Positions 1 through 33,906 are shown, numbered from the stretch's first letter. The stretch: 33,906 nt of DNA from Acidimicrobiales bacterium (GCA_036273495.1 DASUHN010000370.1:1-33906); one strand, 5' to 3'. The notes: generated by a model from the sequence alone, not told the origin. Numbers and translations: made by a program.

Positions 1-258
1 CGCCCGCTCGACCCGACCGGGAGCGCCATGTGGTCGGCGGCCCTGGCCCACCTGTCCCGGCAGCAGGTCGCGCTGTTTCTCCTCACCTCCCCGGAGCACG
101 AGATCCAGCTGGTGTCGAACTGGTACGAGCGCTTCCTCCACCGGGGGGCCGACCTGGCCAGCCTGCTTGCCTGGGGCAACCTCATGAGCCACGGGACCAG
201 CGACGAAGTCGTGATCTCGGGGATCGTCGGCTCGGCCGAGTACTTCTCACACGTGTAG
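1..258 (+). CDS. C-terminal fragment of a protein entering from upstream; tentatively a DUF4214-like repeat
   Basis: Frame 1 is open from base 1 to TAG at 256-258. The translation ...LVSNWYERFLHRGADLASLLAWGNLMSHGTSDEVVISGIVGSAEYF is protein-like and fits the Y..L.R.AD...L..W......G.S.E.V...I..S.EYF pattern. The family call is tentative. Confidence 0.5.
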   Translation, partial: RPLDPTGSAMWSAALAHLSRQQVALFLLTSPEHEIQLVSNWYERFLHRGADLASLLAWGNLMSHGTSDEVVISGIVGSAEYFSHV

Positions 259-263
259 GCCCT

Positions 264-305
264 GGCACCGGGCCCTAGGGACGGTAGGTCCCGAGGCCCG
301 GTGCC
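264..305. terminator. GC-rich hairpin between convergent genes; candidate bidirectional terminator
   Basis: Perfect 11-bp inverted repeat GGCACCGGGCC (264-274) / GGCCCGGTGCC (295-305), with inner GGGAC (278-282) / GTCCC (288-292) pairing. It lies between stops at 258 (+) and 382 (-). There is no U-tract. Confidence 0.35.
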
Positions 306-381
306 TGGCCACGTGACCTGAGCACTCACTCGGGGCTGGCGACCGCCCGCTCCGGTGTCGGAGCCCGGTGGTCATCCGGCC

Positions 382-1233
382 TCAGATGAGGGCGGCCAGG
401 GTCGAGAAGATCTCGCCGCTCCGGTCGAGGGTCGCCAGGTGGCCTCCGCCCTCGATCTCGTGCAGATCGGCACCGGGGATGGCAGCGGCCAGCAGCCGGG
501 CGTGGGCGGCGGGCACGTTCCGGTCGGCGTCGCCCTGCCAGAGGTGGACGGGGACCCTGATCTCCTCCAGCCGGAACCCCCAGTCTCTCGAGAACACCTG
601 GAAGTCCTGGGCCGATGCCTTGGCACTGGTAGCCGCCGCCCGCCGGGCCTCCTGGAGGAACATGTGGCGCACCTCTGGGCGACTGACGATCTCGGCGTCG
701 GGGCCGGGCATCTGCTTGGTCATCATCCGCAATGTCGACTCGGGCCAACGCCGTTGTACACGCGTCATCAGCCCGAAGACGGCTTCGAGCGGCCAGGTGG
801 ACCGCCGGCCCATCTTGGTGATGAGTACGTTGGCCCGCATCATCCCTTCCTCCGCTCCGGGTGCGGCCAGTGGGCTCACGCCGCTCAGCACCCCGGCCAC
901 AGCCACCCGATCGGGCATGAGGGCAGCGCACGCCAGGGAGTGTGGCCCTCCTCCGGAGATGCCGACGACCCCGAATCGCTCGATCCCGAGGTGATCGGCC
1001 AACTCCCGGACGTCGTCCGGCCACTCCGCCAACGTACGGCCCGGCTTGTAGGTGCTGTGGCCGTATCCCGGGCGGTCGACCGAGATCAGCCTGACCCCCG
1101 CCATCCGCACCGGCTGCTCGTCGACGACGAGCTGGAACCGGCTTCCGGGCGTTCCGTGGAATCCGAGGACGGGCTTGCCCGCTGGATCGCCCAACTCGAG
1201 CCACGCCAGCTCGCGCCCGTCGGACAGGTCCAT
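382..1233 (-). CDS. alpha/beta hydrolase
   Basis: ATG at 1233 gives MDLSDGRELAWLELGDPAGKPVLGFHGTPGSRF. The nucleophile elbow GISGGG (GxSxG) and a C-terminal GGGH are present. The open frame continues upstream to 1698, so an N-terminal extension or fusion cannot be excluded. Confidence 0.85.
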   Translation of the reverse strand: MDLSDGRELAWLELGDPAGKPVLGFHGTPGSRFQLVVDEQPVRMAGVRLISVDRPGYGHSTYKPGRTLAEWPDDVRELADHLGIERFGVVGISGGGPHSLACAALMPDRVAVAGVLSGVSPLAAPGAEEGMMRANVLITKMGRRSTWPLEAVFGLMTRVQRRWPESTLRMMTKQMPGPDAEIVSRPEVRHMFLQEARRAAATSAKASAQDFQVFSRDWGFRLEEIRVPVHLWQGDADRNVPAAHARLLAAAIPGADLHEIEGGGHLATLDRSGEIFSTLAALI

Positions 1234-1297
1234 GACCCTGGTGTCCTGCACGACGCCCGAACCTACTCCGGTCGCCTGCCTCGTAGACCGGTGACGC

Positions 1298-1681
1298 TCA
1301 CGACCGGGCCCGGGCGCTGGCGTGGTCGGGATAGCCCGGACGTCGACGATCTGGGCGTCGTCGACCGTGAAGACCTGGTAGATGTGCTGCGGGGCCGCTG
1401 GGCGGGCACCCTCGGCTCGCAACGACACCGAGAGCTCGAGCACCACGGAGTCGTCGTCGACCTCCACACTCTGCACCGTGGGCATGGTCCCGTCCGCGAG
1501 CAACCCGCGGTACGACCAGCTGGGCGGCGGCCAATCCGATCCGATCCAGGCGTGGCGACGGGTGATGCCGGGCGAAGCGCTCGGCCGCCTCCGGGCCACC
1601 CCGGCGGGCCGCATCCCGCAGCTCCTTGGCCTGGCGGCGCAGCTGGCCCAGGTCGGGCCGTTCGGGAAGCGAAGTGGACAT
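1298..1681 (-). pseudogene. frame-disrupted gene of unknown function; the N-terminal part and the continuation lie in different frames
   Basis: ATG at 1681 is preceded by GGGAGGGA. High-GC3 coding MSTSLPERPDLGQLRRQAKELRDAARRGGPEAAERFARHHPSPRLDRIGLAAAQLV runs to about 1515 and then becomes Arg-rich noise. The +1 frame carries good coding from about 1515 to about 1300: YRGLLADGTMPTVQSVEVDDDSVVLELSVSLRAEGARPAAPQHIYQVFTVDDAQIVDVRAIP. Confidence 0.5.
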
Positions 1682-1900
1682 CGGCGTCTCCCTCCCACGG
1701 CTCCGGTCCGCAGATCAGGCCGAGGAAGAGGCCACAGCCTTCCGACCTGGTGCTCGGAGGTGGACTCCGTCCTTCCCGCGGACCCGGTGGCGCCCGTGCG
1801 AGTCGGCGCCGACGACGAACACTTCCGCCAGGGTCGAGGTCATGCGCACCACCTGAAATCGGAGGGGATGGGAGCCGGCGTCACCGGGATCAACTGCCGA

Positions 1901-3079
1901 TCACAGCCGGTACAGCTTGGCGGCGTTGTCTCCCATGATCTTCCGGGCGCTCGACGGTCGCAGCGTTGCCATCTTCTCCGCCACGTAGCCGAGCGGGTCG
2001 GGATACAGGCAGGTGGGGTGGGGGAAGTCCGTCTCGAAGAGGATGTTGTCCTCCCCCACCTTGTCCACCAGGCCCTGGACGTCCCCCTGGGCCCGCTCGA
2101 ACCAGAAGGTGGCGTACCAGTGCTCCGCGAAGTACTCCGAGGGCTTGCGCTTGAGCTGGCGGAACTGCTCCGGAGCGTTCTCCTCCAACTCGTAGTCCAT
2201 GGTCTCGAGGATGAACGGCACCCAGCCGATCCCACTCTCGACCGACACCAGCTTGAGCCCGGGATGACGGTCCAGTAGGCCACTGAAGATGATGTTGATC
2301 ACGACCCGGGCGTTGTTGATGAACAGCATCGATCCGCCCACAGCCGGCTTCACGTACTCGTGCTGGGACTCCCAGAAGTAGTTGCCGTAGAACGTCATGG
2401 CCGTATGGCTGGCCCCGATATGGAAGTGCACGGGCAGATGGAGGGCATCGCAGGCCTGCCAGAAGGGGTCCCACGCCGGGTTGGCCAGATCGGGTGCCCC
2501 CAGGTCCTGGGGATCGGAGGTCATGTTGACGCCGCGCATCCCCAACCCGGCCACCCGCTCGGCTTCCTTCACGCACGCGCCCACGTCCCACGCCGGCATG
2601 ACGGGCATCGGCAGAAAACGGTTCCCGGACTCCGCCTGCATGTCGGCCATGGCGTCGTTGTAGATCTCGATGCACATCTGGCGCAGGACCGGGTCAATGA
2701 CGCCGCTCGAGAGGTCCTGGCCGCCGAGCCCGATGGTGTTGGGGAAGATCACCTGGGCGTGGATGCCGCACTGATCCATCACCTCGAGGCGGTCCTTGGC
2801 GTTCCAAGCACCCGGGTGGACCAGCTCGATGGGCCATTCGAGCGACTCGACGAACGGGGACTTTCCACCCTCCGGGTCCACGACGCCGCCGCCGCCTGCG
2901 AACTTGAGCACGGTCCCGTCGACCACCCAGTTCGGCTGTCCGTCGACCTGCTCGACATGGGGCACGCGGTCCTTGTAGGCGGCGGGAGCGCGGCTGGTCC
3001 ACAGGTCGTGCCGCTCGGTCATGTGGGTATCGGCGTCGACCACCCGCACGTCTTCCAGCCAGGTCGCCCTCGTAGCCAT
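1901..3079 (-). CDS. amidohydrolase family protein (amidohydrolase_2 / ACMSD-like)
   Basis: MATRATWLEDVRVVDADTHMTERHDLW... with the metal-binding D-x-H at the N-terminus, and a full-length TIM-barrel amidohydrolase-like sequence ending FETDFPHPTC...AAKLYRL. ATG at 3079 is preferred over the upstream start at 3109. Confidence 0.88.
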   Translation of the reverse strand: MATRATWLEDVRVVDADTHMTERHDLWTSRAPAAYKDRVPHVEQVDGQPNWVVDGTVLKFAGGGGVVDPEGGKSPFVESLEWPIELVHPGAWNAKDRLEVMDQCGIHAQVIFPNTIGLGGQDLSSGVIDPVLRQMCIEIYNDAMADMQAESGNRFLPMPVMPAWDVGACVKEAERVAGLGMRGVNMTSDPQDLGAPDLANPAWDPFWQACDALHLPVHFHIGASHTAMTFYGNYFWESQHEYVKPAVGGSMLFINNARVVINIIFSGLLDRHPGLKLVSVESGIGWVPFILETMDYELEENAPEQFRQLKRKPSEYFAEHWYATFWFERAQGDVQGLVDKVGEDNILFETDFPHPTCLYPDPLGYVAEKMATLRPSSARKIMGDNAAKLYRL

Positions 3080-3183
3080 GCCGGCACCCCTCCCTGCCCC
3101 GCGGTCCACCCTGTGTCGGGCCAGCGTAGCCAGCCGGGGCTCGGGACGGCCTGGGTAACCTCCCGCCGCAGCAAGGGGGGAAG

Positions 3184-4746
3184 ATGCAACTGCGCCTGCC
3201 GGCGTCGAATCAGAACGTGGCCGCGGTGTTCGGCGCCCTCCTGCTCGCGCAGATCCTGTCGGGGCTCGACACGATCATCCTGGTGACCGCCCTGCCCACG
3301 ATCGTCGGGGACCTGGGAGGCCTCAAGGACCTGTCCTGGGTGATCACCATCTACCTGCTCACGTCGACGGCTGTGGCCCCGTTGGCCGGGAAGCTGTCCG
3401 ACATGATGGGCCGCAAGGCCCTCTTCCAGCTCTCGCTGGTCGTGTTCCTGGTCGGCTCCGCCCTCTCCGGTCAGTCCCGGTCGCTGCTGGAGCTGATCCT
3501 GTTCCGGGGCATCCAGGGGATCGGCGGAGGGGGCCTGGGGGTGCTGGGCCGGACCATCGTGGCCGACATCGTTCCGGGGCGGCAGTTGGGGCGGCTCCAG
3601 GGGATCCTGACGTCGAGCTTCGCCATCTCGAGTGTGGCCGGACCGCTGGTCGGCGGCCTGCTGGTGGACCACGCCTCCTGGCGTTGGATCTTCTACATCA
3701 ACATGCCTATCGGCATTCTGGCCCTGGTGGTGGTCGGCGTGACCCTGGACCTCCCCCGCAACCCGCGGCGAGTCCAGGTCGACTACGCCGGCTCGGTGCT
3801 GATGACGGCGTCGATGTCCTGTCTGCTCCTGGCCACCACGTGGGCGGGGATCCGCTTCGGGTGGGGGTCGGCTCCGATCGTCGGCTTGCTGGCCGGGGGG
3901 TGCGCCCTGGCGGCCGCCTTCGTCCTGGTCGAGGCCCGCACCGGAGAAGCCGTCCTGCCGGTGCACCTGTTCAGGAACCGGGTCTTCGCGGTGGCCTCGG
4001 CGTCCGGGTTGGTCCTCGGGATGGCCATGTTCGGGCCGTGGACCGTCATGCCGATCTTCCTCCAGGTGGTCACGGGGGCAAGCGCCACCAACTCGGGAGT
4101 GCTCCTACTGCCCCTCCTGATCTCGTTCACCGTCTCGTCGGTGGCCACCGGTTTTCTGATCACCCGGTACGGCCGTTACCGCGTGTTCCCCATTGCCGGC
4201 ACCGCCCTGATGGTCGTCGGGCTCACGCTGTACACGCGGATGGGGATCTCGACCTCCCGGTTGGAGGCGTCCGTCTACATGCTGGTGGTAGGCGTCGGGA
4301 TCGGGCTCATGCTCGAGGTCCTGACGATCGCCGTTCAGAACTCCATCCACCCTCGGGACCTCGGGGCCGCCACCGCCGGAGTCGGGCTGTTCAACTCGCT
4401 CGGCGGGGCGTTCGGTACGGCGGTCTACCTGTCGATCCTCAACGGGGCCATGGCCCACTGGCTTCCCCGGCTCGTCCCCCGGTCGGTCCACCTGGCCGCG
4501 GGAGTGCTCCAGGGCAGCCCCACGGGGATCCGGGCCCTGGCCCCGGGCGTGCGCCACGGGGTGGTCGAGGCCTTTGCCCGGTCCCTCCACACCGTGTTCG
4601 TCTGGGTGGTTCCGCTGGGAGTGGTGGGCCTGTTGATGGTGATCTTCCTCCCTGAGGTCCCGCTCCGGGAGCAGTCCGCCTCGGAGCTGCTGGCGGCGGA
4701 GGGGGCCGGGATCGACGGTCTGCATCCCGACACGAGATCGGCCTGA
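3184..4746 (+). CDS. MFS transporter, DHA2 (EmrB/QacA-like, 14-TMS) drug/H+ antiporter family
   Basis: LDTIILVTALPTIVGDLGG and motif A GKLSDMMGRK are present. The protein is 520 aa and multi-TM. SD AAGGGGGG lies just upstream of ATG 3184. Confidence 0.9.
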   Translation: MQLRLPASNQNVAAVFGALLLAQILSGLDTIILVTALPTIVGDLGGLKDLSWVITIYLLTSTAVAPLAGKLSDMMGRKALFQLSLVVFLVGSALSGQSRSLLELILFRGIQGIGGGGLGVLGRTIVADIVPGRQLGRLQGILTSSFAISSVAGPLVGGLLVDHASWRWIFYINMPIGILALVVVGVTLDLPRNPRRVQVDYAGSVLMTASMSCLLLATTWAGIRFGWGSAPIVGLLAGGCALAAAFVLVEARTGEAVLPVHLFRNRVFAVASASGLVLGMAMFGPWTVMPIFLQVVTGASATNSGVLLLPLLISFTVSSVATGFLITRYGRYRVFPIAGTALMVVGLTLYTRMGISTSRLEASVYMLVVGVGIGLMLEVLTIAVQNSIHPRDLGAATAGVGLFNSLGGAFGTAVYLSILNGAMAHWLPRLVPRSVHLAAGVLQGSPTGIRALAPGVRHGVVEAFARSLHTVFVWVVPLGVVGLLMVIFLPEVPLREQSASELLAAEGAGIDGLHPDTRSA

Positions 4747-4765
4747 TCGGGCCGGGCGGCGGGGA

Positions 4766-5623
4766 TCAGCCGGGAACGGCGCGGTCCGCCCACTCCAGCA
4801 GCTGAGGTACCAGGAGGGGCCAGCGGATGAACAGCGAATCCCCCGACGCTCCTCGCTCGTTCCATTCGTTGTCCCCCCAGGGGGGTTCGACCAGCTGGGC
4901 CGTCGGTACGGCGGCGGCTACCGCCTCGGAGGTGGCCCGCGTGTGGTGGACGTCGGTGGTGCCACTGCGGAACACCAGAGTCGGTACCGCGATCCCACCG
5001 GCGGCCGACTTGGCCAGGCCCGGAACCACCTCGTCCGGGCGGGGGTAGTAGACGAGCATCCACCGTTCCAGCGTGGCGATGAACTCTCGTGGATCCTGCT
5101 CCAGAAGACGCTGGCGGTTGCCCGGATTGCGCTCGATGACCTCCTGCCACTCGGGCAGGTCCACGACCGCCTCCATCCCCTTCTGCCAGGCCGTGGCGAT
5201 CGAGTTCCCGCAGTAGTGGACTCCCAGGCTCATCAGCCCGAAGGGCCCACCGCTGATCCACCACACCGCCAGTCCGCTCGCCACCTCGGGATGGCGGGCC
5301 CCGGCCAGGAGCGACACTCGGGAACCACCCGACCCCCCGATCACCACCGCCGGGGCCAGGCCCAGCTGGCGCAGCAGGCCGGCCAGGGCGTCGGCCTGGA
5401 CATCGGACTCCGAGGCCCCCGTGACGCAGATGTCGGAGGCGCCACAGTTGGGCCGGTCCCAGATGACCACCTGCCTGCCGTGCTCCGCCAGGGCCTGGGC
5501 CATCTCCCGCACCCCGGGGTAGTCCTTGCTGAACCGGCCCCCAGGCGTGATCACCCAGGGCTGCCCGGCGTCGCCGATCACCTCGTAGGCGATGGAAAGG
5601 CCGTCCACCCGTGCCACCGGCAT
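4766..5623 (-). CDS. alpha/beta hydrolase
   Basis: Nucleophile elbow VIGGSGGS. A perfect SD AAGGAGG lies 5 nt upstream of ATG 5623 and overlaps the TAA stop of the upstream dehydrogenase, giving an operon arrangement. Confidence 0.85.
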   Translation of the reverse strand: MPVARVDGLSIAYEVIGDAGQPWVITPGGRFSKDYPGVREMAQALAEHGRQVVIWDRPNCGASDICVTGASESDVQADALAGLLRQLGLAPAVVIGGSGGSRVSLLAGARHPEVASGLAVWWISGGPFGLMSLGVHYCGNSIATAWQKGMEAVVDLPEWQEVIERNPGNRQRLLEQDPREFIATLERWMLVYYPRPDEVVPGLAKSAAGGIAVPTLVFRSGTTDVHHTRATSEAVAAAVPTAQLVEPPWGDNEWNERGASGDSLFIRWPLLVPQLLEWADRAVPG

Positions 5624-5633
5624 GCCTACCTCC

Positions 5634-7115
5634 TTACCGAGTCTGGGGAAATCCGAGATCGATGGCGCTGGTCGACGGATCGGGCCAGCGCGACGTCACA
5701 ACCTTGGGCCGGGTGTAGAAACGCACGCCTTCGGGGCCGTACATGCTGATGTCACCGAAGAGTGACGCCTTCCACCCCCCGAAGGAGTGGAAGCCGACCG
5801 GGACCGGGATGGGGACGTTGATCCCGACCATCCCGACCTCGACGTCGACCTCGAACCGCCGGGCCACGCCTCCATCGCGGGTGAACAGGGCCACCCCGTT
5901 GCCATACGGGTTGGAGTTCACGAGGGACACCGCCTCGTCGTACGTGCCCACCCGGACGACGCCGAGCACCGGCCCGAAGACCTCGTCGTCGTAGACCTTC
6001 ATGCCCGGCCTCACCTCGTCCAGTAGGGAGCACCCGAGGAAGAACCCGTCGGCCCGCCCCTGGCGCCCGTCCACCACTATGCGGGCGCCCTCGGACTCCG
6101 CCCCGTCAACGTACGACCGCACCCGCTCGCGGTGCTCACCGCTGATGAGCGGACCCATCTGCGAGTCCGGATCGGTGCCCGGCCCGACCACCACCGAGGG
6201 GATGCGCGAAGCGATGGCCTCGACGAGAGGGTCGGCAGCCGCCCCGACCGCGACCACGGCGGAGATCGCCATGCAGCGTTCCCCCGCCGATCCGTAGCCG
6301 GCGGAGACGGCGGCGTCGGCGGCCGCGTCGATGTCGGCATCGGGCAGCACGACCATGTGGTTCTTGGCTCCTCCGAGGGCCTGGACGCGCTTCCCGTGCC
6401 GGGTGGCCGTCTCGTAGATGTGGCGGGCCACGGGTGTGCTGCCGACGAACGACACCGCCGCGATCCCCGGGTCCGCCAGTATCGCCTCGACCGCCTCCCG
6501 GTCGCCCTGCACGACGTTGAAGACCCCATCGGGGATGCCGGCCTCCTGGACGAGCTCGGCCAGCCGCACGGACGCTGACGGATCCTTCTCCGACGGCTTG
6601 AGGATGAAGCTGTTGCCACAGGCGATGGCGTTGGCCGCCATCCACAGCGGAACCATGACCGGGAAGTTGAACGGCGTGATACCGGCCACCACACCCAAGG
6701 GCTGAAGGACCGTATGCACGTCGACGCCCGTCGATACCTCACTCGAGTGACCGCCCTTCAACAGGTGGGGGATGCCGCAGGCGAACTCGACATTCTCGAG
6801 ACCCCGGGCCACCTCTCCCGCGGCGTCGCTCAGAACCTTCCCGTGCTCGGCAGTGACCAGCGCCGCCAGCTCGCTCCGGTTGGCGTCGAGCAGCTCGCGC
6901 AGCCGGAACATGGCCGCCGCCCGGGCTGTCAGAGGCACGGCGCGCCACTCGACGGCCGCCGCCGCCGCCGTTGCCACCGCGGCACCCACCTCGCGGGCGG
7001 AGGCGAAGCGGACCTCGGCCGCCTTTACCCCCGCGGCCGGGTCGTAGACCGGACCGGAGCGACCCGAGCCGCCCGGGACCTCCTTGCCGCCGATCCAGTG
7101 GTTGATGGTCTTCAT
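5634..7115 (-). CDS. mmsA: CoA-acylating methylmalonate-semialdehyde dehydrogenase
   Basis: MKTINHWIGGKEV..., ITPFNFPVMVPLWMAANAIACGNSFILKPSEKDPS, ALGGAKNH and the catalytic GERCMA are present; 493 aa. The 730-aa ORF in the track is an upstream run-on of low-quality sequence. Confidence 0.9.
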   Translation of the reverse strand: MKTINHWIGGKEVPGGSGRSGPVYDPAAGVKAAEVRFASAREVGAAVATAAAAAVEWRAVPLTARAAAMFRLRELLDANRSELAALVTAEHGKVLSDAAGEVARGLENVEFACGIPHLLKGGHSSEVSTGVDVHTVLQPLGVVAGITPFNFPVMVPLWMAANAIACGNSFILKPSEKDPSASVRLAELVQEAGIPDGVFNVVQGDREAVEAILADPGIAAVSFVGSTPVARHIYETATRHGKRVQALGGAKNHMVVLPDADIDAAADAAVSAGYGSAGERCMAISAVVAVGAAADPLVEAIASRIPSVVVGPGTDPDSQMGPLISGEHRERVRSYVDGAESEGARIVVDGRQGRADGFFLGCSLLDEVRPGMKVYDDEVFGPVLGVVRVGTYDEAVSLVNSNPYGNGVALFTRDGGVARRFEVDVEVGMVGINVPIPVPVGFHSFGGWKASLFGDISMYGPEGVRFYTRPKVVTSRWPDPSTSAIDLGFPQTR

Positions 7116-7190
7116 GGGCGTCGATCCTGCCAAACGGACGGCCTCCGGGTCGGCCCGGCACCGGGCGGCGCACGGGTACGGTCCCCCGGT

Positions 7191-8075
7191 ATGCGCCTGG
7201 GGGTGGTGATCCTGCCGGAGCAGCCGTGGGAGCAGGCGGCGGAGCTGTGGCGGGCGGCGGAGGAGATGGGTTTCTCGCACGCCTGGACCTACGACCACCT
7301 GGCGTGGGCGGGGCTGCGCGACGAGCCCTGGTTCGGCGCCGTACCGGTGCTGACCGCCGCCGCCACGGTCACCTCCCGGATCCGATTGGGTCCTCTGGTC
7401 GCCTCGCCGAACTTCCGCCATCCGGTGTCGTTGGCCCGGGAGGTCCTCGCCGTCGACGACATCTCCGCCGGACGCCTCACCCTGGGCATCGGGGCGGGTG
7501 GGCTGGGATGGGACGCCGCCATCCTCGGCGGTCCGGCCTGGAATCTCGACGAGCGCCTCTCGCGATTCGAGGAGTTCGTGACCCTGCTCGACCGCGTCCT
7601 CGTCGAGCGGGAGACCAGCTTCCAGGGCCGTTACTACCGGGTCGAGGAGGCCCGGTCGTACCCCGGGTGCCGGCAACGCCCCCGCGTCCCCTTCGCCCTG
7701 GCGGGCACCGGCCCCCGGGGCATGCGCACCGTCGCCCGCTTCGGCCAGGCCTGGGTGACCACCGGACCCCGGGGAGTCGACCGCCCCCTCGGCGCGACCG
7801 CCGGCGCCCGGGTGGTCGGAGAGCAACTGGCTCTCCTCGCCTCGGCCTGCGAGGAGGTCGGCCGGCCGGAGGGGGTGCCGGAGAGGGTGGTCCTGGCCGG
7901 CCCCGGGCTGGATCAGGGCCTGGCGTCACCCCAGCAGCTGACCGACACCCTGGGCACCTACGCCGCCGTCGGCGTCACCGACTTCGTCGTCCACTGGCCC
8001 CGCTCCTCTGAGCCCTACCGCGGCGACCGAGACCACTTCGAGAGGGTGATCAGCTCCGTTTCCTCCGGGAGCTGA
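7191..8075 (+). CDS. LLM-class flavin/F420-dependent oxidoreductase
   Basis: MRLGVVILPEQPWEQAAELWRAAEEMGFSHAWTYDHL...RLTLGIGAGG... is typical of the luciferase-like monooxygenase family. ATG at 7191 lies inside a longer spurious ORF. Confidence 0.85.
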   Translation: MRLGVVILPEQPWEQAAELWRAAEEMGFSHAWTYDHLAWAGLRDEPWFGAVPVLTAAATVTSRIRLGPLVASPNFRHPVSLAREVLAVDDISAGRLTLGIGAGGLGWDAAILGGPAWNLDERLSRFEEFVTLLDRVLVERETSFQGRYYRVEEARSYPGCRQRPRVPFALAGTGPRGMRTVARFGQAWVTTGPRGVDRPLGATAGARVVGEQLALLASACEEVGRPEGVPERVVLAGPGLDQGLASPQQLTDTLGTYAAVGVTDFVVHWPRSSEPYRGDRDHFERVISSVSSGS

Positions 8076-8158
8076 GCCGGCGTCGGCCGGTACCGCACCG
8101 GCGGTGAGGCGGACAACGGAGAGCGAAAAGCCCTCGGGAGCGCAATCTCTTCGTCCGT

Positions 8159-8803
8159 TTGGGTCGTACCGATGGCCACGATGCGAACGGCGAGGCCTCC
8201 ATCTCAGATCGCGCTGTGACGCGGCCGGCCCGAGAGCGTTGGCAAGGTGATGGCCCGGCGCGCCCTGACATCCGGCCTCTGGTCGACGCCGCCCGAGAGG
8301 GGGACGCGGCGGCCTGGGAGGAGCTCTACGTGTGCCTCTATCCGCGCCTTCTCGGGTATGCCCGCCGGGAGCTCGATCATGAGTCGGCCCGGGATGCCGT
8401 CTCCGAGGCGATGGTGCGGGCGGCCACGGCTCTGTCCCGGTTCTCCTGGAGGGGCGCCGGATTCGAGGCATGGGTGTTCCGGATACTGCGGCACGTCCTC
8501 GTCGACGTGCACCGCGGAAGTGGTCGTCAGCGGCGCCTCGAGGCCAGGAGCCACCGCGAGGTCCCGGGGCCGGAGGCGGACGACGCTCTCATCGCCGACG
8601 AGGAGGCGCGCCTGGTCCGCAGCGCCTTCGCCAGTCTGGGCCCGGCGGACCAGGAGCTGCTCCATCTGCGTGTCGTGGCCGGTCTGAGCGCCGAAGAGGT
8701 GGGCCACATCCTCGGCAAGCGCCCGGGGGCCGTGCGCATGGCCCAGTCCCGCTCTCTCGAGCGGCTGCGGGCGGCGCTGGGGGAAGAGGGGCAGTGGGCG
8801 TGA
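8159..8803 (+). CDS. ECF (sigma-70 family group 4) RNA polymerase sigma factor
   Basis: Region 2 (GDAAAWEELY...FEAWVFRILRHVLVDVHR) and the region 4 HTH (LSAEEVGHILGKRPGAVRMAQSRSLERLR) are recognisable. The start is uncertain: TTG at 8159 or GTG at 8216. Confidence 0.85.
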   Translation: MGRTDGHDANGEASISDRAVTRPARERWQGDGPARPDIRPLVDAAREGDAAAWEELYVCLYPRLLGYARRELDHESARDAVSEAMVRAATALSRFSWRGAGFEAWVFRILRHVLVDVHRGSGRQRRLEARSHREVPGPEADDALIADEEARLVRSAFASLGPADQELLHLRVVAGLSAEEVGHILGKRPGAVRMAQSRSLERLRAALGEEGQWA

Positions 8804-9807
8804 ACGACCTGTCCGATCGGGAGCTCACCGGGCTGCTGCGGGGTTCCCTGGCCGAGCCGGCGGGGTCTCCGACTCCGGGAGAGCTGGTGGCGCTGCGAAG
8901 CAGCTATGCCGAGTCGCGCCGGACCCGGCGCGGCGTGAGGTGGCAGCTGCTGCGACCGGTCCCGGTCTTCGCCGCCGCCGTCATCGGACTCGGCACCTCG
9001 ACGGCCGCCGCGGCCGCCGCCGGCGTCGCCTTGCCGGCACCGATCCGGGCGGCAGCCGTGGCCGTCGGTCTGCCCGTCGACGACTCCGCCGTAGCCGCGG
9101 CCCGGTCGCAGATGGACGATCTGCGCCGGGCGCTGGAGCAGCGGGACGCCCGGGAGCTCTCCACTGGCTCGGTGGCTCTGCGCGGGGACCTGGCCCACAT
9201 GCCGGCGGACGACCGGGCTGAGTTGTCGGGGAGCGCCACGGCGCTTCTGGCGGGCGCAGAGCGGGAGTTGAGGGCACCCTCCGAGGGAAGGGCGGGAGGT
9301 GCGGGGACCGGGTCTCCGTCCGCCGGTCACGAGCGCCCCAAGGGAGACCTGTCCGGTTCCGGCGGGCGCGACTCCGGATCGGTTTCAGGTGATGGAGATC
9401 GCAGCGGTGGAGGCGACGGAGGCGGGTCGGTGCGCGGGGGCGGTGGGTCGGACGGGTCGGCTCCTTCCGGGTCGGACGGGTCGGACGGGTCGGACGGGTC
9501 GGATAACGGGACCGGCAACGGTGTCCCGACCGGCTCCGACGGCGGGAACTCGTCGAGCTCGACGGCCACAACCACCGTGTCGTCGTCGGGCGGTCCAGGC
9601 GGATCGCAGACGGGTGGCGCCGACGGTGGATCAGGAGGATCCGACGGCGGATCGAGCGGCGTGTCCACCAGCGGATCGGACGGCGGATCGGGTGGGGTGT
9701 CCACCGACGGAGGATCGGGCAGCACCGACGGGGGCGGGTCCGGAGGCGGGAGCGGCTCGACGAGCGGTTCGGACGGTGGCAGCTCGGACGGTTCTTCCGG
9801 AGGATGA
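8800..9807 (+). CDS. single-pass membrane protein translationally coupled to the ECF sigma; putative non-ZAS anti-sigma factor with a Gly/Ser/Asp-rich C-terminal tail
   Basis: GTG at 8800 overlaps the sigma stop as GTGA. A short N-terminal segment is followed by a TM helix (LLRPVPVFAAAVIGLGTSTAAAAAAGVAL), a helical region and about 120 aa of G/S/D low complexity. No HxxxCxxC motif is present. The anti-sigma role is inferred from position and topology only. Confidence 0.65.
   Translation: MNDLSDRELTGLLRGSLAEPAGSPTPGELVALRSSYAESRRTRRGVRWQLLRPVPVFAAAVIGLGTSTAAAAAAGVALPAPIRAAAVAVGLPVDDSAVAAARSQMDDLRRALEQRDARELSTGSVALRGDLAHMPADDRAELSGSATALLAGAERELRAPSEGRAGGAGTGSPSAGHERPKGDLSGSGGRDSGSVSGDGDRSGGGDGGGSVRGGGGSDGSAPSGSDGSDGSDGSDNGTGNGVPTGSDGGNSSSSTATTTVSSSGGPGGSQTGGADGGSGGSDGGSSGVSTSGSDGGSGGVSTDGGSGSTDGGGSGGGSGSTSGSDGGSSDGSSGG
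9469..9504 (+). repeat. 4 tandem copies of the 9-nt unit GGGTCGGAC (last copy GGGTCGGAT), in frame, encoding (GSD)4
   Basis: Read directly: gggtcggac gggtcggac gggtcggac gggtcggat. Related copies occur at 9445-9462. Confidence 0.9.
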
Positions 9808-9818
9808 AGCCCGGAGTC

Positions 9819-9844
9819 GTGACGCGCAGCTGTCGGCGTCGTTA
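9819..9844 (+). promoter_or_regulatory. candidate ECF-type promoter (GTGAC-N16-CGTTA) upstream of the secreted acidic protein gene
   Basis: cGTGAC (9819-9823), a 16-nt spacer and CGTTA (9840-9844) sit at the edge of a locally lower-GC stretch, about 35 nt upstream of the TTG start at 9878. It resembles GGAAC/GTAAC-N16-17-CGT-type ECF promoters. There is no experimental support. Confidence 0.25.
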
Positions 9845-9877
9845 GCACTACGACATCACTCCTGAAAGGGGATCGTC

Positions 9878-10633
9878 TTGAGACTTCGCACTGCATCGGC
9901 CGCCGCCGCAGCCGTTCTCGGCCTGGCCGTCACGGCACCCGTGGCGGCTCTGGCCGACTCCTCACCCAGCGCCGCGCCCACCGTGACGCAGAGCCCGTCG
10001 ACCTTCACGGTCGACCTCCCCGGCGTGGGGAGCCTCACCTTCACCGTCGATCCCGCCACCGGGGCGCTGTCCAACCTCGTGGCGACGGCCGACAGCGGGT
10101 TCACCGCCGGAACGCCGCAGCTGACGGACGAGGGAGTCCAGGTCAGCTTCACCAACGCGTCGGGAGCACCGACGGTGCTCCAGGCCGAGGTGGAGAGGGA
10201 GGACGGCACGGTCAAGGTGAAGCCCGAGGTCGACAACGACAACGACCACGACGGCGCCGTCACCCCCGCCAATGCCACCGGGAAGGACGCCGACGAGACG
10301 GCAACCGACGATGACTCCCAGGACGCCGCCGAGCAGGCCGCACCCGCCAGGGCGGACGAGGCCAACGAGAACGAGGCCAACGACAATGAGGCCAACGAGA
10401 CCCAGGCCAACCAGAACCAGGCCGACGACGGGGGCCACGACGGGCAGCCGGCCCCTGCGCCGGCCATGACCACCGGGACGGGGTCACAGACGACGACGGT
10501 CAGCTCGTCCGACGGTGACGGTTCGGGAGGACGCGACGGCGGGTCGGCCACCAACGACGGGTCCGGTGACGGGCACGACGGCTCGGGCGGCCACGACGGC
10601 GGCAGCTCCGGTGATGGTGGGAGCGGGAGCTGA
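9878..10633 (+). CDS. secreted acidic low-complexity protein of unknown function
   Basis: SD AAAGGGGA lies upstream of TTG 9878. The signal peptide is MRLRTASAAAAAVLGLAVTAPVAALA|DS. A beta-rich approximately 90-aa region is followed by (E/Q)AN(E/D/Q)N repeats and a G/S/D/H-rich tail. Confidence 0.75.
   Translation: MRLRTASAAAAAVLGLAVTAPVAALADSSPSAAPTVTQSPSTFTVDLPGVGSLTFTVDPATGALSNLVATADSGFTAGTPQLTDEGVQVSFTNASGAPTVLQAEVEREDGTVKVKPEVDNDNDHDGAVTPANATGKDADETATDDDSQDAAEQAAPARADEANENEANDNEANETQANQNQADDGGHDGQPAPAPAMTTGTGSQTTTVSSSDGDGSGGRDGGSATNDGSGDGHDGSGGHDGGSSGDGGSGS
10358..10432 (+). repeat. 5 degenerate tandem 15-nt units (GAGGCCAACGAGAAC-like) encoding EANEN-EANDN-EANET-QANQN-QADDG
   Basis: Read directly from the sequence; the units are in frame within the 9878-10633 CDS. 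Confidence 0.8.
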
Positions 10634-10674
10634 CCCGGACCACCCCCTCGACAGAGGAGAGAGCGGCCGGCGCC

Positions 10675-11316
10675 AAATGGCGCCGGCCGTTCAGCCATGT
10701 AGCCGTCCTCGGCGCCGCGGCAATCGGAGCGGCGGCGTGTGGTTCCGGAAGTCCAGCGGCGGCGACGCACCCGGCCGCAGGTGGAGCGTCGCCGGAGACG
10801 GAGCTGCGCGCCGCGGCGCGTGCCATGCAGTCCGCGCCCAGCTACGTGTTCTCGGGAGACGTGGCGGTCGGAGCGAGCAGTGTCCGCATCAGCGGCCGGT
10901 TCCAGGCGCCGAACCGCATCGCCGAGACGATCCAGGTCCCGGGGCGCGCCACCGTCGACGCGGTGCTGGTCGGACCCACCACCTTCGTGCGCGATCCGGC
11001 GTCGGGAGCGTGGCAGCGGACGACGGGCACGGGGGCCGGCGCCGATCCGAGAGCCGCCTTCTCGGTCCTCCTGCAGGCGTCGGTGGTGAGCCGGTCGGGC
11101 GGCACCTACCAGCTCTCCGTCCCGGCCGGGGCGGCGGCACACCTGCTCGACGCGTCGGTGCCCACCGGCCCGGCCGCCGCATCCGCCCGGCTGAGCGGGA
11201 CCGAGATCCTCCATCTGGAGGTGCGGTTCCCGAGCCGGAACCCACCGCTCACGATGGCGCTCGACTACAGCTCGATCGGCGTGGCGCCGCCGGTCACGGT
11301 GCCCCCTGTCACCTGA
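10675..11316 (+). CDS. lipoprotein, LolA/LppX-like fold (tentative), lacking an in-frame canonical start
   Basis: Frame 1 reads KWRRPFSHVAVLGAAAIGAAAC|GSGS (lipobox) followed by good coding to TGA at 11316. The first in-frame ATG/GTG/TTG is at 10825, downstream of the signal peptide. The ATG at 10677 is one nucleotide out of frame. The canonical-start version would be 10825-11316. Confidence 0.6.
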   Translation, partial: KWRRPFSHVAVLGAAAIGAAACGSGSPAAATHPAAGGASPETELRAAARAMQSAPSYVFSGDVAVGASSVRISGRFQAPNRIAETIQVPGRATVDAVLVGPTTFVRDPASGAWQRTTGTGAGADPRAAFSVLLQASVVSRSGGTYQLSVPAGAAAHLLDASVPTGPAAASARLSGTEILHLEVRFPSRNPPLTMALDYSSIGVAPPVTVPPVT

Positions 11317-11321
11317 GGCGG

Positions 11322-12260
11322 TCAGCTCTCCCGGTACGCCGCCTCGAAGAAAGATGACAGGGCAAAGGCCGACAGGCCCGCGGCAACCAGCGCCAGCACG
11401 GGGCGGCCGGACCAGTGGCCGCGCAGCAGCCGTAGGGCCCCGTCGAGATCCTTGGCATCGTGAGCGCTGCCGGTCACGGCGGCCATGACGAAGCTGGCTC
11501 CCACGGCGGCGAAGACCAGACCCCGCACGACGTGGCCCGCCGTCTCGACCACCCGCACGACCGGCACGATCGGCTTGGGCAGGGCGTCGCGGTCCAGGTA
11601 GGTCTCGAAACGCTGGAGGACCGCCCACACCATCAGGCCCAGGCCCCCGCCGGCCGCGGCCAGGCCGGCGACGGCCAGGAGCACCCGCCCGCCGGGGTGG
11701 GCCAGGGCCGTGCGGGACAGCGACGAGGCGCCCTCCGACTGCGACCCCCCGCCGACGAGGAGAGCCACCGCCTGTCCCGTCAGACCGAGATACGCCACCC
11801 CGATCAAGGCCCACCCCGCTCTCTTGGCGGCATCGGCCGGAGCGGAAGCGTCCCGGTCCCCGGCGGCGGCCTGGAGGAAGCGCCAGGCGGCGTACGCCAA
11901 CAGGCCCACGGCCAGGAGGCCGAGGAGCTCGACCCCTCCCGGCTGGCGCCGCAGCTCCTCCAGCGCGCCCTGGGTGTCGGCCGGCTTGCCCCGGGCCCCG
12001 GATGCGGCGATGTCAGCGGCGAGGTAGGCCAGCAGCAGATACACGGCGCCCCGCGCCGCGACGGTGGTCCGTGCCAGCCGGGCGACCAGCGGACGCGACT
12101 TGGCCCGGCGGGCCCGGCGCTGGGTGCGGCGGGCGGCGCCCGCCCCCCGGGCGGAGGCGGTACGGCCCGCCTTCCGGGCCTGGCGCTTCGCTGTGGTCGT
12201 CGCCGGCGTTGGTGCGTCCTCCTCGTCGACCCGACCATTCCCTGCGGCGACCCTGCCCAT
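11322..12260 (-). CDS. DUF1206 domain-containing membrane protein
   Basis: Three repeated two-TM modules ([16 protein letters not shown]..., [20 protein letters not shown]..., [19 protein letters not shown]...) follow a basic approximately 60-aa N-terminal extension. ATG at 12260. Confidence 0.8.
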
Positions 12261-12325
12261 CCGGACCGCGTGCGTCGGGGCACCCGCGTCTGGCGGACGC
12301 GCGGGGACAGGTGTTTGACTGGCTT

Positions 12326-12419
12326 CGAGCAGGGGAGCCCGGCGGCACCGGGCTGAGAGGTCGGCTGGGTGGCCGACGACCCGTTGAACCTGATCCGGGT
12401 AATCCCGGCGGAGGGAGCG
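12326..12419 (+). promoter_or_regulatory. TPP (THI-box) riboswitch
   Basis: AGGGGAGCC...GGGCUGAGAGG...GACCCGUUGAACCUGAUCCGGGUAAUCCCGGCGGAGGGAG matches the conserved THI element (CUGAGA and ACCUGAUCYGGRUAAURCCRGCG cores). It lies directly upstream of thiD. Confidence 0.9.
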
Positions 12420-12424
12420 TGGAG

Positions 12425-13252
12425 GTGCCAGAGCGGAGGGGACCCGGCGGGCAACCGCCCGTGGCGCTAACCATCGCCGGCTCCGACTCGGGGGGCGGGG
12501 CCGGGCTCCAGGCGGACCTGAAGGCCTTTGCCGCCAACGGGGTGTTCGGGGCGTCGGTGGTCACGGCGGTGACGGCCCAGAACACCCGGAAGGTGGCGGC
12601 CGTCGTGGCCATGGAGCCGGATTTCGTCGAGGCCCAGCTCGACGCCGTGCTGTCGGATCTGCCGGTCGCGGCGGTGAAGACGGGCATGCTGGCCACGGCC
12701 GGCATCGTGCGGGCGGTCGGCCGGCGCGCCCGGGCCGGCGAGCTCCCCAATCTGGTGGTGGACCCGGTGATGGTGGCGTCCAGCGGGGACCGGCTCCTCG
12801 ACGAGGACGCCGTGGACGCCTACCGGGAGGAGCTGTTCCCGGCGGCGTTGCTCATCACCCCCAACCTGCGGGAGGCCGGGCTCCTGGTGGGGCGTGCGCT
12901 GGCCGGGCCGGACGACATGGAGCGGGCCGCCCGGCAGCTGGGCGAGGCCGGTCCCGCCTACGTGCTGGTCAAGGGCGGCCATCTTTCGGGTGACGCCGTG
13001 GACGTGCTGTACGACGGCCGGACGTGCACGGAGTTGCGCGCCACGCGGGTGCAGACCGCCAACGTCCATGGGACCGGCTGCACCCTTGCCGCCACCGTGG
13101 CCGCCGGCCTGGCCCGGGGGCGCGACGTCCCCACCGCGGTGAGCGAGGCCAAGAGCTTCGTCACCGGGGCCATCCAGGGCTCGGCCGGGTGGCACCTGGG
13201 CGAGGGCCACGGTCCGTTGGACCATTTCGGCTGGGGCCCCCGCACCTCGTGA
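12425..13252 (+). CDS. thiD: hydroxymethylpyrimidine/phosphomethylpyrimidine kinase
   Basis: [34 protein letters not shown] and HGTGCTLAA are present. GTG at 12425 lies 7 nt after GGAGGGAG; alternative starts are 12419 and 12461. Confidence 0.9.
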
Positions 13253-14706
13253 GCGCCGCCCCGGCCTCCGTGGTCGACGACGGGACCATCGGCATCGAAC
13301 CGGCGCCGGCCGGGCTCCGCCGGCTGTCCGGCGTCGATCTCACCGTGCTGTGGGGGGACCTGGCCGTCGGCGTCCTCGTGCTGGCCGCCGGCGCCCTGCT
13401 GGTTGCTCCCGCCAGCGCCTCCGGACTGGGGATGGACCCGCGGCGGGCCCTCTGGGCCATCCTCATCGGATCGGCCGCCGGCTCGCTGCTCCTGGCGTCG
13501 GTCGGCGTCCTCGGCCACGACCGCGGCGTGCCCACCATGGCGCTGCTGCGCCCGGTCCTCGGGCGCTACGGGAGCTGGCTCGCATCCGGCGTGAACGTGG
13601 CCCAGCTCCTGGGCTGGACGGCCTTCGAGTTCTGGGCCATGGCGCAGTTCGCCAGCCGGGTGTCGCGCACGGTGTTCGGCTTCTCGGGCTTCTACCTGTG
13701 GCTGGCGGTGATGGCCGGGACCTGCACCGGCCTGGCGCTCCTCGGCCCGATCCGGTTCGTGCGGGTGTGGTTGAAGCGCGCCGGGGTCTGGATCGTCCTC
13801 GGGCTGTGCGGCTATCTGACCGTCTACCTCCTCGTGAAGCACCCGGTCGGCGGCCTGCTCTCCCGCCCCCGGAGGGGAGCGCCGCTGCTGGTGGGCGTCG
13901 ACCTCGTCATCTCCCAGCCGGTGTCGTGGCTCCCCCTCGTGGCGGACTACACCCGCTTCTCGTCCGGCCGCCGCCAGGCGCTCGGGGGCACCTGGGCCGG
14001 ATACGCCCTCGGCAACACCTGGTTCTACGGCCTCGGCGCCCTGCTGGTGTTGTCGGCCCGGCTGTCCGACGCCTCCCCCGCCGGCATCGCCGCATCGGTC
14101 CTCGGCCTCTCGGCCAGCGTCGCCACCGGGGTCGTGGTACTCGTCGCACTTCTGGGTGGGGAGACGCACGAGGCCTTCGCCGACATCTATTCCGCCGCCA
14201 TGTCCGCCCGCAACATCGGCCCCCGCCTCAACCATCGCTGGAGCGTGCTGGTCGTGGCGGCCATCGGCACCACCGTGGCCGCCCTCGTGACCCTGGGGAG
14301 CTACGAGGCCTTCCTGTTCCTGTTGGGGTCGGTCTTCGTCCCCCTGTTCGCCGTCCTGCTGGCCGACTGGGCGCGCTCGGCACGGGACCGCACCGCGTCC
14401 GGACCGGAGGAGGAGACGAGGTGGCGCCCGACCATGCTGGGCGCCTGGCTGCTCGGGATCGCCTTCTACCACTGGCTGCTTCCGGCCGGCACCATGCCCG
14501 CCTGGTGGACCCGCGACGTGATGAGCCACCTGCCGAGGGCGGGTCTGCACAGCGGCTGGGGGGCATCCCTGCCGTGCTTCCTGGTGACCTTCGCGCTGGC
14601 CTTCCTGCTCGGAACGCTCGGCTCCGCCATCCGGCGCTCCGGCTCACCGGGGCGCGGTGAGGTGCACCTCCGTGCGGTAGGGGAGGGGGAACGACTCCCC
14701 GACTGA
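13249..14706 (+). CDS. cytX: NCS1 / purine-cytosine permease family transporter; putative hydroxymethylpyrimidine transporter CytX
   Basis: The GTG start overlaps the thiD stop as GTGA. The protein is a 485-aa polytopic membrane protein. The substrate assignment comes from thiD and TPP-riboswitch context, not from sequence alone. Confidence 0.75.
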   Translation: MSAAPASVVDDGTIGIEPAPAGLRRLSGVDLTVLWGDLAVGVLVLAAGALLVAPASASGLGMDPRRALWAILIGSAAGSLLLASVGVLGHDRGVPTMALLRPVLGRYGSWLASGVNVAQLLGWTAFEFWAMAQFASRVSRTVFGFSGFYLWLAVMAGTCTGLALLGPIRFVRVWLKRAGVWIVLGLCGYLTVYLLVKHPVGGLLSRPRRGAPLLVGVDLVISQPVSWLPLVADYTRFSSGRRQALGGTWAGYALGNTWFYGLGALLVLSARLSDASPAGIAASVLGLSASVATGVVVLVALLGGETHEAFADIYSAAMSARNIGPRLNHRWSVLVVAAIGTTVAALVTLGSYEAFLFLLGSVFVPLFAVLLADWARSARDRTASGPEEETRWRPTMLGAWLLGIAFYHWLLPAGTMPAWWTRDVMSHLPRAGLHSGWGASLPCFLVTFALAFLLGTLGSAIRRSGSPGRGEVHLRAVGEGERLPD

Positions 14707-15387
14707 CCTCCCCAGGTCGCGGACCCGGCTGAGCACCTCGTCGCGAGCGGCCGGATCCATGGCACCGACGAAGCTCATCGAGGCGGCCCGGGCCACCAGC
14801 AGGTCCGGGGTCATGGGCTGGTCGTGACGGAACGTCGTGGTCTCCAGAGGACCGAGGGGGCTTCGGGCCGAGAACACCGCCCGCCAGTCTCCGCCATTGT
14901 GGTCGGGCCGGTCTCCCTCGTAGGGCCGGAGGAGCTCGGTGAAGCCGCGCACCCACGGCACGGAGTTGTCGCGGACGTTCCAGACCAGCGCCAGCCGTCC
15001 GCCCGGTCGCAGCACCCGCGCGAACTCGGCGACCACGGCGTCGGTGGCGAACCAGTGGAAGGCCTGGGCGCACACGACGGCAGCGGCCCGGCCCGACCGT
15101 ACGGGCAAAGCCTCGGCCATCGCCGCGCAGACCAGGGCCGTCCGCGTGCTGGCGCGCAGCTCCGTGCGCATGGCCGCTACCGGCTCCACCGCCACGACCT
15201 CCGCCCCCGCCGCGGCGAGCAGCCGGGTCAGCTTCCCCGTGCCGGCTCCCACGTCAAGGATGGTCCGCCCCGGCCCGAGGGCCAGGTTGTCGACCAGGAA
15301 GGTGACGGCGGCGGGCGGGTAGGACGGACGGGCCTGCTCGTAGTCGGACGCGTTCTGCCCGAATCCCGCCAGCGCCACGGCGTGCAT
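14644..15387 (-). CDS. class I SAM-dependent methyltransferase
   Basis: YEQARPSYP, motif I ILDVGAGTGKLT and a later RPGGRLALVW are present. ATG at 15387 is preferred; GTG at 15417 or 15420 is possible. Confidence 0.85.
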   Translation of the reverse strand: MHAVALAGFGQNASDYEQARPSYPPAAVTFLVDNLALGPGRTILDVGAGTGKLTRLLAAAGAEVVAVEPVAAMRTELRASTRTALVCAAMAEALPVRSGRAAAVVCAQAFHWFATDAVVAEFARVLRPGGRLALVWNVRDNSVPWVRGFTELLRPYEGDRPDHNGGDWRAVFSARSPLGPLETTTFRHDQPMTPDLLVARAASMSFVGAMDPAARDEVLSRVRDLGRSVGESFPLPYRTEVHLTAPR

Positions 15388-15494
15388 CCGGTTGCGCGGA
15401 GCCGGTCGGTCGGCCACGACGCCAAGGTAGCCACGGGAACCCGGTGAAACCCGCACAAAGGCCGGCGGGGGCCCCGCCTCCGGGCAATACCCAT

Positions 15495-15530
15495 TGACAG
15501 AGGAACCCGGGAATGAGGCGAATGCCTCAT
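15495..15530 (+). promoter_or_regulatory. TTGACA hexamer plus a perfect 7-bp palindrome (ATGAGGC-GAAT-GCCTCAT) in a locally AT-richer divergent intergenic region
   Basis: TTGACA lies at 15495-15500 and the palindrome/hairpin at 15513-15530. No convincing -10 box is present at 16-18 nt spacing. Confidence 0.25.
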
Positions 15531-15596
15531 GGCCCTCGAGCCGGGTGCGGTCCACAATCGGGGGTGACGGCGGCGCCGCGACAACCGGAGGGGGAC

Positions 15597-16667
15597 ATGA
15601 CAGGCAGCCAGGTGGACCAGGCCCGGATGGAGCAGTTCATGGGGACCATGGCGGGGTACATGGCCGGAGGGGCCCTGTGCTTCGCCGTCCTGCTGGGGGA
15701 CGAGCTCGGCCTGTACCGGGTGCTGGCGGAGCGGGGCCCGTCGACCGCGGAGGAACTCGCTGCCGGGGCGGGATGCAACGCCCGACTGGTGCGCGAGTGG
15801 CTCGACGGTCAGACCGCGGGCGGCCTGGTCGGCTACGACGCCCGGGAGGACCGGTACACGCTCGCCCCCGAGGCGACCATGGCCCTGGCCGACGACAACA
15901 GCCCGGTCTTCATGGCGCGGGGGATGAACGCCTTCGCGTCGCTCTTCATGGACCTGGAGAAGGTGCTGGCCGCGTTCCGCGGCGACGGGGGCCTCGCCTG
16001 GGGGGATCATCACGACTGCCTGTTCAAGGGAACCGAGTGGTTCTTCCGCACCGGCTACCGCGCCTTCCTCCCGTCGGCCTGGATCCCGTCTCTCGAAGGC
16101 ATGGAGGACAAGCTGCGCGCCGGGGCCCGCGTGGCCGACATCGGCTGCGGGCATGGTGCGTCGGTGGTCGTGATGGCGCAGGCCTACCCCCGCTCGGAGT
16201 TCTGGGGCTTCGACTTCCACGCCCCCTCCGTCGACACCGCCCGCAAGCGGGCCGCCGACGCCGGTGTGAGCGACCGCACGCACTTCGAGGTCGCCTCGGC
16301 CAAGGAGTACCCGGGAACCTACGACCTCGTGTGCTTCTTCGACTGCCTGCACGACATGGGCGATCCGGTAGGCATCGCGTCGTACGCGCGGCAGCACCTG
16401 GCCGACGACGGGACGGTGCTGCTGGTCGAGCCGTTCGCCCTCGACGACCGGACCGCCAACCTCGAAGGCAACCCGATGGCCGCCCTCCTCTACACCGCCT
16501 CGGCGTCGATCTGCACCCCGAACTCGCTCTCCCAGGAGGTCGGTCTCGGCCTCGGTGCGCAGGCCGGGGCGGCCCGGCTGCGGGAGGTGTTCGAGGAGGC
16601 CGGCTTCGCCCGGTTCCGGAAGGCGGCGGAGACGCCCATGAACCTGATCCTCGAGGCCCGCCCCTAG
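15597..16667 (+). CDS. class I SAM-dependent methyltransferase with an N-terminal helical/winged-helix-like domain
   Basis: SD GGAGGGGG lies upstream of ATG 15597. Motif I is VADIGCGHGAS, and DLVCFFDCLHDMGDP follows later. Confidence 0.85.
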   Translation: MTGSQVDQARMEQFMGTMAGYMAGGALCFAVLLGDELGLYRVLAERGPSTAEELAAGAGCNARLVREWLDGQTAGGLVGYDAREDRYTLAPEATMALADDNSPVFMARGMNAFASLFMDLEKVLAAFRGDGGLAWGDHHDCLFKGTEWFFRTGYRAFLPSAWIPSLEGMEDKLRAGARVADIGCGHGASVVVMAQAYPRSEFWGFDFHAPSVDTARKRAADAGVSDRTHFEVASAKEYPGTYDLVCFFDCLHDMGDPVGIASYARQHLADDGTVLLVEPFALDDRTANLEGNPMAALLYTASASICTPNSLSQEVGLGLGAQAGAARLREVFEEAGFARFRKAAETPMNLILEARP

Positions 16668-17002
16668 GTCGCCTGGGTGGCCTCCTCCACGGTCAGCTCG
16701 GCGGCGGGGTCGGCTTCGAGGCGTTCGTCGGGGATCGGGGCGCCGCTGCGGACCGACCGCCCGTAGGTCCCGGCGGCCAGGCGCTCCTCGGCGCGGGAGA
16801 TGGCGCCCAGGCGGGCCTCGATGCCGCCGATCACGGCGTCGTCCCCCGCTTCGGCCGTCAGCGACTCGGCCCCGTCACTGAAGCGGGCCGACTCGTCTCC
16901 CGCAGCCCGGTCCTGCTCCGCCGCCTCGCTCCGGTCGGCGAGCAGCTGCTCCAGACGGGCCTTCTCCTCCCCGAGGAGCTGGCGGGCGCGCTCTGGTTCC
17001 AT
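16664..17002 (-). CDS. DksA/TraR-family-like protein lacking all four zinc-finger cysteines
   Basis: A coiled-coil N-terminus is followed by GTYGRSVRSGAPIPDERLEADPAAELTVEE. This aligns by eye to YGxCxxCGxxIxxxRLEAxPxxxxCxxC with Cys replaced by S, S, T and E. ATG at 17002 is preferred over TTG at 17011. Confidence 0.65.
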   Translation of the reverse strand: MEPERARQLLGEEKARLEQLLADRSEAAEQDRAAGDESARFSDGAESLTAEAGDDAVIGGIEARLGAISRAEERLAAGTYGRSVRSGAPIPDERLEADPAAELTVEEATQAT

Positions 17003-17076
17003 GGGTTCCAATCTCCCCGATCGGGATCGGGACTGTCGAGCGGGAGATCACCCGGCCGGCCGGGGCCCCCGACAAA

Positions 17077-17523
17077 TCAGCGCCCCTTCCTCGCCTCCCT
17101 CCAGCTGGCGATCATCTGGGCGAACTCGGTGGGGTTGTACATGTCCTCCTCGAGCGAGAACCTGCCGTCCCCGGCGTAGTCCAGCCTGGTCCAGCTGTCG
17201 GCCTCGTGCACCGTGCCGTCGCCCGGGTCGGCCATGCGGTTGATGACCGAGCACACCACCCAGCCGCGGTCCTCGTCGATCACGTACCAACGGATGGGGA
17301 AGGAGTTCATGTCCTTGTTGATGGCCGTGGACATCGTCTCGCCGATCCATTTGCGGATGGCCTGGCGGCCCTCGAAGCGGCCGTAGTGGTGCTCGACGTA
17401 GGTGGCGTCCTCGGTGAACAGCTCGGCCCACTCGTCCCAGTCGCCTGAGGCCGCCGCCCGGGCCGCCGTCTCCCGGTAGTGGGCAAAGGCGTCCTCGATC
17501 TCCTGGCGCGGGTACTTCCCCAC
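17077..17523 (-). CDS. NTF2 / SnoaL-like family protein
   Basis: MGKYPRQEIEDAFAHYRETAARAAASGDWDEWAELFTEDATYVEHHYGRFEGRQAIRKWI... is typical of the NTF2-like fold. The GTG start directly follows the upstream stop. Confidence 0.8.
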   Translation of the reverse strand: MGKYPRQEIEDAFAHYRETAARAAASGDWDEWAELFTEDATYVEHHYGRFEGRQAIRKWIGETMSTAINKDMNSFPIRWYVIDEDRGWVVCSVINRMADPGDGTVHEADSWTRLDYAGDGRFSLEEDMYNPTEFAQMIASWREARKGR

Positions 17524-18411
17524 CTATTCCGCCCGGGAGGGCTGCGCTCCCGGAGCTCCCTCGGCGAACACCTCCTCCGGGAAGTCGGCGTTCTTGGACA
17601 GGCGCCACTGCGGGGAACGCTTCTCGAGGAAGGCCATCGGGCCTTCCCGGGAGTCGGGCTGGCCGGTTGTCCACCCGAAGAGAGCGCCCTCGCGCCGCTG
17701 GGCGGCGGGCCGGTCCGGCTCGGCCAGGTTCGAGTAGACGAGCCGCTTCACTATGCCGGCGGAGACCGGGGCCACGTTCTCGGCGATGTCGCGGGCCAGG
17801 TCGAGAGCCCGCGCCAGGACCTGGTCGGCCGGCAGGGCCTCGGACACCAGACCCATCTCGGCCGCCTCCCGCCCGCTGAAGGTCCGGCCGGTCATGAGCA
17901 GCTCCAGACCGCGGGACACCCCGACGATACGGGGCACGATCCAGTTGGCGCTCAGCTCGGGGATGACGCCCCGGCGGCTGAAGGCGAAGGCCAGCTTTGC
18001 CTCCTCGGCCGCCACCCGGATGTCCCACTGCATCGGCATGGTCAGCCCCACCCCGATGGCGTGGCCGTTGATGGCGGCGATGATCGGGGTGTTCATCTCC
18101 CAGTACTCCCGCCGGTCGTCGATCCGCAGCTCGTCGGCCGACCGGTCCGTCATCACGCCACCGCGACTCCCGCCCCCGCCGCCGCCACTGAAGGTGTCGG
18201 CGCCCGCCGCCAGGTCGGCGCCGGCGCAGAAGGCCCGCCCGGCACCGGTCACGACGATGGCCCGCACGTCCTCGCGCCGGTCGAAGGTCACTATGGCGTG
18301 GCGCACCTCCAGCCCGAGCCGGGCGGTGTAGGCGTTCATCCGGTCGGGCCGGTTGAACGTGACGGTGGCGACGCCGTCCTTGTCCTCGGTCAGGATCGTC
18401 TGGTAGTCCAT
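17524..18411 (-). CDS. enoyl-CoA hydratase/isomerase (crotonase) family protein
   Basis: ATVTFNRPDRMNA, GAGRAFCAGADL and AAINGHAIGVGLT are present. ATG at 18411 lies inside a longer spurious ORF. Confidence 0.9.
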   Translation of the reverse strand: MDYQTILTEDKDGVATVTFNRPDRMNAYTARLGLEVRHAIVTFDRREDVRAIVVTGAGRAFCAGADLAAGADTFSGGGGGGSRGGVMTDRSADELRIDDRREYWEMNTPIIAAINGHAIGVGLTMPMQWDIRVAAEEAKLAFAFSRRGVIPELSANWIVPRIVGVSRGLELLMTGRTFSGREAAEMGLVSEALPADQVLARALDLARDIAENVAPVSAGIVKRLVYSNLAEPDRPAAQRREGALFGWTTGQPDSREGPMAFLEKRSPQWRLSKNADFPEEVFAEGAPGAQPSRAE

Positions 18412-18422
18412 GGCCCCCGCCG

Positions 18423-19388
18423 TCACTCGCCGCCCTGGGCCCCGGCCAGGAGCGGGCTGATGCCCACCCCCATGTGGTCGTAGGCCGCCTCGGGAGCGGA
18501 CCGCACCTGTTCGTCGAGGCGGTGGGCGTCGTCTCCGACGAGGATGCGCCACTTCCCGGCGCGCACCCCGTCCAGGATGATCGTGGCCGCCCCGGCGCCG
18601 TCGAGGGGGGCGCTGGTGCGGAAGCCCTCCTCGACCATCTTGACGATGCCCCGGATCTGGTCCGGCGGAAGCTCGCCCACCGGCAGCCCCCGCCGGGCCA
18701 GGTCGGCCCGGGTCGTCTCGAGCTCGGCGTCGGTGAGGGCGTCGGGCTCGGGGCGCCCGAAGTAGCGGCGGGAGTTGGCCACGATGTCGGTGCCGATGTG
18801 GCCGGGCATGACCACCGAGACCTTCACGTGGGGCGCGTTCACCCGCAGGTCCTCGATCAACGCCTCCGAGAACCCCTTCACCGCGAACTTGGCGGTGCTG
18901 TAGGCGGTGTGGGGGACGCCGGGGCCGAGCGACGCCCAGAACCCGTTGACACTGCTGGTGTTGACGAGCCGGGCCTCGTCGGCGGCCACCAGGTGGGATA
19001 GGAACGCCCGGGTGCAGTAGTAGACGCCCCACCAGTCGACCCCGAAGGTCCGCTCCCAGTCCTCGCGGGTGTCGGTGAACAGGCTCCCGCCCCCGCCGAT
19101 GCCGGCGTTGTTGAACAGCAGCTCGATGACGTCCCCGTGCTCCCGCACCACCTCCTCCCGGAAGCGCAGGACCTGCGCCTCGTCTGAGACGTCACAGATG
19201 TGGGTGGTGATCCGGGCGCCGGAGCCGGCGGCGGCCTCGGCCCGCGCCACCGTCTCGGCCAGCCCCACCGCGTTGACGTCACAGGTGGCCACCGAGCAGC
19301 CCGCCGTCGCCAGCTGGACCACCAGCTCCCGCCCCATGCCCGAGCCGCCTCCGGTGACGACCGCCCGCTTGCCCGCGAACGATTCCAT
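18423..19388 (-). CDS. SDR family oxidoreductase
   Basis: TGGGSGMG (TGxxxGxG), NNAG and YSTAK (YxxxK) are present. SD GGAGAGGGGG lies upstream of ATG 19388. Confidence 0.9.
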   Translation of the reverse strand: MESFAGKRAVVTGGGSGMGRELVVQLATAGCSVATCDVNAVGLAETVARAEAAAGSGARITTHICDVSDEAQVLRFREEVVREHGDVIELLFNNAGIGGGGSLFTDTREDWERTFGVDWWGVYYCTRAFLSHLVAADEARLVNTSSVNGFWASLGPGVPHTAYSTAKFAVKGFSEALIEDLRVNAPHVKVSVVMPGHIGTDIVANSRRYFGRPEPDALTDAELETTRADLARRGLPVGELPPDQIRGIVKMVEEGFRTSAPLDGAGAATIILDGVRAGKWRILVGDDAHRLDEQVRSAPEAAYDHMGVGISPLLAGAQGGE

Positions 19389-19455
19389 TCCGACCCCCTC
19401 TCCGCCCGCTCAAGGTAGCCGGGAGCCTCGGGGCGGCGTCGTTGGCACCCCGGCG

Positions 19456-20190
19456 TCAACCGATCGTCGCCGGCAGGTCCGACCCCTGCATGGCCCCGGC
19501 CCAGGGGTAGGACAGGGGCTCGATCAGGAGGTACGGGGCCTCGGCGGTCACGTCGGCGTCGGGGTGGTGGGGGGCGGCGGCGCGGACGGCGCCGGTGAGC
19601 CCGGCCGCGTCCCCCTCGAACAGGACCAGATCGGTCCGGGCCGTGGGGTCCCGGCTGGACTGGAAGGTCATCACCCCGTGGACCCCGTCCACGGCGGCGA
19701 CCGCGGGCGACCACTCCGACCGGTACCACTCGCCCACCGGCGGCGGGCCCCGGCGTTGCACGAGGAGCAGGCCGGTGTGGCCGACGAAGGGAACCTCCTC
19801 CTCCGGGAGCCGGATGGCGGGCGAGGACACCGCCCCCAGCAGCGCCATGGCGTCGCCGTCCCGCACCGCCTTCTTCTCGGCGGGGAAGCGCATCCGGTCC
19901 TCGGCGTACAGGCGGTCGCGCAGCGTGCTCATCCCCGCCAGCGTCTCGGCCGGCTCGGCGCCCAGGGTGTAGATGGTGAGGAAGCTGCCCCGCCGGCCGG
20001 CCAGAGGAGACGTCGGTGCGGTGACCCGGAGGTCGTGCAGCTCGGGCGGGGCCACGTAGCGCCGGCCCGACATCACGCCCGGCAGGCGGACGTTGGGTGG
20101 TACGTGCTCGAGGTCGTACCAGCGGTTCCACGCCACGACGGCGTCGAGGTCGCAGTCCAGCACGGCCAGGATGATCCCGGTCGGGATCAC
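19456..20190 (-). CDS. hypothetical protein with two tandem copies of a small WY..E(H/W)-containing domain
   Basis: The GTG start overlaps the ADH stop as GTGA. The halves show internal similarity: RWYDLEHVPPNVRLPGVMSGRRY versus EWYRSEWSPAVAAVDGVHGVMTF. GC3 bias is good throughout. Confidence 0.7.
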   Translation of the reverse strand: MIPTGIILAVLDCDLDAVVAWNRWYDLEHVPPNVRLPGVMSGRRYVAPPELHDLRVTAPTSPLAGRRGSFLTIYTLGAEPAETLAGMSTLRDRLYAEDRMRFPAEKKAVRDGDAMALLGAVSSPAIRLPEEEVPFVGHTGLLLVQRRGPPPVGEWYRSEWSPAVAAVDGVHGVMTFQSSRDPTARTDLVLFEGDAAGLTGAVRAAAPHHPDADVTAEAPYLLIEPLSYPWAGAMQGSDLPATIG

Positions 20191-21401
20191 CGCCGGGCCC
20201 CGTCGCCGTCCGCCGGCCCGCCACCGGGACGGAACACCACCTTTATGGCCCCGCTGGCCTTGTCGACCGCGGTCCCGACGGCCTCCCGGTAGGCCTCGAG
20301 GGGGAACTCGTGGGTGACCACGGCGTCCTCGGGCAGGAGGCCCCGGGCCAGGATCGCCAGGGCCCGGTCGATGGAGTGCATCCCCACCCCGCCGGCCGGC
20401 CCCGGCGCCGGGCCGGCGTCGACCTGGTGGTCGATCGAGCCGACCAGCGCCACCTCCTTGTACCAGACCGGCGTCAGGTCGACGGCGCTGATGCCGGCGG
20501 CGCCGAGGAGCAGGACCGTGCCGTGATAGGCGGCGCTGCGGAGGGCGTCGGTCACCGCTGCCGGCGTCCCCACCGCCTCGATCACATAGGGGAAGCCGCT
20601 CATCAGCATCACGTCCGGAAGCGCTCCCGCCAGCCGGGCGCCGGCCAGCGCGGCCAGCTCCTCCCAGTGGGCGCCCCCGGGGTCGGCGCGCACGACGTGG
20701 TCGGCGCCGCAGGCCCGGGCGGCGGCGGCCTGGTGCTCGTGGCGGGCCAGCACGGTCACCGGGCAGTCGGGGTACATGCCACGCAGCGCCGCGACCGCGG
20801 CCAGGCCGATGATCCCCGCCCCGACGACGAGAACCGGGCTGCCGTCCTCAGGCGGGGACCGCAGGAGCCCGTGGGCGCAGATCGACACCGGCTCGTGGAG
20901 GCACGCGGCCCGGTCCGACACCGGATCGGGAACGGGATGGACCATCGACGCGTGCGCCACCAGCTGCTCGGCCCATCCGCCTCCGAGGCCCCACGTGTAG
21001 CCGATGGTGCGCCCAGGGGTCAGCACCCGGCTGTCGAGGTTGAGGCAGCACGAGGTCCAGCCCCGTGCGCAGTTCTCGCACGGGGGATCGATGCCCCGGA
21101 CCAGGCACGGCAGGCACGGGTCGACCGCCACGCGGCTGCCGACGGGCAGGGGGAAGTCCGGGCCGGCCTCGATCACCCGGCCGGCGATCTCGTGGCCGAG
21201 CAGGAGGGGCAGGGTCCCGACCCCGATCAGGGTCGGGGAGGGCCCGGTGTTGTGGGAGAACAGGTGCAGGTCGCTTCCGCAGATCCCCCCGGTCACCACC
21301 TCGACCCGCCCCCAGTCGCCCCGGGGCAGCGCCGGCTCCTCCACCTCCACGAGCGAGGCCGGGAACGACGGGTCGGCAAAGTCGAGCTGGACGGCGCGCA
21401 C
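20187..21401 (-). CDS. zinc-dependent alcohol dehydrogenase (MDR superfamily)
   Basis: GICGSDLH, GHEIAG, a structural-Zn Cys cluster (CLPC...CENC) and the Rossmann motif VVGAGIIGL are present. GTG at 21401 gives the canonical (M)RAVQL N-terminus; the alternative at 21419 would overlap mgtC by 11 nt. Confidence 0.85.
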   Translation of the reverse strand: MRAVQLDFADPSFPASLVEVEEPALPRGDWGRVEVVTGGICGSDLHLFSHNTGPSPTLIGVGTLPLLLGHEIAGRVIEAGPDFPLPVGSRVAVDPCLPCLVRGIDPPCENCARGWTSCCLNLDSRVLTPGRTIGYTWGLGGGWAEQLVAHASMVHPVPDPVSDRAACLHEPVSICAHGLLRSPPEDGSPVLVVGAGIIGLAAVAALRGMYPDCPVTVLARHEHQAAAARACGADHVVRADPGGAHWEELAALAGARLAGALPDVMLMSGFPYVIEAVGTPAAVTDALRSAAYHGTVLLLGAAGISAVDLTPVWYKEVALVGSIDHQVDAGPAPGPAGGVGMHSIDRALAILARGLLPEDAVVTHEFPLEAYREAVGTAVDKASGAIKVVFRPGGGPADGDGARR

Positions 21402-21408
21402 GGCGCGT

Positions 21409-21933
21409 CTATACACCACCGCCCGCGGGCTCGTCGCCCTCGTGGAGGCCGGACGCGATCCGGGCCCGGCGCACCCGCGCCATGAGCTTGCGCAGGGGCC
21501 AGTCGGCCACCAGCACCACGATCGCTATGCCGCTGGCGATCAGCGACCCCGACCAGAACCCCAGCCCCGACGACAGGCCCACCGCCGCCGCGACCCACAG
21601 CGAGGCCGCGGTCGTGAGGCCCTTGACCCGGTCGGTGCGCTTGAGGATGGCCCCGCCCCCGAGGAAGCCGACCCCGGCCGCGACGTAGGACGCGATCCGG
21701 GTGGGGTCGATGCTCAGGTCGGTCGCGTTGCGGGGGAGCACGAACTGCCCGAAGGCCCCCACCGAGAGGGCGCCGAAGAGGGCCGACCCCAGGGCCAGCA
21801 GGACGTGGGTCCGCAGCCCGGCGTCGTGACCGTCGACCTCGCGCTCGAAGCCGATGACCGCCCCGAACAGCGCCGCCGCGCCCAACCGCAGGGCGGTCGA
21901 GGCGGCGGTGAGATGCCAGGGCTCGGCTGCCAT
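21409..21933 (-). CDS. MgtC/SapB family membrane protein
   Basis: LRLGAAALFGAVIGFEREVDGHDAGLRTHVLLALGSALF... and four to five TM segments are present. ATG at 21933. Confidence 0.85.
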   Translation of the reverse strand: MAAEPWHLTAASTALRLGAAALFGAVIGFEREVDGHDAGLRTHVLLALGSALFGALSVGAFGQFVLPRNATDLSIDPTRIASYVAAGVGFLGGGAILKRTDRVKGLTTAASLWVAAAVGLSSGLGFWSGSLIASGIAIVVLVADWPLRKLMARVRRARIASGLHEGDEPAGGGV

Positions 21934-21953
21934 CGTCTGGGGTGATACCCAAA

Positions 21954-22451
21954 TCAGCCGGGCAGGACCACCTCGACCGACAGCCCCCGACCGGCCAGGT
22001 CCACGCTCGCGTTGTCCTCCTCGTAGCGCCGGCCCTGGACGTTGAACAGCCGGACCGGCTCCTCGCCGAAAGGGAACGGGCCCCAGTGCCACGTCCCCCG
22101 GTGCAGGACCACGGCCTGCAGCGGATGGAGCACGAACGCCCGCACCGACGCGGTCGGCCGGGCGCCGGCGAAGTCCTCCGCCGCCGGGGCCACCGCCACC
22201 ACCGAGTCGCAGTTCAGCGCCATCAGGCACTGGGTGTGGGTGTCGTGGCGGAACATGACGTCGCAGCGCAGCCCGCCGGGCAGGACCGTCACCTCGTCCA
22301 GGGTGTGGCCGATCACGTTGACGTGGACGTCCGCCCACGCGAACTCCAGGCGGTGGCTGCCGTCGCGGGGGTCGGTGTCCTCCACCGGGATCCATCCGAA
22401 GGGGTCCCACGCCTCCTCGGTCAGCTCGACCGCCGTCACCCGCTCTGGCAC
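21954..22451 (-). CDS. ureidoglycolate lyase (AllA-like) family protein
   Basis: By-eye alignment to AllA: LTEEAWDPFGWI, FRHDTHTQCLMAL (ERHPLGTQAFIP-like), VVAVAP, and VRAFVL..QAVVLHRGTWHWGPF (LRAF...QGVNYHRNVWHHPLF-like). Confidence 0.65.
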   Translation of the reverse strand: MPERVTAVELTEEAWDPFGWIPVEDTDPRDGSHRLEFAWADVHVNVIGHTLDEVTVLPGGLRCDVMFRHDTHTQCLMALNCDSVVAVAPAAEDFAGARPTASVRAFVLHPLQAVVLHRGTWHWGPFPFGEEPVRLFNVQGRRYEEDNASVDLAGRGLSVEVVLPG

Positions 22452-22534
22452 GTTCCGGCTCCCGCTTCTACGCTGCGCCGGCCGAACGTTAGACGCCGTG
22501 CGCGCCGGGCGCTCGGGCCGGAGGAGGGATCGAG

Positions 22535-22918
22535 ATGGACGTCCGCAACATTCGCGACAAGGCGCCGGTGGTGGAGCACAACGGCACGGTCCCGGTCTGG
22601 TGGATGGTCGAGTCCCAGGAGATGAAGGACCTCACCGACGGGGGATTCCTCGAGCTGGTCAACGAGTTCGAGGTGGCCGGGGGCGGCGCCGTCGACCCGC
22701 ACTCCCATCCGACCCACGAGTTCTACTACGTGATGTCGGGGCGGGGGATCATGGAGATCGAGGGGGACCAACGGGAGATCAGCCAGGGTGACCTGGTGCA
22801 CATCCCCCCGAACAAGGTCCACACCCTGCGCCCGGTCACCGACCACGCCCCGATCCACTGCTTCTGCTTCGCCATCGGTGTGCCCGGCGCGGGCCCGATC
22901 GACTACACCAACCACTGA
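22535..22918 (+). CDS. cupin domain protein
   Basis: The two cupin motifs are GGGAVDPHSHPTHEFYYVMSGRG and GDLVHIPPNKVHTL. SD GGAGGAGGG lies upstream of ATG 22535. Confidence 0.85.
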   Translation: MDVRNIRDKAPVVEHNGTVPVWWMVESQEMKDLTDGGFLELVNEFEVAGGGAVDPHSHPTHEFYYVMSGRGIMEIEGDQREISQGDLVHIPPNKVHTLRPVTDHAPIHCFCFAIGVPGAGPIDYTNH

Positions 22919-22931
22919 GTCACTCCGGGGA

Positions 22932-22952
22932 ACGGGCGCGGCGTGCGCCCGT
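22932..22952. terminator. hairpin between convergent genes; candidate bidirectional terminator
   Basis: Perfect 8-bp stem ACGGGCGC (22932-22939) / GCGCCCGT (22945-22952) with a 5-nt loop. It lies between the cupin stop (22918) and the livF stop (22956). Confidence 0.4.
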
Positions 22953-22955
22953 CGC

Positions 22956-23669
22956 TCATCCGCCCAGGTAGGTGCTGGCCAGCACCGAGCTGCGGCGCAG
23001 CTCCTCGGGCTCCCCGACGAAGTCGATGCGGCCGTGGGTCATCACACAGCAGATGTCGGCCAGCTCGAGCGCCCGGCTCATGTACTGCTCGACGAGGAGG
23101 ATGGCGATCCCCTGCTCCTTCAGCAGGGCGATGTCGGCGAACAGCTGCTCGACCACGATCGGCGCCAGCCCCATCGAGATCTCGTCGACCATCAGCAGGC
23201 GCGGCCCGGCCAGGAAGGCCCGGCTGATGGCCAGCATCTGCTGCTCGCCACCGGACAGGGTGCCGGCCCGCTGGTCGAACCGCTCCTTCAGCCGGGGGAA
23301 GTGCTCGAGCACCCAGGCCAGGCGGGTCTGGCGCTGCGACCGGTCGGATCCGGCGTTGGTGTTGACCCGCAGGTTGTCGCGCACGTTGAGGTTGGGGAAG
23401 ATGCCCCGGCCCTCCGGGATCAGCACCAGGCCCCCGGCTGCGGTCTCGTGCGGCGCCCGTCCGTCGATGCGCCGGCCGGCAAAGCGCACCGCCCCCCGCC
23501 TGCACTCCACCAGCCCGGCGGCGGTGCGCAGGGTCGTCGTCTTGCCCACCCCGTTGGGGCCGAGGAGCGCCACGACGGTGCCGGCGGGAACCGTGAGGTC
23601 GACGCCGTGCAGGATCTCGATGCGGCCGTAGCCGGCCACGACCCCGTCGAGCTCGAGGAGCGGAGCCAT
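22956..23669 (-). CDS. livF: branched-chain-amino-acid-type ABC transporter ATP-binding protein (LivF-like)
   Basis: Walker A GPNGVGKTT, signature LSGGEQQ and Walker B LLMVDE are present. The ATG shares one base with the livG stop (TGATG). Confidence 0.9.
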   Translation of the reverse strand: MAPLLELDGVVAGYGRIEILHGVDLTVPAGTVVALLGPNGVGKTTTLRTAAGLVECRRGAVRFAGRRIDGRAPHETAAGGLVLIPEGRGIFPNLNVRDNLRVNTNAGSDRSQRQTRLAWVLEHFPRLKERFDQRAGTLSGGEQQMLAISRAFLAGPRLLMVDEISMGLAPIVVEQLFADIALLKEQGIAILLVEQYMSRALELADICCVMTHGRIDFVGEPEELRRSSVLASTYLGG

Positions 23670-24424
23670 CAGCTGGCGGTCCCGAGGTAGGCCGCCTGCA
23701 CGGCCGGGTCGGCGGCCACGGTATCCGGCGTCCCGGAGGCGATCAGCTGGCCGAAGTCCATCACGTAGACCCGGTCGGAGATCGTCATGACCATGTCGAC
23801 GTCGTGCTCCACGAGCAGGATGCCGATCCCGCTGGCGGCGATCCCCCGCAGGATCCGCGACAGCTCCTCGGTCTCGTTGGTGTCGAGGCCGCTGCCGGTC
23901 TCGTCGAGCAGTAGCAGGCGGGGCCGGGTGCACAGGGCTCGGCCCAGCTCGACCAGGCGCAGGACCCCGGTGGACAGCTCTCCCGCGACGAGATCGCGCG
24001 CCCACTCCAGCCCGACCTGGGCCAGGCTGGCCTCCACCGCCGCCACCACCTCGGGCTCGTCGGGGTGGCGCAGCCGGAACAGGCCGCGCAGGACGCGCCC
24101 GGGGCGCGCCATCTCGGCGGCCACCTGGAGGTTCTCGAACACCGTCATGCCGCTGAAGACCTCGAGACGCTGGAAGGTGCGGCCCATCCCGAGCCGGGCC
24201 CGGACGTGGGGCTCGAGGTTCGTGACGTCGCTGCCGTCGAAGCGGATCCGGCCCCGTGTCGGCCGCAGGAGCCCGGTCATGCAGTTGAACAGCGTGGTCT
24301 TGCCCGCACCGTTGGGCCCGATGAGCGAGGTGATCTTCCCGTTCTCGGCTGCCAGCTTCACGCCGTCGAGAGCCACCAGGCCACCGAAGCGATGGGTGAC
24401 GTTGTCGACCTCGAGCAGGGTCAC
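23669..24424 (-). CDS. livG: branched-chain-amino-acid-type ABC transporter ATP-binding protein (LivG-like)
   Basis: Walker [19 protein letters not shown], a degenerate signature LSTGVLR and Walker B LLLLDE are present. GTG at 24424 overlaps the permease stop as GTGA. Confidence 0.9.
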
Positions 24425-26541
24425 GGGCCGCCCCCTCGACCGGCCCCGACCCGCTCCCGGGCAGGGACGTCGGCCAGGAGCCGCCGGGCGAACTCGGACG
24501 GCTGAGGCCGGGCCGCAGTGGGAAGGACGCCGGCCGGTCCCGCCTTCCGGGCCTGGGCGCGCTGGGCCCGCGCCAGGGCGCGCAGAGCCGGTTTGGGCAC
24601 GGCCCCGATCTGCGCCACCCGCCGGGCCACCCCCACGAGCGACCTCCCGGGCAGGACGCCGAGGGACAGGGCCAGGACGGCGAACAGGATGTCGGACACT
24701 CCGAACTTGTGCAGCACGATGTTGAGCATCTCGTACAGCACGGCGCCGACCACGCCGCCGGCGAGTGAGCCGACGCCGGCCACGACGACCACCACGAACC
24801 AGGTGAGGCTGGTTTGCAGCGGGTCGAAGTACAGCCCGTTGAACAGCCGGGTCTGCTCGGCCAGCAGGGCGCCCCCGATGCCGGCGATGAAGGCGCTGAC
24901 GGCGAAGATGAACAGCTTGTAGCGCCGCAGGTCCACCCCCACGGCGCGGGCCGCCGTCTCCGAGTCGCGCATGGCGCCCAGGATCCGGCCCAGCCGGCCC
25001 CGGCGCAGGTTGCGGGCCAGCAGCAGGATCAGCGCCACCCACGCCAGCTCGAAGTAGTAGAAGGCGTGCTCGCCGTCGAACGACCAGCCGAACAGGCTGG
25101 GCCGGGACACGGCGATGCTCCCCGATCCCACGACCAGGTCGTCGGTGAAGACGAGGCTGTACACCAGAAGGCCCATGGCCAGGGTCATGAGCCCGAGCAG
25201 CAGGCCCCGCCGGTTGAGCACCGGAAAGCCGGTGAGAACCCCGAGCACCATGGCCGCCACCCCGCCGAGGAGCATGGAGAGGATCACGGGCACGTGGACG
25301 GCGGTGGCGGCCTCGGCCGCCACGAAGGCGCCGATGCCGGCGAACCCGGCCTGGCCCAGCGTGATGTAGCCGCAGAACCCGGTGATGCACACGATCGAGG
25401 TGAACACCACGACGAGCGCCAGCATGACCTGGCCCTCCCCGATCGTCCCGACCGTCAGCAGCCACGGCAGGACCACGGCGACGAGGGCAACGACCGCACC
25501 GAGCAGCACCGGGGTGCGCGCCGCCCGGGCCCGCCGGCCCAGGCCGGCGGCCACCAACCCGCCCCGGCTGACGGCCCGGGCCACCGTGGCCGTGCTCTCG
25601 CTCTCGTCGAGACGGCGCAGGACCACCAGGGCCACGACGAGCAGGACAGCCGACAGGTTCTGCTCGATCTGGCCCACCACGTAGGTGATCCACGTCGGCA
25701 GGTGCCAGTGGAAGACCGGAAGGATGCGGGGGTTGAAGTGGGTGAGCAGGCTCGACGCCACCCCGAGGGCGATGCCGGTGACCGCCGCCGCCGGCATGCT
25801 CACCAGCCGGGCCACCACCGCGACCGAGAAGGTCTCGAAGACCACCAGCAGGGTGAGGTGGAACGGGTCGAGGTAGAACAACGGCGCCAGCAGCACGCCC
25901 GTCAGCCCGGCAAAGCCGCACCCCAGGGCCCACGCCATGGCCGAGACCCGGTTGGAGTCGATGGCGGCCAGCTCGGAGAGCTCCCGCCGGTCGACGACGG
26001 CACGGATCTCGAGCCCCAGCCGGGTGCGCCCGAACATCAGCCACATCAGCACGCTGATGGCGGCGACGAGGACCACGACGACGAGCTGGTCCTCGCCGAT
26101 CCGCACGCCGGCACCGAGGCTGAGAGCCCGGTTGCTCACGATGTCGGGCGCGTCCTGGCGCACCAGGCCGGTCCAGATGGCGTACATGAGCCCGAGGAGC
26201 AGCAGGAACACGCCGAGAATGGCGACCAGCCGCTCGGCCTGGCTGGCGCCCCGGCGCTCGAGAGGCCGGAACACGAACCGCTCGAGCAGGAGGCCCACGC
26301 CCGGACCCACCACGATCACCCCGAGGGGGGCGGCGATGCCGAGGGGCCAGTGCCACCGGGCGTTGAGCTGCCAGACCACGTAGGCCACGAGCACGGCGAT
26401 GGCGCCGTAGGCGAAGTTGAACACGCCGGTGGCCCGGTAGGTCAGCACCACGCCCATGCCCGCCAGCGAGTAGATGGCGCCGGCGGCGATGCCGGCTACG
26501 ACCAGCTGGAGCCAGATGGAGGTGGCGAAGCCGAGGACCAT
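24421..26541 (-). CDS. fused LivH-LivM type ABC transporter permease (706 aa)
   Basis: The N-terminal approximately 310 aa are LivH-like ([26 protein letters not shown]...). The region from about aa 345 is LivM-like ([19 protein letters not shown]...[19 protein letters not shown]...). It is one uninterrupted frame with a basic approximately 70-aa C-terminal tail. Confidence 0.85.
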
Positions 26542-26560
26542 GTCAGCCGGGACCCATGTG

Positions 26561-27169
26561 TCAGCTGCTCGAGAGGGCGGGCTCGCAGACCCGGCAGGCG
26601 GAGAGGCCGCGCTGCTCGATCCCGCGGGCGTTCACCGCCTCGACCCCTTCCTTGCCCCGCACCATCTGGCAGCCGGGGGCGTGGTAGGTCGTACCGGTCG
26701 GGAGGGCCACCAGCCCCGCCGACTCCGCGGCGGCGCCGTTGGCCGACGGGCCGGTCCGGGCGGCACCGACGGCGCCCGGCGAGCGGGGGCTCCCGACCAG
26801 GTCGGTGGGGGCGTCGGGGTGGGCCAGCAGGACGGCGCGCAGCTCGCCGACCATCTCCTCGAGCCGCTCGATCCGGCCCGTGTCCTGGCGCCGGCGCTCG
26901 GCGCTGATGATCGCCGCGCCGATGCCGACCAGCGCCACCCCCCCGAGGCCACCCGAGATGAGATAGGGGAGCTGCTTGGCGACGAGGGCCTGGCCGGAGA
27001 CGCCGTACCACCCGACGATGATCACGACGACGCCGACGGCGGCGAGGATCCAGCCCGCCCAGGGCAGCACGGCCCCGGCCGCCCACTTCCAGAACAGCGC
27101 CGCGTCGGGCAGCCGCTCGTCGTCGGCCCCCACGCGGGAGACCGGAACACTCATGACGTCATCGCTCAT
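26561..27169 (-). CDS. two-TM membrane protein with a C-terminal YHxxxC...CxxC (sunset/Ada-like metal-binding-type) motif
   Basis: The ATG overlaps the upstream stop as ATGA. Two TM helices (WAAGAVLPWAGWILAAVGVVVIIVGWY and LPYLISGGLGGVALVGIGAAII) are followed by a short helical segment and then TYHAPGCQMVRGKEGVEAVNARGIEQRGLSACRVCEP. Confidence 0.7.
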   Translation of the reverse strand: MSDDVMSVPVSRVGADDERLPDAALFWKWAAGAVLPWAGWILAAVGVVVIIVGWYGVSGQALVAKQLPYLISGGLGGVALVGIGAAIISAERRRQDTGRIERLEEMVGELRAVLLAHPDAPTDLVGSPRSPGAVGAARTGPSANGAAAESAGLVALPTGTTYHAPGCQMVRGKEGVEAVNARGIEQRGLSACRVCEPALSSS

Positions 27170-28770
27170 TGGCCACTCCTACGACCGACGCCGCGGACAC
27201 TGGGCCGCGGCCGGTGGAAGCCCAGGCCGACCAGCACGGCGGCCAGGGCCAGGACTACTGACAGGTACAGGGTCGAGAACCGCCGGCTGACGAACGCCCC
27301 GGAGGTCGTGGCCAACTGGCGGGGCGAGCCCCCGGACGCCCCGGGGGTGGCAGAGCTTCCGGTCGACTCCCCGCCGCCTCCGGCCGTGGCGCCCGATCCG
27401 CCGAGAGAGCCCGCGTCCACCGGGAGAGCCGCCGTACCGGTGTCGACGGCCCCGCCGGATGCGGGCGAGGTCGTCGATCCCGGCAGCAGTCCCGCCGGCG
27501 GGGCCGGGAGCGAGCTGCCGGCCGGGGTCGCCGACACCGACGCGCACGACGAACCGAGCGTGTAGTCACCGTTGTAGATGTCTCCGACGAGCGGGGCGGC
27601 CTGGGCGTTGGCCGAGGTGTGCACGAACACCCCGTCGGCCTGGGCCCCGGTGCAGTCACCCACGAGGGGCTGGGGCGGCTTGGCCGTGGCCCCGACGAGG
27701 GTCACGTCGGCGTTGGCCGCCTCCAGCGCCTGCTGCAGAGCGGCGTTCAGGGAGTCGAGCAGAGCGGAGCCGCTGCCCTGCCCGGACACCGTCACCCCGT
27801 TGCTCCCGATGGTGGCGGGCTGGCCGGCCACCGTGACCCCGCTCACCGTCACGACGTCATTGTGGGTGTGCACCCCGGCACCGTCGGTCTTGGCGTGCGA
27901 CTCGGTGTGTACAGAGGCGATGTCGATCATCCCTCCGAGCAGGCTCACCCCGGACAGCTGGGTCTGGGCGTCGGAGAGGAGGGTCGAGCCGGAGAAGTGC
28001 TGGGCGGTCGACGCCGTCATCGACTTCACCGCCACGACCGCAGAGCTGGCCGCCGCCGACGCACTGACCGGGTGGCGCAGGATCAGCGACGCCTGGCGGA
28101 AGAAGGCGGCGCTGGCGGTCGCCAGGCGGTCGCCCCCGGACGAGGCCGAGGCCGGACCAGGAAGGGGCGAGGGGGACGAGGCCGACGACGACGACGCGGG
28201 CGCGCCGGCGGCGGTGGCCGACTCCCCCGGCGCGCTGAACGCCCCCGTGACGGCGTCGGTGGCCACGCCGGCGTCGGGGTCGGCGGAGGCGTCGGCCGCC
28301 GCCGCGTTCAGCGAGGAGGGCTGGCCGGCGCCACCGGCCTGGGTCGAGGTCTGCTGGCTGACGTTCGGCGGCTGCGAGGGCGGGCCCTCGGTCTGTACCG
28401 ACAGCGGGAAGGTCGGAACAGGCTCGCAGTTGAGCTGGCAGATCAGGCTGCCCGTGTTCCCGAAGGTCGGACCGGGCCAGAAGGTCGACGCCCGGGCCAA
28501 CTGGCCGTCGTTGCTGTAGCGCGTGGACCCTTCAGCGAACGAACCGTAGAAGGGCTCGTACACGGCGAAGCCGGCCTGGCCGTTCTCCTCCTCGTGCACC
28601 GCCGCGGCCGCCGCCCCGCCGGAGAAGGTGGTGGGACGGTTGGTGTCGGCTCCCGACGACGGCACGTGGAACGCCGTCAGCCCGCCGAGCGTGAGAGCGG
28701 CCACCCCCAGCCCGGCCCCGGCCAACCGGCGGCCCCGGGAGGGAGCGGACCTCCTCGAGAGAGCGCTCAT
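27166..28770 (-). CDS. exported protein of unknown function with an Arg-rich Tat-like signal peptide and a C-terminal TM anchor
   Basis: The ATG shares one base with the GMC stop (TGATG). The signal is MSALSRRSAPSRGRRLAGAGLGVAALTLGGLTAF. A-, S- and G-rich linkers separate folded-looking segments. The C-terminus is STLYLSVVLALAAVLVGLGF followed by HRPRPSVRGVGRRSGQ. Confidence 0.7.
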   Translation of the reverse strand: MSALSRRSAPSRGRRLAGAGLGVAALTLGGLTAFHVPSSGADTNRPTTFSGGAAAAAVHEEENGQAGFAVYEPFYGSFAEGSTRYSNDGQLARASTFWPGPTFGNTGSLICQLNCEPVPTFPLSVQTEGPPSQPPNVSQQTSTQAGGAGQPSSLNAAAADASADPDAGVATDAVTGAFSAPGESATAAGAPASSSSASSPSPLPGPASASSGGDRLATASAAFFRQASLILRHPVSASAAASSAVVAVKSMTASTAQHFSGSTLLSDAQTQLSGVSLLGGMIDIASVHTESHAKTDGAGVHTHNDVVTVSGVTVAGQPATIGSNGVTVSGQGSGSALLDSLNAALQQALEAANADVTLVGATAKPPQPLVGDCTGAQADGVFVHTSANAQAAPLVGDIYNGDYTLGSSCASVSATPAGSSLPAPPAGLLPGSTTSPASGGAVDTGTAALPVDAGSLGGSGATAGGGGESTGSSATPGASGGSPRQLATTSGAFVSRRFSTLYLSVVLALAAVLVGLGFHRPRPSVRGVGRRSGQ

Positions 28771-30452
28771 CAGGCCACCTCCGCGGCCAGGGCCCGGGCG
28801 TTGCGCAGCGCCAGGGCCACCAGGGTGAGAGTCGGGCCGTAGCCCGACGCGGTGGGGAACGGTGAGGAGTCCGCCACCAAGACGTTGGGTGCCTCGAACA
28901 GCCGGGCCCACTCGTCGCATGCCGCGTCGGCGGGGTCGGGGCCCATGCGCACCGTGCCCATGACGTGGCGGGAGGACGGGACGGGGGATATCTGGGTCCC
29001 GTAGGGCAGCCCGGGCCAGGGCGAGGTGGCGGTCGTGGTCCACCGGGCGCCGGCCGCCTCCATGACCTCGGTGAGCACGGTCGCGTAGTGGGCCGACGCG
29101 ACCAGCTCGTGCTTGTGGGGCTTGTAGGTCACCCGCGCCACCGGCATCCCCCGCACGTCCCGCACGGACGGATCGAGGTCGACCCGGTTGCCGGCCTGGG
29201 GCAGGTCCTCCCCCTGCATGGTGAAGGCCGCCAGGTGCTCGCGCATCTCCGACGCGCGCATGGAGTCCTTGTGGGCCGGCCCCCAGGGATACAGCTTGGC
29301 CTCGAGCACGGGGTGCGAGGCGGCGCCGTGTTCGGTCATCCCGCCCCGGATCCAGGGCAGGTCCGCCTCCCGCGCCGCCCGCCGGGAGTCCTCGTCGTCG
29401 ATCAGATGGTCGTCGTGGAGGTGGGTCACCGCCCGGCCCCGGTGGGGGTGGAGCCGCTCCTCGAGGCGGCCCACCACGAAGGTCTGGAAGTGCACCATGA
29501 GGTTGCGGCCGATGGCGGGGTTCTCGAAGCCCGACAGCATGAGCAGACGCGGGGTCTCGAAGGCGCCGGCGGCCACGACCACCGCCTTGGCCTCCACCGT
29601 GCGGCGGGACCCGTCCAGATCGACCAGCTCCACGCCGGTGGCCCGGCCGGCGCTGGTGACGATGCGGGCGGCGAAGGTGTCGGGCCACAGCTCCGCCCGC
29701 CCGCTCGCCAGCACGCGCTGCAGCATCGCCACCGGGTCCCCCTTGGCGTGGATGGGGCAGGGGAAGTACCCGCAGAACCCGCAGTTGTTGCAGGCGGGCC
29801 GTCCGTCGTAGGGGACCGAGTTGGCGGCGGTGGGAGCGGGATACGGGTGGAGGCCGACCCTCTCGGCGGCGACGGTGGTCAGCACGCAGGCGTACATGGG
29901 GGCGCCCGGGGGCATCGGGAACGGGCTCGAGCGGGGGGCGGCGAAGGGGTTGGTCCCGTCCTCTCCCGCCACCCCGATCAGGCGCTCGGCCTCGGCGTAG
30001 TAGGGCTCGAGCTCGTCGTAGCCGAACGGCCAGTCGGCCAGGGTCGACCCCTCGATCGGACCGCGCTCCGACAGCAGCCGGAAGTCCTCCTCGAGGAACC
30101 GCGGCGTCTTGCCGTCGGCGTGCACCCCGCCTCCCCCGACGGTCGTGGGGATGCTGTTGACCTCGCCGACGTAGGCCCGGTCCCCGTCCCCGGCGTCGAC
30201 CCGGAAGGTGCGCGGCTCCAGGAGCGGATCGGGGCCGAGGAAGTGGCGGACCATGAACTTGAGCTCGTCGTTGCTGTAGTCACCGAGCAGCCGGGTGGGG
30301 TCGGCGGTGTCGATCAGATGGTTGCGGCCCTTCTCGACGATCAGGACCGACCGGCCCGCCTCGACCAGGGCCAGGGCGGCCGCCGACCCGCCCGGGCCCG
30401 AACCGATCACGACGGCGTCGAAGTCGCGCGTCACCCGACGACCGCCACGCAA
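28770..30452 (-). CDS. GMC family FAD-dependent oxidoreductase with an internal Cys cluster
   Basis: FAD-binding motif DAVVIGSGPGGS, the cluster CNNCGFCGYFPCPIHAKG and a C-terminal GMC region (HVMGTVRMG...) are present. TTG at 30452 has GAGGTG 5 nt upstream; GTG at 30434 is an alternative. Confidence 0.88.
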   Translation of the reverse strand: MRGGRRVTRDFDAVVIGSGPGGSAAALALVEAGRSVLIVEKGRNHLIDTADPTRLLGDYSNDELKFMVRHFLGPDPLLEPRTFRVDAGDGDRAYVGEVNSIPTTVGGGGVHADGKTPRFLEEDFRLLSERGPIEGSTLADWPFGYDELEPYYAEAERLIGVAGEDGTNPFAAPRSSPFPMPPGAPMYACVLTTVAAERVGLHPYPAPTAANSVPYDGRPACNNCGFCGYFPCPIHAKGDPVAMLQRVLASGRAELWPDTFAARIVTSAGRATGVELVDLDGSRRTVEAKAVVVAAGAFETPRLLMLSGFENPAIGRNLMVHFQTFVVGRLEERLHPHRGRAVTHLHDDHLIDDEDSRRAAREADLPWIRGGMTEHGAASHPVLEAKLYPWGPAHKDSMRASEMREHLAAFTMQGEDLPQAGNRVDLDPSVRDVRGMPVARVTYKPHKHELVASAHYATVLTEVMEAAGARWTTTATSPWPGLPYGTQISPVPSSRHVMGTVRMGPDPADAACDEWARLFEAPNVLVADSSPFPTASGYGPTLTLVALALRNARALAAEVA

Positions 30453-30491
30453 GCGGGCACCTCGGCGGACGCCACGATGGGTGTCACGCCG

Positions 30492-32084
30492 TCACGACCC
30501 GTCCGGGCTGAACGGTGTCCCGTACCAGGGCAGGTTGTAGCAGGTGCCGATCTTGGCGTCGGTGACGAAGGTCCCGGCGGCGTTGTTCCACTGGCCGATG
30601 GCGTCGCAGGCCGGGGCCGGCTGGCTGTAGTTGAGCGGGGTCCAGGCCACCGGGTCGGCCAGGCCGTCGAAGGTGTAGCCGGGGCCGCCCACAGCGGGCT
30701 GCTTCCAGGAGTTCATCCACTTGAGGAGCCCGGCCCGGGTGGGACTCGATCCCATGGACTTGATGGCGTCCCCGAAGAGCACCCCGAGGCCGTAGCCGTC
30801 GAGCGCCCACTGGTGGAGCTGGGCGTGGGGCTCGTAGGTGGAGAAGTCCTTGCGGAACTGGGCCACGACCGGGTTCGAGGTGTCGGAGTAAGGCTCGGAC
30901 GCGTCGGCGGAGTACACCGAGTCGCGGCACGGGGAGCTCCACTGGCCCACGGCCTGGCCGAACACCTCTACGGTCGACATCTTCACCGGGACCGTGAAGC
31001 CCTGGCGGTCCATCGCCGCGCACAGCTTGGCGTTGCCGGCGGTGTCCATGGCGTCGAAGATCACGTCGACGTGGTCGGCGCGCATGTTGATCACGTCGGT
31101 GTCGAAGGTGGGATCGGCGGGGTTCTCTCCCTCGTGGTTCCCGCCGCCCTCGTAGGTAGTGGCGATGCCCGCCGACTTGGCCCCGACCTCCTCGAAGTAG
31201 CCGGCCTGCTGGGACACCGGGATGATGTAGAAGAAGAAGGCCCCCTTGCTCACGTGCTTGTTGTCGTGAGCCCACTTGTAGACCTGGGCCTGGTTCTCGT
31301 TGGTCGGCGGCAGCTTGCCGTTCCGCGGGTAGCCCGAGCCGTAGATGCTGAACATGTTCGGATACATGTAGTAGCCGTTGCAGAGCGGGAAGCCGACGTC
31401 GGGGACGCCCTGCTGGTACTCGTACTTGGCCGACGAGGCGCAGGCGTCGGTGTTGTTCGCCAACATGGCAAAGACGTGCTTCTGGCTCACCAGCTTGGTG
31501 GCGCACGACAGGTTCTGCTGCCCGTCGGCGGAGTCGTCGCAGGTGTCGAGGATGATCTTGCGGCCGTTGATCCCGCCCCGGGCATTGGTGGCGTTCACCC
31601 ACGCCTGCAGGCCGGGGAGGGTCACGCCGAAGGCGTAGGGCCCGAGGGCCCCGTTGATGGCGGTCACGTTGCCGATCGTGATCGAGTTGGCGGTCACGCC
31701 GACGTCGCTGGCGCCGTTGGCCGCGCCGCCTCCTGACCCACCGCTGCCTGTGGTGCCCCCGCCGGTGCCGCCCGACGACGCCGGGCCCGTCCCGGTGGCC
31801 CCACCCGTCCCCGGGCCCGCGCCCGCGGAGGTGGCCCCGCCCGAGAGCGAGCTACCGCCCCCGCTGCCCGAGCCCGAGGTCCCGCTGAGCCCCGGCCCCG
31901 TCCCGGACCCCGACGCCGTCCCTCCCGGCTGGCCGCCGGCGGAGACCGAGCTCGGGTTGGCCGCGCCGGCAAAGGCGTTGTCGGACAGGCGCGTACCGCA
32001 GCCGGCCAGCCCCAGGCTGATCAGCCCCGCGGCCACGACCCATACGTTCCGACGGACTCTGCGACTGCGCACCCATCTACGCAC
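30492..32084 (-). CDS. ABC transporter substrate-binding lipoprotein (type-1 periplasmic binding fold, Leu/Ile/Val-binding-like) with a long Gly/Ser tether
   Basis: A basic n-region and the lipobox LISLGLAGC are followed by about 85 aa of G/S/T/A-rich linker. The next segment is ITIGNVTAINGALGPYAFGVTLPGLQAWVNATNARGGINGRKI. GTG at 32084 lies 8 nt after AAGGAGGG; GTG at 32072 is an alternative. Confidence 0.8.
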   Translation of the reverse strand: MRRWVRSRRVRRNVWVVAAGLISLGLAGCGTRLSDNAFAGAANPSSVSAGGQPGGTASGSGTGPGLSGTSGSGSGGGSSLSGGATSAGAGPGTGGATGTGPASSGGTGGGTTGSGGSGGGAANGASDVGVTANSITIGNVTAINGALGPYAFGVTLPGLQAWVNATNARGGINGRKIILDTCDDSADGQQNLSCATKLVSQKHVFAMLANNTDACASSAKYEYQQGVPDVGFPLCNGYYMYPNMFSIYGSGYPRNGKLPPTNENQAQVYKWAHDNKHVSKGAFFFYIIPVSQQAGYFEEVGAKSAGIATTYEGGGNHEGENPADPTFDTDVINMRADHVDVIFDAMDTAGNAKLCAAMDRQGFTVPVKMSTVEVFGQAVGQWSSPCRDSVYSADASEPYSDTSNPVVAQFRKDFSTYEPHAQLHQWALDGYGLGVLFGDAIKSMGSSPTRAGLLKWMNSWKQPAVGGPGYTFDGLADPVAWTPLNYSQPAPACDAIGQWNNAAGTFVTDAKIGTCYNLPWYGTPFSPDGS

Positions 32085-33720
32085 CGGGCACGCCCTCCTT
32101 TCCTGCTCCCCCCGTGGGCGCCGATGCGACTCCGCCAACCGTAGACCCACCCCGCCGCAGCGGGCCCGGCACCCGGGGCGGGGCGGGATCTCTCACCATC
32201 GCCTCGGCCAGCACGTCCTCCGCCGCCGCCAACCCGGCCGGCACTGCGTCCGCCAGCATCGCCTCGGCCGGGCCGGACCCCCGGAGGGCGTCGAGGCGCG
32301 CCGACTCGGCGCACACGAACGCCACGTCGTGGGCGTAGTGCCGCCGGGCGAAGATGAACAGCACCCCCGCCATACCGCACACCGGGGCAAACAGCACCAT
32401 GGCCCGCTGCAGCCCGGCGGCGTGGCCCGCCGCTGAGCCCCCGAGGTGGTCGGCCATGATCCCGACGATCAGCGACCCGGAGGCGGACGCGGCGCGCACC
32501 ATCGAGCGCACGCTCGCGGCCCGCCCCCGCAGGTCCGCCACCACCACGTCGTTGAACAGCGCCTCGCTCGGGGCCAGCGGCAGGGTGATCGAGCACCCGC
32601 CGACGGCCAGGAACAGCCCGCTGATGATCAGGCTGTGGGTGGCGAAGCCCAGTGGCAGCGACACCACCGACACCAGCGAGGCCGCCACCACGACGTACAC
32701 CCGGGCGTTCACCATCCCCCGACGGAAGAGGCGGTCGGAAACGACGCCCCCGGCCAGAACGCCGATGATGGCGGTCGGCAGGAGGATCCCGGAGAAGAGC
32801 CCGGCCTTGACGGCGGGGAGGTGGTCCACCCGCTTGAAGAAGGGGATGGCCCAGAACGACAGCGCATTGGCGAGCATCTGCGCGACCGTGAGCGACAGGA
32901 GGGCCCACCACATGGACGGGATGCGGAACAGCTCCTGCATCACCTCGCGGATGCTCGCCTTCTGGTAGTCGAGGGTGCCGACCCGGCGGGGCTGGGGCAG
33001 CCGGCCCGCCAGGGTGAGATCGGCACCTTCCGACGACCCGGCGATGGCGGCCGCGTGCGCCGCCTGCCGGTCGGCCTCGAGGTCGGCGTCCTGCTCGCCG
33101 CGGGCCGGCTCGGGCTGCACCGCGAGGAAGAGGCCGGTGACGACCCCGAGCGGCATCCAGAACCAGAACGCCCAGCGCCAGCCGCCGACCGACACCGCCA
33201 CGCCGCCGCCGATGAACCCGATGAGGGCCCCCACGATCCCGCCGGCGGAGTACCAGCCCATCCGCATGGCCCGCTGCGCGACCGGCCAGTAGTCACCGAT
33301 CAGGGAGATCGACGCCGAGTTGCTGGCCTCGGCAAAGCCGACCCCCAGCCGGAAGGCGAGCAGGGCCGCGAAGCTCCACGCCAGCCCGTTGAGCCCCATG
33401 AAGCCGGTCCAGAGGACCATGGAGGCGGCCAGGACCGCTGTCCGGCGGCGCCGGTCGGCCAGGATCCCGAACGGGGGGGCGCCGACCAGGACGATCAGGT
33501 TGCCCACCAGGGGCAGGAGGGCCACCGTCGAGTTGGAGACGTGGAAGGTGCGCTGGATCCCGTCGGCGGCCTGCGAGAGCGATCCGGTCTCCCCCGCCCC
33601 GAGGGTCATGGTCGCCGCGAGGGCGAGCAGGGGCGCCCAGCCGTAACTCGTCGCCCTAAGGCGCTGCCCCCCAGTCACCCCGGCAACTTCGACGCCCCCG
33701 GCCCCGATACCTACCTGCAC
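32077..33720 (-). CDS. MFS transporter
   Basis: Motif A GILADRRRRTAVL is present, with about 12 TM segments, a central loop and a long C-terminal tail. The start is uncertain: GTG at 33720 has poor GC3 in the first approximately 14 codons, and GTG at 33678 is plausible. Confidence 0.8.
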   Translation of the reverse strand: MQVGIGAGGVEVAGVTGGQRLRATSYGWAPLLALAATMTLGAGETGSLSQAADGIQRTFHVSNSTVALLPLVGNLIVLVGAPPFGILADRRRRTAVLAASMVLWTGFMGLNGLAWSFAALLAFRLGVGFAEASNSASISLIGDYWPVAQRAMRMGWYSAGGIVGALIGFIGGGVAVSVGGWRWAFWFWMPLGVVTGLFLAVQPEPARGEQDADLEADRQAAHAAAIAGSSEGADLTLAGRLPQPRRVGTLDYQKASIREVMQELFRIPSMWWALLSLTVAQMLANALSFWAIPFFKRVDHLPAVKAGLFSGILLPTAIIGVLAGGVVSDRLFRRGMVNARVYVVVAASLVSVVSLPLGFATHSLIISGLFLAVGGCSITLPLAPSEALFNDVVVADLRGRAASVRSMVRAASASGSLIVGIMADHLGGSAAGHAAGLQRAMVLFAPVCGMAGVLFIFARRHYAHDVAFVCAESARLDALRGSGPAEAMLADAVPAGLAAAEDVLAEAMVRDPAPPRVPGPLRRGGSTVGGVASAPTGGAGKEGVPGA

Positions 33721-33735
33721 CTACCATCACCCCCC

Positions 33736-33906
33736 GTGATCGAGGCCGACCAGCCGCTCTGGGGGAGGGTGGAACCAGGGGCCCTGGAGCGAATTCTCGT
33801 GCTCTCCCCCCACTTCGACGACGCCGCCATGGGGGCCGGGCTGCTGCTCCTCCGCCACGCCGGCGGGGCCGAGGCCACGGTGGTGACGGTCTTCGGTGGG
33901 CGCCCG
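33736..33906 (+). CDS. N-terminal fragment of a PIG-L/LmbE family deacetylase; runs off the window
   Basis: GTG at 33736 opens a frame that reaches the window end. VIEADQPLWGRVEPGALERILVLSPHFDDAAMGAGLLLL matches the (V/L)SPHxDDxxxGxG N-terminal motif. Confidence 0.6.
   Translation, partial: MIEADQPLWGRVEPGALERILVLSPHFDDAAMGAGLLLLRHAGGAEATVVTVFGGRP

Follow-up and report, generated by a model that had tools for sequence, protein, structure and literature searches.

A Liv-type importer core within an eight-gene string

Few nutrient importers of soil bacteria are as common as the Liv-type (HAAT) transporters, which are regarded as five-part machines. The locus studied here resembles the described LivJ/K-HMGF and Urt systems (HAAT, TC 3.A.1.4) in its BPD_transp_2 permease domains, a LivG ATPase with a BCA_ABC_TP_C tail, a LivF ATPase and a Peripla_BP_6 substrate-binding protein (SBP). 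It differs from them in that LivH and LivM are fused into one permease chain (LivHM), whose tail of some 80 residues is conserved, and in that two further conserved genes are present, encoding a 534-aa exported protein (p534) and a 202-aa membrane protein (p202), for which we know of no counterpart among described HAAT systems. A literature search found no paper on the p202/p534 pair, DUF6233, choice-of-anchor P or HAAT auxiliary proteins. What chiefly emerges is a conserved pair of putative accessory proteins, p202 and p534, that goes with one clade of Liv-type ABC importers and matches no curated family at threshold.

The locus lies in a window of 33,906 nt, the whole stretch of Acidimicrobiales DNA that was analysed. 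Direct reading of the ORFs and their junctions bore out the first-pass annotation in gene order, coordinates, four start/stop overlaps and gaps of 39 and 19 nt. Eight minus-strand genes (22956-33720; Table 1), all confirmed as ORFs, are tightly packed in the order MFS transporter, binding lipoprotein, GMC flavoprotein, p534, p202, LivHM, LivG and LivF, and scans with Pfam and NCBIfam upheld the family assignments. The MFS and SBP genes overlap by 8 nt, stop on start, with AAGGAGG 5' of the SBP GTG start. The analysis supports a single, tightly coupled string of genes with the MFS gene among them, an inclusion that the earlier view had allowed for. A 39-nt gap separates the SBP and GMC genes, and the following junctions are TGATG (the GMC stop overlapping the p534 start), ATGA (p534/p202), 19 nt (p202/LivHM), GTGA (LivHM/LivG) and TGATG (LivG/LivF). 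Packing of this kind is in itself nothing out of the ordinary, overlapping starts and stops being the norm in actinobacterial operons of high G+C content.

Table 1. Features of the gene string and its 3' flank
Feature	Coordinates	Strand	Basis
MFS transporter gene	32077..33720	-	MFS_1, E 1.5e-38
Substrate-binding lipoprotein (cluster-B / Peripla_BP_6)	30492..32084	-	Peripla_BP_6 and LAGC lipobox
GMC-family FAD dehydrogenase	28770..30452	-	GMC_oxred_N/C
p534, 534-aa exported beta-rich protein	27166..28770	-	No Pfam match
p202, 202-aa small membrane protein	26561..27169	-	Alignment, AF2
Fused LivH-LivM-type permease	24421..26541	-	BPD_transp_2 x2
LivG-type ATPase	23669..24424	-	ABC_tran and BCA_ABC_TP_C
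LivF-type ATPase, final gene of the string	22956..23669	-	ABC_tran
G+C-rich hairpin	22932..22952	.	Between convergent livF and cupin genes

Between 22400 and 33906, no promoter-like sites were found, and the only two terminator-like matches both lay within livHM, a count not above that in shuffled sequence. A PIG-L/LmbE-like ORF that starts near 33736 points away from the MFS gene, which is therefore most likely the first of the transcription unit, and the layout suggests that all eight genes would be co-transcribed. The true start of the MFS gene may fall 3' of its first GTG. The hairpin previously reported 3' of livF does exist, with an 8-bp G+C stem and a 5-nt loop, but it has no U-run and its predicted stability was not above that of shuffles of this 72% G+C DNA (z = 0.33); it is a possible candidate for a terminator of the kind without a U-tract.

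LivHM carries two BPD_transp_2 (PF02653) stretches in one 706-aa chain (E = 2.2e-50), and its C-terminal tail, which contains a PSEFARRLL motif and is predicted to be cytoplasmic, was conserved among p202-linked permeases. The LivG protein (251 aa) matched PF00005 and PF12399 and the LivF protein (237 aa) PF00005, and the best NCBIfam models for the two ATPases were those of LivG and LivF. The SBP, with the N-terminus RRWVRSRRVRRNVWVVAAGLISLGLAGCG, matched Peripla_BP_6 (PF13458) over residues 134 to 472 (E = 7.3e-33); after its lipobox come about 100 residues of a tether rich in Gly, Ser and Thr, and only remote relatives have been solved (4n03, E = 1.4e-05). Two BPD_transp_2 domains, LivG-type and LivF-type ATPases and a Peripla_BP_6 SBP place the system in the HAAT family. 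All NCBIfam Liv/Urt scores were nevertheless under their equivalog cutoffs (LivG, 230.6 versus 362 bits; LivF, 200 versus 441 bits, with UrtE at 197 bits also below cutoff; SBP, 27 versus 477; LivHM, which matched both UrtB/UrtC and LivH/LivM models, 112 versus 250 for UrtB and 81 versus 296 for UrtC). The system thus does not have the status of a LivJHMGF or UrtABCDE equivalog, and no substrate can be assigned; SBP homology and the neighbouring genes gave no substrate assignment either. The MFS protein had distant NCBIfam matches to anion:cation-symporter-like models, far under cutoff, and would provide another route, for uptake or efflux, that does not depend on the importer; homologous MFS genes occur in the equivalent gene string of two other loci (L005 and L002).

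Linkage of p202 and p534 to Liv-type genes across Actinomycetota

A motif scan across GTDB species, each represented by one genome, found 107 relatives, of which 80 loci were kept; the well-flanked set comprises the 44 loci in which each flank spans 5 kb or more. Across 84 related loci p202 adjoined Liv-type ABC genes, in several gene orders and in several actinobacterial classes; the taxa comprised Acidimicrobiia, Frankiales/Mycobacteriales MAGs, Frankia nepalensis, Haloechinothrix, Actinophytocola, Nocardioides and Egicoccus. A LivH/M permease lay within 3.5 kb of p202 in 40 of the 44 well-flanked loci (median gap, 76.5 nt), and a second Liv permease was found in the same 20 kb in only 2 of 44, a rough gauge of the base rate. 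Liv ABC genes were found within 10 kb in 41 and an SBP homologue within 10 kb in 36 of these 44 loci, the latter on either side and either strand. In most loci (at least 42) a p534 homologue stood directly 5' of p202, and in about 50 loci the p534 homologue ended at the very start of p202. The orders included p534-p202-LivHM-G-F, SBP-LivHM-G-F-p534-p202, SBP-LivH-LivM-G-F-p202 and convergent layouts, and linkage through such rearranged orders is not explained by shared ancestry of a single operon alone. Identities of p202 and of LivHM to their counterparts in the window co-varied (r = 0.76). The survey therefore upheld a real, if unexplained, pairing of two envelope proteins with a Liv-type transporter, to which the first-pass annotation had drawn attention: p534 and p202 are strongly linked to ABC genes, and the lack of conserved linkage named there as grounds for rejection does not apply to them.

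Three or four p202-like genes (L036, L046, L048 and L074) had no LivH/M-type permease nearby. The first three had no ABC genes and adjoined a gene for a secreted protein, as might be expected if p534 and p202 were a self-contained cell-surface system sharing an operon with Liv genes but functionally unconnected to transport; the p534 domain (choice-of-anchor P) is likewise otherwise annotated in surface-anchored proteins. We nonetheless hold such a system to be quite unlikely, given linkage to Liv genes across classes and in at least four gene orders, with gaps typically under 100 nt, and given that p202 stays beside LivHM even where p534 has been lost. One Frankiales/Mycobacteriales subclade retained p202-LivHM-G-F and lacked p534, which is therefore dispensable.

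p202, a membrane hairpin with a Zn-ribbon-like domain

p202 is composed of a helical hairpin (TM1, about residues 30 to 58; TM2, about 67 to 90) with the invariant motif QLPYxxSGG, a coiled-coil-like helix that ends near residue 116 and, beyond a linker, a Zn-ribbon-like domain at the C-terminus. The hydrophobic segments and the Arg-rich sequence after TM2 predict that the coiled coil is cytoplasmic. In the AF2 model (pLDDT 79.4), helices 23-58 and 67-116 were accompanied by a small beta/alpha domain. The family comprises 1491 clusters at E ≤ 1e-10 among 1.84 billion representatives of public data clustered at 50% identity. The hairpin matched no family in whole-alignment Pfam and NCBIfam scans, the fold search for p202 gave no match at E < 1, and a PDB sequence/profile search gave nothing beyond N-Ada (E = 0.16). 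p202 matched DUF6233 weakly (18 bits against a gathering cutoff of 27.6), as did 13 of 34 members. A candidate origin of p202 as a split-off piece of LivH/LivM was rejected (hhalign probability, 0.5%).

The C-terminal His/Cys3 motif (H163, C167, C192 and C195) was invariant in an alignment of 34 homologues. In the profile comparison with the Zn domain of N-Ada (N-Ada10, 1adn) it fell into ligand-for-ligand register, with similar spacing (H163-x3-C167-x24-C192-x2-C195 versus Cx3Cx26Cx2C) and similar context (YH-P-C...G-L-x-x-C-R-V-C-x-P versus FCRPSC...GFRPCKRCQP), but this match is under significance, as that to DUF6233 is under its cutoff. p202 also differs from Ada in that its first ligand, His, replaces the methyl-accepting Cys38 and in that the domain forms the C-terminus of a membrane protein.

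In another model p202 would be a sensor or regulator and not a structural subunit, its His/Cys3 site acting as a redox or metal switch like those of ZAS anti-sigma factors or Hsp33, or its Ada-like domain binding nucleic acid or the ATPases and so turning transport or expression on and off. A redox-gated transporter, the alternative raised in the first-pass annotation, would have its sole support in this motif, which matches a structural Zn site like that of N-Ada. The invariant ligands would suit this model, as would a domain that is cytoplasmic by predicted topology and aligns with that of N-Ada, and a gene tightly coupled to that of the permease. The Zn-ribbon is moreover sometimes a separate gene or missing, as a modular regulatory add-on would be: Haloechinothrix has p202 as a tandem pair of hairpin genes, of which one bears the coiled coil and the other the Zn-ribbon, and in several relatives the ribbon is absent. 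The same absences, however, go together with a conservation that is highest in the QLPYxxSGG hairpin and not in the ribbon; the Ada-type Cys4 site is chiefly structural, the N-Ada match is weak and p202 contains no DNA-binding HTH. We therefore consider a sensor or regulator unlikely.

p534, a predicted stalked surface protein

p534 begins with an Arg-rich signal sequence, of Sec or Tat type, containing RR motifs and has hydrophobic segments at residues 16-34 and 496-521, the latter being a C-terminal TM helix that follows a disordered Pro/Ser/Gly/Ala stalk (about 419-499) and precedes a basic, Arg-rich tail. Neither the single protein nor the whole alignment had a Pfam match, and the sole NCBIfam match was to choice-of-anchor P (NF040603), for which p534 itself scored 18 bits (E = 0.0022), under the cutoff of 27 bits. 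Since 12 of 20 family members matched choice_anch_P at E ≤ 0.01 (best E, 8.5e-11), the central domain is related to it. A third, profile-based homologue search added just 8 sequences, low-complexity candidates swamping the word index.

The AF2 model of p534 consists mainly of long antiparallel strands. Its confidence is only moderate (mean pLDDT 61.8), so that the fold, and with it any role, is provisional. The fold search returned outer-membrane beta-barrels only (TM-score ≤ 0.17, rmsd about 20 A), which we read as generic matches of long modelled hairpins, and the PDB sequence/profile search returned nothing. The possibility that p534 is a divergent SBP was rejected, its profile-profile match to the SBP of the operon being confined to the signal peptide and its predicted fold being nearly all-beta rather than a Venus flytrap.

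The GMC flavoprotein is a clade-specific add-on

The GMC protein is a GMC oxidoreductase by its PF00732 (GMC_oxred_N) and PF05199 (GMC_oxred_C) matches, both over cutoff, by the GxGxxG FAD fold DFDAVVIGSGPGGS at residues 10-23 and by a conserved C-terminal His, His496 in SRHVMG, which aligned with the NNHITG motif of 6a2u. It aligned end to end with its best solved relatives (6a2u_B, E = 2.6e-42; 7w2j_A, E = 1.6e-37), and it resembles in sequence the catalytic subunits of FAD-dependent glucose and fructose dehydrogenases. With Burkholderia cepacia FAD-GDH (BcGDH, 6a2u) and Gluconobacter FDH (7w2j) it shares full-length likeness, a Cys-rich loop and the C-terminal motif of the catalytic His. 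The loop (C221, C224, C227 and C232) aligned with that of BcGDH, in which Cys residues of the catalytic subunit are ligands of a 3Fe-4S cluster (PMC6719666), although the spacing is CxxCxxCxxxxC rather than CCxxxxCxxxC.

Unlike in the FAD-GDH and FDH complexes, neither a small subunit nor a cytochrome c subunit is encoded in the window: starting from the L002 subunit, jackhmmer found no Gluconate_2-dh3 small subunit among ORFs of at least 60 aa, and no CxxCH (c-type cytochrome) motif was found in ORFs of at least 80 aa. In characterised periplasmic relatives the small subunit carries a Tat signal and is needed by the catalytic subunit (PMC6719666). A small subunit gene adjoins that of the GMC protein in other loci (L002, L008, L010, L015, L026, L028 and L030), and the full-length small subunits read there start with MPVFFSD..., without a twin-arginine signal. 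Neither a signal peptide nor a hydrophobic segment is present in the GMC protein itself, and upstream of its start the ORF leaves room for no more than 13 further codons.

A GMC gene was near the module in only 11 of the 44 well-flanked loci, an Acidimicrobiia subset; the loci fell into two lineages with two different GMC subfamilies, in variable position and strand. The flavoprotein is thus a clade-specific add-on, separate from the p534/p202 pair, and the single trio of GMC, p534 and p202 proposed in the first-pass annotation does not hold. It had been part of that proposal that a substrate is oxidised at the cell surface, which the missing signal peptide and the missing Tat-bearing small subunit leave unsupported, as does the absence of a c-type cytochrome motif. 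An envelope redox module of the three proteins, with the lipoprotein binding the oxidised product for import, could still appeal to the overlap of the GMC stop with the p534 start, to the recurrence of GMC genes of two subfamilies near the module and to the RR motifs of the p534 signal, with which Tat export of a hitch-hiking partner is conceivable. The closest characterised GMC relatives, too, are periplasmic and hand electrons from a surface Fe-S cluster to a partner (PMC6719666). We regard such a module as highly improbable: the GMC protein has no room for a signal peptide, some three quarters of the p534/p202 loci have no GMC gene and, where one is present, it lies upstream, downstream or on the opposite strand. 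Judged by sequence, the GMC protein is most probably cytoplasmic and would oxidise an imported compound. This location rests on absent signals, the characterised relatives being periplasmic (PMC6719666). As two GMC subfamilies recur near the module, the link between GMC genes and the transporter may exceed the incidental.

A proposed arrangement of the importer

On balance, we favour an eight-gene uptake and catabolic operon from an uncultured, Acidimicrobiales-like actinobacterium, in which p202 and p534 would be accessory components of the transporter and the GMC protein a cytoplasmic, clade-specific enzyme. The core is an SBP-dependent Liv-type ABC importer of one Actinomycetota clade that is almost always encoded with p202 and usually also with p534. 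From the observed gene content, coupling, linkage and domain anatomy we infer how the proteins may associate. p202, probably a dimer, would sit in the membrane beside LivHM, with its coiled coil and Zn-ribbon in the cytoplasm near LivG, LivF and the conserved LivHM tail, and could stabilise or regulate the complex; the dimer is suggested by the tandem hairpin genes of Haloechinothrix and by tandem p202 paralogues in other loci. p534 would stand on the outer face, held by a long and flexible stalk, next to the binding lipoprotein with its own long tether, and could aid substrate capture or hand-over, or complex assembly. The GMC protein would act as a FAD (probably also Fe-S) dehydrogenase on the imported compound in the cytoplasm.

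A more detailed version is possible, if doubtful: a p202 dimer and p534 would be true extra subunits of an undescribed architecture of SBP-dependent ABC importer in monoderm Actinomycetota. Stalked p534 and the tethered lipoprotein would pass substrate through the wall to the permease, and the coiled coil and Zn-ribbon of p202 would couple to or gate the LivG/LivF ATPases; to judge by the acyl-CoA, ECH, P450 and GMC neighbours, that substrate might be an organic compound of hydrophobic or alcohol type. Mce-associated proteins and LptC/LptA of LptB2FG, which are extra bitopic or beta-rich envelope proteins with an ABC core, offer an analogy only. LptB was the closest non-Liv NCBIfam match of LivG and LivF, but neither p534 nor p202 showed detectable likeness, in sequence or in fold, to MCE, Lpt or any protein of solved structure, and the presence of an SBP favours a classical importer.

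In one Actinomycetota clade of Liv importers, then, the genes of the five-part machine are consistently accompanied by those of one or two further proteins, and the flavoprotein, first read as a member of an envelope redox trio, is a separate catabolic add-on. Should p202 and p534 prove to be subunits, this transporter class would gain new accessory parts, which could serve as a handle on substrate delivery to, or regulation of, ABC importers in thick-walled monoderms. Cultured carriers (Haloechinothrix halophila, H. salitolerans and Frankia nepalensis CN4) give experimental access to the system.

Organization of the operon

Eight minus-strand open reading frames (ORFs) were found at 22956-33720, as the first-pass annotation had described, and Pfam and NCBIfam family assignments agreed with that description. 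Direct reading of the junctions in this DNA (G+C, 70 to 75%) likewise bore out four start/stop overlaps (TGATG, ATGA, GTGA, and TGATG) and two other gaps of 39 and 19 nt; the MFS stop overlaps the start of the binding lipoprotein (SBP) gene by 8 nt, and AAGGAGG precedes the SBP start. Packing this tight is ordinary in high-G+C actinobacterial operons. A consensus scan of the operon region found no promoter-like sites, and its terminator-like matches all lay inside livHM, in numbers no greater than in shuffled sequence. The hairpin previously noted 3' of livF does exist, but it lacks a U-tract and folds no more stably than shuffled controls. Given the overlaps, the lack of internal promoter or terminator signals, and a divergent PIG-L/LmbE-like ORF upstream of MFS, the natural reading would be a single transcription unit of ~10.8 kb running from MFS to livF. 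The divergent ORF is truncated and carries a PIG-L/LmbE-type motif (VLSPHFDDAAMG). Since only ~15 nt separate it from the first GTG of the MFS ORF, the true MFS start probably lies further downstream.

Features of the window, with strand and family support or recurrence in related loci
Feature	Position	Strand	Support or recurrence
Cytosine/purine/allantoin-type permease	12994-14706	+	Recurs in L001, L002, L003
Ureidoglycolate-lyase-like gene	21954-22451	-	Recurs in L001, L002, L003
Cupin	22535-22918	+	Recurs in L001, L002, L003
LivF-type ATPase	22956-23669	-	Pfam/NCBIfam
LivG-type ATPase with BCA_ABC_TP_C tail	23669-24424	-	Pfam/NCBIfam
Fused permease, double BPD_transp_2 (LivHM)	24421-26541	-	Pfam/NCBIfam
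p202, 202 aa	26561-27169	-	Sub-threshold DUF6233 match only
p534, 534 aa	27166-28770	-	No Pfam family
GMC oxidoreductase	28770-30452	-	Pfam/NCBIfam
Peripla_BP_6 lipoprotein (SBP)	30492-32084	-	Pfam/NCBIfam
MFS transporter	32077-33720	-	Pfam/NCBIfam
PIG-L/LmbE-like ORF, truncated	33736-33906	+	

Linkage of p534 and p202 to Liv-type ABC genes

In three look-ups of contigs encoding homologues, a core recurred that comprised a protein of ~470 to 540 aa with no Pfam family, a p202 homologue, LivHM, LivG, and LivF; it was found in Acidimicrobiales and in one Mycobacteriales metagenome-assembled genome (MAG), and the positions of GMC and SBP around it varied. When one genome per GTDB species was scanned for the p202 motif, 107 relatives were confirmed, from which 80 loci were kept; 84 loci (cited below by L numbers) were analyzed by tblastn and iterative HMM searches. 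Counts are restricted to the 44 of these 84 loci in which p202 is flanked by 5 kb or more on each side. A LivH/M-type permease lay no more than 3.5 kb from p202 in 40 of the 44 (median gap, 76.5 nt; 23 within 100 nt), and Liv-type ABC genes were present within 10 kb in 41. SBP was found in 36 loci, GMC in only 11, and MFS in 7; a second Liv permease, taken as a rough internal base rate, occurred in only 2.

The first-pass annotation had proposed linkage to ABC importer genes in other genomes as a test of its reading, and for p534 and p202 this linkage held and withstood rearrangement. The orders seen were p534-p202-LivHM-G-F, with SBP upstream or else downstream and reversed; SBP-LivHM-G-F-p534-p202; and SBP-LivH-LivM-G-F-p202; convergent layouts also occurred. 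An unrelated surface system made up of p534 and p202 and hitch-hiking in the operon is disfavored because the Liv linkage persists through these rearrangements. Carriers include Acidimicrobiia, Frankiales/Mycobacteriales MAGs, Frankia nepalensis CN4, Haloechinothrix halophila, H. salitolerans, Actinophytocola, Nocardioides, and Egicoccus. Cultured strains offer a way to test this robust linkage.

In ~50 loci, ORFs of the p534 family end exactly at the p202 start. A Frankiales/Mycobacteriales subclade (L014, L018, L024, and L027) lacks the p534 homologue and keeps p202-LivHM-LivG-LivF-SBP. Upstream in these four loci are a GDPD phosphodiesterase gene on the opposite strand and an ADI/amidinotransferase-like gene; in their relative L003, p534 is inserted at that spot. 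Fused LivHM proteins linked to p202 share a cytoplasmic C-terminal tail of ~80 residues (residues ~625 to 706, 24421-24660 in the window), with a recurring PSxFAxRxL-like motif in Acidimicrobiia; the Frankiales group has another conserved tail. p202 may dock at this C-terminal tail.

The window transporter shows the hallmarks of the HAAT family and scores under every NCBIfam equivalog cutoff for Liv and Urt. Both p534 and p202 fell under threshold for all curated families, PDB fold and profile searches found no solved relative of either, and the literature library searched contained no paper on DUF6233 or choice-of-anchor P, for which reasons we class them as an undescribed accessory pair. Homologues are annotated at source as "hypothetical protein" or, rarely, "choice-of-anchor P." The loci would represent a clade of Liv-type ABC importers with a conserved accessory pair.

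Anatomy of the proposed accessory pair

p534 begins with an Arg-rich signal sequence, followed by a beta ectodomain of mostly long strands in the AF2 model (mean pLDDT, 61.8; pTM, 0.58), a disordered Pro/Ser/Gly/Ala stalk, a transmembrane (TM) helix at 496-521, and basic residues. Its central part is related to the NCBIfam model choice-of-anchor P: the window p534, at 18 bits, stays under the 27-bit cutoff, but the model hits 12 of 20 family members (best E, 8.5e-11). A p534 profile had no match among PDB sequences. Outer-membrane barrels returned by Foldseek against the PDB had TM-scores of ≤0.17 and were taken as noise. Both exported proteins carry low-complexity tethers of unusual length (~80 to 100 residues), Gly/Ser/Thr-rich after the lipobox in SBP (residues ~30 to 130) and Pro/Ser/Gly/Ala-rich before the C-terminal TM helix in p534 (residues ~419 to 499); these could be long enough to span a thick cell wall.

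p202 is modeled by AF2 as a helical hairpin (helices 23-58 and 67-116; pLDDT, 79.4) with an invariant motif, Q66-L-P-Y ... S72-G-G, at the beginning of the second TM helix. Because an Arg-rich stretch follows TM2, the positive-inside rule would place the long helix and C-terminal domain in the cytoplasm. H163, C167, C192, and C195 are invariant among aligned homologues, and the C-terminal domain can be aligned to the N-Ada Zn site (1adn) with every ligand in register, a weak match (E, 0.16) in which the methyl-acceptor Cys38 of Ada is replaced by His.

Metagenomes contained 246 p202 homologues at E ≤ 1e-3 in a word-indexed search, and 1491 clusters at 50% identity were found at E ≤ 1e-10 among 1.84 billion representatives. 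Some weaker matches consist of repeated Zn-ribbons only; P0195 (899 aa), P0204 (745 aa), P0241, and P0229 have 7 to 10 tandem Ada-like His/Cys3 Zn-ribbons like that at the p202 C terminus. In Haloechinothrix (L079:9914-10797 and L082:9911-10812), p202 is split over a tandem pair of two-TM hairpin genes, of which one carries a QLPYLISGG motif and a coiled coil and the second ends in a His/Cys3 Zn-ribbon; at other loci (L084:9815-10567, L076, and L077), the tandem hairpin paralogues lack a ribbon. These split and tandem genes suggest a dimeric p202 assembly beside the pseudo-symmetric LivH/LivM-LivG/LivF core. A distant p202-like subfamily (L036:10001-10534, L046, and L048) has no Liv ABC genes; its neighbors are an IclR-like regulator and a convergent, overlapping gene that encodes a ~360-aa secreted protein.

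What the data show is gene-level linkage and domain anatomy. The best-supported account is a Liv-type, binding-protein-dependent importer with two accessory components, whose contacts, stoichiometry, and function we infer. p202 would be the inner-membrane partner of LivHM, its cytoplasmic helix and Zn-ribbon reaching the ATPase layer, and p534 an outward-facing, stalk-tethered partner beside the long-tethered SBP. A role of p202 as a redox or Zn-switch regulator would also be compatible with the data.

The GMC flavoprotein

The window GMC is of the FAD-GDH/FDH subtype, and its four-Cys loop (C221, C224, C227, and C232) aligns with the 3Fe-4S-ligating loop of BcGDH (PMC6719666). It departs from FAD-GDH/FDH complexes in small subunit, Tat signal, and cytochrome alike. 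The protein begins straight at the FAD fold, with a frame extendable by only 13 codons upstream, and has no hydrophobic segment; the window contains neither a Gluconate_2-dh3 homologue nor a CxxCH ORF, and the small subunit adjoining GMC in related Acidimicrobiia loci starts with MPVFFSD... or a like sequence and has no twin-arginine signal. On these grounds GMC is most probably cytoplasmic, where it would oxidize the imported compound. An earlier proposal had GMC, p534, and p202 oxidizing a substrate at the cell surface before import. That more striking idea found no support here and is disfavored, since GMC lacks export signals and is not conserved with p534/p202.

Only in an Acidimicrobiia subset (L001, L002, L005, L006, L008, L010, L015, L026, L028, L030, and the window) does the FAD-GDH-like GMC lie close to the module (p534/p202 with Liv-type ABC genes), and its place and strand vary (directly upstream, with MFS between, divergent, or 5 kb downstream). 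In Pseudonocardiales and L041, another type of GMC, resembling choline dehydrogenase, recurs a few kilobases away. GMC is therefore a clade-specific neighbor outside the conserved pair. The small subunit adjoins it in most loci of the subset, the exceptions being the window and L005, which leave no space for it, together with L001 and L006, in which the contig end cuts the site. SBP-GMC-p534 order without a small subunit was confirmed in the window and L005 (p202 81% identical); L001 resembles this order, with its contig ending within GMC. The small subunit, needed for functional expression of BcGDH (PMC6719666), precedes GMC elsewhere in Acidimicrobiia (L008:630-1190, L002:4872-5438, L010:3318-3866, and L026:5128-5676); it is absent from 28770-30491 in the window and likewise from L005, with SBP-GMC gaps of only 32 to 39 nt. 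Its gene has either been lost or lies at another place in the genome.

Neighboring genes

The recurrence of GMC near the module is a hint that alcohols or polyols may belong to the substrate class. Frequent neighbors encode acyl-CoA dehydrogenase (17 loci), SDR (15), enoyl-CoA hydratase (11), luciferase-like monooxygenase (11), and aldehyde dehydrogenase (10), and several lineages also have a cytosine/purine/allantoin-type permease, a ureidoglycolate-lyase-like protein, or an ADI-like enzyme. This set is too mixed to name a substrate. Acidimicrobiia and Mycobacteriales loci alike repeatedly have the permease, the ureidoglycolate-lyase-like gene, and a cupin close to the module, and L002 also has creatinase-like genes. 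Ureido or guanidino nitrogen compounds may be hinted at as substrates, in conflict with the acyl-CoA-type neighbors elsewhere.
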